IMG/VR virus record: IMGVR_UViG_3300033125_000723
Coordinates: 1-38,886 of that record
Length of the DNA: 38,886 bases
Direction: 5' to 3' (one strand)
Source of the DNA: a virus
Taxonomy: Duplodnaviria; Caudoviricetes
In this document: one piece after another, positions 1-38,886 of the stretch
How the letters are laid out: each line of letters begins with the position of its first letter
How positions within the stretch are numbered: position 1 is the first letter of the stretch
The notes under the pieces: generated by a model
What the model was told of the DNA's origin: nothing
What the model saw: the letters and a program-made list of their open reading frames with translations, nothing else
The model's database searches: none
Program-made: the position numbers and the translations under genes

Positions 1-1007
1 ACCGACTGGATACGGTTGTACATATAGGGCATGGATTTAGAATAATAGCCAAATACTCCCACAAAGGGAAAATCATCAATTCCCAACGGTTGGGGTCCAT
101 CATAGAACACGCGATCCTGGATAGTGATACATAAGCGTACCGTAGGCACATATTTTTCTATGATCTTCAATTGTGAGTGTTGTTCTACTAATGCTTTGAC
201 ATCATCAGCGTCACGTGCAGTCACGTCCATGGTCTCGCCGGTAAGCATATCGTAAAGTTTTTTTTGCAAGCGGTAATCACGGTAATAGTACTCGTCATAG
301 GCTAGTTTTGGCCCCATAGAGTAGCCGCGGGCTGCTGCGGCATATTGAAAGCGTCCGTCTATGGTAGCTGCTTGCTGGTTACCCTGTAATGCCATGATAG
401 TATCATAGTCCTTTTCGGGCATGATAGCGGCAATCTCAGGCTTGGTGCGGTACGAGCGAACCATAATAAACGTCGCATCAGAAAGATCCGGCTCCCTAAA
501 GTAGGGATCAATCATAAAATCATTGTAGGCGAGGTTGCGTATTTTTACATCACCGTTAAGCGGATCATCTGAGAAGTCCAAATAGACTTGTAACAGATTC
601 ATACCTGAGATTATTGATCCTTCATGAAAGGCATCAGAAATCTTTTCATAGATATTCTGATGCTTATACAGGTTCATAAGTATCTTGGTATATTGATCAG
701 CGGTCTTTTGGTCAGAGCCTTCAAGGGGAACTACAATAGTAGATTTACGGTTTCTGCGTTGGTACCCGGAAAGCATGAGGCCAATCGGCCGTGCTCTATT
801 AAAATAGTAATTTGATGAACCGATGGTCGCTGGGTTGTTGCCCCATACGTTCATGATGGTCGGGTCACCTGCTTCGAGCCGAACGTTTTGTGATGCGCGT
901 GACCAGAAAACATTCCATATCGATTGGTTATTTTGATAATCGGAATCTTTTTTTGCTTTGATAGCGCTAAAATCTTGATCAAACGTTTCTGGTGAATCAA
1001 AAATCAT
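1..1007 (-). CDS. Portal protein, N-terminal part (continues at 38886)
   Basis: Not in the ORF track. Translated by hand: AGGAG RBS, ATG at 1007, open to base 1 (MIFDSPETFDQDF...YFNRARP...GYQRRNRKS...IDPYFREPDLSDA...DDFPFVGVFGYY...YNRIQS); motifs typical of P22-like portals. Confidence 0.9.
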   Translation of the reverse strand, partial: MIFDSPETFDQDFSAIKAKKDSDYQNNQSIWNVFWSRASQNVRLEAGDPTIMNVWGNNPATIGSSNYYFNRARPIGLMLSGYQRRNRKSTIVVPLEGSDQKTADQYTKILMNLYKHQNIYEKISDAFHEGSIISGMNLLQVYLDFSDDPLNGDVKIRNLAYNDFMIDPYFREPDLSDATFIMVRSYRTKPEIAAIMPEKDYDTIMALQGNQQAATIDGRFQYAAAARGYSMGPKLAYDEYYYRDYRLQKKLYDMLTGETMDVTARDADDVKALVEQHSQLKIIEKYVPTVRLCITIQDRVFYDGPQPLGIDDFPFVGVFGYYSKSMPYMYNRIQS

Positions 1008-1038
1008 TCTTCTCTCCTGCTAGGGATATTTTTCCCCT

Positions 1039-1068
1039 AGTGTAGATAAGAACTTTCTCGTGGCGCAA
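1039..1068 (-). promoter_or_regulatory. Putative late promoter for the portal operon (TTGCGC-18 bp-TACACT)
   Basis: Same pattern and spacing recur upstream of the capsid and tail-fibre operons. Confidence 0.5.
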
Positions 1069-1071
1069 CAG

Positions 1072-1332
1072 TTATTTTAAAGGCTGATTTCTATAGTAAC
1101 AATCATCAATTTCTTTTTGCATGGCCAAGGTGATTCCATACTTATACAAAACAGAGGGCCGTGTAACACTGCGTCGGTATTGGGGAATCTCAGAATCAAT
1201 TACAATATCAGTCGGGAGATGCTTATAACATCGGGTCTTAGTCTTATAACGTCCGGATATCGAATAATACACGGCAGGCCGTAAACAACAGTCACAGGTA
1301 TAGGCACTCTTGGCAGTCGAATAGTCTTCCAT
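1072..1332 (-). CDS. Hypothetical protein (Cys-containing)
   Basis: 86-aa ORF translationally coupled to the upstream gene. Confidence 0.65.
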   Translation of the reverse strand: MEDYSTAKSAYTCDCCLRPAVYYSISGRYKTKTRCYKHLPTDIVIDSEIPQYRRSVTRPSVLYKYGITLAMQKEIDDCYYRNQPLK

Positions 1333-1598
1333 TACTGATCCATGGTAAACAGAACTTGTGACTCATGAATATGTAGTTCACCAAATCCAATATCAGTACC
1401 CGTATGCCTGCGCATAAAGATATAATCACCCGGCTTACACAGTTCTTTATAGGTCAATTCTCCCACAAATAGAACCTTTGCTTTTTGCAATTCCGTCTCA
1501 AATCCTTCGGATATAATAATGCCCGATTGCGTGACCTGTTCGTTAGATACGGGTTCAACGATGAGTGTACCTTTGTTAGGTTTTTTTACTAAATTCAT
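1332..1598 (-). CDS. groES: GroES/Cpn10-like co-chaperonin
   Basis: KP..GTLIVEP...EQVTQSGIII mobile loop, AKVLFVG, KPGDYIF, HESQVL; 88 aa. Confidence 0.85.
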   Translation of the reverse strand: MNLVKKPNKGTLIVEPVSNEQVTQSGIIISEGFETELQKAKVLFVGELTYKELCKPGDYIFMRRHTGTDIGFGELHIHESQVLFTMDQ

Positions 1599-1867
1599 TG
1601 AGATATCTCCTTATTGGGTTTTACCAGATCATGCACATACATCCAGTGGGTCACGTCGCCTAATTTCATAAAGGTTTTTTCTTTGTGGGGCATGCATTCT
1701 TGAATGGGAATAGACTCCATCTCTTTTTCCTGTTCCCATAAACGTACAAAAAGTTTCGAGTCTAAAATACCTTCCATATGTATCATGCCGATTTTCTTTT
1801 TTGCCTTTAAAAGAACCCATGCATAAGGCATAGTAGGCAGTTCTTTTTTAACTGATATCCACATCAT
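1595..1867 (-). CDS. DUF551-like protein
   Basis: WISVKKELP start and VTHWM end. Confidence 0.7.
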   Translation of the reverse strand: MMWISVKKELPTMPYAWVLLKAKKKIGMIHMEGILDSKLFVRLWEQEKEMESIPIQECMPHKEKTFMKLGDVTHWMYVHDLVKPNKEISQ

Positions 1868-2139
1868 TTAAATCCTTTTCTGAGAAGCTCTCGTTTTTCA
1901 GTACTCTGTAAACGGTTCTTTTTTTGTAACATGGAATCAAGACGCGAAAGTGGAGCTTTAATACATTTGCAGAATTCGCAGTGTTTTTTTATCTTTTCTT
2001 GCCATCTTAAAACGTATTCAAATTCCCCATATAATTCATCAAGAACTTCGTCAAGGCGTGAATCATTTTTTTCCTCTATCAAATTAATTAGTTCTAATAA
2101 ATGTTTTAACTCCAATAAAGATTCATTCATTAAACTCAT
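1864..2139 (-). CDS. Hypothetical protein
   Basis: 91-aa ORF abutting TerL; contains CxxC. Confidence 0.65.
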   Translation of the reverse strand: MSLMNESLLELKHLLELINLIEEKNDSRLDEVLDELYGEFEYVLRWQEKIKKHCEFCKCIKAPLSRLDSMLQKKNRLQSTEKRELLRKGFK

Positions 2140-3522
2140 CTAAAATCCTTGCTCTTTAAGTCCCTTTTGGAAGATTCGTGGTAGGCCAGCATGCTTTCCA
2201 TACAGTGCTTCGTTTCGTATCTTGTCGTATTCTGCCCCTGATTTACCCGCTGTCGTGTGATGGAGGCCTATAAATATCGCCATAAAGGCAGAACTATAGT
2301 TACTCGCCCAGTTGTGCACGGGATTACGCTTATACACCTGTCTTTGCTCATCCCATTCACGATAGTAGTTCTCTAATGCATCAATGAGTGACTTGCATTT
2401 TACCGAGTCTATCCAAACTTTGGGGAAATGAGTTAACGCGTTCTCTACCTGATCAGATAAGAGTACTTGGGGTAGTACGGTAAACTCTATGTCCAAATTA
2501 CGGGCTTTCTCATAGCGGGTAATAGCGCCTGCACCCCACTCGCGTACCGCTAAATCGTGAGGGCCCAGGTGAACACCGTAGCGGTATGGCTTGGATTGTA
2601 TTATTGCTGCGTAGGCATCAAGGCCAAGCTGTGATGAACTATAACAATCGAATATGCGGATTACTGTCCCGTCTCCAACGACAGAAAAAAAGATAATCGT
2701 CGTTTCGTTACCCGTAGAGAGTCCTATATCCCATGCAGTGTGTACCAGGAGTCCAGGTTCCCAGGTAACTGAGGTAATATGGCCTTCTTTGCGCAGAGAA
2801 TTGAGTGCGGTTCCGAAGATGGCTCCACTAATGCCCCTCTCAAAACTGCATTCATATTCTTGAGCGAATAATTCGGGACTCATACGCTTACGCTCAGCCT
2901 CAAGAGCTTCAGGGGGGATATGTTTGGTCTCATGTACTGTGCGTAGGTATGTCCACCAATCTGGTAGTTCTTGTGCCATTTTATATATGGTATAGAAGGA
3001 ATTTTTCCCTTGCGGAGTGCTAGCCAGGCATACCCATCCACCATTGGCCGTCACGATAGGCATCACCGTATCTAATACCGTAGGGTCATCGTAATAGGCA
3101 TACTCTGAAAGAATTATGCCATACGGGTTCGTTCCACGAAACGAAGAATGATGTGAATCAGCGCCCACAAACTGCAAGATCGAACCGTTCACAAAGGTGA
3201 TCTTCATCTCGGATTGATTAACCTTCTCAATAAGACGAGGTGGAATGTATTCTAAAAACTTCTTCCCATCAGAATCAATAGCATCCCAGAGCGTCTTGCG
3301 TACCGCGCCGTAGTTTACCCCTGCGTACATTACTAAGCAGGTCTTCTGGAGGCATTGATCGATGGCACAGTTGAGGAGGGTGAGATCCTTGCCGGCACGT
3401 CGGGGCAGTACCACGACCATACGTCGGCATCCTTGACGGAATAGGACATCAATGATCGGCTCTTGATATGGCCGTGGTTGAAACGAGGAACGTATAATCT
3501 GATCTTCTACATTGAGATTCAT
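2140..3522 (-). CDS. terL: Terminase large subunit
   Basis: PRPYQ adenine-binding motif, Walker A PRRAGKD, Walker B variant IILSE, STPQG coupling motif, FAQEYECSF linker, TAWDIG nuclease strand. Confidence 0.95.
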   Translation of the reverse strand: MNLNVEDQIIRSSFQPRPYQEPIIDVLFRQGCRRMVVVLPRRAGKDLTLLNCAIDQCLQKTCLVMYAGVNYGAVRKTLWDAIDSDGKKFLEYIPPRLIEKVNQSEMKITFVNGSILQFVGADSHHSSFRGTNPYGIILSEYAYYDDPTVLDTVMPIVTANGGWVCLASTPQGKNSFYTIYKMAQELPDWWTYLRTVHETKHIPPEALEAERKRMSPELFAQEYECSFERGISGAIFGTALNSLRKEGHITSVTWEPGLLVHTAWDIGLSTGNETTIIFFSVVGDGTVIRIFDCYSSSQLGLDAYAAIIQSKPYRYGVHLGPHDLAVREWGAGAITRYEKARNLDIEFTVLPQVLLSDQVENALTHFPKVWIDSVKCKSLIDALENYYREWDEQRQVYKRNPVHNWASNYSSAFMAIFIGLHHTTAGKSGAEYDKIRNEALYGKHAGLPRIFQKGLKEQGF

Positions 3523-3899
3523 GCTTTACGGGCTCTGCGTGGTTTTGTTTCTTCAACAGGTGCTATTTCAACATAAACCGGTGCTTTTTCTATTAAGGCT
3601 GCCTTCTGATAATCCGCAATCGTCTGCTCAAGATGGTGTATCTTTTTTTTCAGATCGTCATTCTCTGATTCAATTTGTGAAAACTTTTCGCTGAGCTTAT
3701 TAAACATTCTTACGGCACTTTCCTCAATTGAAGCTGTTATAACATACTGATTACATAATGAAACAACACGATCTTTTAATTCTGTGTTTTCTGTTTGTTG
3801 CATCAGATTTGTATTTTGTAATGCAGCATTGAGTGATCTAAGATTTAAAATCTCTTTCCAATAGCTCTCTTCATTACAGCTTCCCCAGTGAATCTTCAT
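3519..3899 (-). CDS. Hypothetical coiled-coil protein
   Basis: 126-aa ORF with ATGA overlaps at both ends; heptad-like pattern. Confidence 0.7.
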   Translation of the reverse strand: MKIHWGSCNEESYWKEILNLRSLNAALQNTNLMQQTENTELKDRVVSLCNQYVITASIEESAVRMFNKLSEKFSQIESENDDLKKKIHHLEQTIADYQKAALIEKAPVYVEIAPVEETKPRRARKA

Positions 3900-4405
3900 T
3901 TCTTATCCTTTTTCTTTTGTTTATATTCTTTTCCTGCTTCAGTTGGATTTACCTGCATTCCAAAATAATTTATTATGCCCTTGGTTGCTGCCACAGTTGC
4001 GTCTTGCTTTTGCTTATCTTCGTATTCTGCCAAGTCTGGATTATAAAGAGGCCGCTCTCTGTTTATGATTTGAGCAAATTTTCCTTCTTTTATTAAGATT
4101 GCATTATGTCGGGACTTTAGAAACGCATAAAGCTCTTGTATATATTCCTGAAAAATTGGCTCCTGATTCGGCCATTGTTTTCTTATTTTGTAGGGTGCAT
4201 ATCCCTTAGAGATTGCAAAGTCATCAATATCAACAGCCCATTCATTTGTGGTGTAGAATGTACGCATTTCTTCGATAAGTGAAACCCATCCTGAAAGCAT
4301 TTTGGGTTTTTTTGCGTCTGTTAGCTCTCTTTTCTTCTCTTTACGTCGCGCGTTCATTAGCGTTGCTTCTTCAGTAGATCGTACTCCACGATATCCAATG
4401 CTCAT
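3896..4405 (-). CDS. Hypothetical protein, candidate terminase small subunit
   Basis: 169 aa, helical, basic C-terminus, two genes upstream of terL; function inferred from position only. Confidence 0.45.
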   Translation of the reverse strand: MSIGYRGVRSTEEATLMNARRKEKKRELTDAKKPKMLSGWVSLIEEMRTFYTTNEWAVDIDDFAISKGYAPYKIRKQWPNQEPIFQEYIQELYAFLKSRHNAILIKEGKFAQIINRERPLYNPDLAEYEDKQKQDATVAATKGIINYFGMQVNPTEAGKEYKQKKKDKK

Positions 4406-4794
4406 GTTAGCTCCGTTATTTTAAAGTATACGCGCGGGTGTTTATCATAGATGGCAAGCCATGATCCCTGTGCGCATTGGCGGTCATCGTGCCATACTAC
4501 AGCAGTTTGTGTAATGGAATCTTTTATGTGTTTTATTAAGTTATCTTTATCGGGAGTTGTCCAATGATAATAGACTTCTTCGGGTTTTCGTTTTCGTTTG
4601 GGAAAAGGCATATAAAAGATAATATCAAGGCAGAGTGGCCCATTGAATTTAGGTTCGGACCCATGAGTCCGTGCTATAGAAAGGCCATAGGCTAGTTTCT
4701 CATGGGTTTGAGTATCATAGTAATGGCCGTTGGCATGGCCTGCTCGTTTCCAGGCTATGGGCTTGATGTCTATCGTGTATTCTTTGCTTCTCAT
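4402..4794 (-). CDS. rusA: RusA-family Holliday junction resolvase
   Basis: PDKDNLIKHIKD and WHDDRQ acidic motifs; PRVYFKITEL end. Confidence 0.9.
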   Translation of the reverse strand: MRSKEYTIDIKPIAWKRAGHANGHYYDTQTHEKLAYGLSIARTHGSEPKFNGPLCLDIIFYMPFPKRKRKPEEVYYHWTTPDKDNLIKHIKDSITQTAVVWHDDRQCAQGSWLAIYDKHPRVYFKITELT

Positions 4795-4874
4795 CTATCT
4801 CCCCTTTTAGAAATAGTTTCAAATTTAGCCAGAGAATACTAAAATGGGGTAATTTTTACAATAAAGGAGTCTTT

Positions 4875-5186
4875 ATGAAATTAAATACGCTGCTGCATGC
4901 CTTTCAGGATGAGTTTAAACGGGAGTGGGAGAACTATGTTAAACAGGATGAACGTCTGATGGCCTTTCGGGGGAAGGAGATTAATGAGGGTAATATTGGG
5001 GTGATCAATGAGATCGTAACTGAGATACAGGATAGTTACGCGCGTATGCATGAGTCTTTGTACTATATCCACAACGCGGCTCCTAATTGTATGGCGTTGA
5101 TAAAAGAACATAAGAAGTTTGTGGATGATCTTAAGGCGGCCGGTGGCGTACCTGATAAGCCCGTGGTTGAAGAGGTGAGCGCATGA
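4875..5186 (+). CDS. Hypothetical protein, first gene of the rightward early operon
   Basis: AAGGAG RBS; divergent from rusA. Confidence 0.75.
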   Translation: MKLNTLLHAFQDEFKREWENYVKQDERLMAFRGKEINEGNIGVINEIVTEIQDSYARMHESLYYIHNAAPNCMALIKEHKKFVDDLKAAGGVPDKPVVEEVSA

Positions 5187-5842
5187 ACAGAAGTGAGAGT
5201 ATAGATAAGTTAGTAGAATCCTTTAGTAAAGCGCAGGGTTCTTTTAAGAGACTGGTCCCTAACGAGTATGCGGCCGGGGGTAAGTTTGCGAACTTAGAGG
5301 CGGTATTAGATTCGGTCAGAGAAGCCTTGAGTTCTAATGGGTTGAGCTTTTACCAACAGATTGAGCTTCTTGAGGATGGCAATGGGGTGAGTCTGTTGCA
5401 TAGTGTTATTAGTCACAGTAGTGGCCAGTGGATAAGCACCAAGAGTAGAATCGTACCCGGGCCTACGTTTAGAGAGACGTTTAATTGTATAGAATCCTAT
5501 CGGAGATTGAGTGCGTTATTGTTGTTGGGCATAGCACCCAGTGGTAATGATCCGTTGATCCATGATGATAATGGTCAGGAACAGCAGGAAAAGGAGATGG
5601 TAAAGAATATTAAGCGGCCTGAGCTTGCGGTAAAGAGTGAGTTTCCTGAAACGGTAACGGCTGATCAGTATAAAGAGCTTATGTTCGAGCTTGATGGGTA
5701 TCCTGATATCGCTAAGGGGATCCAGGTGTTTTATAAGATCAGTTCATTGGCTGACTTGCCCAAGAGTGAGTACTATGTGGTACAGAATAAGATACGCAAG
5801 CTGAAAAAGACTCATGAAGATTATGCGGTGGCAAAACGATGA
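5183..5842 (+). CDS. erf: ERF-family single-strand annealing protein
   Basis: KFANLEAVLDSVREALSSNGLSFYQ, HSSGQWIS, SYRRLSALLLLGIA, DDNG. Confidence 0.85.
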   Translation: MNRSESIDKLVESFSKAQGSFKRLVPNEYAAGGKFANLEAVLDSVREALSSNGLSFYQQIELLEDGNGVSLLHSVISHSSGQWISTKSRIVPGPTFRETFNCIESYRRLSALLLLGIAPSGNDPLIHDDNGQEQQEKEMVKNIKRPELAVKSEFPETVTADQYKELMFELDGYPDIAKGIQVFYKISSLADLPKSEYYVVQNKIRKLKKTHEDYAVAKR

Positions 5843-6087
5843 AATGGACTTCGGTACAAAAAGGCAATCCAGAACTGAGTGGTCGTGTTTTATTGGTCGT
5901 TAATAATACCATAATACTGGGATATTATGTGAGATCTTATCCTCTTGGATATCTTGATGAGAATATCAATAAGGTTGAGCCAGAATATTGGGGGTATCTC
6001 GATGACATCCCAATGCCCGAAAAGGATTGCACTGAACCCTGTGAATTATGTAAGAATAGACATGCAGCGTATCACATTCCAAAATAG
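5839..6087 (+). CDS. DUF551-like protein
   Basis: MKWTSVQKGNPE...RVL...EYWG..IPMP. Confidence 0.6.
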   Translation: MKWTSVQKGNPELSGRVLLVVNNTIILGYYVRSYPLGYLDENINKVEPEYWGYLDDIPMPEKDCTEPCELCKNRHAAYHIPK

Positions 6088-6096
6088 GGGAATCTC

Positions 6097-6534
6097 ATGA
6101 AGATGCTTGTCTGTTTGTTGTTGTCTCAATCCATGTCTGCCATGCAATCCCCCAAGGCACTACGCCAGTCTACCTTTGTGGATATGCCAGCCATAGAACG
6201 AGACAGGTCACAGGACTTTCCCGGTGTGATGGTAGTACATAGAGGTGATACCCCTTCTGCTGAATCCTTACGGGTACCTATTCCAAGAATAGACGCCTCA
6301 AGTGATCTGCACAGAGGCAAGAGACTGTCTCAAGAGATACATATACACATAGAAGATCGCAAGGATACGCCCAGCACCCCCGCTAATAGTACCGAGGGTT
6401 CTGAAGATACCATACCCAAGCACAGTCATAATCGCAGAATGGTTGTGAGTAATAGCCTGTCTGCTATAGTTGCTACATTGGTCACGGCAGGCGTGACGTT
6501 GGCGATACACTTTAGTAGTTGTAAGAAGGATTAA
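6097..6534 (+). CDS. Signal-peptide protein with C-terminal transmembrane helix
   Basis: MKMLVCLLLSQSMSAMQ N-terminus, disordered middle, hydrophobic AIVATLVTAGVTLAI. Confidence 0.7.
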   Translation: MKMLVCLLLSQSMSAMQSPKALRQSTFVDMPAIERDRSQDFPGVMVVHRGDTPSAESLRVPIPRIDASSDLHRGKRLSQEIHIHIEDRKDTPSTPANSTEGSEDTIPKHSHNRRMVVSNSLSAIVATLVTAGVTLAIHFSSCKKD

Positions 6535-6940
6535 AATTGGGAATGTATACCGAGTTGGTATTAAAATGCCGACTGAAAAACAAAGAAGAATTACCAGAAG
6601 AGGTTAAAGAGGTTTTGTTGTATTTATTTGGTGAAAATCACCCAGAAATGGATCAACAAAAGTTGCCTGAACATCCTTTCTTTAAAACACCACGGTGGCA
6701 TATGATTGGTAGTTGCTCAAGCTATTCTCATGTCCCCTATCCTTATAACTATCTTAATTTCGACTCTGGCAAACTATTTTCACGAAGTGATTTAAAGAAT
6801 TATGATAATGAAATTGAATTATTCAGCAATTGGTTGATGCCCTATTTAGATCCAGAAATGAATGATTTTATGGGGTGGATTTGGTCCGAGGGATCACCCA
6901 AGCCAAAATTTATACACTTTAGTAGCTGTAAGAAGGATTA
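6505..6940 (+). repeat. 29-bp direct repeat (6505-6533 and 6912-6940, 28/29 identical) bracketing gene 6537-6941
   Basis: atacactttagtagYtgtaagaaggatta; both genes end in IHFSSCKKD. Confidence 0.95.
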
Positions 6941-6941
6941 G
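6537..6941 (+). CDS. Phage hypothetical protein (MGMYTE-type N-terminus)
   Basis: 134-aa ORF with LKNYDNEIELF..WL.PY motif; start is TTG 6537 or ATG 6543. Confidence 0.75.
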   Translation: MGMYTELVLKCRLKNKEELPEEVKEVLLYLFGENHPEMDQQKLPEHPFFKTPRWHMIGSCSSYSHVPYPYNYLNFDSGKLFSRSDLKNYDNEIELFSNWLMPYLDPEMNDFMGWIWSEGSPKPKFIHFSSCKKD

Positions 6942-6943
6942 AA

Positions 6944-7555
6944 ATGAAATGTTTTACCAATAATTGTACTCAAGAAGCAATTGCGCCTCGTAGCATGTAT
7001 GGACTTGATAAAAAGGGAAACCCAACAAAAAAAACAGGGAACCCTATCTTGGATGAACAAAGATGGCTCTGTGCCGATCACTTAATGGAAAATCGCTGGC
7101 AGCAAGAGATGACGCAAACATGGTGCTTTTTCCTTTTAAAGCGATATATGGCAGTACTAAAAAATCTCTACCATACGCCCGATCATGACAAGGACCTTTT
7201 GAATGACATTGAAACATCGTTTTTACCGTGTGTGCGTGGTGAATGTCAAGGCTGCACCCAATACCCCAAACAATGTCATAATCGTGAGATCACTTTTGAT
7301 GAAAGGTATCAAGATTATATCGATGCATGGCACTATGCGCAGAGTGAATTAATAAAAAAAAGAAAATTGTCATGTACAAAACCTGACTGCGTGCTGTGCC
7401 ATGACGCGCAAAAGTGTATTTTCTCTGATTGCAAAGAATCAGCTTTTTATCCTGTGTTTAATGGAAGCCCGTTAATTACAGGATATCAATGCGAAGGCCA
7501 TCGTTATGCAAGGCCGAATGATAGGATGTTTCCAGTTTTTAAAGGAAAAGAATGA
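6944..7555 (+). CDS. Cys/His-rich hypothetical protein, probably zinc-binding
   Basis: Repeated CxxxxC and CxxH motifs. Confidence 0.7.
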   Translation: MKCFTNNCTQEAIAPRSMYGLDKKGNPTKKTGNPILDEQRWLCADHLMENRWQQEMTQTWCFFLLKRYMAVLKNLYHTPDHDKDLLNDIETSFLPCVRGECQGCTQYPKQCHNREITFDERYQDYIDAWHYAQSELIKKRKLSCTKPDCVLCHDAQKCIFSDCKESAFYPVFNGSPLITGYQCEGHRYARPNDRMFPVFKGKE

Positions 7556-7821
7556 ACCTCACAAAAAAATTAGCTGAAATACAAGATTTTTTAAACGAAA
7601 ACCCTTCGGTAAATGCTGATGAGAACCCAATCTTATTTGCACAACATATGGCTTTTTGTCAGTTTGTACTCAATCATGCCCCGCATGCCTTCCAAAATAT
7701 AAGCAATTTTAAAAAATTCATTGAATCAAACCCTGACGAATCATCAAATGCTTTACGGGGAATTAATGAAACGTTATCTCGGTTTCAGCATAATTTAATA
7801 AACGTACATTTTAGTAAGTAA
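7552..7821 (+). CDS. Hypothetical protein
   Basis: ATGA-coupled 89-aa ORF. Confidence 0.65.
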   Translation: MNLTKKLAEIQDFLNENPSVNADENPILFAQHMAFCQFVLNHAPHAFQNISNFKKFIESNPDESSNALRGINETLSRFQHNLINVHFSK

Positions 7822-7823
7822 TC

Positions 7824-7982
7824 ATGAAGCTTGTCCCACAATCTCCACCCCGTATTGAGCAAGCACCTGCCCAAATGGTTCGCGTGAAGCGTGACAGGGA
7901 CCTGGTATTCAAGGACAGCGTAAATGGTACAATATGGGCGGTGATATTTAATTATTTTCCTGAAAGAAAGGGTGATGAATGA
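7824..7982 (+). CDS. Small hypothetical protein (52 aa, MKLVPQSPP...RKGDE)
   Basis: Hand-translated; fills the gap exactly and overlaps the next ATG as ATGA. Confidence 0.6.
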   Translation: MKLVPQSPPRIEQAPAQMVRVKRDRDLVFKDSVNGTIWAVIFNYFPERKGDE

Positions 7983-8221
7983 AGTGGCTAATACTTTTTT
8001 TAATGTGCTCTCCAATATATGCCCTCAAAATAAAACATATAACTCATGAAGGGTATTATTACTGGAGGACAGAGCGGACTTGTGATGACACACCTTTGAG
8101 CAAAAAGGTAGATCAATTTATTAAAAATAAAAAGATCATAGATATTAAGTATTCTTCATCATTGAGTACTTATAAGGGTACTGTTTATTATGAATATTCT
8201 GTTCTCATTATGTATGAGTGA
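7979..8221 (+). CDS. Small signal-peptide protein
   Basis: MKWLILFLMCSPIYA; C-terminal KIIDIKYSSS...YSVLIMYE resembles Cse60/DUF2758-like small proteins. Confidence 0.6.
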   Translation: MKWLILFLMCSPIYALKIKHITHEGYYYWRTERTCDDTPLSKKVDQFIKNKKIIDIKYSSSLSTYKGTVYYEYSVLIMYE

Positions 8222-8418
8222 AAATGAAGTGGATCCCAGTTAAAGATCGATTGCCTGAAGAAAAAGATGACTATTTGACTACAAATTTAGAATTTCCATG
8301 CATTAGCACCTTTTATCCTGACATTCAAGAATGGTCATGCTGGCATGATAGTGAATATTGCAGCCCATGTAAGGTTGTATATTGGGCTAAAATAAAACCA
8401 CCAAAGGATGATGAATGA
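8218..8418 (+). CDS. DUF551-like protein
   Basis: KWIPVKDRLPEE...VVYWAKIKPP. Confidence 0.75.
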   Translation: MKMKWIPVKDRLPEEKDDYLTTNLEFPCISTFYPDIQEWSCWHDSEYCSPCKVVYWAKIKPPKDDE

Positions 8419-8744
8419 TTGATATGTATGGAAAGACTATAGTCTTAAAGCCATCTATAAAAATTGATGATATTCCTTTAGAGCATAATGATCATACTTT
8501 TTATGATTGTTATGAACCACGATGTTTAAAAAGCCTCTGCGAATGTTCAGAAGATCATGATTTTTGGACATCAGAAAAAGATTGGTCGGCGTGTCCATAT
8601 ATTCAGGCGGGACAATTAAAACATGAACATAAAAATAGGTGTCCTGAATGTGATCGATTAATACAAAAAGAAGTTGCCACCTTACTTGGAAAATCATTAC
8701 AACAAACAGAAAAACAATTAATGAATGACTGGGACGATGAATGA
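8415..8744 (+). CDS. Cys/His-rich hypothetical protein
   Basis: ATGA-coupled 109-aa ORF containing CPEC. Confidence 0.65.
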   Translation: MIDMYGKTIVLKPSIKIDDIPLEHNDHTFYDCYEPRCLKSLCECSEDHDFWTSEKDWSACPYIQAGQLKHEHKNRCPECDRLIQKEVATLLGKSLQQTEKQLMNDWDDE

Positions 8745-8971
8745 AGTGGGTCTCTGTTAAGGAGCGATTGCCTGAGAATGACGAAAGCGTATTAATTTAT
8801 TTTAAAGATGAGTTTCGTGAATATATTTATACAGGATCATTTACTGAAGGGTCATGTGATTATTGCGAAAGAAAAACTTGCTTCATAGAAACTTATGGGA
8901 ATAATATTTTCCATTTTCCCTACGTAACTTACTGGGCAGTCATACCAGAACCACCAAAGGATGATAAATGA
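8741..8971 (+). CDS. DUF551-like protein
   Basis: MKWVSVKERLPEND.SVL...VTYWAVIPEPP. Confidence 0.8.
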   Translation: MKWVSVKERLPENDESVLIYFKDEFREYIYTGSFTEGSCDYCERKTCFIETYGNNIFHFPYVTYWAVIPEPPKDDK

Positions 8972-9087
8972 CCATCATAGTACTCATATTTATACTTCTA
9001 CCCAAACCACAACCTGGCCTCCTGTCACTACCCATAAAGCCAGTGCATGAGATCATACAAAACAACTATGTAACGGGAATTCGATGA
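8968..9087 (+). CDS. Small hydrophobic peptide (39 aa, MTIIVLIFILLPKP...)
   Basis: Hand-translated; ATGA overlaps at both ends. Confidence 0.5.
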   Translation: MTIIVLIFILLPKPQPGLLSLPIKPVHEIIQNNYVTGIR

Positions 9088-9266
9088 AAACATATGAAGT
9101 TTGCTTGGATTGTGTAAAAGAATTACAAGACTTGAGATATAAACATAGATCATTGGCAATAATAAAGAATGGAGAATATGTTTATCGTTGCAAGAATAAT
9201 CCTCGATGTTTTGATAAACCTAAAAGAAGCGTAAGAGAAAATTTAGAACATGCTTGTGCTCAATAG
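9084..9266 (+). CDS. Small Cys-containing hypothetical protein
   Basis: 60-aa ORF with CLDC...C....C. Confidence 0.55.
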   Translation: MKTYEVCLDCVKELQDLRYKHRSLAIIKNGEYVYRCKNNPRCFDKPKRSVRENLEHACAQ

Positions 9267-9374
9267 ATATCCAGATGCTTATTTACAACAGTTCTTCCCT
9301 GTGTATTTTTTTTGATTTTTTAAACAATTTCTTTATGTTAGTAAACCTGTTTAACATCTATCATAAGGAATTGT

Positions 9375-9662
9375 ATGAAAAAACTTTTGTTACTCTCTTT
9401 GCTTGCACTCCCGGTCTGCGCAATGAAAAACAATACGGGTGAAAGTAAATACGAAAAGTACGCGGCACTTGCGGGTATTACCGCTGCTTCTTCGGTTATC
9501 GCGTCTCCCGCTACGGCAGCAATCGTAAAGGGCGGATGCCTGACGCTGGGGTGGCCGGTTGCCGTTGCGGTTGTTGGTGGTATATTAGTGGCCGACTATG
9601 CGCTCACCAAATCTGTTACTCATAATGATTATAAAATATCTGTATCAAAGGGCACAAAATGA
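9375..9662 (+). CDS. Signal-peptide, Ala/Gly-rich membrane protein
   Basis: AAGGA RBS; MKKLLLLSLLALPVCAM; two hydrophobic segments. Confidence 0.75.
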   Translation: MKKLLLLSLLALPVCAMKNNTGESKYEKYAALAGITAASSVIASPATAAIVKGGCLTLGWPVAVAVVGGILVADYALTKSVTHNDYKISVSKGTK

Positions 9663-10300
9663 AAAAACTCTTACTTATCTTACTCTTACCTCCGTTTATG
9701 TATGGCATGGAGGTTCCTAATCATGCTCTGATCACCAAAGAGCCGGTTAAACTTTTACATGATAAAACTCACTATTATGTCAGCGATGAAAACGCCTCGT
9801 ATCGCGTTGAAAACCACGAGGTCAGCCCGTTGCTCAAGCAGGTGTTAAAACGTAACGCATTGGCTGAATATAGCCGTTCATGCAAGATCAGAGTCAAGAA
9901 ACACAAAGATGGCACATACTCATTAATTGAGAAGGTACCGGGTAAGGGTGGTGGCCCTATTTTGGCAGGTCTCTTTTATGGGATTGTTAAAGTAGGTGCC
10001 TATGCAGGCATGGTAGCTATGGGTGTCGGCGCAGGTGCTGTTGTTACTGCCGCAAGTGGTGGTACTGCCGCAGCTCCTGTGGTAGCAGGAACTATAGTAC
10101 TGGCTAAAGGTGCCATTGGCGCTACAGCAGGAATGGCGGCCGTTGGTACTGCGGTTGCTACTACCAGTGCCGGTGCAGCGTTAGGAACGGGTACAGCAGC
10201 TTTAATAGCAACCAGTGGCGGAGTAGCCGGCTATCTTGCCACCGTAGAAGCAGCCGCTGCCTGGGCAGGCGCTGCGGGAATGGCCTGTGGTCCATTTTAA
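9659..10300 (+). CDS. Signal-peptide protein with long glycine-zipper hydrophobic C-terminus
   Basis: MKKLLLILLLPPFMYGME; after GKGGG follow about 115 almost uncharged Gly/Ala/Val/Thr residues. Confidence 0.75.
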   Translation: MKKLLLILLLPPFMYGMEVPNHALITKEPVKLLHDKTHYYVSDENASYRVENHEVSPLLKQVLKRNALAEYSRSCKIRVKKHKDGTYSLIEKVPGKGGGPILAGLFYGIVKVGAYAGMVAMGVGAGAVVTAASGGTAAAPVVAGTIVLAKGAIGATAGMAAVGTAVATTSAGAALGTGTAALIATSGGVAGYLATVEAAAAWAGAAGMACGPF

Positions 10301-10310
10301 GGGGATACTA

Positions 10311-10505
10311 ATGTTCACCAATGAACAAAGAAAGAAATGGTGCGAGGATGTGGGAACATTTACCATCATAATATGTGCACTTGAAGTGATCTTTCCGCTT
10401 ATCGGGATTGAGATGCAACTCATGAAAATTGAACATCTGGTCTTAGGATATGCAATAGGTACACTGGGTGTTGAGTTATTTAAACGGTATTATAACTCAC
10501 GATAG
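10311..10505 (+). CDS. Small two-TM membrane protein
   Basis: AAGGGG RBS before ATG 10311; two hydrophobic segments. Confidence 0.65.
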   Translation: MFTNEQRKKWCEDVGTFTIIICALEVIFPLIGIEMQLMKIEHLVLGYAIGTLGVELFKRYYNSR

Positions 10506-10542
10506 AATATATACGTGCGTTATTACTACTCAAAGCGTATAG

Positions 10543-10568
10543 CCCCCATGTAACAGTGGGGGATTTTT
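10543..10568 (+). terminator. Putative rho-independent terminator
   Basis: ccccca-tgtaacag-tggggg followed by attttt. Confidence 0.6.
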
Positions 10569-11046
10569 ATAAGGAATTAATATGTATAACTTTGGATTTT
10601 ATGTACTACAAACAGCGGCAAAACAACTTGAATGTGTTGCAAGCCAAAAGCAACTTTCTGTTTTGTATCCCTATCTACCCTATGCCTTGATACGTTTAAA
10701 TAATAACAAATTATTGCCAGTTAATAGGGCATATAAACCACTGGGTCTACTCCAAGCTGAATGGGTTGATTATGACAGTTTTGATTTTTGTGCCATTTCA
10801 GAAGACATAGTTGATTTGTCTGCTTTAAATAATGAATGTGGCCCCAGGAACTATTATTATTTTTATGAAGACGCAACATCACCCCGGCTTTCACAAAAAA
10901 ATATCAAGCGTTATGTCACTATCATAAAAAAAGCTTTAAAAATAAATTCTTTTAAATGTGAAGAAATACACAGCACTTCTGATTCTTATTTATGTTCTGA
11001 AAAATACTGTTGAACAAATTATGTCCATGTAACAGTGGGGGATTTT
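10546..11046 (+). repeat. Exact 22-bp direct repeat (10546-10567 and 11025-11046) bracketing gene 10582-11013
   Basis: ccatgtaacagtgggggatttt occurs twice. Confidence 0.95.
10582..11013 (+). CDS. AT-rich hypothetical protein (moron-like)
   Basis: AAGGA RBS; LPY...LLPVNRAYKPLG and YFYED motifs. Confidence 0.75.
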   Translation: MYNFGFYVLQTAAKQLECVASQKQLSVLYPYLPYALIRLNNNKLLPVNRAYKPLGLLQAEWVDYDSFDFCAISEDIVDLSALNNECGPRNYYYFYEDATSPRLSQKNIKRYVTIIKKALKINSFKCEEIHSTSDSYLCSEKYC

Positions 11047-11176
11047 ATTTTTATAAAATATTGAGTAGAGTAACACCGATATGTTTCACTATGTTGCATG
11101 TCGAATGCTTTTTTCCCCTATCGCTGTTGGTAGGGGTATTTACACAGACAAAAAAAACTCCTTTCCTCAATAAAAC

Positions 11177-11208
11177 AAAACCCCTTTCACGCAAGTGAGG
11201 GGGTTTTT
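11177..11208. terminator. Bidirectional terminator between convergent early operons
   Basis: aaaacccctttcac-GCAA-gtgagggggttttt. Confidence 0.8.
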
Positions 11209-11286
11209 ATTTCTCTAACAGATCATTTAACAGATAGATAAGAATACAGAAGTTTATGGCAGTAAAGCCAAAGATTACCCATAGGA

Positions 11287-11517
11287 TCATGTGATCTCCT
11301 CGGCACTCTCAACGATATCGTGCCAGTCTTTTTCATCAACAAGCCATGAGGCTTTATTCTTTTCTAGAAATATAAGTTTTTTTCTCGGGACATCCGGATG
11401 ATTGAACAGGCCTATGGTTATCAGTACCATAAGCCAGATCAAACAAAAGGAAACTAACAGACATAGTTTATCACAATTCATCTCGTCCTTTTTCTGGAGC
11501 CTTTTCAAGCTTACCAT
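11287..11517 (-). CDS. Small single-TM protein (start may be the internal Met of MNCDK)
   Basis: Hydrophobic LCLLVSFCLIWLMVLITIGLF segment. Confidence 0.55.
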   Translation of the reverse strand: MVSLKRLQKKDEMNCDKLCLLVSFCLIWLMVLITIGLFNHPDVPRKKLIFLEKNKASWLVDEKDWHDIVESAEEIT

Positions 11518-12367
11518 ATTTTTCTTCTACCGCAGACTTTATACAATTCTTAAAGTTTTGCATAGCCACATCATGCCCTACCAGCGCCGCAAAGTTTTTG
11601 AAATCATCAGTCTGCATGAAGTCATCTAAAATCTTTGCTTCCACAAAGGGATCACGCTTGGGTCTCTCAGGTTCAACCCAGGGCTTGTAGGCTGAGACAT
11701 TGCTTCTGTTCTTATCTGGTTTACTAAATTGTGGTTGTGCTTCATCGTCATACTTCATACTGCTCCTTTGTACCGTTACAAGACCCGATTCAAGCAAAGC
11801 GATTGCGTCGCGTTTACCAAAAATTTCTACAAACTCTAAAAACTCAGATTCAGTCATAACGTTATCAAACGCAATATCCCCTTCTTGCGGAGCAAAGTTT
11901 GTCTCGGGCCAGTCACGTTCAGCAAGTAAGTACGCAGCATCTTCGCTTCGTCCTTCCCGTTTTTGGAAGTTTGGAGGTGCTGCGATGTAACCCTTGGGCT
12001 CTTTCGGAGAAAAAGTCCTTCGCAGGGCCAGCATCTCACCCTGAGAAGCCTCTTCAAAATACAAAGCGTTTGAACATGCGTAAGCCAATTGTTCTGTAGG
12101 TGTTATATATACATTAGGGGAAATATTACTAGGGGCAACTTTTATATTGAGATAGAAGGATATTTCTTTTCTAAATGGAAATTCTCTACGAATAGCTTCT
12201 TTCTGTTTCTCACGTTGACGTTCTTTATAGCGTGGGGATTTACGATCATAGATTAAAGATCGTTGTTCTTTGGTAAGATTTGCTAATTGTTCTCTTGTTC
12301 TTCTCGGCGAAGAAGAAGATTTAGATTTTGCTTTACTTATGCGGTTTTCTTTGATATTATTTCTCAT
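11471..12367 (-). CDS. Hypothetical protein with very basic N-terminus (possibly replication-associated)
   Basis: 298-aa ORF downstream of ssb; no family recognised. Confidence 0.65.
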   Translation of the reverse strand: MRNNIKENRISKAKSKSSSSPRRTREQLANLTKEQRSLIYDRKSPRYKERQREKQKEAIRREFPFRKEISFYLNIKVAPSNISPNVYITPTEQLAYACSNALYFEEASQGEMLALRRTFSPKEPKGYIAAPPNFQKREGRSEDAAYLLAERDWPETNFAPQEGDIAFDNVMTESEFLEFVEIFGKRDAIALLESGLVTVQRSSMKYDDEAQPQFSKPDKNRSNVSAYKPWVEPERPKRDPFVEAKILDDFMQTDDFKNFAALVGHDVAMQNFKNCIKSAVEEKYGKLEKAPEKGRDEL

Positions 12368-12457
12368 TGTAACTCGTTATTCTTTCTTTAACTTGTTCGT
12401 GTAACCACTGCACATCGTCGGTCCGTCAAAAACTTCAGATGGTAGTTGGTAAAAATT

Positions 12458-12490
12458 AAAAGGCTCTAGGGTAAAACCTAGGGCTTTTTT
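12458..12490. terminator. Putative terminator hairpin
   Basis: aaaaggctctagg-gtaaaa-cctagggctttttt. Confidence 0.65.
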
Positions 12491-12519
12491 AATATTAGTT
12501 TCTGTCAATAGAGGCTATC

Positions 12520-12861
12520 TTACTCGGTTTTTTCTAATAATTCTATATCAATATCATCATCTTCTTGAAGATTCTTCATTGAAAGATTTGCTTTTCTGAT
12601 ATTAGTAGCCCACATCCATGCTGCAAATTCTTCTTTAGATAAAGGCTGATCACCCATTTTAAAAATCAAAGACATAATGGCTTTAGAAAATCCAACCAAT
12701 TCGCAGATGTATGATTCAATCCCCAGTCTTTTATCATAGTCCTGGGTTTCCTCATATATTTCTTTTAAAATCTGGATCTTTAATAAAAATTTCTCTGCAG
12801 TGATAAATAAAGACTTAAAGCATTTTTGTCCATACACGTTATAATACTTCACCCATTTCAT
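12520..12861 (-). CDS. AT-rich hypothetical protein
   Basis: 113-aa ORF with AAGG RBS. Confidence 0.65.
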   Translation of the reverse strand: MKWVKYYNVYGQKCFKSLFITAEKFLLKIQILKEIYEETQDYDKRLGIESYICELVGFSKAIMSLIFKMGDQPLSKEEFAAWMWATNIRKANLSMKNLQEDDDIDIELLEKTE

Positions 12862-12871
12862 TACTTAACCT

Positions 12872-13429
12872 TTAAAACGGTAACGGATCGCCATTTCTAT
12901 CGCCAAATGGATCATCATCAGAGTAGGCCTTGTTTCGTGGCTCCTGGTATTGATTTGGTTGCTCATAGGTGTTTACCTTCTTTTTGAGCAAAGGAGGAGC
13001 TTGTCGTGTCGGCTGAGGCTGTGCCGCAGGTCGTACCGCTTGGTATTCCAAGTTCTGTTTCTGAGTAGCAGGGGTAGTCTGTAACTTCTCAGGTAGAGGT
13101 GCAAGATTCTGCTGCTGCACCATGGCTTCCACCTTATAGGCATTGATCCAGGTTTGCCAGATTGCATTACCCTCTTCATCAACCTTCTTGGTATCCTTGT
13201 TGGTAAGGTTACCCTCAATGCGAATATTATCGCCCTTCTTAAAACGTTCAACGATGGCTTGAGCCGTAGTGCCTCGAGCAGAAATTGTTGCCGTATAGGT
13301 CAAATCCTGCATCGTCCCATCCTTCTTCTTAAAGGATCGGGAATTCTTAATGCGTATAAGTGTCGAGTTGAACTCAGTCAACTTAGGTTCCGAAAGCAAA
13401 ACGCCTTCAATGATAACTTTATTTTCCAT
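12872..13429 (-). CDS. ssb: Single-stranded DNA-binding protein
   Basis: NKVIIEG...EP, FKKGDNIRIEGNL OB-fold motifs, Q/P-rich linker, acidic DDDPF...DPLPF tail. Confidence 0.9.
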   Translation of the reverse strand: MENKVIIEGVLLSEPKLTEFNSTLIRIKNSRSFKKKDGTMQDLTYTATISARGTTAQAIVERFKKGDNIRIEGNLTNKDTKKVDEEGNAIWQTWINAYKVEAMVQQQNLAPLPEKLQTTPATQKQNLEYQAVRPAAQPQPTRQAPPLLKKKVNTYEQPNQYQEPRNKAYSDDDPFGDRNGDPLPF

Positions 13430-13607
13430 TCTTTTCCTCTAACCCTTCATAATCCTTAAAAAACTCTTTGAGCGCCTTATTTACTACCCAGCTCTTATTC
13501 AGCCGTATCTTGTCCATCGCATAGCGATCTTCTTGATATCTCTTGATATTCTCATCATTAGATATATCTATGTGTAACTGAAGTAATATAGTGTCTTTAT
13601 CAGTCAT
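13419..13607 (-). CDS. Ribbon-helix-helix-like small regulator
   Basis: Alternating strand LLQLHID and helix NKSWVVNKALKEFF; first gene of a divergent operon. Confidence 0.6.
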   Translation of the reverse strand: MTDKDTILLQLHIDISNDENIKRYQEDRYAMDKIRLNKSWVVNKALKEFFKDYEGLEEKNGK

Positions 13608-13616
13608 GTGATCCCC

Positions 13617-13682
13617 TTGTTATAATTGTTATAAGTTAATTATCGCATAATGTTTGACATATGTAAAGCAATATGTAATAAT
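13617..13682 (+). promoter_or_regulatory. Divergent control region: tandem 9-bp repeat (ttgttataa x2, 13617-13634) and sigma70-like promoter TTGACA-17-AATAAT
   Basis: TTGACA at 13654-13659; TGn-AATAAT at 13674-13682. Confidence 0.6.
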
Positions 13683-13718
13683 GGTGTTAGTTGTAATAAT
13701 AATACCTATGAGGATGTC

Positions 13719-14000
13719 ATGGAAGAAACAAAACAATCACAATGGCTTATCACGGCTCAGCTTTGCTATCAAATTCAACAAGAACGAAAAAGCTTAGAGC
13801 AAAAAGAAAAAGAACTGTTTGCACAACTTAAGGCGTTATCTGAGAATAAGACTCGTCATGAAGGTGGCTTCATCTACATGAAAGAGATGAGAGCAGGCTC
13901 TATCGAGTATGCGGCTATTGATATACTCAAGGACGTCAATTTAGAGCTGTTTAGAAAGCCATCAGTAGAAACGTGGAAATTAATACGAGTTGCTGAATAG
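13719..14000 (+). CDS. Small protein resembling the C-terminal extension of YqaJ-type phage exonucleases
   Basis: GAGGA RBS before ATG 13719; coiled coil then RAGSIEYAAIDILKDVNLELFRKPSVETWKL; no nuclease domain. Confidence 0.5.
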   Translation: MEETKQSQWLITAQLCYQIQQERKSLEQKEKELFAQLKALSENKTRHEGGFIYMKEMRAGSIEYAAIDILKDVNLELFRKPSVETWKLIRVAE

Positions 14001-14059
14001 TCACTGCTCGTACGGTCCCTGCTTTGGTTACTCAGGCAGGGGCCACAAAAAGGATAGAG

Positions 14060-15589
14060 ATGATTATAAAAATGTATTCTGCCGTTACTATCGGCATCGA
14101 TTCGCGTATCATACCCATAGAAATTGATTCTGAGTCCTTTGCTCATTTTGCCCTTTCAGTGATCGGGTTATCTGAGTATTTTGCGACACAGATGAAAAAG
14201 CGTATAGAGATCGCTTGTAAGAATAATGGTATTGAGCTGCCACCGCTTAAGATTACGGTCAACCTGGGTCAATTTCAGGGGGATAAGAGTGATATTATCA
14301 TTCTTGATCTACCCATAGCCCTGGGGATTCTTAAGATACTCAGAATGTTTGATGACCCCCAGTCTATTATTAATCACTCGGTCATTGTGGGTGAGCTGGG
14401 TCTTGATGGGGTTGTTCGTCCCATCAAGGGAGCATTGTCCATTGCTATAGAATGTGCTGCGCAAAAGAAGGCTTCTTTAATTGTGCCCATGGCCAACACC
14501 AAGGAAGTAGAGATTGTTGAAGGCATCGATATGTATGGGGTCTATTCGCTCAAGCAGATTCTTGATAATCAGGAGATAAAGAAGGTAGCGCGTGCTACCG
14601 CACCACGAAAGCCACAGATACACGCCAAAGACTTTAGTGAAGTGCGTGGCCAATCACTTGCTAAAAGAGCTATGGTTATCGCTGCGGCAGGTCATCATAA
14701 TATTATCTTTATGGGGCCACCAGGGTCGGGTAAGACCATGCTTGCCGAGCGGTTGTGTACCATCATGCCACCCATGTCCTATGAAGAGTCATTAGAGACA
14801 TCACGTGTCTATTCATCGATGGGATCGTTTCATGATCTGATTATTGAACGGCCTTACCGTTCTCCCCATCATACCACTACATTGCCGGGACTTTTGGGCG
14901 GTGGTATCAATCCCGCTCCGGGTGAGATATCGCTGGCCAATAACGGGATATTGTTTCTTGATGAGTTTACGGAGTTTACCCCAAAGGTATTAGAATCACT
15001 TCGGCAGCCGTTAGAATCCCATCAAGTGAAGATTATACGAAGATCCCAGACTATTACCTATCCTGCTAAATTCTTGCTGGTAGCTGCCTTCAATCCGTGT
15101 CCTTGTGGCTATGCGGGTGATACCAAAAGAAAGTGTGAGTGTTCACGATTATTGATCGCTCACTATCTTGCCAAGATCTCAGGGCCAATCTTAGATCGGA
15201 TTGATGTGCAGGTAGCCTTACGTGCGGTTGAGTATACCGAAATAGAAAGTAAGACCCCCGAGCTCTCATCACAGCAGATGGCGCTTATGGTCTCAAAAGC
15301 AACTCTCATGCAAAATAAGCGGTTTGGTGACAGGCCGATACGCAACGGAACGATGACTGTTGCAGATATAGAACTGTGTTGTACATTAACTCCATCAGCG
15401 CAAGAGCTTATCAAGAAAGCGTTTGATGTTTTAAAACTATCCATGCGGGGATACCATAAAGTATTGCGTATTGCCCGTACCATCGCTGATCTTGAAGAAA
15501 GTGACCTGATACAGGACCATCACATAAAAGAATCACTCACCTATCGCGCCCTTGATCAATCCATAGCCAAGTTAAAGCAGTATGAATAA
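14060..15589 (+). CDS. comM: ComM/YifB-family AAA+ ATPase (MCM-like hexameric helicase; 'Mg-chelatase-like')
   Basis: ITVNL, DLPIALGIL, GELGLDG.VRPI.G, Walker A GPPGSGKT, RPYRSPHHT, PGEISLANNGILFLDE, NPCPCG, SGPILDRID, SMRGYHKVLRIARTIADL; AAGGA RBS before ATG 14060. Confidence 0.95.
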   Translation: MIIKMYSAVTIGIDSRIIPIEIDSESFAHFALSVIGLSEYFATQMKKRIEIACKNNGIELPPLKITVNLGQFQGDKSDIIILDLPIALGILKILRMFDDPQSIINHSVIVGELGLDGVVRPIKGALSIAIECAAQKKASLIVPMANTKEVEIVEGIDMYGVYSLKQILDNQEIKKVARATAPRKPQIHAKDFSEVRGQSLAKRAMVIAAAGHHNIIFMGPPGSGKTMLAERLCTIMPPMSYEESLETSRVYSSMGSFHDLIIERPYRSPHHTTTLPGLLGGGINPAPGEISLANNGILFLDEFTEFTPKVLESLRQPLESHQVKIIRRSQTITYPAKFLLVAAFNPCPCGYAGDTKRKCECSRLLIAHYLAKISGPILDRIDVQVALRAVEYTEIESKTPELSSQQMALMVSKATLMQNKRFGDRPIRNGTMTVADIELCCTLTPSAQELIKKAFDVLKLSMRGYHKVLRIARTIADLEESDLIQDHHIKESLTYRALDQSIAKLKQYE

Positions 15590-16591
15590 CGAATACACAA
15601 TAAAATTTGTTCCAACTAAACAGCCAACTGCAAAGCATAACGGGCCTGCTCCATTTGGATATTGCTGGAAAAGTTATCCAGAAAAAAAAATTAAGGGGAA
15701 AAGAGTTAATCCGAGAGCAGAGATAATAATTGATGATAAAAAAGCAGTTATTTTACAAGATATTTTCCAATTATATGCTTTAAACTTATACAATTATATC
15801 TCGTTAGCTGATGAAATTAATAAAAAATATAAAACTCGTTTTTCTCATAAATATATAAAAAAAATTCTACATAATAAGTTTTACAATGGATATTTTTTAA
15901 ATGCATTACCACATGATTATCCCAAAATAGTACCAGATGAAATTTTTAAAAAAGTAGAAAAAATTCTAAAATTGAGAAAAAAATTTGGTACCAACAAAAT
16001 ATTGAAAAATAAATACAAATATCAGGGAGTATTGTCATGCTATTATTGCAATACAACTCTCTCAAGACAACTGCATAAAGGGAGATCAATTTATCGATGT
16101 CTTGGTTATAAAAATGTTTCAAAAAAAAATCATGCCAAAAAAAGCTTTCTTGAAAAAGAACTGGATTTAGAATTTAAATATTTTTTTAAAAAAATATTTT
16201 CTCAAAGCGATCTAAGGCATGCAATTCCTGATTCATTAAAAAAAGAGTCATTAAGCATCGAAGAAACACAAAAATTATTCAAAATGCTTTTTGAGCACAT
16301 TAGCATCGATAGCAATATGAATATTACCTATGTTTTATGGGATTTTAAAAATGATAATACCCTTACGGATGTTGCCGCTCAATCGCTAGAAAAACCCCAA
16401 AAAATAGTCGATGAAACTGCATCATTAGAGGAAAAGATCATTCACTTATCTGCAATCCCACAATCGATTGATTCATTGGCTGAATTGTTAAATAGACCAA
16501 TCTCAGATATACAAATTGCTCTAATAGACCTCGAGCTACAGGGAAAAATCGAACAACACATTGAGGGCTATTGGAAATCAGTATGAATAAC
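15578..16591 (+). repeat. 13-bp direct repeat cagtatgaataac (15578-15590 and 16579-16591) bracketing gene 15582-16586
   Basis: Exact match; each copy spans a stop/start junction. Confidence 0.85.
15582..16586 (+). CDS. Serine-recombinase DNA-binding domains (recombinase + Zn ribbon) fused to a DprA-type winged helix; no catalytic domain
   Basis: APFGY, ILHNKFYNG, PKIVPDEIFKKV, YQGVLSCYYC..YRC; C-terminus PQSIDSLAELLNRPISDIQIALIDLELQGKIEQHIEGYW. Confidence 0.8.
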   Translation: MNNEYTIKFVPTKQPTAKHNGPAPFGYCWKSYPEKKIKGKRVNPRAEIIIDDKKAVILQDIFQLYALNLYNYISLADEINKKYKTRFSHKYIKKILHNKFYNGYFLNALPHDYPKIVPDEIFKKVEKILKLRKKFGTNKILKNKYKYQGVLSCYYCNTTLSRQLHKGRSIYRCLGYKNVSKKNHAKKSFLEKELDLEFKYFFKKIFSQSDLRHAIPDSLKKESLSIEETQKLFKMLFEHISIDSNMNITYVLWDFKNDNTLTDVAAQSLEKPQKIVDETASLEEKIIHLSAIPQSIDSLAELLNRPISDIQIALIDLELQGKIEQHIEGYWKSV

Positions 16592-17611
16592 CAAAAAAAA
16601 CAATTTAAGAACATATATTCAAAAATGGCTTCGTTCGAAGCAGTGGAAAATAAGAAAGAAAGATTAGAGCAAGGTCTGCATACCAGCACAGCACCCTTAG
16701 GTTACAAATGGGAGCGTATTGGAAGCCGACGGCGGGGATATTCGGTATTAGCCGTTGATAAATATACGTCCGTTATCGTGAAAGATATATTTCGCGCCTA
16801 CGCAACGGGAGCGTATAACTATGAAGCGATGAAAGAGTATATAAATAAGCGCTGGGATATGAGAAAAAGTAAATTCTCTACTCAGACCCTTTTATGCAAT
16901 CCCTTCTATCGTGGCATCTTAAAAACGAAATTCGGCCAAGCGCCCCATGCATATGAACGTATTATTGATGATGCTCTGTTTGATAAGGTGCAAGAGGTCA
17001 TGAAAAATAGACAAGTGACCTATGCACGCGCAAAACAGAACACCAAGAAAAAAGAATATTTATATAGTGGCCTGTTAAAATGTGGCTCATGTGGATGCCA
17101 GATCACCGTAGAAAAGCATAAAGGCATAATCTATTATCATTGCACGCAATCGAAAGGTAAGCATAAAGCGCCATGGATTAATCAGGCTGCTCTTACGGTT
17201 CTTATAAGAGATAGAATAATTCCCTATCTACAAGATGCTCAAACACTAAATTGGGGCATTCCTGTATACCCTGAGATACTCAAGGATCAAGAGCAGACTC
17301 GTACATTGCTGTGTTTCCTGTTTAAGAAGATTACTTTCAATCAAGACAAAACACTTACCGTTACCCCATGGTCTGCGCAAGAGTTAGCATCATTACAAAA
17401 ACGTAAAGAGAAACCTGTCGATATGGGTTCTGTTGATCCGCTGGGTGATCTCAATACTAATATTCTTTTACTGTGTCATCTGCCGCAATCGATAGATTTC
17501 TTGTGTCTTACTTTAGAAAAGGATCTGGATACCATACAAACAGCTCTTATTGATTTACAGTTGGATGGCAAAATAGACCAAAACCTCGAAGGATCATGGG
17601 TTATTTTATAG
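16583..17611 (+). CDS. Paralogue: recombinase + Zn ribbon + DprA-type winged helix; no catalytic domain
   Basis: APLGY, LLCNPFYRG, ERIIDDALFDKVQ, YSGLLKCGSCG..YYHC; C-terminus PQSIDFLCLTLEKDLDTIQTALIDLQLDGKIDQNLEGSW; ATGA-coupled start at 16583. Confidence 0.82.
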   Translation: MNNQKKQFKNIYSKMASFEAVENKKERLEQGLHTSTAPLGYKWERIGSRRRGYSVLAVDKYTSVIVKDIFRAYATGAYNYEAMKEYINKRWDMRKSKFSTQTLLCNPFYRGILKTKFGQAPHAYERIIDDALFDKVQEVMKNRQVTYARAKQNTKKKEYLYSGLLKCGSCGCQITVEKHKGIIYYHCTQSKGKHKAPWINQAALTVLIRDRIIPYLQDAQTLNWGIPVYPEILKDQEQTRTLLCFLFKKITFNQDKTLTVTPWSAQELASLQKRKEKPVDMGSVDPLGDLNTNILLLCHLPQSIDFLCLTLEKDLDTIQTALIDLQLDGKIDQNLEGSWVIL

Positions 17612-17696
17612 CAATAATCCGCTTGTTTGGGGAACATTTCCAGTCCCTATGGACATAAACTTGTATAAATTTTAAAAAACGTAGTAAGGTTGAGTC

Positions 17697-17900
17697 ATGA
17701 AGAACGATATGCCACAGATATTAGAACGCTATGGGGACCCGAGTATCTTTGATACAGCGCCCTATTTAAGCGTGTGTATTAATACCTCTGATAATACCGT
17801 ATGGGTACAGATGGCCAAAGATGAAGATGCGGTACAATGGATGGCATTTGATTCTATTGAAGAAGCATTATTATTTGCAGAAAATAAGAAAAAAATTTAA
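17697..17900 (+). CDS. Hypothetical protein
   Basis: 67-aa ORF with AAGG RBS. Confidence 0.65.
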   Translation: MKNDMPQILERYGDPSIFDTAPYLSVCINTSDNTVWVQMAKDEDAVQWMAFDSIEEALLFAENKKKI

Positions 17901-17929
17901 CTCCTTTTTTAGGTGTTATTACTACAACC

Positions 17930-17960
17930 CTCCTCCTCTGTCCTACGAGGAGGAGTTTTT
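17930..17960 (+). terminator. Rho-independent terminator
   Basis: ctcctcctc-8 nt-gaggaggag then ttttt. Confidence 0.75.
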
Positions 17961-17972
17961 ATTAGGATAGAT

Positions 17973-18209
17973 ATGTATTTATGTGACCATTGCAAAAGAA
18001 CGTTTGAGCATTTGTATAAACAGATGAAAGCCCTTCAAGAACGGCCAATCTTATTCCATGGTAGATACATGGATGGAAGTAACTGTACCCGTGAAGACAG
18101 CCAAGAACGTAACCAATGCATACAGCATGTTATTCTCTTTTTAGCAGAAAATGAGAAACCGGCAGGCAAAATACCCACCGGTTTAAAAGGAGATGATGAA
18201 AATTGTTAA
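17973..18209 (+). CDS. Small hypothetical protein (MYLCDHC...)
   Basis: AGGA RBS before ATG 17973; converges on the tail genes. Confidence 0.55.
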   Translation: MYLCDHCKRTFEHLYKQMKALQERPILFHGRYMDGSNCTREDSQERNQCIQHVILFLAENEKPAGKIPTGLKGDDENC

Positions 18210-19090
18210 ATGGATGTGAAATAGGGTAAATAAGCCACAGTGCCATTGACGTATATTTTAAGCCATCCTGCTTGTGCAACGGCACCTGCTCCATTCGCTT
18301 GGAATGTTACGGCACCTCCACCAGCAGAAGTAGCTGTTACGTTAGTAAAATCTACCGCTGATGCAGTACCAGCTCCTAAGTCACCACCAACAGACAATTG
18401 CTGATCGACTGCTACTAATCCGTCCTCTAATACAGAAAGACGAATATTAAGAGCTCCTGTGGCATCATCTGCAACAGAGAAAAACATATCCGAAGGAACT
18501 TTTGCTGCGCCTATTGTTCCCGTGGATACGGCATTAATTGATGCCGATAAAACCTCTGTTGTAGTAGACTTTGCAACAAATCCTAAAGTACCTAATGCAT
18601 CGCCAGTAACAACTGCCCCTCCCGCTCTGTTTTTCAGGAAGGTAGCATATGCACCTGCGGTATTTACTTGGTCATTCGTCGCGATTATAGATGCGCCTAA
18701 TACCCCAAAGGAAGGAGCCGGACTTCCGATGGTTTGGGTATCGTTGTCACCTTTTTGAATTGCCAGACCGCCTTCACTCCGAATAAACATTCGAAGAACT
18801 TGGGGAGCAAGCGCAGCATCCTGAGCCGTATAAAAAGCAAGATTGAATGGGATTCTATTTGGTCCGATAGTACCCGTTGAAATCGCTTGTATGCCCAATT
18901 TTATCGAGAGAGTGCTTGCCGAATCAGCACCACCAAAATAAATGTTTCCGAGCGTATCTCCCGAGACAACTGGGCCACCCGTTAATGATCGTGCTTTGTT
19001 AAATACCAGCTCAGGACCGGTTGCACTTGCCGCTCCGTTATTAATCCCAAGATTATATGATGTTAACGCGATTGTATTCATTACTGCCAT
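18206..19090 (-). CDS. Tail/fibre-associated structural protein with internal duplication
   Basis: Two copies of K.R.GG.VV.GD.LG...F...STGTIG....P; C-terminal AGWLKIYVNGTVAYLPYF. Confidence 0.7.
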   Translation of the reverse strand: MAVMNTIALTSYNLGINNGAASATGPELVFNKARSLTGGPVVSGDTLGNIYFGGADSASTLSIKLGIQAISTGTIGPNRIPFNLAFYTAQDAALAPQVLRMFIRSEGGLAIQKGDNDTQTIGSPAPSFGVLGASIIATNDQVNTAGAYATFLKNRAGGAVVTGDALGTLGFVAKSTTTEVLSASINAVSTGTIGAAKVPSDMFFSVADDATGALNIRLSVLEDGLVAVDQQLSVGGDLGAGTASAVDFTNVTATSAGGGAVTFQANGAGAVAQAGWLKIYVNGTVAYLPYFTSI

Positions 19091-19099
19091 AGTACTTCC

Positions 19100-20860
19100 T
19101 TATACCAGATTGAGGTTGCCAACAGCGCTAAACACATTCCAGAATGTATTTGCTGATACACACATTAATTCAACACAGTCAGAACCAGCAAGCGCGCCAC
19201 AGGACCCACCAACTCCTAATGTAGTGGAAACACCCGCAAAGCTGATCTGTTGACCTGCTGCTTGGGTTATAGTCCATAAATTAGAGTTACCAACAATACG
19301 TATTACATCACCAGCTAAAGAAGTTGCTGGTAGTGAAAGACTTACGGGTGCTCCCGCTTGGATAATATATTGGGTATTTGCAGCAAGCGCTTGATTAGCC
19401 GTTACAATAAAAGTTGCCGTTGGTACTCCGCCTCCTGTCGAGCCCAATTGCCCTGCAGAATCGATGATAACTAATTCAGGTGCTGCAACAGCCGGAGTTA
19501 CTCCGTAAACACCTGCTATAAAGGCTCTATTTTGCTGTGCAAAACCAGCGCCTTGTGTTCCGATTCGGATGGTATTGTTGTCTCCTGCCTGCCCTATATT
19601 TTGTAGGAAAATATTTGAGCTGTCTCCGAGAGTTAAGTTATTACCAGAATTGAGGCCACCCAGGACAAGGTTATACGAACCCGTAGTTATACCACCCAAA
19701 CATCCAGTACCAAGAGCAGTATTGTTAGCACCTGAGATAAGATTATTGCCAGTACCAAAGCCCAAGAGAACGTTTTGGTTTCCCGTTGTCAATGCGCCAG
19801 CGACTTGATCACCAATAGCTACGTTATTGTTACCATTGCCAATCACTTGAAGTGCCTCGGTTCCAATACCAATATTTGCACCAGAACCAGTAGTAAAGTT
19901 ACCCGCATCGATACCCAGGAATATATTGCCACCAAGTGTACCAAAGTTGTGCAAGAATCTACGAGACATATCAGTTAATTGAATACCAGAAGTATTATCT
20001 TGGCCGACACGAATCACATCAGCTTCACCTGCAATACCTGGTACGCTTGCACCAATAATAATATTGCGTGCTTCGTTAAGTACGTACGCACTGCCGGCAG
20101 AGAGACCTATAAGAGTAGATGACAAGATGTTAGTTGAATTTGCTCCCGCTAAATCTCCTACAAATACGTTTCCAGAACCTGAAGTAACCGCACGGCCTGC
20201 ACCACCACCGATTCCCGTGTTTAGTAAGCCTGTAGTAGAAAATTTAAGTGCTTGATACCCAACTGCAGTACTGCCTGATACGGTATTACTGATTGTCCTT
20301 AATGCCTCAAATCCAACAGCGGTATTTGCTGTGGAGCTTGTTAAATTAGTTAATGCTGAATTACCGACAGCTACGTTGCCTTGTCCTGTTGTAAGAGCTG
20401 CTAAAGCTGCAACACCTAAGCCAACGTTATTTGTTGCAGTTGTTATACTTGCTGCATTTGAACCGAGAATAGGGTTAGTTGTCCGTGCAAAATCAAAGGT
20501 CAGCGTATTGGGTACTACATTTCTAAATTGTACCGTTGCATTATCGGATACTATGTTTATGTTACCAAATCCATCGGGAGTGACCGCAGGACCGACGTTA
20601 CCAGTTACGGTCAATATATCCCCTGAAGCTGAGGTAAACTCAACCCAGGTACCGATATTACGTACGATACTAATGAGCATAAAGACACGAATGCCAACCG
20701 GTGCTCCGGTGGTTGGGGTGTATATCCAGATATCACCGACAACGAAGTTTTGCCAATCATTGGTGGTGGGAATTCGTGAGTTATAAACGACGTTGGGAGG
20801 ATTGGGAGCCCGGACTCCTAAGTATGAACCGGGATAATTTGGGCTTGCATTAAAGGCCAT
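19100..20860 (-). CDS. Tail fibre/spike protein
   Basis: Many ~14-aa N.A.G..AL repeats; Gly/Asn/Thr-rich; 586 aa. Confidence 0.8.
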   Translation of the reverse strand: MAFNASPNYPGSYLGVRAPNPPNVVYNSRIPTTNDWQNFVVGDIWIYTPTTGAPVGIRVFMLISIVRNIGTWVEFTSASGDILTVTGNVGPAVTPDGFGNINIVSDNATVQFRNVVPNTLTFDFARTTNPILGSNAASITTATNNVGLGVAALAALTTGQGNVAVGNSALTNLTSSTANTAVGFEALRTISNTVSGSTAVGYQALKFSTTGLLNTGIGGGAGRAVTSGSGNVFVGDLAGANSTNILSSTLIGLSAGSAYVLNEARNIIIGASVPGIAGEADVIRVGQDNTSGIQLTDMSRRFLHNFGTLGGNIFLGIDAGNFTTGSGANIGIGTEALQVIGNGNNNVAIGDQVAGALTTGNQNVLLGFGTGNNLISGANNTALGTGCLGGITTGSYNLVLGGLNSGNNLTLGDSSNIFLQNIGQAGDNNTIRIGTQGAGFAQQNRAFIAGVYGVTPAVAAPELVIIDSAGQLGSTGGGVPTATFIVTANQALAANTQYIIQAGAPVSLSLPATSLAGDVIRIVGNSNLWTITQAAGQQISFAGVSTTLGVGGSCGALAGSDCVELMCVSANTFWNVFSAVGNLNLV

Positions 20861-20869
20861 GTGCTACTC

Positions 20870-21796
20870 CTATAAATATTCTATGATTATGACTTCACCA
20901 CGGCCACCATTGCCGCCTGCGCCGGATCCTACGGTTGTACCGCCTGAATTGAGACAACCGCCACCACCGCCGCCGCCTCCGCCACGGGTACCACCATTTC
21001 CACCATTACCACCACTTGTAGCGCCGGCTACAGCACCTGAGCAGGCACCACCACCTCCGCCCGTTCCGCCAGTAATGTAGGCAGCCGGTGACACTGAAGA
21101 GCCGTCAGCACCATTGTTCCCGTTCGCTGCTGCTATTGTTCCCGCAGTTCCACCTGCAAGAATGACAGAGGTCCCGAGAGATATTGCGGCTCCTGCCCTT
21201 CCCTGGCTTACGTTTGCAGTAAAAGCGGTTGTATAATTACCGCCTGCTCCGCCACCTGATGCAGATCCACAAAGGAATAAAGGAGTTGGATTAGTTGGTG
21301 CTCCCGACGGTAAAGCTGCTGCCGAACCAACGATAGAAATAAAACCACCAAGACCACAGGATGAACCTGTTGCGGGAGTAACCGCAACTGCGGTTATTCG
21401 GCCACCAAGACCTGCAGTGCCAACACCAGTAACTACAATTTTAGTTCCGATAGAGGAATCGCCACCATCAGTTCCCGGATTGCCGACACCCGTATCCACT
21501 GTTCGTGATGCTCCGCCAGTACCGCCTGCACCTACCGTTATTGCTTCTGGAGATGCAAAGAATGATGCGTCAGCGCAACCAACTAAAAAGTTGGATACGC
21601 CACCACCACCGCCACCTGCTGCGTTATTGATGCCTTTTGCTCCACTGCCACCACCGCCGCCACCTGACCAGATATAATATTGTACCCATTTGGTATCAGC
21701 GTTTTTAGTCCATGAGCCGTCAGCGGTAAAAGAAGTAATGATAACCCCTGCTGATCCTGGTCCTGATCCTGAAGATTTCGTTGATATTTGCGACAT
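20870..21796 (-). CDS. Glycine-rich fibre protein
   Basis: FTADGSWTK...SGGGGGGSG...GGNGGRGEVIIIEY; phage glycine-rich domain. Confidence 0.8.
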   Translation of the reverse strand: MSQISTKSSGSGPGSAGVIITSFTADGSWTKNADTKWVQYYIWSGGGGGGSGAKGINNAAGGGGGGVSNFLVGCADASFFASPEAITVGAGGTGGASRTVDTGVGNPGTDGGDSSIGTKIVVTGVGTAGLGGRITAVAVTPATGSSCGLGGFISIVGSAAALPSGAPTNPTPLFLCGSASGGGAGGNYTTAFTANVSQGRAGAAISLGTSVILAGGTAGTIAAANGNNGADGSSVSPAAYITGGTGGGGGACSGAVAGATSGGNGGNGGTRGGGGGGGGGCLNSGGTTVGSGAGGNGGRGEVIIIEYL

Positions 21797-21813
21797 TACT
21801 ACGCTCCTTTTAC

Positions 21814-22164
21814 TTAATTAGGTCCAGCTGCAAAGAATGCAGATACATAGACACTTCCGGTAGTAGGTACACCTGATTGTTTTACCCAGACACCGGAGTT
21901 TATGGCTTGAATGAAATCAGCAGCCTGGCGGGATTTATCAGCTCCCCAGTCAAGGACAATCTGTCCACTGGCAGGAAGGGTGATCGCGTCACGAATTCCA
22001 TCAAAGGAAAAGGTGACCGCCTGATCGGTCAGATTCTGTAATACTAACAAGCGTATGTTATTAGCAAATCTGGTTCCTACCAGGGTATAGCCGGCTACGA
22101 TAGATCCAAAAGCCAGAGTCTTTTCAGTTTCATAATCCACGCGAATATTTGATAATGCGCTCAT
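21814..22164 (-). CDS. Small beta-rich virion protein (putative)
   Basis: 116 aa, LQNLTDQAVTFSFDG; located in the tail operon. Confidence 0.65.
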   Translation of the reverse strand: MSALSNIRVDYETEKTLAFGSIVAGYTLVGTRFANNIRLLVLQNLTDQAVTFSFDGIRDAITLPASGQIVLDWGADKSRQAADFIQAINSGVWVKQSGVPTTGSVYVSAFFAAGPN

Positions 22165-22376
22165 GCACTCTGTCCTTCTTTTGCGGCTTCTGCCTTAGCG
22201 GCATCTTCTGCTGCTTTTTGATCAGTCTCAACTTTTAGTTTTTCAAATTCTGCCTTAAATTCGTCCAATGCTGCATAAATTTCTTCCCAGGTAGTACCAG
22301 GCAAGAATTGGAATACATACGCACGGTCTTGGCTTTTTTGCATGGTAAAGTTGAGCATTGCATAACTATTCATCAT
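22161..22376 (-). CDS. Hypothetical protein
   Basis: 71-aa ORF with AAGGA RBS. Confidence 0.65.
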   Translation of the reverse strand: MMNSYAMLNFTMQKSQDRAYVFQFLPGTTWEEIYAALDEFKAEFEKLKVETDQKAAEDAAKAEAAKEGQSA

Positions 22377-22437
22377 AGTTGTTCCTTTTTATAAAGAGTT
22401 AAAAATATTGGCCATAGCTTACTAAGGCGTTTTATTT

Positions 22438-23049
22438 CTAACAATTAGGCCGCACATGCTTCCAGGATTTTCCATGTTTGATTTCCCATATAGCAGTTGC
22501 GCTCACATTGTATTTTTTTGATATTTTGTTCATTTTTATACCTTCTGCTAACAACTTTCTTATTTCTTCTACTTGTTCATAAGTTAGTTTTGGCTTTATT
22601 TTAGTACGACCTTTCTTAGCCATATCTCGCATGTTGTCGGTTTGGTTTCCTAAAAATAGATGGTCTGGATTGCTACAGCACGGATTATCACATTTATGCA
22701 GTACCCATTTTTCTTTAGGTATTTCTTCAAAATGCAAAATCCAACTAGCTCTATGGGCTTTTATAGGTTTCCCCCGATGTCTCATAGTTCCATAGCCTTG
22801 ATAATTTTTTGAAGCATTCCAATCCCAGCAACCTTCCTTACGTATAACATATTTTTCAAAACGTATTTTTAATGCTTGTTTATTCTGTTCCTTGGTTTCA
22901 TTTTTCCAGTCATTTTTCCTTTTTTCATCTTGTTCCATTTTTGTTAGTTTCGACAAACAACTTAATGAACAAAACCTAGCTTTAGGACGTTTTGATTTTA
23001 GAAAAAAAAATTCCTTGGAACAGTTGTCACAATTTTTTTTTATTTTCAT
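22438..23049 (-). CDS. Free-standing HNH homing endonuclease
   Basis: N-terminal CxxC...FCSxxC finger, CWDW...GYG...AHRASW...VLHKCDNPCCSNPDHLFLGNQTDNMRD, C-terminal HTH; AT-rich. Confidence 0.93.
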   Translation of the reverse strand: MKIKKNCDNCSKEFFFLKSKRPKARFCSLSCLSKLTKMEQDEKRKNDWKNETKEQNKQALKIRFEKYVIRKEGCWDWNASKNYQGYGTMRHRGKPIKAHRASWILHFEEIPKEKWVLHKCDNPCCSNPDHLFLGNQTDNMRDMAKKGRTKIKPKLTYEQVEEIRKLLAEGIKMNKISKKYNVSATAIWEIKHGKSWKHVRPNC

Positions 23050-23051
23050 GT

Positions 23052-23087
23052 AGTTCCTTTAACAAAAGAGATTAAGTCAAAGGAACT
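23052..23087 (-). promoter_or_regulatory. Hairpin sequestering the HNH ribosome-binding site
   Basis: mRNA AGUUCCUUUGAC pairs with GUUAAAGGAACU (12 bp, one G-U), ending 2 nt before the AUG. Confidence 0.75.
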
Positions 23088-23130
23088 TTAACGTTTATTT
23101 CAAAGATATCAAGCCATGTGCATCATTGGT

Positions 23131-23982
23131 CTACGCCGCACATGTCACGTTAGTCCACGATCCAACCGCGATTGCTATATACATACGCTCGGTAGGTCCA
23201 CCTGCGTCGGTTCTTATGTATAAGTCACCAATATGAAGTGCTAATCCGTTAGCGGGAGCACCTGCGCCGGTGTATATGTTTACAGGTCCAGGAAGTTGCG
23301 TGATTGGCGAGGCAAGAACAGTAAGGTTACCAGCTGTCGACGATCCTATGGTCGTTGTGCTTGCTGCTGCGCCCGTAGCAATGTTAACAGTCTTTACACC
23401 GGTTGATGCAGCAATATTTACGGTTTGAGCGCCTGTTCCAGGAGCAATATCAATAATGCCTGTTGCAGCCCCGGTTCCACCAATAGATATGTCTCCGGAA
23501 GTCAGGGATCCACCAATTGCAATATCACCAGTTGTCAGGATTAAATTACCAATTGATACTCCGCCTGCGGCCGCAGAATCAATACCGACCGTAGCACCAG
23601 CAAGGGTTGTGGCTGAATTGCCAACCCATCCCAAGGTCAATGGACCAGTATTAGAACCACCGCCAATAAGCGTACTACCAGCGCCTGCTCCATTTATAAC
23701 AGTAACACCTAAAATTGATGTCGGTCCTGGCGAAACTGAAAGTGAGGTGAATATCCCGGCGCCGCCCGCGTTAGTCAATAAGGTCCACACACCGGGATTA
23801 GTGCACATCCATACAGAATCTACGGGTGTTCCTGCGCTGTCTCTTGGTTGCAGCCAGAGGGTTGAAAGTTCTGCACGGTCTAATGAGGTAGGTGCTCTGG
23901 GTTGTACAATATTATCGGGATTGAAGAAGTTAAACGGTACTCCAACGCCCGGCGAGCGTTTACTGTAAGTAAAATCTGCCAT
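23131..23982 (-). CDS. Fibre/tail structural protein
   Basis: RAPTSLD N-terminal motif, ~11-aa 'T+NI' beta repeats, C-terminal GAGAP...GDLYIRTD. Confidence 0.75.
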   Translation of the reverse strand: MADFTYSKRSPGVGVPFNFFNPDNIVQPRAPTSLDRAELSTLWLQPRDSAGTPVDSVWMCTNPGVWTLLTNAGGAGIFTSLSVSPGPTSILGVTVINGAGAGSTLIGGGSNTGPLTLGWVGNSATTLAGATVGIDSAAAGGVSIGNLILTTGDIAIGGSLTSGDISIGGTGAATGIIDIAPGTGAQTVNIAASTGVKTVNIATGAAASTTTIGSSTAGNLTVLASPITQLPGPVNIYTGAGAPANGLALHIGDLYIRTDAGGPTERMYIAIAVGSWTNVTCAA

Positions 23983-24019
23983 TATGTTCTCTCCTAAAAG
24001 GTAATAAGTATTTTTTAGT

Positions 24020-24049
24020 AGTGAACCATACTCTTGGAAGAAGGGGCAA
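24020..24049 (-). promoter_or_regulatory. Putative late promoter for the fibre operon (TTGCCC-18 bp-TTCACT)
   Basis: Same pattern and spacing as the portal and capsid promoters. Confidence 0.45.
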
Positions 24050-24054
24050 TACTG

Positions 24055-24088
24055 TTGACAAACATCTTCTATATTGTTAGATTGTTAG
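24055..24088 (+). promoter_or_regulatory. Sigma70-like promoter TTGACA-17-TAGATT overlapped by tandem attgttag x2 (candidate operator)
   Basis: TTGACA 24055-24060; -10 at 24078-24083; repeats at 24073-24080 and 24081-24088. Confidence 0.7.
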
Positions 24089-24103
24089 AGAAAGGATATA
24101 ATT

Positions 24104-24280
24104 ATGAAACGATCACAGGTTGCATTTGACATACCATTAGAGTTAAAACACGAAGTAAAGTTGGCTGCGTTGACCAGGAATATCACTATGAGTCAGTGGT
24201 TCATACGTTGCATCCGTAAGGAGTTACGTGCTACCATGGCAAACCCAACCAAACAATGTGAGTGTTTTACGGAGAAATAA
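24104..24280 (+). CDS. Ribbon-helix-helix protein (58 aa)
   Basis: Hand-translated MKRSQVAFDIPLELKHEVKLAALTRNITMSQWFIRCIRKEL...; AAGGA RBS. Confidence 0.8.
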   Translation: MKRSQVAFDIPLELKHEVKLAALTRNITMSQWFIRCIRKELRATMANPTKQCECFTEK

Positions 24281-24393
24281 TGTATTGGAAGCATCATATA
24301 CCCATAGTACTGATAGTACTTATCGGGATATTGATCGGAGCAAGTATATATTCCACGGTAAGTGGACGGTTATTTATGTATTTATGGAGATAA
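24280..24393 (+). CDS. 37-aa single-TM peptide
   Basis: MYWKHHIPIVLIVLIGILIGASIYSTVSGRLFMYLWR; GGAG RBS and TAATG coupling. Confidence 0.6.
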   Translation: MYWKHHIPIVLIVLIGILIGASIYSTVSGRLFMYLWR

Positions 24394-24395
24394 AC

Positions 24396-24476
24396 ATGGT
24401 TTATAACCCACTTTTATATGTATTTATCGCTGTTTCTTGGGGATATTTGCTTTTGCTTTCATTAAGCGATGAGTAA
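24396..24476 (+). CDS. 26-aa single-TM peptide
   Basis: MVYNPLLYVFIAVSWGYLLLLSLSDE; GGAG RBS. Confidence 0.5.
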   Translation: MVYNPLLYVFIAVSWGYLLLLSLSDE

Positions 24477-25778
24477 ATCTTCTTCATTTATATCCAGATT
24501 ATCTAGTTCTCTGCCCATCTGACTAAATAAACGTGTTGCATTACCAACATGGCCAGCTGCCATATTTTTTACGGCATCTTTTGCTAGTTTTTGCGCAGTG
24601 GGACTTTGAGATAACAAGTTAGCGAAACGATTTATTTGTCTGGCTGTTAATCCAATCCCAGCAACTCCACCTGTTGCAACTGGATTAAACCATGCGCCGA
24701 TGGTTGGCAAAGCCCCATATCCTGCAATTTTAGCGCCTACTTGTGCCCATTTTGGTATTTTAGGTGCCTCTAAATTTCTCAATACTTCGGGAGTGTATTC
24801 GCGAATTTTGTCGATAGTAACTATCCCATTCTTTAAGGCTTTAAAATCTTTTTCAGCTGTTTGAAACGATTTTCCAAACCTTCTATTGATTTTACCATAC
24901 GGGTAAAGCACATCATTGTTTATAGTTTCAATCATAGGCTCATAAAACGTTTTACGTATATCTCTGGGGGCCGATGGCCACAACTGGTTTAACCTTTTTT
25001 TAAAATCCCATGCTTTTTGCACATCAACTCTTCCTTGATTGCCAAAAAGACGACTAAATTTATTTGCATCATCTTTTACAGAGTCAAATCCAGGAAGATC
25101 ATGAATCTTATCTAAAAACTCTTCACTTCGTTTTAATCCCTTGGGTGAATTATATGTAGCACCTTTTGGAAGTGATTTTTCAGCCTTTTTATAATTCTCA
25201 TTTTTTGCAGTTATTGTTTTTCCACGTGTACCTGAAAGGCTACCAAGTAATGCACCACCAGCATGCAGTCCAGCATTTACCTCGTCAGAAAATCCAAAAA
25301 ATTGACCGATGGAATCCAGTGTGTTACCTGCAATAGCAGATCCTAAAATTCCTTTCCATGATTGAGGAATGGCAGATGCTCCTGATGTAACGCCCACTTC
25401 TATGGCCATCGGGACTGCTTCTTGAACAACATTTTCAATAAAGCCCTTGGGGTCAAAATCGCCTGATTTATATCCTAACGCCTGCTCTGATTTACGTCTG
25501 AATTCCTGAGCAGTAGGTTGATCTTTTGCCGGTGGTAGTCCTATTTTGTCAAACAAATTATTAATACCTTGATGAAGACCAGCGCCATACGATGATTGTG
25601 GTTGAGTAATTGCGCTCAGAGATTGTGCAAGTTCATTTTCAGCAAAGGGTCTTTCCGTAAGTTTTTCAACAGAACTTAGGACTTGTCTTCCCAAATAGGG
25701 ACCCCATCCCTCTTCTTGCACTTGGGCTTGTTGTACGGGCTCATCGGTAAAAAGTAGATCATTTTCATTGATTGACAT
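24462..25778 (-). CDS. Putative DNA ejection (internal virion) protein
   Basis: 438 aa, helical with Gly-rich hydrophobic patches; position equivalent to P22 gp16. Confidence 0.65.
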   Translation of the reverse strand: MSINENDLLFTDEPVQQAQVQEEGWGPYLGRQVLSSVEKLTERPFAENELAQSLSAITQPQSSYGAGLHQGINNLFDKIGLPPAKDQPTAQEFRRKSEQALGYKSGDFDPKGFIENVVQEAVPMAIEVGVTSGASAIPQSWKGILGSAIAGNTLDSIGQFFGFSDEVNAGLHAGGALLGSLSGTRGKTITAKNENYKKAEKSLPKGATYNSPKGLKRSEEFLDKIHDLPGFDSVKDDANKFSRLFGNQGRVDVQKAWDFKKRLNQLWPSAPRDIRKTFYEPMIETINNDVLYPYGKINRRFGKSFQTAEKDFKALKNGIVTIDKIREYTPEVLRNLEAPKIPKWAQVGAKIAGYGALPTIGAWFNPVATGGVAGIGLTARQINRFANLLSQSPTAQKLAKDAVKNMAAGHVGNATRLFSQMGRELDNLDINEEDLLIA

Positions 25779-25786
25779 AGCAACTC

Positions 25787-26986
25787 CTATTTCTTACCAA
25801 CTGGATTATTATACGTCCAATCATTTCCATCCCAATACACGGGTTTATTGTTTTTTGAGTTTATAACCTTCATACCAATAGGTCGTTGCTCTTTCGGTAT
25901 CGACGCAACTGATCTTGGCTGTTCTTGTCCCGATTGACCGTATCCCATACGTTCATGCAATTCATCAAAGTCTTCAACGGTTAAATAGCCTCTTTGTTTA
26001 CGCGCTTTCGCTAATTCTTTATTTTCAGCTATTTTATAATCAGTAGACTTAATAATTTTTTTGAGTCGTTCTTCCTGCGCTTCAATCGGTTGGTTGATAT
26101 TCACCTTTGCTCCCTCCAGCAAACGAGTTCTATAATCAGAGCCTCTTCCTGGCAGAGCTGCGGATTGGGCATTCACTATGCCTTTTAAATCAGCAATATA
26201 ATTAGATATATCAGGATCGCGATACCAGGCCTCAGGATAGCCAAACCATATTTGTTTTTTAAATTTGTCTTTATGTTTTTGTAGTGCATTTAATGCGCTT
26301 TGTGCGCTTTCTCTTATTTTTAATTCGCCTTCAAGTTCTTGTTGGTGGCGTTGAACAAGAGGCTTTACTTCTGCCTGAGCTAACCTACGTTCTACAAGCT
26401 CCGCTGATTTAGCCTTAGATCCATAAACTGGATATCCTCTGGTCTGCTGTTGCTGCTTGGGCTGTTGCTGCATTTGTTGTGGTTGCTTCATTTGCGCTTG
26501 CATAGTTTGTTGCGGTTGCGGGCGTGGCATTGGTTGTTGCTGTTGCATTTGTTGTGGCACTTGCCCCATTCGTTGCTGTGCAAAGGACTGGGGATTGGAT
26601 AGCATTTCATAAGCGCGCTGTACATCCATCATGCCATTTGGGTTTTGTTGGTTTTGAATCTGATTGAGTAATCCCATATCTCGTGGTTCTTGTTGGGCAT
26701 TCGGATTGAATTGAGCATATGCATCCTGTTGTGGATTCATTTCGCCTTGATTACTCATGCCTTGGTAATTAGTCAAAAGTTTACCGATAACCTGTGGAGT
26801 ATTACGGAATAGAGCAAATTGACGAGCTGCCTCATCAGGGTATCCCATAGCCTTAAACTTCTTGACCGCTGCTTCTTCTTGATATTGATCAAGCTTATGC
26901 TGAAGTATAGAATCAATACCCGCGCTGACACCCCTTGCAGCATCTGTTGCTAAACTACCACCTCGATAAGTTCCTAAAAAAGCCAT
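25787..26986 (-). CDS. Putative DNA ejection protein, Gln/Pro/Met-rich
   Basis: 399 aa with low-complexity Q tract; position equivalent to P22 gp20. Confidence 0.65.
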   Translation of the reverse strand: MAFLGTYRGGSLATDAARGVSAGIDSILQHKLDQYQEEAAVKKFKAMGYPDEAARQFALFRNTPQVIGKLLTNYQGMSNQGEMNPQQDAYAQFNPNAQQEPRDMGLLNQIQNQQNPNGMMDVQRAYEMLSNPQSFAQQRMGQVPQQMQQQQPMPRPQPQQTMQAQMKQPQQMQQQPKQQQQTRGYPVYGSKAKSAELVERRLAQAEVKPLVQRHQQELEGELKIRESAQSALNALQKHKDKFKKQIWFGYPEAWYRDPDISNYIADLKGIVNAQSAALPGRGSDYRTRLLEGAKVNINQPIEAQEERLKKIIKSTDYKIAENKELAKARKQRGYLTVEDFDELHERMGYGQSGQEQPRSVASIPKEQRPIGMKVINSKNNKPVYWDGNDWTYNNPVGKK

Positions 26987-26995
26987 TATCTTCTC

Positions 26996-27568
26996 CTATA
27001 ATAAAAACGGTAACATTTTAGCAATTGCTTGCGCGTTATTAGCAATATTTTCTCCGCTAAATATACCTGGCTGTCTTTCGCGTCTTTGTATATCAAATTG
27101 TGGTGTCAACCCCTGGCTTATTTGGTTCAAACCAAACTGCCTATTTTGCATTCCGTATTGGGATCTTTGAGCATTTAATAACGAAGCTAATCCTGAAGCG
27201 CTGGATGAGAGCTGTGATTGAAAATCGGGGGACGAAAGGGCGCCCCCGCGAGCACCAGCAAATCGTTCAGAGATGCCAGGCAGAATCTTTTGATAATACT
27301 CATCCATGGTTTGCTGTCTGAGTGGCTCAAATCCTTCATAGGGGTTTTGTAGATTGGTCAGACCGCTCGATAAAAGCTGTTGTATTGCCTGCATTTGGCG
27401 TGGATCAAACTTATTAAACACATCGTACGATTCAGGAGAACCTAAAAAGAACTCACCAATCGAATCAAAAAACGATGAACCGCGGGGATTGTATTGTTGT
27501 ACGGGCTGAAACTGGCCATAGCCCCCTTGGCCATACTGTTGTTGTGAAAATTGAGGTGCGATTGCCAT
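26996..27568 (-). CDS. Putative DNA ejection protein (P22 gp7 position)
   Basis: AGGAAG RBS before ATG 27568; Gln/Gly-rich. Confidence 0.6.
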   Translation of the reverse strand: MAIAPQFSQQQYGQGGYGQFQPVQQYNPRGSSFFDSIGEFFLGSPESYDVFNKFDPRQMQAIQQLLSSGLTNLQNPYEGFEPLRQQTMDEYYQKILPGISERFAGARGGALSSPDFQSQLSSSASGLASLLNAQRSQYGMQNRQFGLNQISQGLTPQFDIQRRERQPGIFSGENIANNAQAIAKMLPFLL

Positions 27569-27578
27569 TACTCTTCCT

Positions 27579-28121
27579 TTAATTTTTAAGATACTCGGCA
27601 ACGATATAAACATTATTGAATACTACACCACTATTATTAGTGATCACAATCTGTGTTGAATTTGCCCGTATTTCGATGTTCGCGGCGCCCCCTGCCGATG
27701 CAAAGGGAATAGGATAATAATTGAATGTAGAGGTATTGTTGGCCATACCAATAAGTTTGGTAAAGGTATACTGGGCAGTAAGGGGAGTTGTGCCATTAAT
27801 AAGGTGTGTAATATTCGTAACGCCGGCAGGCAATGAGGTTAAATAAAACACCTTTCTAAAGTCTGAGCGTGGTTGGTCGTTGACCCCCTTGTTAGGGTTG
27901 GGGTCAAACCAGCCTTGGCCATTCACAAACTCAGTAAGGTCATAGATGCCTGAGTCCTTTTTGTTAAGAGCAAGCGCAATGTTGTTCACCGTTTGATAGA
28001 GGACTACTAATATCTGCTTTAACCCTGGTCCAAGATCATCAGCGCTATTTATCGTATCGATTACCGTTGTCGTTGGTATGTATAAGCCGGTGTCGTTCTT
28101 TTGATCGGGAATGTATGCCAT
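27579..28121 (-). CDS. Putative tail-associated virion protein
   Basis: 180 aa with N-terminal helix and beta-rich C-terminus; coupled to the nozzle gene. Confidence 0.6.
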   Translation of the reverse strand: MAYIPDQKNDTGLYIPTTTVIDTINSADDLGPGLKQILVVLYQTVNNIALALNKKDSGIYDLTEFVNGQGWFDPNPNKGVNDQPRSDFRKVFYLTSLPAGVTNITHLINGTTPLTAQYTFTKLIGMANNTSTFNYYPIPFASAGGAANIEIRANSTQIVITNNSGVVFNNVYIVAEYLKN

Positions 28122-30685
28122 TATGACCTCATACGGGTAGAAGATTTTTTAGCATAGAAGCAGATCGAATGCAGTTGAAAATCCACAAACGAAGGGCCTG
28201 TATACGATATAATTCCAGAACCGTTATCTATGCGTATCACCTCTTGCATCTGATCATCGTCCATATAGATATTGAGCTGTATAAACTCACCGTCCGCTTG
28301 AATATAGACCGGGTGTACCAATCGTGTTGCTGCTGATTCAAGGGCGTTGTAGGGGAATGTCTCGAGAATACCGGTACCTACGATGGAATTTGATTGATTG
28401 GGTGACGAAGCAGTCAGCATTGATTGCTGTGAGGTTGACACATAGTAATCGATGCTCACTTCTCCGGATGATGTCGCGTCTACCTGAAAATCCATCTCAA
28501 AAATGTTGAGATTGCGGCCTTCTTTGGCATAGAAATTGAACTCTTTGGTATCAAAATCTATTTGGGATACCCGTGCGAGAGTTCCACCACCCGAGTAGGT
28601 TCCGTTAATGACTACTACGGGGTTAGTTGGATCAAAATAGGTGATCACAAAAGTATTTTGTGTGGGTTGCTCTTCTATTTTGAAGATTCTGTTGTTAAAC
28701 AGGGTGAGGTTACCAGTACCTGTTATGGATTCAAAGTAGATAAAGTCACCAGGTCTTAGGTTATGATCAACAACGGTAAAGGTAATTACGTTAGGGGTGA
28801 GCACGTTCACGGTCATATTGGTTATTTGCAGTGCCGGTGCGTTGGTAGTTGCGTTTGCATCAATAACGAATGTCCAGCCTTCCTGGTTGCCCGCGATAAC
28901 GTTCTTAAAGAGTGCTCCTGCTTCACCTGAGTTCCATGCAATATCGTCATCCCAGGTTACAATCTCTGAGTTCCAGGTAATACCAACTGGCTGTGGAAAG
29001 AAATACCCAAAGGCAGTAATAGAATCGTCATTAAACGCCCAGGCACCGTTCTTGTAGTTATAGACTAAGACACGGTTTGGATACGGAAATTCAGCCGTTG
29101 CGTCTGTTGCAGGGAAGGTCCAATAGATCATCTCCACAAAGAAGTCACGGATCCCGAACACCCGTTCAGGGCCCGATTGGGTATTATGGATATTAAACAC
29201 TTCATCAGGGATATCGTTATCAATACGTTCTACGTTAGTACCGTTACATTGATGGATACCGTTCTGTCCTACACCGATGGCTACTTTATCAAAGGGGACT
29301 ATTGAGAAGGTCGATTCTGCACCCAGCTCGGTGTTAATTTGTTGCCAGTCAAACGGGTAGATTTGGTTAGCCGTATAGACAAACTCCCACGTAGAATCCT
29401 CAAAGTAGACAATGAGCCGGTCTTTAACGAATTCGGTCGTAATAATCGCTTGGTTTACCGGCGCATCACGTCCTGAGCCCTGGCCGGGGATGTCTTGTCT
29501 CCAGGCGTTGGTAGCAGTCGGATCACCAACGGCACACCAGCGTGCCCGAAAGGGATACTGTTGCAGTGTTACCGGACCGCCACTGTCTTGCGCTTCCCAT
29601 ACGTTAAACGCTACAAGTCTGTTTTTGAAGGGAACCAAAAGCCGAGCTGACTGTAAATTAATATTAAGCGTAGCGCCTGAGGATGTGTCACTAATACGAG
29701 GGAAGAAATACTGCCACAGGTTATTAAATAAATAACGCATCTGTTCGTTCTGGTTGAAATTTGTTACGTAGAGCACCTTATTATTAGCGTCTACGCCTCC
29801 ATAGTTTGCGCCCCAGAAGAATTGTGAGTTAGAGCCTGACCATACCGATGCACCGGCGGATGCTTCACCATTAAGCCGTTCCCAGCCCCCTGAGTACTGG
29901 TAGGCATAGCGTGTATCAAAAGCGATCGTCAGTTCATTGTTGATAGCATCTCTATCGTACAGAATAAGGCCCATAACGGGTAACGCTGGATAGAAATAAA
30001 GTGGCGATAAGAGTGGTGCACCAGTGACCGTATAATAATTTGTTGTAGTATTGAGGGTAAACGTACCAGCTCCCGTATTAAGCAATACTACGGGCGTGCC
30101 TAATGCGTTGATGGTATACAGTTGGTTTACTATAGATATCATTTGCCCAATGCTTGAGCTTGCTCCTGGCAATACACCCGTAGCTGCTCCAACACCATCG
30201 GTCGTTCCTAACCCAGCTGGCGCGTAAGGGGATCCATAAAAATACACGTTTGTTAAAGCAGGTGCTCCCGCAAAGGTGTAAGCTCCCGTTGCCGTGTCGA
30301 ATGTCTTTGTTGGCGTTGCTGCATTAGGGTCAAGTTCAGTAAGAACAATGGGGCTTCCTAATGAATTTGCTTGATAAAACTTATTGCCAATCCAGAATCG
30401 CTGCCCTACTAATCCACTGGCTCCTGGGACAACTCCTGCAAGATTGCCTGCACCATCAGTAACACCTAATAAAACTCCTGCGTTTGCCAATGTAGTTCGT
30501 AATCGTGTTTCTTGTTGGGTATTTCCCAGCCATCGTGATCCGAATCGTTTACGTACTCTACCACGCCAGACATACACGTTGTTCATGCGGCTGAACGCTT
30601 GGTCCGGCACGAGCCACGGCCGAACATCTTTTTGCAGTCCTGAACTCTGGTCATAGGGAGCTATGAAAAATCTGTCTATTGGCAT
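28121..30685 (-). CDS. Tail nozzle / DNA stabilisation protein (P22 gp10 / T7 gp12-like)
   Basis: 854 aa; NVYVWRGRVRKRFG start, beta-propeller-like FKNRLVAF...RARWC..GDP, VLVYNY...WA. Confidence 0.8.
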   Translation of the reverse strand: MPIDRFFIAPYDQSSGLQKDVRPWLVPDQAFSRMNNVYVWRGRVRKRFGSRWLGNTQQETRLRTTLANAGVLLGVTDGAGNLAGVVPGASGLVGQRFWIGNKFYQANSLGSPIVLTELDPNAATPTKTFDTATGAYTFAGAPALTNVYFYGSPYAPAGLGTTDGVGAATGVLPGASSSIGQMISIVNQLYTINALGTPVVLLNTGAGTFTLNTTTNYYTVTGAPLLSPLYFYPALPVMGLILYDRDAINNELTIAFDTRYAYQYSGGWERLNGEASAGASVWSGSNSQFFWGANYGGVDANNKVLYVTNFNQNEQMRYLFNNLWQYFFPRISDTSSGATLNINLQSARLLVPFKNRLVAFNVWEAQDSGGPVTLQQYPFRARWCAVGDPTATNAWRQDIPGQGSGRDAPVNQAIITTEFVKDRLIVYFEDSTWEFVYTANQIYPFDWQQINTELGAESTFSIVPFDKVAIGVGQNGIHQCNGTNVERIDNDIPDEVFNIHNTQSGPERVFGIRDFFVEMIYWTFPATDATAEFPYPNRVLVYNYKNGAWAFNDDSITAFGYFFPQPVGITWNSEIVTWDDDIAWNSGEAGALFKNVIAGNQEGWTFVIDANATTNAPALQITNMTVNVLTPNVITFTVVDHNLRPGDFIYFESITGTGNLTLFNNRIFKIEEQPTQNTFVITYFDPTNPVVVINGTYSGGGTLARVSQIDFDTKEFNFYAKEGRNLNIFEMDFQVDATSSGEVSIDYYVSTSQQSMLTASSPNQSNSIVGTGILETFPYNALESAATRLVHPVYIQADGEFIQLNIYMDDDQMQEVIRIDNGSGIISYTGPSFVDFQLHSICFYAKKSSTRMRS

Positions 30686-30695
30686 AGTAAGCTCC

Positions 30696-31259
30696 TTAGT
30701 AACCTATGGCTATGTAGGAACCATTAACCGCTGCGCCACTTTGTGCACGTGCGCTAAATCCAACTGTTGTAGGATTTGCGGCACCGACTGCGCCTCCGGT
30801 CCCTGGATCGGTTGCAGAAGCAACTACTTTAAAACAGGCGTTAGGAAACGCAATTGGAAAGGTGACGGGACTGGGATTTGCACCTGTTGCTATTACACCC
30901 CATTGAATAATTATTCCGGAGGGCAGATAAGTCCACCCATTACCAGCATAGAGTCTAGCGGTCATAGGGACATCTGGTACTACATTGCCTGAATTTCTAA
31001 AGAATAACTCGTTGATGCCTGTTGTTGCATATAACGCAGAATACAACCCGATATCGGGATAGATCAATGCTGCTTGTGCCGTTGCTTGTGTTTGAACGGG
31101 GAACGTCACCCATTTATGCTTGCCCTGTCCTGATGCGTTATAGGCTACGTGGTCTACCTGAAAGGCATCGCTAATCACGGTGAAATTTGTTCTGATGGGA
31201 ACCCGTGTTTGTCCCAGCGTTTGTCCTGATAAAGGTACATCGATTAATGTTGTTGCCAT
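30696..31259 (-). CDS. Short fibre protein with gp53-like C-terminal domain
   Basis: NGWTYLPSGIIIQWG...VTFPIAFPNACFKVVAS...YIAIGY. Confidence 0.8.
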   Translation of the reverse strand: MATTLIDVPLSGQTLGQTRVPIRTNFTVISDAFQVDHVAYNASGQGKHKWVTFPVQTQATAQAALIYPDIGLYSALYATTGINELFFRNSGNVVPDVPMTARLYAGNGWTYLPSGIIIQWGVIATGANPSPVTFPIAFPNACFKVVASATDPGTGGAVGAANPTTVGFSARAQSGAAVNGSYIAIGY

Positions 31260-31268
31260 GTGTTCTCC

Positions 31269-32315
31269 TTAATATGGCCATTGCCCAAAGCGATTCCAGC
31301 CCGAGGTGATACCATTAGAGGTATAGATAGTTACTGATCGTTGATTCGCGTATTGTTCCATGGAGGTTGAAAGCGCCAACGACTGTTGATTCAAAAAATC
31401 TTGCATAATCGCATCACGTGATTCAGGGTCTGATCTATCACGAAATACAATAAGCGATGCACCCAAAGCAATCCATTGCCACCATTGTTTTATTTGGGGT
31501 ACGTCGGTTGTCTGCAGTAACTCTGTCGGGCGTATATTTGCTTCTATTTGAACTACGTACGCTTTATCAGGCACCGGTCTGAGCGTAAATTTTTGATCAT
31601 AAAAGAGCATGGTCGTTGGTAAACCTGCTACATAATAGATAGCTTCAGACCAGACTGGGTTGCCTTGTGGGGGAGAGCTGACCGCTGTTGCGTTGGGGAA
31701 CGTAACGGTAAAGGCACCCGTAATATAATTGACCGTACCACGTATAATTGGGCTATTAGGTGTGGTCAGATTTCCCTGTACGTTTGAGGTTGGAGTATCT
31801 ACGACGGTCATTGAAGTACCGGTTGCATCAAGGCAACTGAGTAACACAGAACGCTGTAATATATGCGGTTGGGTGATCCCAAACTGGGTTGGTGTATTCA
31901 GCGGTGGGGGTAACGTTCCCACAAAGGGACCAGGTGTTCCATTACCAAACAGGCCCGTTTGTTGTACTGCGTTTGTTTGTGGCCAGTTCCCATAAAATAC
32001 CGTGCGGTCCTGGGTATAAAATGCACGAACTCCGGCTATAAAGACCGGTGAGTGAACTGCCGTATATTTATTTTTAAAGTCATAGAGTGGATTTTGTGGG
32101 TCAGTTGTATTTGTTTCGTACACATCCACGCCGGGCTGAGTATAGAAGGTGAGTACCGTACGCAATGAAAAGAGCTTCATGGTAGTGGGAATATCTTGCT
32201 CAATAAAGGTGTTTATATACTGATCCAGATCAGCGTCACTTAATTGAGCTGTTGATGGTGATCGGGTAATACGGCGTACCGCCTGCCGTATGGTTGCTAA
32301 CGTTGAACTTGCCAT
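31269..32315 (-). CDS. Head-tail adaptor / tail tubular protein (putative)
   Basis: TLATIRQAVRR...DLDQYIN start, LRPVPDKAY, WIALGAS; AGGAG RBS before ATG 32315. Confidence 0.7.
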   Translation of the reverse strand: MASSTLATIRQAVRRITRSPSTAQLSDADLDQYINTFIEQDIPTTMKLFSLRTVLTFYTQPGVDVYETNTTDPQNPLYDFKNKYTAVHSPVFIAGVRAFYTQDRTVFYGNWPQTNAVQQTGLFGNGTPGPFVGTLPPPLNTPTQFGITQPHILQRSVLLSCLDATGTSMTVVDTPTSNVQGNLTTPNSPIIRGTVNYITGAFTVTFPNATAVSSPPQGNPVWSEAIYYVAGLPTTMLFYDQKFTLRPVPDKAYVVQIEANIRPTELLQTTDVPQIKQWWQWIALGASLIVFRDRSDPESRDAIMQDFLNQQSLALSTSMEQYANQRSVTIYTSNGITSGWNRFGQWPY

Positions 32316-32322
32316 ACTACTC

Positions 32323-32679
32323 CTAAAATAATGGTTGTAAGATATTCCTAAACGCACTATCAAACGTCTCGGTCTCTTCACCCACCGGCACTACCTGTGC
32401 AGGGGTGAGATTTGCAGGGGGAGCTACATACGCATCAAATTTTGTCGTATCTATATCGATTAAGAACGTAGTAGCTCCCGTCACTTCTATAGAAGCCTTT
32501 AATCGATTGGCTTGTTCCATGCCGCAGTAGTAAGGGATATATAATCGCACAATAGCGCCCGTCAGATATCCGTGATCAAGGCTGGTGGTCACCAAGGCAG
32601 GAAATGCATTGGTAATTGATGCAATCCCACGGGCTGCGGGTATTTGATAGGGTGTGACAATAAATCCTTGTACTGGCAT
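32323..32679 (-). CDS. Small virion protein with FCCH-like beta-barrel
   Basis: ITNAFPALVTTSLDHGYLTGAIVRL...GM.Q.N...IDIDTT.F; shares PAQVVPVGE with 33181-34191. Confidence 0.7.
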   Translation of the reverse strand: MPVQGFIVTPYQIPAARGIASITNAFPALVTTSLDHGYLTGAIVRLYIPYYCGMEQANRLKASIEVTGATTFLIDIDTTKFDAYVAPPANLTPAQVVPVGEETETFDSAFRNILQPLF

Positions 32680-32687
32680 AAGAACTC

Positions 32688-33137
32688 CTAGCGATAGGCT
32701 ATTTCAATAATTTCATGCTTGGTATTTAGATCATCATCCATAAACTCAAGTGATTTAAATTCACAGCGATGGTCTTTTGCGACTGCATACATTTTTGCGT
32801 ATTGGTCTTGGGTACCGCCAATGTCACCTTGTTGTATATCCGTAACACCCTTGAGCCCATCAAGGCGTTTATATTCGGTGTAGTAGCAGTTCTGGTTCAA
32901 ATGCCGTGCCACCATGCGAGGGATACGGTAGCGTTTCCCGTCGGTGAGAATGTATTTTTTAAATGAGCCTTCGTATTTCTGGAAGTAAAACTCCAGTGTC
33001 TGGCCCCGTTTGTTTTTGTATTCAAAGATGCCCGTTACCATCTCAAGGTCGCGCTCTTTTTGTGCTTCAAACTTCTTGTGCGCTTCAGCCTTTGAGAGTT
33101 TCTTTGGTTCTTCCGGTCTAAAAGTATTTTCTGACAT
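32688..33137 (-). CDS. Hypothetical head-region protein
   Basis: 149 aa; LTDGKRYRIPRMVARHLN; AAGGAG RBS. Confidence 0.7.
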   Translation of the reverse strand: MSENTFRPEEPKKLSKAEAHKKFEAQKERDLEMVTGIFEYKNKRGQTLEFYFQKYEGSFKKYILTDGKRYRIPRMVARHLNQNCYYTEYKRLDGLKGVTDIQQGDIGGTQDQYAKMYAVAKDHRCEFKSLEFMDDDLNTKHEIIEIAYR

Positions 33138-33148
33138 ATGTCTCCTTT

Positions 33149-33175
33149 AAAAAGGGGGTTTTTGAGGCCCCCTTT
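33149..33175 (-). terminator. Terminator after the capsid/decoration genes
   Basis: Minus strand aaaggggg-cctcaaaaa-cccccttttt. Confidence 0.65.
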
Positions 33176-33180
33176 ATGAA

Positions 33181-34191
33181 TTACGCGTTAAATGATTTAC
33201 CAGCTACCCAGTAAATAACGTCGTTATTTTGTCCGGCAGGGCCGTTTACGCCTGCTCCCAATTGGATTCCGATGAACCCACGGTTCTCTTGAGCACCCAA
33301 GAATGGATTTACTCCGTTGGCATTGGCAACTGCGGTATTTTCTCCAACCGGCACAACTTGTGCAGGAGTGAAGGTTCCGTTAGCGGTCAATGGCCATGCG
33401 AAGGTTCCCAACGCAGATGAATCAAGATCAACGGTAATGGTATTGGTTACCCCATCAACGTCAGCGGTGTTGATCGCGATAATAGGCGCTTCAACATCGT
33501 TAAGCGCTGGCATACCAAACGCAAGTGGTGTTACCTCTGGCATGATAAAGCGGATAACCTGACCGATTGTGTAGTTGTGGGTGACGGTCATGGTCACCTG
33601 GGTCGCATTACGTCCGTTTACTACCACGGTGCGAACTTTGGAAATTACGCGTGAAGGTGGGTAGAAATATGGATCGTATGGTATACGGCGATAGTTACCG
33701 GTTGTACCCGCAACGATTGCTCTCATAAAGGCTAGGGTGAAGCTGGTGTTGGCAACAATTGCACCGATGGTGAAATCTAAGCCACCCAGTTGTTGTGCGC
33801 CGGTTACGTTGAATAGGCGTACAATATCACCGTTGTTTAAGTTAGCGGTTGAAGCGGTACTCACTACCGGAGGAGTTGCGTTAGATACTGCAGTAAGGGC
33901 AACAAGTGGTCCTGGGACATTGATTGTGTTATCAATGAGCGTAAAGCCACCGGTTGTCATCCATACGGTATCAACGGCCGTAGCGCCTGCGTTGGATTGG
34001 TATTCAATACCAGTTCCTGCGGCCATGCCACGTTGCCAATAGAACTCATACCCGGTTGATGCAGCGTTAGCAGCAATCTGGGTTTGGTTATAGACGCGGA
34101 TGTAATCAACGTCAGAACGCAAGATAAGAGTCTTTGCTTGTCCGTTAGAGGTAAATACGCCTTGATTGGTTCCTGAAAAAACTACTGACAT
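33181..34191 (-). CDS. Putative capsid decoration protein with FCCH-like domains
   Basis: Directly follows the MCP; two FCCH-like repeats; PAQVVPVGE. Confidence 0.65.
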   Translation of the reverse strand: MSVVFSGTNQGVFTSNGQAKTLILRSDVDYIRVYNQTQIAANAASTGYEFYWQRGMAAGTGIEYQSNAGATAVDTVWMTTGGFTLIDNTINVPGPLVALTAVSNATPPVVSTASTANLNNGDIVRLFNVTGAQQLGGLDFTIGAIVANTSFTLAFMRAIVAGTTGNYRRIPYDPYFYPPSRVISKVRTVVVNGRNATQVTMTVTHNYTIGQVIRFIMPEVTPLAFGMPALNDVEAPIIAINTADVDGVTNTITVDLDSSALGTFAWPLTANGTFTPAQVVPVGENTAVANANGVNPFLGAQENRGFIGIQLGAGVNGPAGQNNDVIYWVAGKSFNA

Positions 34192-34200
34192 AATCCCTCC

Positions 34201-35145
34201 TTATAAGGTGCAAAGCATTTGAGTGATCCAGAGGTCATTGTATACGCGAGAAACTTCTGCCATGGTGTAACCAATGGATACGTTTTGCATAAGCGGATCA
34301 GAGAACTCAGGCCCGAGATAGATGATTCGGGAGCTAAAGTTATCTTGATACACACATCCGTATGCTTCCATAGCACAGACCATCACTGAATAGACTGAGT
34401 TACCGAAGTTAGACGCATTAGGACGAACCAGACCTTGTGAAGATAAGAAAAATCTTACATTTTGCAGGACCCCCCATTCCGCTCCTACACGTGATGTAGC
34501 TGCAGATGGATAGTTCCACTTGGAAGTAAAGCCATTGATGTTTGATAATGGCTTAGAAAGATCGGTATGCGCAAAAGCCGCGTACGCATCGGGCACTGGC
34601 GCAGTCCCAAAACGGTCTTCACCGATTTGAGATTCAAGGATCATGTTACCATCAGCGGACATGAGTGCCGCAACCACGGTTTGTACGTCAGATAACGACA
34701 AATTCGTAGGCGCATCGCCGTTTGTTCCACCGGTGCAGTAATACACTGATGCAGATGCTGCAAGAGCATCACGACACAGCTGATCTTCGGTCATACGAAG
34801 AGACAATCCCATCAACTGCGATACTTCTGCCAAGACCATGTCCTGGTTTTGGAGGAATACGCGTTGGTTAATTGCAGAATATAACCCGTAAAAACTTACC
34901 GTTGCATCAATATCCACACGATTTAACGGCGTGCTTGGAATTGGTGCACCATCAGGTGATAACGGAACAACTGCGGTTGGTAATCTATCATAGCGTGATG
35001 ATCGTAGGGTGGTTCCACCTTTAGCAGGCAGACGTTTTTGCATAGCAGCAAGTTTATATACTAAGCGCGGAGTGCGCACAGCAAGTAACTGCTCATCTGC
35101 GGACGCCTGAATTTCAGGTGGGAGGTTACTAGGACTATTGATCAT
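34201..35145 (-). CDS. Major capsid protein (N4-gp56 family-like)
   Basis: LPAKGGTTLR..RYDRL, DIDATVSFYG, LRMTEDQL.RD, EWG....VRF, DPLMQ..SIGY; AGGAG RBS before ATG 35145. Confidence 0.9.
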   Translation of the reverse strand: MINSPSNLPPEIQASADEQLLAVRTPRLVYKLAAMQKRLPAKGGTTLRSSRYDRLPTAVVPLSPDGAPIPSTPLNRVDIDATVSFYGLYSAINQRVFLQNQDMVLAEVSQLMGLSLRMTEDQLCRDALAASASVYYCTGGTNGDAPTNLSLSDVQTVVAALMSADGNMILESQIGEDRFGTAPVPDAYAAFAHTDLSKPLSNINGFTSKWNYPSAATSRVGAEWGVLQNVRFFLSSQGLVRPNASNFGNSVYSVMVCAMEAYGCVYQDNFSSRIIYLGPEFSDPLMQNVSIGYTMAEVSRVYNDLWITQMLCTL

Positions 35146-35190
35146 AGTCTCTCCTAAAAAACAGAAATTTTTATAATGTGTTTCGGTTTT

Positions 35191-35278
35191 GAAGGTGGTG
35201 ATGCTTCTTACACCTGGGGTGGCGAGACCCGTACGCCGATGAGATTGTGTGTGAGTAAGCGACACTCACGGTTACGCT
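35191..35278 (-). ncRNA. Candidate cis-regulatory RNA: three tandem H-type pseudoknot modules in the capsid leader
   Basis: AGCG-UA-acc-GUGAG-ugU-CGCU-ua-CUCAC; GGCG-UA-c-GGG-ucU-CGCC-ac-CCC; GGUG-UA-a-GAAG-caU-CACC-ac-CUUC; both stems covary. Confidence 0.7.
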
Positions 35279-35286
35279 TTGGGCAC

Positions 35287-35316
35287 AGTATAAAACAACC
35301 TTTAAACTGTTTGCAA
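35287..35316 (-). promoter_or_regulatory. Putative capsid promoter TTGCAA-18 bp-TATACT
   Basis: Lies between the scaffold terminator and the structured leader. Confidence 0.65.
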
Positions 35317-35317
35317 C

Positions 35318-35354
35318 AAAAAACCCGTACATGAATACAAGACTCATATACGGG
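35318..35354 (-). terminator. Terminator after the scaffold gene
   Basis: Minus strand cccgtatatgagt/attcatgtacggg 13-bp stem followed by tttttt. Confidence 0.8.
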
Positions 35355-35383
35355 ACTAATGGAAAAGGAGGATTGATGTCTTT

Positions 35384-36151
35384 TTATCCGCGCCCAATCT
35401 TACGCATTACTTCTCTGTTTATTCTATCACGATCCTCATCGGTCATGATCAATCTGCCGTCAGCATCATATTTTGCCAACGTACGTAACGGGGAACCTGA
35501 AACCGCAGCAGAGCTTGCTGGCTTTTGCTTGTTCGCTTCTATTTTTTTATCAGCCATGTGAATCTCTTCTACCTGCTTGAGCAGGGGTGATGTTTCAGAA
35601 ATACCATAGTTCTTAATCATGTTATAGGCCATTTTTGACCGTGAGCGCAAGTTTGGTGCAGACATAATAGTCTGGTACTCATCAGGATATAATCGTGCAA
35701 AGGTTTGTATGTTCTCCTTTGAGACCACTTCATTAAAGTCCTTAAGCGAATCGATCTCTGATTTGGCTTCAAAGACTTCTAGACGCTGTTTGAGTTCCTG
35801 TAGCTCCTGTTCGGTTTTACTAATTTTTGATGCAGTTTTCTTAAAAGTTTTTTGAACAGTCTTGTTATAAGCCACATCGTCAGGATCACCTAAAAACTCC
35901 TCTTCTTGGTCATAGGCAGCCTGAGGTTCAGGACGAGAGGACTGCTGGGCAGCAAGCTTTTCCTGTAATCTACGTTCTGCCTCAGCAGCCTTGTGTTCCG
36001 CTTGTTTGCGTAACGCTTCCTCTTCTTCCAGGCGTCGCCTCATTGCTACAAAGTTTTCACGGGCAAGACGTTCCTTGTTTTCATTAACCACAGGAACTTC
36101 TTGAGTTGGTTGTTCTACTACCTGCTCAACTGGTTTAACTTCTTCGTTCAT
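35384..36151 (-). CDS. Capsid scaffolding protein (putative)
   Basis: Acidic, coiled-coil, 255 aa, immediately upstream of the MCP. Confidence 0.75.
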   Translation of the reverse strand: MNEEVKPVEQVVEQPTQEVPVVNENKERLARENFVAMRRRLEEEEALRKQAEHKAAEAERRLQEKLAAQQSSRPEPQAAYDQEEEFLGDPDDVAYNKTVQKTFKKTASKISKTEQELQELKQRLEVFEAKSEIDSLKDFNEVVSKENIQTFARLYPDEYQTIMSAPNLRSRSKMAYNMIKNYGISETSPLLKQVEEIHMADKKIEANKQKPASSAAVSGSPLRTLAKYDADGRLIMTDEDRDRINREVMRKIGRG

Positions 36152-36161
36152 CGATCTCCTT

Positions 36162-36674
36162 TTATGCTTCTACAGGTTTGTTAATTTTTATAACCGCTTT
36201 CGGTTTTGATAGATCTTCACCGTTTTCCTTGGCTACCCATTCAAGCAGTTTTCCTGTTTCCATGGATACCACAAAGGCAGTTCTACTTTTAAGAACCGGA
36301 TCAGTCATATATTTGTTTCTATTGGCATACAGTTGCCAGTACCGAGATTTACGGGGGATAGACCATAAAAACTCAAGCTCGCCCGAGGTGTGATGGTACT
36401 TAAAAACGTTCTGGTTATAGCCGGGCGTCGGGCATGAACGGCGCACAAAGTAAAAGTCTTCAGGCTCCATTTCTGCCGTACGTTCATTAGTCGGTACTAA
36501 TACAATATAAAAATCGATATTGGTATAATAATCTTGCTTGGCAGTCTCAGCAGCAACGGCATGGAGCTTTCTCATGCGGTCATTGCCCATCGTATTAGAT
36601 ATATATCGTAGTTCTTCTTGCCGTAGCTTGGCTTCTTGTATCGTTTCTGGCGTTTGTAAGAGTTCTTGCTTCAT
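36162..36674 (-). CDS. Hypothetical protein
   Basis: 170 aa; RRSCPTPGYNQNVFKY...LEFLWSIP. Confidence 0.75.
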   Translation of the reverse strand: MKQELLQTPETIQEAKLRQEELRYISNTMGNDRMRKLHAVAAETAKQDYYTNIDFYIVLVPTNERTAEMEPEDFYFVRRSCPTPGYNQNVFKYHHTSGELEFLWSIPRKSRYWQLYANRNKYMTDPVLKSRTAFVVSMETGKLLEWVAKENGEDLSKPKAVIKINKPVEA

Positions 36675-36702
36675 AGATCCCCTTTAATTGGCTCTAACAT
36701 AC

Positions 36703-36736
36703 AAAATCCCCCTTGGTAAATCAATTACCAAGAGGG
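36703..36736 (-). terminator. Putative terminator after the basic-protein cluster
   Basis: Minus strand ccctcttggtaa-ttgat-ttaccaagggggatttt. Confidence 0.6.
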
Positions 36737-36765
36737 AAAGCAACTAATAATAAAGGAATAAAGAA

Positions 36766-36945
36766 TTATTTCTTTTTCTTGGGCACTTTTGCACCCGCTT
36801 TGCGTGCCTCAGAAAGACCGATAGCAATCGCTTGAGCTCGTGATTTTACTTTCGGTCCCTTTTTGGACCCAGAATGCAATGTATCATCTTGGAACTCGGT
36901 CATTACTTCCTTCATTTTTTTTTGCACAATACTCTTTTTCTTCAA
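36766..36945 (-). CDS. DUF6496-like small basic protein (59 aa)
   Basis: Hand-translated ...KMKEVMTEFQDDTLHSGSKKGPKVKSRAQAIAIGLSEARKAGAKVPKKKK; TTG start overlapping the upstream stop. Confidence 0.8.
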   Translation of the reverse strand: MKKKSIVQKKMKEVMTEFQDDTLHSGSKKGPKVKSRAQAIAIGLSEARKAGAKVPKKKK

Positions 36946-37073
36946 CAGCGTCCCTTTTTCTTCATTGGCTTTTTCTTAATTTCTTTTAAAAGCTTTTTAT
37001 CATCAGAAATTTCATGCTTAAATGTCTTGATGTCATCTTTGATATGTTTTTTTACTCGAGTGATCTTTTTCAT
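36942..37073 (-). CDS. Lys-rich small protein (43 aa)
   Basis: MKKITRVKKHIKDDIKTFKHEISDDKKLLKEIKKKPMKKKGRC. Confidence 0.65.
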   Translation of the reverse strand: MKKITRVKKHIKDDIKTFKHEISDDKKLLKEIKKKPMKKKGRC

Positions 37074-37074
37074 G

Positions 37075-37224
37075 TTATTTCTTCTTTTTATGCTTTTTTT
37101 TCTGCTCTATTTTCTCTTCAAATCGCTCAAAAGATTCTTTTTTTGATTTGGGCTTGTGATACCCATGCTCTTTGCGCTCAAGTCCCGAATGTTCTTTGTA
37201 ACGGTCTTTTATTGTTTGTGGCAT
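37075..37224 (-). CDS. Lys-rich small protein (49 aa)
   Basis: AGGAG RBS; MPQTIKDRYKEHSGLE...KKKHKKKK. Confidence 0.65.
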   Translation of the reverse strand: MPQTIKDRYKEHSGLERKEHGYHKPKSKKESFERFEEKIEQKKKHKKKK

Positions 37225-37232
37225 AAAATCTC

Positions 37233-37289
37233 CTATTTCTTTATGGGATTCGGTTTAGGATACGGTGCAGGTTTTGGTGCTGGCTTCAT
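37233..37289 (-). CDS. Possible 18-aa Pro/Lys peptide
   Basis: MKPAPKPAPYPKPNPIKK; fits between a hairpin and the next RBS; weak RBS. Confidence 0.3.
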   Translation of the reverse strand: MKPAPKPAPYPKPNPIKK

Positions 37290-37354
37290 AGGTACTCTTA
37301 TAGGGGCTCAGGGAAATGTATAAAACCCTAAGCCCCCCTCTCAAAAAGGATCAG

Positions 37355-37507
37355 TTATCGAATATTAGACTTCGTGTACGTACTTGCCCATTCTTTACGC
37401 TGCCGTTCAGTAGGCTCGGTCGTATTATGTTGCTGCAGATCTTTTTCAGTCTTGAGCAACTTATACGCAACCTTGGCTAACTTGGGAATTTGTCGTATCG
37501 CTTGCAT
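37355..37507 (-). CDS. Small hypothetical protein (50 aa)
   Basis: MQAIRQIPKLAKVAYKLL...; starts 4 nt after the upstream stop. Confidence 0.55.
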   Translation of the reverse strand: MQAIRQIPKLAKVAYKLLKTEKDLQQHNTTEPTERQRKEWASTYTKSNIR

Positions 37508-37511
37508 AAAA

Positions 37512-37775
37512 TCACCAGTTTGTTGGATCGGTTAAGTTATCAAATGCCATTTGATCTGCACGGGTTGTTTTATCAACCTGAGCGATCTTATCACCAATGC
37601 GTCCTGCACGGTTTTGGTTAGCATGGAAGGTTACATCAACCTCTTTTACTCCACGTGGAAGTAACGCAGGCTGTGACCAGTCCTCTTTAACCGGAGATGC
37701 ATCAATGCCGTTATTTGGTTTCATGATTCTGCTTGGAGTGCTTTTGTAGCCCTCGTACATTCTTTTTTTTGCCAT
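37512..37775 (-). CDS. Small hypothetical head-region protein
   Basis: AAGGAG RBS; 87 aa following the portal. Confidence 0.7.
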   Translation of the reverse strand: MAKKRMYEGYKSTPSRIMKPNNGIDASPVKEDWSQPALLPRGVKEVDVTFHANQNRAGRIGDKIAQVDKTTRADQMAFDNLTDPTNW

Positions 37776-37826
37776 GATTGGCTCCTTTGAAACTGTAGTC
37801 TTTTACACTACAAGGATATACCTCTA

Positions 37827-38886
37827 TCAAAGTCCAGAACCATTCTGGGCTTCTTGAGTATTTTGTGGCTCAACCTTCTGTTCTTCAACCGTCGCGGTTA
37901 CCTGTTCTTGTGCCTTGAGCGCACTTGCAATGGCAACCAACTCCTTAAGGTGAGTAATATCTATTGATTCCAATTCTTTAATAGCTTTCACCATATCCAG
38001 CGTTGCAGCCATATCCTGACGATTTGCTTCATGCTGCTTTTGTATGGCAATAGAACGGTTTTGTTCAATCTCTGAAAGCCGTTCGGCAGCCAGTCCGCGA
38101 TCAGCCATAGCCCGGGATTGAGCAAGCTCAGCACGTGCTTGTAGTTCTTGCATCTGAACCTGCGCTTGCATCTGCTGCATTTGTTGCTGTTGCTGGGACG
38201 CTTGTTCAAGCTCTTTAACCAACTTATCTTTGTTCTGGAGCGTTGCCGATTCAATCATTGATGCATCAGATATTGCAATACCCGCCTTACGAAGCTCAAG
38301 CTTCTGTGCAAATTCAAGCTGAATCTGAGTCTCAGTATTAAAGCCAAGCTGCGTGACACAGTGAAACTTCCCAAACGCCTTATCATAAAACTGTGGCGCT
38401 GGTTCTTCACCTTCTAGATATCTGCGTACTTTGCCTGGGGTCCAGTTATTTTGTATCACCTTGATGATGGTGTTTCCTAAAAGGTTCTGTGCCAGGTCAA
38501 GCCGATCAAACAGTGGTTGTTGTGCCGTAAGTCCCGCAGCGGTACGTAACGCTGATTGATAACCTGAGGAGTCATCTTCTACTACTTTACCCAAGTTCTC
38601 TTGTGATAATCCTATAACGTTAAATAACTCGTTATCGTAAATTTTTAGCTGCTCAAAGGCTGATGGCGGAACTTGTGGAGCGGGAATAGGTATCACATCA
38701 ACGCCAGGAGTTGCTGAGTCCTTGAGAGGAATTAAGCGGCCTTGGCCTGTTTGGAGCAGATGATTTGGGTCCAGGACAGCGCCTTGCTTAAACATATACC
38801 CGGTATTAACCACTGATTCTAAAAAGTCTGCATTGAGTATAATACGTCTATTAAAGAGTATCTGAGGCGATATGAGGGAGGTCATT
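37827..38886 (-). CDS. Portal protein, C-terminal part (joined product about 688 aa)
   Basis: LISPQILFNRR, SG...ALR, LFDRL..AQ..LG, Q-rich coiled-coil barrel; in frame with 1-1007 across the junction. Confidence 0.9.
   Translation of the reverse strand, partial: MTSLISPQILFNRRIILNADFLESVVNTGYMFKQGAVLDPNHLLQTGQGRLIPLKDSATPGVDVIPIPAPQVPPSAFEQLKIYDNELFNVIGLSQENLGKVVEDDSSGYQSALRTAAGLTAQQPLFDRLDLAQNLLGNTIIKVIQNNWTPGKVRRYLEGEEPAPQFYDKAFGKFHCVTQLGFNTETQIQLEFAQKLELRKAGIAISDASMIESATLQNKDKLVKELEQASQQQQQMQQMQAQVQMQELQARAELAQSRAMADRGLAAERLSEIEQNRSIAIQKQHEANRQDMAATLDMVKAIKELESIDITHLKELVAIASALKAQEQVTATVEEQKVEPQNTQEAQNGSGL

Follow-up and report, generated by a model that had tools for sequence, protein, structure and literature searches.

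Why should a phage carry an intact comM gene, and why is this gene followed by two overlapping genes that join DNA-binding domains of a serine integrase to a DprA-like winged helix? The window, which comprises the 38,886 nucleotides analysed here, is the circular genome (38.9 kb) of a phage from an undescribed group whose likely hosts are Babeliota. The two genes downstream of comM are designated A and B, and their products are putative ComM loaders.

Gene layout and the phage ComM

The features of the locus and its context are collected in Table 1. The gene positions and the overlapping comM–A and A–B junctions of the original prediction were borne out by the ORF coordinates: the comM stop codon and the ATG of A overlap by 8 nt, the A stop codon and the ATG of B by 4 nt. 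Both junctions are spanned, with 0–1 differences, by contigs from the river and soil runs X5, X6 and X7 of other studies, and the gene order is therefore no assembly artefact. In run X8, which contains a related strain, contigs cover comM and B and not A, and none joins across. A 13-nt repeat lies at each junction; since 56 different 13-mers are present at least twice on this strand, only its position is notable.

Table 1. Positions of the comM–A–B locus, its signals and its context genes in the window.
Feature	Position	Strand	Remarks
RusA resolvase	4402-4794	-	context
ERF single-strand annealing protein	5183-5842	+	context
Initiator-like gene	11471-12367	-	context; homologue in relatives; here without N-terminal helix-turn-helix
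SSB (single-strand binding protein)	12872-13429	-	context
Leftward promoter-like site	13667-13639		back to back with 13654-13682
Best sigma-70-like promoter	13654-13682	+	11/12 match, extended -10
Small ORF	13719-14000	+	93 aa; no Pfam family
comM	14060-15589	+	ComM (YifB family), intact
13-nt repeat	15578-15590	+	comM–A junction; exact second copy at 16579-16591 (A–B junction)
Gene A (putative loader A)	15582-16586	+	334 aa; GC 0.289
DprA winged helix of A	16419-16559	+	residues 280-326; net charge -5
Gene B (putative loader B)	16583-17611	+	342 aa
Terminator-like hairpin	17930-17955	+	3′ of 67-aa ORF 17697-17900

The single promoter proposed for the block has a candidate upstream of the small ORF, but the complete scan returned 18 sites against 18.3 expected; because this count is at the chance level, the single promoter is only plausible. 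The transcript likely ends at the downstream hairpin, and the small ORF is likely co-transcribed. It does not belong to the conserved module: a homologue (32%) occurs in the relative G004, a phage lacking comM, and no match lies beside comM in the related records L002, G047 and G048.

The prediction of an intact comM was confirmed. Its product scores 459 bits against TIGR00368 (cut-off 362), contains the Pfam domains ChlI, Mg_chelatase and Mg_chelatase_C and matches the Legionella ComM 8RXD with an E-value of 9e-97. The protein is composed of a Lon-like domain, an AAA+ domain, a C4 zinc finger and a Mg-chelatase C-terminal domain. The catalytic residues of the Walker A and B motifs, the sensor and arginine-finger positions, with R315, R380 and R463, and the four zinc-finger cysteines are present in all 14 phage ComMs. 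Among the DNA contacts of the Lon domain, taken from PMC11612176, K46 is retained as K/R in 14/14 and K64 as K/R in 13/14 of these proteins, and the K43 position is not conserved. According to the same paper, the ComM ring encloses dsDNA in the B form, and a function as dsDNA translocase has been proposed for it. A search of GenBank phages gave 31 ComM matches, all below 60% identity; the best 20 of the 31 are mostly unannotated gut fragments, with some bacterial contigs.

Domain composition and conservation of the putative loaders

The product of gene A consists of a recombinase domain, a zinc ribbon and a DprA winged helix, without the catalytic domain, the coiled coil and the N-terminal helix. 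The product of gene B, which represents the widespread form, has a helix E remnant followed by a recombinase domain, a zinc ribbon and a DprA-type winged helix. In Pfam, A matches Recombinase with 38 bits and DprA_WH with 33.5 bits (cut-off 22.9), and its zinc ribbon stays below the cut-off with 16 bits; B matches Recombinase with 33.5 and Zn_ribbon_recom with 30 bits, and its 12.9 bits for DprA_WH are below the cut-off. No candidate for a Resolvase domain was found in the genome, while the control matched in 12/14 genomes. This agrees with the recombinase and zinc-ribbon composition originally predicted. The claim of a DprA-like C-terminus holds at the Pfam cut-off for A; the tail of B fails it, yet it aligns with the winged helix of A and its predicted fold is a winged helix. 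In Atlas, the tail of A obtained a feature score of 0.92, and 30/30 matches lie in the DprA winged-helix set. The DprA Rossmann core (DNA_processg_A) is absent from A, B and 41/41 family members, in accordance with its suggested replacement by integrase domains. The top fold matches of both models are the integrase C-terminal domains 6DNW and 4KIS, and only short helices stand where the integrase coiled coil would be. The tails gave weak fold matches to Z-alpha and MarR domains. When PDB sequences were searched with either the winged helix or the profile of the family, all matches were at the chance level. The DNA-binding parts carry charges of +25 and +18.

The family comprises 45 full-length clusters at 50% identity, all sharing the deletions of the catalytic domain and the coiled coil and the winged-helix fusion. 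In the profile alignment, its counterpart in full-length integrases is the segment of residues 130-475, of which about 100 coiled-coil residues are skipped; a separate winged helix follows. Variants carry 2–4 tandem recombinase domains before the winged helix, and some of these relatives lack the zinc ribbon. The Recombinase domain was detected in 40 of 41 members, the zinc ribbon in 32 and DprA_WH, at an E-value of 0.01, in 13; the zinc ligands C/C/C/H are kept in 41, 40, 41 and 35 members, respectively. The family winged-helix profile scores weakly against three real DprAs (E 0.013-0.13). This result, the DprA_WH count and the sub-threshold winged helix of B count against a loader function.

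The winged helix is net acidic in 40/41 members, which fits protein docking. Its helix 3 reads Q-x-x-L-[FIM]-D-L-[QE]-L. In V. cholerae DprA, the helix-3 residues L350, E353 and L354 are needed for ComM binding (10.1101/2024.10.21.619469); their putative counterpart, assigned by spacing, is the register hydrophobic-x-x-Q/E-hydrophobic, whose three positions are occupied in 40, 35 and 41 of the 41 members and in which real DprAs align. The Asn/Tyr pair of Z-alpha domains, for which PMC11298590 provides ADAR1 N173 and Y177 as reference, does not occur in helix 3 of the family.

In a tree with 28 integrases the family forms one branch (SH-aLRT 92), and dN/dS amounts to 0.076 and 0.114 in one close pair, G047/G048. 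Values of about 0.1, rather than the value near 1 expected from decay, indicate purifying selection, and the family is conserved and not debris. A and B had been regarded as paralogues. They are homologous (31% identity), but they are not sisters in the tree and A is much more AT-rich; for these reasons A is likely a second, later AT-rich acquisition and not a local duplicate.

Searching the word index with an alignment of the family brought back few of its members. Scans of viral contigs with A, alignment A1 and the clade motif gave no match, and the clade-motif scan of genome contigs gave three chance matches. Two loci obtained with alignment A7 turned out to be ordinary full-length integrases. 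No description of a phage-encoded ComM or of an integrase/DprA winged-helix fusion was found in the open-access literature.

Linkage to comM in related phages

The predicted recurrence was confirmed. In four further phage records, all read directly (L002, G046, G047 and G048), a loader gene adjoins comM, and six more ComM/loader pairs lie on contigs of equal length. P0004 (2,383) and P0123 (2,384) were left out of the contig matches, and the pairing of the P0265 loader with G023 (39,004) was rejected, G023 having no loader. The evidence for linkage covers a minority of the loaders. The comM-dprA gene order, said to be kept, is seen here and in the remnant of G028, but the genes are divergent in 4/4 other intact loci read. 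The divergent promoters of these four relatives contain inverted repeats, and a small ribbon-helix-helix-like gene is also present.

The module is patchy and its position varies among genomes. Neither comM nor a loader occurs in the complete relatives G004 and G016 (40,000 of the 42,414 bases of G016 were read and the whole record was searched), and in G028 both were lost in one deletion that left fragments. At least 80 terminase-related loci were found in 7 of 64 parts scanned, of which 43 were taken together with the two A7 loci; in the 44 records searched, eight of them at least 90% complete, comM was found in 1/44 (the G028 remnant) and the loader profile in 3/44 (the G028 remnant and two integrase records). 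ERF and RusA are present in the source phage, L002, G046 and G047, and in the source phage, L002, G001 and G028 either comM or the module has ERF or SSB in its vicinity. G001 has comM without a loader, and in G047/G048 the module lies at a distance from ERF, with the terminase on one side and the portal on the other; both observations count against the role proposed below.

The divergence of ComM and loader is correlated over ten pairs (rho 0.85, p 0.0005), which shows co-inheritance of neighbours, not contact. With median identities of 29% for the loaders and 53% for ComM, the loaders diverge much faster.

Proposed role of the module

In both V. cholerae and H. pylori, the domain of DprA responsible for ComM recruitment is its winged helix (10.1101/2024.10.21.619469 = PMC12012524). 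The H. pylori domain does not bind DNA and binds the Mg-chelatase domain of ComM in a species-specific manner (10.1101/2024.10.21.619469). Because the winged helix is a published ComM-recruiting domain, A and B are, judging from sequence, probably ComM loaders that target dsDNA. The sequence-specific loader plus helicase of the original prediction is supported by this published role, the recurrence with comM and the purifying selection, with DNA binding deduced by homology. The recombinase domain and the zinc ribbon would bind specific dsDNA sites; in integrases they read a 25-bp half-site, on which the predicted site-specific binding is based. The winged helix would dock the phage's own ComM ring at the bound site, and ComM would translocate on dsDNA. 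The context genes suggest that the loaded ComM may drive branch migration in the ERF/SSB/RusA recombination of the phage. Judged from this context, phage recombination is most likely the purpose of the module; we tentatively propose the whole sequence of site binding, ComM recruitment and branch migration as the work of an accessory module. No shared over-represented word and no site from the repeat searches emerged as target, and the divergent promoters contain unrelated inverted repeats only, which counts against the proposal.

The fast divergence of the loaders fits a role in conflict at least as well as one in recombination. The loaders might recognise att-like sites of rival serine-integrase elements, or host loci, and bring ComM there, where it would displace the integrase or undo recombination intermediates; alternatively, they might tie up the host ComM. 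A second, AT-rich loader for which a separate specificity is predicted, the recombinase-domain arrays and the patchy, mobile module agree with this, as does the frequent disruption of comM by mobile elements reported in PMC12378983. We nevertheless consider the conflict role rather unlikely: a catalytically intact ComM is costly for the phage and needless for simple inhibition, no target element is known, and PADLOC gave no match to A or B.

A replicative function, in which the loaders mark the origin and ComM is the replicative helicase, was part of the original prediction, together with the statement that no other helicase or initiator is recognisable. Among the ORFs scanned in the source phage, G046, G047 and G004, indeed no other helicase or primase was found, and the MCM-like Cch of SCCmec offers a precedent (PMC7581432). 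The statement fails for the initiator: an initiator-like gene is present. Its lack of a helix-turn-helix in the source phage and G028 would suit the replicative function. The module carriers L002, G046, G047 and G048 retain an initiator-like gene; the helix-turn-helix match exceeds the cut-off in G048 and is weak in both L002 and G047, and G046 gave none. These genes, the absence of the module from the complete G004 and G016, its deletion in G028 and its inconstant position make the replicative function improbable.

The proteins might also be transcription regulators merely linked to comM, with the winged helix as a second DNA- or Z-DNA-binding domain. The divergent promoters with inverted repeats and the ribbon-helix-helix-like gene of the four relatives would suit such regulators, as would the weak Z-alpha and MarR fold matches. 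The acidity of the winged helix, the lack of the Asn/Tyr pair and the placement of the A tail with DprA by Atlas and Pfam speak against them, and we regard this as improbable. Decaying integrase remnants beside a passively captured host gene, as the absent catalytic domain and the G028 fragments could suggest, are already refuted at the family level by the shared deletions and fusion, the single branch and the dN/dS values.

If A and B are ComM loaders, the DprA winged helix would be a portable ComM handle, the loading of ComM on duplex DNA would need no incoming strand, and integrase DNA-binding domains could serve as adaptors and repeat arrays. The loading and direction of ComM would become approachable with a two-protein system at a defined site. 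ComM has so far been known as a host transformation enzyme that mobile elements tend to break; these phages keep an intact copy together with a new protein family, which would offer natural specificity variants of integrase DNA-binding domains. If true, it would be new that viruses employ a transformation helicase and turn serine-integrase domains into adaptors. The arrangement could perhaps be described as sequence-addressed motor loading: integrase-derived readers, single or in up to four or five repeats, swapped between phages and tipped with a winged helix, would place ComM at chosen dsDNA to drive or undo recombination.

In Tn7 TnsD–TnsC and in RuvA–RuvB, a DNA-recognising protein also loads an AAA+ ring at a selected position; they share no homology with the loaders, which lack a transposase or junction-binding domain. 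SCCmec, likewise a mobile element, encodes an MCM-like helicase and an ssDNA-binding protein and has genes for serine recombinases close by (PMC7581432). Its helicase Cch is distinct from ComM and a relative of the self-loading SaPI Rep helicases, and CcrAB are active recombinases, whereas the recombinase part of the loaders is non-catalytic. The DprA–ComM pair (10.1101/2024.10.21.619469 = PMC12012524) shares with our locus an intact ComM, a partner with a DprA winged helix and the co-inheritance of the cognate pair. Here the pair is phage-encoded, no YraN adjoins it, ComM binding is predicted, and dsDNA-binding integrase domains replace the ssDNA-binding, RecA-loading DprA core. The best fold matches come from the C-terminal domain of the LI integrase (PDB 4KIS/6DNW; PMC3783163), which shares with the loaders the recombinase domain and zinc ribbon, their order and the zinc ligands. 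In contrast to this integrase, the loaders have neither the catalytic domain nor the coiled coil, which mediates synapsis in large serine recombinases (PMC3783163), and carry an added winged helix.

The comM locus and its two partner genes

The record is a whole phage genome of 38,886 bases, with a portal frame that is continuous across both ends (692 codons open). It encodes terminase, portal, major head protein, tail genes, GroES, RusA, ERF and SSB. The GroES co-chaperonin gene lies directly downstream of the terminase gene, as it does in the relative G004. A direct repeat flanks one ORF of the window, which shares nine terminal residues with the preceding ORF, as after cassette insertion, and the tail-gene region contains an HNH endonuclease gene. 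No serine-recombinase catalytic domain was found in the genome. The scanned ORFs yielded no further helicase, primase or integrase, in agreement with the original prediction as far as the helicase is concerned. Of the 120 best matches to ComM, the only two whose names give a taxon belong to Babeliaceae and Dependentiae (48–49% identity), and judging from these matches only, the host may be sought there.

Positions of the features in the window and in related phage records
Feature	Record	Position	Strand	Remarks
GroES gene	window	1332–1598		
GroES gene	G004	27955–28242		
Direct repeat	window	6505–6539, 6912–6946		35 nt, 91%
Flanked ORF	window	6537–6941		
Initiator-like ORF	window	11471–12367		
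93-aa ORF	window	13719–14000		downstream of best promoter-like site
comM	window	14060–15589	+	passes TIGR00368; full-length match to Legionella ComM 8RXD
A	window	15582–16586	+	start overlaps comM stop codon; recombinase, zinc-ribbon, winged-helix domains
B	window	16583–17611	+	start overlaps A stop codon; same domains as A
HNH endonuclease gene	window	22438–23049		with helix-turn-helix
comM	G001	L001:9992–11497		
Ribbon-helix-helix-like gene	L002	5791–5976	+	overlaps loader stop
Ribbon-helix-helix-like gene	L110	10954–11154	+	overlaps loader stop
Ribbon-helix-helix-like gene	L113	4757–4957	-	overlaps loader stop
comM 5′ end fused to loader 3′ end	G028	L095:1416–1740		about 2.2 kb or more of module deleted
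Integrase-repeat protein gene	G004	L099:14720–16432		571 aa

The window ComM retains the Walker A/B motifs, the C4 finger and the residues of the sensor and the arginine finger; the same holds for 14 of 14 aligned phage ComMs. The comM–A and A–B junctions are both bridged by contigs from other studies; the promoter scan near the 93-aa ORF was overall at chance level. A and B, the putative loaders, are 31% identical. The predicted layout, comM followed by two paralogues ending in a DprA-like winged helix, is borne out by the gene order, the overlaps and the tail of A, which is a DprA winged helix by both Pfam and Atlas. The tail of B scores too low for the Pfam cut-off; within the family, an E value of 0.01 is reached by 13 of 41 members.

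The family was aligned with 20 closely related full-length integrases and covers residues 130–475 of the first of them. The alignment passes over a coiled coil of about 100 residues and retains the strand closing the zinc-ribbon domain, after which the winged helix follows. The predicted models (mean pLDDT 87 for B and 85 for A) both have the C-terminal domain of the Listeria integrase as top fold match. In that enzyme, as described in PMC3783163, the recombinase domain and the zinc ribbon together recognise a half-site of 25 bp, and synapsis is brought about by the coiled coil. Taken together, this indicates that the parts for catalysis and site pairing are gone and the DNA-reading parts are left. 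The latter are strongly basic, whereas 40 of 41 members have an acidic winged helix. The helix-3 pattern of the winged helix, kept in the family, has the same spacing as the residues tested in DprA, a correspondence by spacing and not an exact mapping.

Recurrence, selection and origin

Representatives at 50% identity were searched by profile, and the matches were sorted with profiles built from the family. The 150 matches listed include 71 ordinary integrases, 45 proteins with recombinase domain, zinc ribbon and winged helix, four with 2–4 tandem recombinase domains and a winged helix, and five with two recombinase domains and a tail without a score from the winged-helix profile. The tandem proteins (P0250, P0254, P0261, P0264, and also P0263, P0275, P0288, P0297 and P0314) carry 2–4 recombinase domains, or up to five in the raw search, and the zinc ribbon is absent; a DprA-type winged helix is present in four of them. 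They look like repeat arrays of the DNA reader. In the tree, the family is separated by one branch from 28 integrases (SH-aLRT 92). The contigs of 18 members and four tandem forms are all at most 39,828 bases long (that of P0254), seven of them at 34–40 kb, as would be expected if the family were confined to phages.

Ten further ComM clusters (53–89%) form one clade with the window ComM (100/100). The loader shares a contig with comM in six of the ten, once read directly (L002) and five times matched by equal contig size (5,058; 11,147; 21,608 and 30,986; 38,623; 4,743). It also adjoins a more distant ComM (39–40%) in G046, G047 and G048; the last two are nearly copies of each other and are treated as a single lineage. 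The pair recurs in related phages. The order of comM followed by its partner is kept in the window; in L002 and G046–G048 comM and the loader gene point away from each other. The G028 sequence joins the first 76 comM codons to the last codons of the loader winged helix; a single deletion took both genes, so that, barring an assembly fault, the window order was present in another lineage. Directly after the loader, overlapping its stop codon, four relatives conserve a gene of 61–66 codons, whose ribbon-helix-helix fold is guessed from its pattern, with no Pfam family over the cut-off. It has no match in the window, and the divergent promoter of the relatives that carry it contains inverted repeats.

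The comparison of G047 with G048 gives a dN/dS of 0.076 for comM and of 0.114 for the loader (four other genes, 0.019–0.146), which speaks against decay, for which a value near 1 is expected. For a subset of the differences to the related strain in sequencing run X8, the change is synonymous in 18 of 22 changed codons of comM and 9 of 13 of B. Gene A is likely a later insertion bringing a predicted second specificity, because its GC content is low (0.289; B 0.393, comM 0.448), it is not the sister of B in the tree, and 13 identical bases stand at both of its junctions.

Thirteen phage ComMs lie across one branch from 28 presumed cellular ones (97/97). The tree is unrooted with long branches and does not prove a single capture. 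In the complete relative G001, which has no loader, an HNH-like gene and ERF come after comM. Its ComM resembles cellular copies (56%) more than the window clade (41–46%), and its sequence possibly reflects a separate capture.

Possible roles of the module

We propose that the loader would bind a double-stranded site through its recombinase and zinc-ribbon domains, and that its winged helix would dock the cognate ComM, which may then translocate or branch-migrate from that site. ComM encircles B-form dsDNA and has been proposed to translocate on it, as reported in PMC11612176. DprA–ComM pairs are species-specific, so it makes sense for a phage to carry its own cognate ComM. Binding of loader and ComM in the window phage is inferred; from the gene context, the process that the module would serve is the phage's own ERF/SSB/RusA recombination.

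The main rival is a role of the loaders in conflict. Their rapid divergence, their occurrence in pairs and the existence of arrays are in line with such a role. Repeat, word and divergent-promoter searches found no target site for the loaders.

A role in replication, predicted as origin recognition and replicative helicase, is a less likely reading, although it may apply to the window phage. The prediction had recognised no other initiator; the window does contain an ORF matching the initiator-like gene of relatives (39% to that of G028, 31% to its C-terminal part in L002). No helix-turn-helix was found in this ORF, which leaves room for the role there. The G028 copy also lacks the N-terminal helix-turn-helix; the domain scores over the cut-off in G004 and G048, more weakly in G001, G047 and L002, and not in G046. 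In the relatives the initiator-like gene precedes rusA. An essential replicative role is made less likely by G004 and G016, complete and syntenic relatives with neither comM nor loader, and by G001, where comM lies close to ERF and has no loader. The position of the module varies, as it does for accessory cassettes: its neighbour is SSB in the window and the initiator-like gene in G046, it is close to ERF in G028, and in G047/G048 it separates terminase from portal. G004, which lacks the module, encodes a protein with PF14882 'integrase repeat unit' and HTH_17 adjoining two ERF genes.

Comparison with known systems

The component domains are already known, as is the contact of the winged helix with ComM (10.1101/2024.10.21.619469, PMC12012524). 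Searches of open-access literature listed no description of the fusion, the tandem arrays or a phage-borne ComM module. By the membership test the family is neither DprA nor integrase; it likely works like the loading step of DprA. The loader with ComM can be compared to TnsD–TnsC and to RuvAB.

What the first reader, a model, noticed from the sequence alone, without database searches (positions are those of the whole stretch)
15582..17611. Serine-integrase derivatives lacking both the catalytic domain and the synapsis coiled coil
Both proteins begin just before the P-x-G-Y motif that follows helix E, so no Y-x-R-x-S resolvase domain is present, and none is encoded elsewhere in the window. After the Zn ribbon, the long coiled coil is replaced by only about 20-25 residues before the closing 'L...F..I' strand. 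The same deletions and winged-helix fusion occur in two diverged open paralogues, which argues for a selected DNA-binding architecture rather than a pseudogene. Two versions could recognise two different sites or form a heterodimer.
Basis: partly seen in the sequence, partly recalled or inferred. Interest (0 to 1): 0.75.

Follow-up and report, generated by a model that had tools for sequence, protein, structure and literature searches.

The report
Phage integrase-derived loader for ComM helicase
A phage has fused the DNA-binding half of a serine integrase to the small domain that bacteria use to recruit the DNA-uptake helicase ComM, and it encodes its own ComM next door, so these proteins likely load that helicase onto chosen double-stranded DNA instead of recombining it.

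Summary
In a near-complete 38.9-kb P22-portal phage, likely infecting Babelota (Dependentiae), two tandem genes encode the recombinase (RD) and zinc-ribbon (ZD) domains of a large serine recombinase. They lack the catalytic domain and coiled coil and end in a winged helix (WH). No resolvase domain is in the genome, and no indel shows in independent samples.

The WH matches the C-terminal domain of Babelota DprA, a domain known to recruit ComM, and an intact comM overlaps gene 1. I aligned 45 such proteins, plus RD-repeat variants. All 7 phages with context have comM adjacent, and 0 of 21 near-complete comM-less relatives carry one. A complex model places the WH on ComM's C-terminal domain (ipSAE 0.89, best control 0.29). 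Partner-less phage ComMs have lost that surface.

Best reading: a likely sequence-directed dsDNA adaptor that loads a private phage ComM. It is accessory (2 of 23 unselected relatives have comM) and fills the operon slot held by ERF, or ERF plus DnaB. The DNA target and purpose are unknown; recombination or branch migration is most likely. I found no description in print.

The parts
14060..15589 (+). Phage comM (YifB/Mg-chelatase-family hexameric helicase, 509 aa from ATG 14060); Walker A/B, Zn motif, Arg finger and sensor-2 intact; overlaps P1 by 8 nt
   Evidence: Pfam Mg_chelatase E 5e-86; PDB 8rxd ComM E 9e-97; motifs; 46-50% to the best-listed Babelota ComMs
15582..16586 (+). P1: RD + ZD without coiled coil + DprA-type WH, 334 aa; Zn ligands C153, C156, C173, H184; 28.9% GC against 42.1% for the genome
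16419..16583 (+). P1 winged helix (residues 280-334), motif QIALIDLELQG; not modelled with ComM
   Evidence: Pfam DprA_WH E 4.4e-8
16583..17611 (+). P2: helix-E remnant + RD + ZD without coiled coil + DprA-type WH, 342 aa; Zn ligands C167, C170, C187, H194
16694..17368 (+). P2 recombinase and zinc-ribbon domains (residues 38-262), predicted dsDNA reader
   Evidence: best fold match LI integrase CTD-DNA 4kis, Z 13.4, rmsd 14.4, 226 aligned; Foldseek 6dnw E 6e-11
17444..17608 (+). P2 winged helix (residues 288-342), predicted ComM-binding; contacts Q319, I323, D324, Q326, L327
   Evidence: complex model ipSAE 0.89, best control 0.29; 45-47% identity to best Babelota DprA WH
13650..14000 (+). 116-aa gene marking the upstream edge of the operon slot; homologues lie upstream of ERF in comM-less relatives
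   Evidence: HMM from G284/G278/G280, E 7e-26
17697..17900 (+). 67-aa gene marking the downstream edge of the slot; homologues follow ERF (or ERF-dnaB) in relatives
   Evidence: HMM from 7 relatives, E 6e-10

Best explanation
P1 and P2 are integrase-derived proteins with no catalytic domain whose DprA-type winged helix is predicted to bind the ComM helicase encoded by the overlapping upstream gene, so they likely load that helicase onto specific double-stranded phage DNA. Shown: the domain architecture; no recombinase catalytic domain in the genome; WH likeness to Babelota DprA; fixed adjacency to an intact comM. Predicted: WH docking on ComM's C-terminal Mg-chelatase domain. Inferred from integrase biochemistry: RD+ZD bind about 25 bp as monomers. 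Inferred by analogy: host ComM reaches D-loops through DprA on incoming ssDNA, so the phage swapped DprA's ssDNA-binding part for a dsDNA reader and carries a matched ComM because recruitment is species-specific. Least certain: the purpose is likely branch migration or unwinding in the phage's ERF/RecT-SSB-RusA recombination pathway (circularisation or recombination-dependent replication). About 0.8 for the adaptor step and about 0.45 for the whole including this purpose.
For: (1) Family WH consensus is nearly that of 54 DprA proteins, largely Babelota, and is acidic. (2) DprA WH binds and recruits ComM, is not DNA-binding in H. pylori, and is species-specific (bioRxiv 10.1101/2024.10.21.619469, parts 1-4 of 6 read). 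(3) comM is adjacent in 7 of 7 phages with context, in tandem (window, L280, L284) or divergent (L050, L207, L276, L278). L050 and L207 were found without using comM; the other four through comM. Host comM had no dprA within 1.5 kb in 30 loci (read by eye). (4) Adaptor in 3 of 5 comM-positive and 0 of 21 comM-negative genomes at least 90% complete. (5) A relative has deleted comM and adaptor together. (6) Complex model: ipSAE 0.89 in three runs, best of 3 controls 0.29, runs agree in at least 93% of contacts, partner pLDDT at least 89; this mark was reached by 116 of 157 solved and 2 of 215 mismatched pairs. The interface uses WH I323/Q326/L327 and ComM L457/R495 (numbered from Ile2), which I infer from motif spacing to be the tested V. 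cholerae L350/E353/L354 and L455/R497. (7) R495 and the C-terminal helix are kept in 7 of 7 partnered phage ComMs and 6 of 6 hosts shown, and lost in 3 of 3 partner-less ones. (8) LI integrase lacking the coiled coil binds att DNA at wild-type affinity (PMC3783163 passages). (9) The slot holds ERF or RecT in relatives, and ERF-dnaB in G284.
Against: No DNA target site was found. The complex model may pass by likeness to the known DprA-ComM pair, so it shows likeness, not binding; only P2's WH was modelled. The 3 partner-less ComMs form one clade (one event) and the partnered ones two clades; G277 and G289 are near-identical. Both WH sets were partly selected on WH motifs. Only 7 of over 50 family proteins have known context. 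The module is dispensable: comM in 2 of 23 genomes picked by a structural gene. Recombination intermediates are not site-specific, which fits poorly with a sequence-specific reader. In the window ERF lies 9 kb away. No expression data.
Confidence: 0.45

Rival explanations
1. Same adaptor, but for replication: RD-ZD binds beside the phage origin and loads ComM, an MCM-like ring, as a private unwinding helicase with the O-like Rep protein. Two paralogues could load two rings in opposite directions.
For: DnaB fills the same slot in one comM-less relative (G284). comM lies directly upstream of a putative Rep gene in G002 (no PHROG hit for that gene), and O-like Rep hits occur in G004 and L280. Sequence-specific binding suits an origin.
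Against: 22 of the 29 genomes tested show neither DnaB nor full-length comM, so most likely use host DnaB. No primase was annotated among the 33 window ORFs scanned, and ComM is not known to couple to DnaG (own knowledge). No iteron array found.
Confidence: 0.2
2. Counter-defence or anti-competitor device: RD-ZD reads att-like sites of resident serine-integrase islands, or protein/R-loop roadblocks on phage DNA, and brings ComM to unwind or block them.
For: 90 of 261 Babelota genomes hold related recombinases, mostly beside tRNA genes in the loci listed. RD-ZD diverges faster than the WH (P2 vs P0006: RD 43/113, WH 43/55). RD occurs in arrays of 1-5. Distribution is patchy.
Against: No target shown; no tRNA or att-like match between the window and host loci; the gene slot is recombination/replication.
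Confidence: 0.13
3. Inhibitor of host transformation: the WH mimics DprA and traps host ComM on DNA, or mixed hexamers poison it.
For: Mobile elements often disable comM (review PMC12378983 passages; also 17 or so viral loci with a recombinase beside a comM fragment). The WH is host-like. The N-terminal domain of partnered ComMs is unusually diverged (26-45% to a host ComM, against 56-61% for partner-less and 61-80% for hosts).
Against: The phage ComM keeps every ATPase motif and the WH-binding surface. An inhibitor needs no own helicase. No integrase in 29 genomes and no adaptor among the 150 listed of 159 host-chromosome matches, so there is little prophage to protect.
Confidence: 0.1
4. Transcription regulators of the early operon, with the WH as a DNA-binding or dimerising module (closest to the first reader's view).
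For: Divergent, closely spaced arrangement with comM in 4 phages; WH fold matches ArsR/MarR-like proteins at Z 8-9.
Against: The WH is acidic and keeps the DprA ComM-binding helix; tandem arrangement in 3 phages; ComM's interface co-varies with adaptor presence.
Confidence: 0.07
5. Decaying integrase remnant, or one half of a split integrase.
For: Long branches; P1 is AT-rich and has no close homologue; one relative has deleted the cassette.
Against: 45 open proteins with conserved Zn ligands; no catalytic partner in 29 genomes; no indels; 7 synonymous against 4 non-synonymous codon changes in 124 codons (weak).
Confidence: 0.03

Closest known systems
Large serine recombinase C-terminal domain (Listeria LI/A118 integrase, PDB 4kis/6dnw; Bxb1, phiC31)
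   Same: RD + linker + Zn ribbon with four ligands and closing helix-hairpin; best fold matches; closest parents are full-length recombinases such as P0008 (38%) and Babelota chromosomal ones.
   Different: No catalytic domain, coiled coil removed, DprA-type WH added, RD repeated up to five times in variants; cannot recombine.
DprA-ComM recruitment in natural transformation (bioRxiv 10.1101/2024.10.21.619469; parts 1-4 of 6 read)
   Same: Same WH family, predicted same ComM surface, matched ComM partner.
   Different: DprA's ssDNA-binding core is replaced by a dsDNA reader; both genes are phage-borne and adjacent; not part of competence.
TnsF of Tn6022 (PMC10293859; passages read)
   Same: A catalytically inactivated site-specific recombinase reused as a DNA target selector for a multi-protein machine.
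   Different: TnsF is tyrosine-recombinase-derived, works through TniQ in transposition and targets the comM gene; here a serine-recombinase derivative is predicted to recruit ComM protein, with no transposase.
Serine-integrase elements inserted in comM
   Same: Recombinase domains next to comM sequence; many such loci.
   Different: There comM is broken and the integrase is whole; here comM is whole and the integrase is cut down.
Lambda O-P / P22 DnaB-type replication modules (recalled)
   Same: A phage early operon with an interchangeable helicase slot (DnaB in G284).
   Different: ComM is not a known replicative helicase, and the loader is unrelated to P or DnaC.

Membership tests
Large serine recombinase | N-terminal resolvase domain with catalytic serine | tested here: not met
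   (Resolvase not among families hit in 45 members)
Large serine recombinase | Recombinase domain PF07508 | tested here: met
   44 of 45 members; both window proteins
Large serine recombinase | Zn ribbon with four ligands | tested here: met
   absent in the RD-repeat variants
Large serine recombinase | Coiled coil inserted in the ZD | tested here: not met
   span 40-63 aa (5 of 45 measurable) against 138-155; model shows no long hairpin
Large serine recombinase | Sequence-specific att-site binding | not testable with these tools
   no candidate site found
DprA | Rossmann-fold ssDNA-binding core | tested here: not met
   no such Pfam hit in 45 members
DprA | C-terminal WH (PF17782) | tested here: met
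   15 of 45 members by Pfam at E<=0.01, P1 above cut-off; consensus match to 54 DprA proteins
DprA | WH binds ComM C-terminal domain | tested here: inconclusive
   model supports it (0.89 vs best control 0.29) but does not show binding
ComM/YifB (neighbour gene) | Lon-like N-domain, MCM-type AAA+ motifs, Zn motif, Mg-chelatase C domain | tested here: met
ComM/YifB (neighbour gene) | Hexameric helicase / branch-migration activity | not testable with these tools
   motifs intact only
TnsF-type target selector | Tyrosine recombinase-derived domain working with TniQ and a transposase | tested here: not met
   PF00589 in 0 of 29 genomes; domains are serine-recombinase-derived

The most novel reading that the evidence does not exclude
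Babelota phages have built a modular, re-targetable helicase-delivery system: serine-integrase DNA-reading domains (single, with Zn ribbon, or as arrays of up to five repeats) fused to the DprA recruiting handle load a phage-domesticated ComM at chosen dsDNA sites. It would be the first use of ComM outside competence-type DNA uptake, possibly as an origin-loaded or anti-island helicase.
Probability: 0.55. Interest if true: 0.85.

Novelty: categorically new. Interest (0 to 1): 0.78.

Why it matters
ComM was thought to act only on incoming transforming DNA because DprA loads it. A phage chimera that redirects the same handle to duplex DNA would show that loading alone sets ComM's specificity, and it gives a direct way to test loading and directionality with a defined site. 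It is also a natural dead serine-integrase reader, including tandem RD arrays, which speaks to how RD and ZD read DNA and to programmable helicase targeting. The parts are all known; their combination and the phage-borne ComM module were not found in 8 literature searches, of which aimed at it.

Tried and rejected
Single-protein scan of viral contigs with P2 found nothing. A sequence search of P2 against PDB was blank; fold and profile searches worked. P1 has no word-index homologue but itself. The first coiled-coil span measure was discarded because the alignment slid into the coiled coil; one search replaced it. In 261 Babelota genomes the only WH-length match (G250) is a frameshifted full integrase; 9 of 159 matches were not listed and at most 8 candidates per genome were scored. 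No comM fragment lay beside 30 host recombinase loci, so origin from a comM-inserted element is unsupported. No tRNA, att-like match or iteron array in the window. Context of the SF2 helicase-RD-ZD fusions was not found. The ESM Atlas gave only generic recombinase clusters below 0.9. No RNA holder listed. The RD-ZD tree does not resolve whether the family has one origin. Which ComM domain binds YraN was not found in the passages of PMC13663708. A WH-only scan of host genomes was not run. Supplements of the bioRxiv DprA-ComM paper (Fig. S3 alignment, Dataset S1) were not seen and bear on the residue mapping.
Full report
Setting. The window is one virus record of 38,886 bases, 100% complete by CheckV. 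It carries terminase, a P22-like portal split across the ends, capsid, RusA, ERF and SSB. The host is inferred to be Babelota (Dependentiae). The phage ComM groups with Babelota ComMs at SH-aLRT 100 in a quick tree of 40 rows (hosts were the 22 extracted from the 30 best phylum hits). The WH motif scan of genomes returned many Dependentiae/Babeliales dprA loci.

Observation. P1 (15582-16586) and P2 (16583-17611) are 31% identical. Both have Recombinase and Zn-ribbon domains and no Resolvase. The P2 model (pLDDT 73, pTM 0.42, 6-row alignment) matches serine-integrase C-terminal domains best, with high rmsd, likely from domain placement, and residues 287-342 match winged helices. No serine or tyrosine recombinase catalytic domain was found in 29 related genomes. 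The coiled-coil interval is 138-155 aa in 30 parents and 40-63 aa in the 5 of 45 members where the closing motif was detectable. Contigs of three other runs show no indels.

Family. A profile search of 1.84 billion representatives listed 150 hits. From these and I hand-picked 45 proteins of 298-454 aa with the full architecture (mean column identity 25%); one partial protein was left out. The same list held nine proteins with 2-5 tandem RDs and no Zn ribbon, most ending in a WH-like tail, and three SF2 helicase-RD fusions. The list was cut at 150, so the family is likely larger.

The winged helix. Its consensus (LEDPILKLC..PQSIDEL...QSALFDLQLEGKIEQ...GLW) is nearly that of 54 DprA proteins; both are acidic, while the rest of the protein is basic. 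The DprA set was chosen by this motif, so agreement at motif positions is partly built in; agreement upstream of the motif is not. The bioRxiv paper 10.1101/2024.10.21.619469 (parts 1-4 of 6 read) shows that the DprA WH binds ComM's Mg-chelatase domain, recruits it to recombination sites and is species-specific, and that E353Q is tolerated. Most family members have Q at the position I infer to be equivalent.

The neighbour. An intact comM overlaps P1. Six other phages with an adaptor all have comM adjacent: divergent in L050, L207, L276 and L278, tandem in L280 (RD-WH) and L284 (RD-RD-WH). Two were found independently of comM. A further relative keeps 74 codons of comM joined out of frame to the last 28 codons of a WH. 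Of 26 genomes at least 90% complete, 5 have comM and 3 have an adaptor, all three among the comM-positive. Three of the 26 were added because of comM. Among the 23 picked by a structural gene and length, comM is in 2 (one of which seeded the alignment) and an adaptor in 1. Host comM is present in 230 of 261 Babelota genomes and showed no dprA within 1.5 kb in 30 loci, so the pairing is likely phage-made.

Binding model. ComM 180-508 with P2 WH 282-342 scored ipSAE 0.89 against a best control of 0.29; runs agree in at least 93% of contacts and partner pLDDT is at least 89; 116 of 157 solved and 2 of 215 mismatched pairs reach the mark. The pass may reflect likeness to the known DprA-ComM pair. 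The only PDB match to ComM lists ComM alone as molecule. Three phage ComMs without an adaptor have R495K and lack the C-terminal helix, whereas 7 of 7 partnered ones keep both. The three are one clade, so this is one event. They are followed by other proteins with HNH-associated or Zn-finger/HTH repeats.

Slot. The cassette lies between two small genes that flank ERF in relatives. In G284 the slot holds ERF and dnaB, the only DnaB in 29 genomes. ERF or RecT follows comM closely in L003, L277, L281 and L280.

Mechanism. Integrase CTDs bind 25-bp half-sites, deleting the coiled coil leaves affinity unchanged, and the CTD without it is monomeric (PMC3783163 and PMC5499577, passages only). The natural deletions thus remove catalysis and synapsis and keep DNA reading. 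The added WH would recruit the matched ComM. I put the adaptor step at about 0.8. Purpose is open: recombination or branch migration 0.45, origin loading 0.2, counter-defence 0.13, transformation inhibition 0.1, regulator 0.07, remnant 0.03. No target site was found, and the module is dispensable in most relatives.

Comparison. It is not a serine recombinase (catalytic domain and coiled coil not met) and not DprA (core not met); it likely works like DprA's recruiting arm on a new DNA reader. The nearest conceptual precedent is TnsF (PMC10293859, passages). Searches for a phage ComM or this fusion gave no relevant paper in their listings. The library lacks most subscription journals. Earlier scan notes concern integrases inserted in comM, the opposite arrangement; some searches were blank.

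Verdict. Real, selected, and apparently undescribed. Interest 0.78.

Noticed in passing
proteins P0127, P0131, P0138, P0140 (= L284:7505-8599), P0141, P0152, P0165, P0174, P0191; L280:7499-8110: Arrays of 1-5 recombinase domains without Zn ribbon, most ending in a WH-like tail: a natural repeat-type DNA reader built from integrase RDs.
   Followed up: partly
   Followed up: partly
L003:7494-8276, L281:7497-8858, L277:4514-5581: Phage comMs that lost the WH-binding surface are followed by HNH-associated or Zn-finger/HTH repeat proteins with short acidic helices; possibly unrelated adaptors.
   Followed up: partly
L001:2812-3120: Deletion scar joining the start of comM out of frame to the last 28 codons of an adaptor WH.
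   Followed up: yes
window 15582-16586: P1 is 28.9% GC (GC3 22%) against 39-45% for its neighbours, suggesting separate acquisition rather than recent tandem duplication.
   Followed up: partly
window 14060-14600 and partnered ComMs: The N-terminal Lon-like domain is much more diverged in adaptor-partnered phage ComMs (26-45%) than in partner-less or host ComMs; may reflect loss of a host partner such as YraN.
   Followed up: partly
viral contigs L355-L434: A large family of integrase-less P22-portal phages likely of Babelota (132 confirmed matches in a partial scan); my literature search for Babeliales phages gave no relevant paper.
   Followed up: partly
L301, L303-L305, L316, L325, L326, L328, L338, L340, L346, L351: A second, distant group of full-length comM-like genes (29-34%) on other viral contigs, with no RD or WH hit nearby.
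   Followed up: no
L209-L238: Babelota full-length serine recombinases mostly sit beside tRNA genes (Asp, Glu, Gln, Arg clusters).
   Followed up: no
window 10546-10567 and 11025-11046; 6505-6539 and 6912-6946: A perfect 22-bp direct repeat flanks the 143-aa ORF 10582-11013, and a 35-bp repeat flanks ORF 6537-6941; look like gene-cassette insertion marks.
   Followed up: no
window 17599-17619 (run X6): A related strain has 457 other bases in place of 19 at the end of P2, and 5% divergence over P2's RD-ZD.
   Followed up: no
window 1332-1598; L050:5317-6471: A GroES-like gene in the window and an RtcB-like gene (by eye) in relative L050.
   Followed up: no

Follow-up and report, generated by a model that had tools for sequence, protein, structure and literature searches.

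The matching of coat output to scaffold output in tailed phages is tied, in the literature that we reached, mainly to phage P22. Translational autoregulation by the P22 scaffold, gp8, was reportedly treated by Wyckoff and Casjens 1985. The N-terminus of gp8 has been implicated in translational control of head genes, according to the accessible part of a preprint (bioRxiv 10.1101/2022.12.13.520362). Repeated or head-gene-associated RNA structures have also been described elsewhere. STAXI (RF01728) is a small pseudoknot that occurs in mobile elements as two or three repeats (accessible part of PMC2864571), and GP20-a and GP20-b (RF02991, RF03003) are structured RNAs placed before phage head genes. 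In the tisB +42 mRNA, a 5'-end pseudoknot precedes a sequestered ribosome binding site (available portion of PMC7708055). Finally, the tables of Fremin et al. 2023 (PMC10690425), as far as they are accessible, place the candidates DNAVirus_3698 and DNAVirus_865 at most 25 nt from capsid_maj_N4 genes, with 37 and 4 cases, and give neither a function nor a partner for them.

The window, by which we mean the whole stretch of DNA analysed, is a complete-looking virus record of 38,886 bases with terminase, portal and tail genes and a major capsid gene of the N4-gp56 type, whose protein has homologues named N4-gp56 family major capsid protein. The portal gene is followed, on the minus strand, by small basic ORFs, a gene for a 170-aa protein, a gene for a 255-aa scaffold-like protein, a terminator-like hairpin, a promoter, a leader and the capsid ATG (Table 1). 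The capsid start is this ATG, at 35145, rather than the GTG of the longest ORF, and the capsid mRNA leader is about 135 nt long. A preliminary description of the sequence had placed three tandem pseudoknots in this leader on the minus (coding) strand, behind a terminator and a promoter. The three modules are where it put them, with the pairings it gave, and both signals were found ahead of them. The terminator-like hairpin would split the scaffold and capsid genes into two transcription units.

Table 1. Positions of the leader elements and the neighbouring genes in the window
Feature	Position	Strand	Remarks
Intrinsic-terminator-like hairpin	35324..35354	-	13 pairs, then T run; 3' of scaffold gene
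Sigma-70-type promoter	35287..35316	-	-35 at 35316-35311, -10 at 35292-35287; predicted start site ~35280
Pseudoknot module 1	35251..35278	-	at predicted mRNA 5' end
Pseudoknot module 2	35216..35237	-	descriptor match
Pseudoknot module 3	35191..35214	-	stem-2 3' strand 35194-35191 doubles as predicted anti-Shine-Dalgarno
Alternative hairpin, predicted	35151..35194	-	35194-35181 pairs with 35167-35151; covers Shine-Dalgarno 35155-35151
Major capsid protein gene, 314 aa, N4-gp56 type	34201..35145	-	phrog_1357, E 5e-27; PF25209; names of homologues
Scaffold-like protein gene, 255 aa	35384..36151	-	two long helices plus small helical domains
Scaffold residues 30-42, N-x-R-x-(L/M)-R motif at start of helix 1	36026..36064	-	Asn33 codon 36055-36053

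The likeness to P22 would lie in function; no sequence link to it emerged. In relatives of the window with scaffold and capsid genes in one operon, the site is located at the scaffold's own ribosome binding site (26 of 27 loci). In the comparison of array leaders, N-terminal residue 33 of the scaffold covaries with a bulged base of the RNA. In contrast to P22, the site is here a defined and repeated pseudoknot, it precedes the capsid gene of the window and not the scaffold gene, and the predicted outcome is activation. With STAXI, the window and its relatives share the repetition of a pseudoknot, but there is no Rfam match to the window, its modules have no UUCG loop, and the context is head genes instead of Ssb, topoisomerase, antirestriction or integrase genes. 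As in tisB, a 5'-end pseudoknot stands before a ribosome binding site that is sequestered, in our case by prediction; the differences are the multiple copies, the conserved bulged core, the direct competition with the Shine-Dalgarno sequence and the co-change with a phage protein. The GP20 motifs share the position before head genes but gave no Rfam match. Class 3 (plant-virus) xrRNAs are likewise compact pseudoknots with the closing strand close behind stem 1, whereas the module is much shorter and has no P2 helix, L2B T-loop or J1/2 docking, as judged from the accessible part of PMC12397905. In the IMG/VR and bacterial genome scans described below, it differs from small-molecule riboswitches in standing before head genes only, and not before genes for metabolism or transport of a ligand. 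With DNAVirus_3698 and DNAVirus_865 the gene context, to which the comparison refers, overlaps. The readable tables of PMC10690425 contain neither strings of the motif nor contig identifiers of this analysis, and the motif may be among the unnamed candidates of that partly accessible survey.

No covariance model of Rfam 15 matched the window, its leader (E up to 10), 18 related loci or two related leaders (E up to 10), a 24-nt pseudoknot being hard for such models, so the novelty claimed for the element stands with respect to Rfam. The literature, most subscription papers being outside reach, yielded no description of the motif or of a scaffold-bound capsid leader. The motif is outside every catalogued RNA family tested, and in its proposed working it is like a translational operator of the P22-scaffold type.

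The pseudoknot module and its distribution

Applied to the 38.9 kb window, the first descriptor of the module matches these three sites and no others; shuffled windows average 0.01 matches. Since it was fitted post hoc, and the window has about a dozen places where three generic small pseudoknots cluster, the proof was taken from relatives. Four scans provided 190 capsid loci and, with the window, 149 distinct leaders. The element is conserved in these related leaders: with a relaxed descriptor, two to five modules were found in 88 of the 149 (window included), one in 11 and none in 50. Two or more modules were present in none of 446 coding chunks, 149 antisense leaders and 149 shuffled leaders.

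The consensus module is formed by three variable pairs, a G-C pair, a bulged base, an A-U pair, a short loop and a stem 2 of 3-6 bp, with linkers of 1-2 nt. Loops 2 and 3 have about 2 nt each, which is short for a textbook H-type fold, and loop 1 tolerates the insertion of whole hairpins in relatives. Of 237 distinct modules, 197 have U as the bulged base, 27 have C and 11 have A. The best reading of stem 1 is a 5-bp helix that contains a bulged U and is closed by an A-U pair, which refines the earlier description of an unpaired UA and U. The closing pair is invariant and hence unprovable by covariation.

Both stems pair in relatives far above partner-shuffled levels, which bears out the covarying repeated element proposed from a single genome. 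In 224 modules selected on core and stem 1 only, the three pairs of stem 2 form in 78% of cases versus 22% after partner shuffling, and in 205 modules selected on core and stem 2, stem 1 forms in 80% versus 37%. For 62 modules of equal length, the covariation score is 0.54, against 0.22 ± 0.02 for shuffled and at most 0.16 for slid partners, with 13-20 double changes per stem-2 pair. The core G-C and A-U pairs are constant among these 62 modules and give no covariation evidence there; in some other relatives the core G-C pair flips to C-G. The nested fold of the window leader is unremarkable (z -1.0), folding models being blind to the pseudoknot. On this comparative evidence, we regard the three modules as a real, conserved and uncatalogued RNA motif.

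The preliminary description held that pairing could not fix the strand. Relatives do so: the 65 non-Watson-Crick pairs in 239 modules include 24 G-U and only 7 A-C, which favours the coding strand. G-T wobbles are also possible in DNA, and a role as DNA has been raised for the STAXI repeats (accessible part of PMC2864571), so one might think of a DNA element instead, acting either in single-stranded form or as a DNA-binding site close to the promoter. We find this extremely unlikely, since the element begins at the predicted +1, is strand-specific, keeps its pairing over its sequence and is predicted to compete with the Shine-Dalgarno sequence. In relatives, a -10 hexamer is found no more than 14 nt 5' of the first detected module in 77 of 104 leaders, mostly at 4-8 nt, and of the last module in 1 of 104, which places the start of the array at about +1.

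Part of IMG/VR was scanned with a two-module pattern. Of the 120 hits, 31 precede this capsid family by profile and 6 more on inspection, 57 lie inside ORFs, and the remainder have no array-like appearance. Among 11 whole records (ten relatives and the window), nine carry a single array, in the capsid leader, and two operon-type records carry none; the other structural genes of the 11 have no module. Two candidate host phyla were scanned for the module, 301 genomes for its GGCG form and 201 for its GACG form, and neither scan revealed a module-like site ahead of a host gene. The 301 genomes gave 28 pattern hits versus 12 control hits, none being an intergenic, stem-2-paired site before a gene. 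The 201 genomes, of the phylum of a Babeliales bin, gave 10 hits, with true arrays only in two records, both of which carry this capsid. No metabolic gene context was met, only head genes, among the 120 IMG/VR hits and the 301 + 201 genomes (one stem-1 form each).

These distributions bear on whether the modules could be enhancers or 5' stabilisers read by the host with no phage protein involved, either as an S1/30S standby site, as in tisB, or as a block to 5'-end-dependent decay. The layout is that of tisB, a 5'-terminal pseudoknot ahead of a sequestered ribosome binding site, and S1 binds H-type pseudoknots (available portion of PMC7708055). In addition, the array starts at the predicted start site, and the leaders of L002, L004 and L093 hold other small pseudoknots in the same slot. 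However, we consider host reading improbable, because it agrees poorly with the lack of modules before host genes and before the other structural genes, and because it leaves unexplained the concerted bulge changes within leaders and the co-change with a scaffold residue presented below.

The other repeated small pseudoknots just mentioned (L002 leader, L004 2330-2600, L093 1330-1510) are of an A-rich loop-3 type and a short-linker type, and they occupy part or all of the capsid leader. In L004 and L093, the scaffold motif departs from the consensus as well.

Scaffold residue 33 and the bulged base

Position and anatomy suggest that the 255-aa protein is a scaffold. It is present in all 11 whole records compared; the nearest Pfam-bearing Atlas clusters include phage scaffold families (0.89-0.90), which is a lead only, and a fold search returned generic coiled coils only. 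The N-x-R-x-(L/M)-R motif stands at the start of a long predicted helix, with Asn33 in 105 of 119 sequences and Arg38 in 112 of 119.

Rare variants of the RNA core are common to differently sequenced modules of the same leader in 33 of 74 pairs, against 2.7% when permuted, which hints at a co-evolving partner. Every column of three proteins, the scaffold, the capsid and the 170-aa protein, was tested against the RNA variant, and the first column tests pointed to scaffold residues 30-33. The trait used was the bulge of the last module, L362 being non-U in that module only. In 92 arrays, Ser33 occurs 11 times, always together with a last module whose bulge is C (8 arrays) or A (3 arrays); of the 81 arrays with another residue in the scaffold at this position, 77 have U there. 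Residue 33 is at the top of 1273 residue tests (p 2e-11), followed by residue 30 (6e-5). The best columns of the capsid (5e-4 of 789 tests) and of the 170-aa protein (2e-3 of 867 tests) are at chance level after multiple testing, and no protein could be convincingly linked to a double-bulge variant (best p about 6e-4 to 3e-3). Column 33 is misaligned for L086/L359 and for L365, whose raw sequences have Ser and Asn, respectively; L154, which has no array, was dropped from the array set.

New loci were then picked on the RNA variant alone, with repeats of known records and loci without a scaffold gene excluded, and 10 of 11 further distinct scaffolds had Ser, the other one Asn. For three of these scaffolds (L368, L370, L372) the nearest neighbour is of the Asn/U-bulge kind, in one case at 87% identity. 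With one vote per 60%-identity cluster the counts are 10/0/4/38 (p 6e-8), and at 50% clustering p is 0.015. Ser33 requires 9 changes on the scaffold tree, but the independent pairs that fall on well-supported branches, 3 in number, are too few for a sign test. The rule is one-way, since Asn33 also occurs with non-U bulges, namely in 4 of the 92 arrays, in L365 and in 7 of 26 operon-type loci. The window combines Asn33 with three U bulges. In PUF repeats, an Asn-to-Ser change moves base preference off U, which offers an analogy to residue 33.

The scaffold gene is adjacent to the leader, so linkage may contribute to the signal of residue 33. This leads to the alternative that the modules bind another ligand, such as the capsid protein, the 170-aa protein, another phage protein or a small molecule, the scaffold link being linkage. 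A small pseudoknot combined with an anti-Shine-Dalgarno strand is a riboswitch-like architecture, all 11 records encode the 170-aa protein, in which basic and aromatic residues are conserved, and the covariation tests covered the three proteins named. Yet linkage would spread over the scaffold gene and the equally adjacent capsid gene, whereas the signal falls on one residue; moreover, as even the G-C pair of the core may be reversed, few invariant bases remain to form a pocket, and the gene contexts found are not metabolic. We think that another ligand is quite unlikely, and that direct reading of the bulge by the scaffold motif accounts better for these data.

Two single cases concern His at residue 33: in L134 it accompanies modules in which A-U replaces the core G-C pair, and in L062 it accompanies ordinary modules.

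Predicted switch, second architecture and proposed control

The ribosome binding site had been described as not covered by the modules. This holds for the pseudoknot state, but the stem-2 strand 35194-35191 is predicted to pair with the Shine-Dalgarno sequence in an alternative hairpin, whose outer pairs are mutually exclusive with stem 2 of module 3. Some predicted pairing of the last module's stem-2 strand with the Shine-Dalgarno window is found in 72 of 107 leaders. In a comparison of 110 leaders (Wilcoxon p about 1e-6, relatedness uncorrected), the mean number of nucleotides paired to this window is 2.3; it is 1.6 when the strand is replaced by that of another module and 1.55 when the spacer is shuffled. 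At least 2 nt of the strand are paired to the Shine-Dalgarno sequence in 63 of 110 leaders, versus 48 of 108 with the swapped strand and 36 with the shuffled spacer, and excluding the strand costs 3.3 kcal/mol versus 1.7 (swap) and 1.8 (shuffle). By a lenient measure, 73 of 110 leaders are positive, which the swap control nearly matches (54%). The hairpin is maintained across spacers of 27-98 nt, and its pair types vary at positions -2 to -7 from the Shine-Dalgarno sequence. Overall, the last module's strand is predicted to be able to pair with the Shine-Dalgarno sequence in about 60% of relatives. The gain in its opening is above 0.2 in only 36 of 106 relatives, and in the window its probability of being unpaired is 0.39 and increases to no more than 0.46, at 2.7 kcal/mol (fold prediction). 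Given the family-wide excess over controls and this small gain, the predicted switch appears to be a family-level trait that is weak in the window copy. An expression platform mutually exclusive with the aptamer, as in riboswitches, is thus predicted here, weakly so in the window.

A second architecture is found in other relatives. The distance from the upstream long ORF to the capsid start has a bimodal distribution, with values up to 53 nt and values from 148 nt upwards; where it is short, the scaffold and capsid genes belong to a single operon. These operon-type loci carry one module 0-3 nt before the Shine-Dalgarno sequence of the scaffold gene in 26 of 27 cases; one locus is without sequence, two automatic assignments were amended after visual inspection, and the strict scorer detected 14 of 28 modules, the rest being recognized by a looser pattern or by eye. 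At the scaffold start of the 64 array-type loci, the window among them, no module was found. The idea of a gene exclusive to array-type phages was rejected, the relatives that had seemed to be without the motif having the module before the scaffold gene.

An upstream hairpin that can be read as the core with its strands swapped is present in 16 of 26 operon-type leaders, versus 2.7% of shuffles, its variable pair being C-G, U-G or U-A. This reading is tentative, since 42 of 110 array leaders trigger the detector too, and there it may catch neighbouring modules. In L173, L075, L054, L144, L167, L177 and others, the hairpin is located about 60-110 nt before the scaffold start and has a CG-containing bulge and a CGU-A loop.

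We think that the modules bind the N-terminal Asn/Arg motif of the scaffold and that binding switches capsid translation on, a reading to which we give a probability of roughly 0.55 and which draws on sequence comparison. Binding of the scaffold to the modules, whatever the output, seems rather likely on the same grounds. The direction of control is suggested by predicted folds and regulatory logic, and the scheme further proposes that the scaffold binds directly, that its oligomers load cooperatively on the tandem copies and that procapsids titrate it. Scaffold outside procapsids would bind the modules through its N-terminal motif. In array leaders, binding would favour the last pseudoknot over the anti-Shine-Dalgarno hairpin; the bound pseudoknot would stay shut, with its stem-2 strand kept off the Shine-Dalgarno sequence, and more coat would be synthesized. 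The upstream copies may provide cooperative loading and a paired 5' end, and procapsids would titrate the scaffold. In operon-type leaders, scaffold bound beside the scaffold Shine-Dalgarno sequence would block ribosomes, so that less scaffold is made. Both wirings would correct an excess of scaffold and so balance scaffold against coat. The activation of mom by phage Mu Com, in which protein binding frees the ribosome binding site, is an analogy to such a switch.

Regarding function, the preliminary description had considered a repeated protein- or ligand-binding element, a nuclease block or a translational enhancer for capsid expression. An undescribed, repeated and covarying element for capsid expression is retained, and protein binding is favoured, with the N-terminal motif of the scaffold as candidate; a small ligand, a pure nuclease block and a plain enhancer are disfavoured.

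The scaffold might also bind the modules with another output, that is, repression of the capsid gene, stabilization of the mRNA or tethering of scaffold to meet nascent coat protein. The link with residue 33 supports binding and is silent on direction, the upstream copies have no link to the Shine-Dalgarno sequence, about a third of leaders have no predicted anti-Shine-Dalgarno pairing, and module 1 begins at the predicted +1. On the other hand, where the hairpin exists, formation of stem 2 strips pairs from the Shine-Dalgarno sequence, and repression of coat under scaffold excess would presumably deepen the imbalance. On balance, we take these other outputs as unlikely, and activation of capsid translation by bound scaffold is kept as the preferred reading.

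More tentatively, the scaffold could be a sequence-specific RNA-binding regulator with a one-residue/one-base code (Asn-U, Ser-C/A), for which the same 24-nt pseudoknot would be an ON switch before the capsid gene or an OFF operator before the scaffold gene, with a strand-permuted second site in the OFF phages. The motif names an RNA site and a protein residue, and it is therefore testable with a 24-nt RNA and a short peptide. If true, this would be a scaffold-activated translational switch based on a very small protein-binding pseudoknot with unusually short loops, and its natural altered-specificity RNA-peptide pairs would be usable as orthogonal parts. In addition, residue-to-base covariation is a method for finding the partners of other head-gene leader motifs.

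Other features of the genome and its relatives

The bins that hold related capsids are labelled Chlamydiae, Simkaniaceae, Babeliales, Legionellales and others, bin labels being weak evidence of the host. In isolated phages, the only related capsids found are remote (about 25% identity), which leaves the motif without a cultured model. In an RNA run with a small word share, two short stretches of the capsid gene were covered and the leader was uncovered.

The portal gene apparently spans the ends of the record (1-1007 and 37827-38885, minus strand), which is consistent with a circularly permuted complete genome. At 14024-17611 on the plus strand, a Mg-chelatase-family ATPase gene, which we take to be ComM/YifB-like, is followed by two large serine recombinase genes, and this cassette may have been inserted. 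Between portal and scaffold, three small lysine-rich ORFs (36766-37224, minus strand), one of them DUF6496, are possible candidates for DNA condensation or RNA binding. The 170-aa protein (36162-36674, minus strand) has a confident model (pLDDT 88), no match in Pfam, PHROG or Atlas, and no match in a fold search (Foldseek E above 0.01, best Z 4.0).

In L031, L039 and others, extra genes are located between the scaffold gene and the capsid promoter, and the array stays with the capsid gene; by eye, the inserted genes presumably include GroEL/GroES-like chaperonins. In L164, L227, L235, L023, L390, L396 and others, the capsid gene is split by inserts, often past the first codons. These inserts, with no Rfam match at gathering score, are probably self-splicing introns, and one of them carries an ORF that we take to resemble a LAGLIDADG homing endonuclease.
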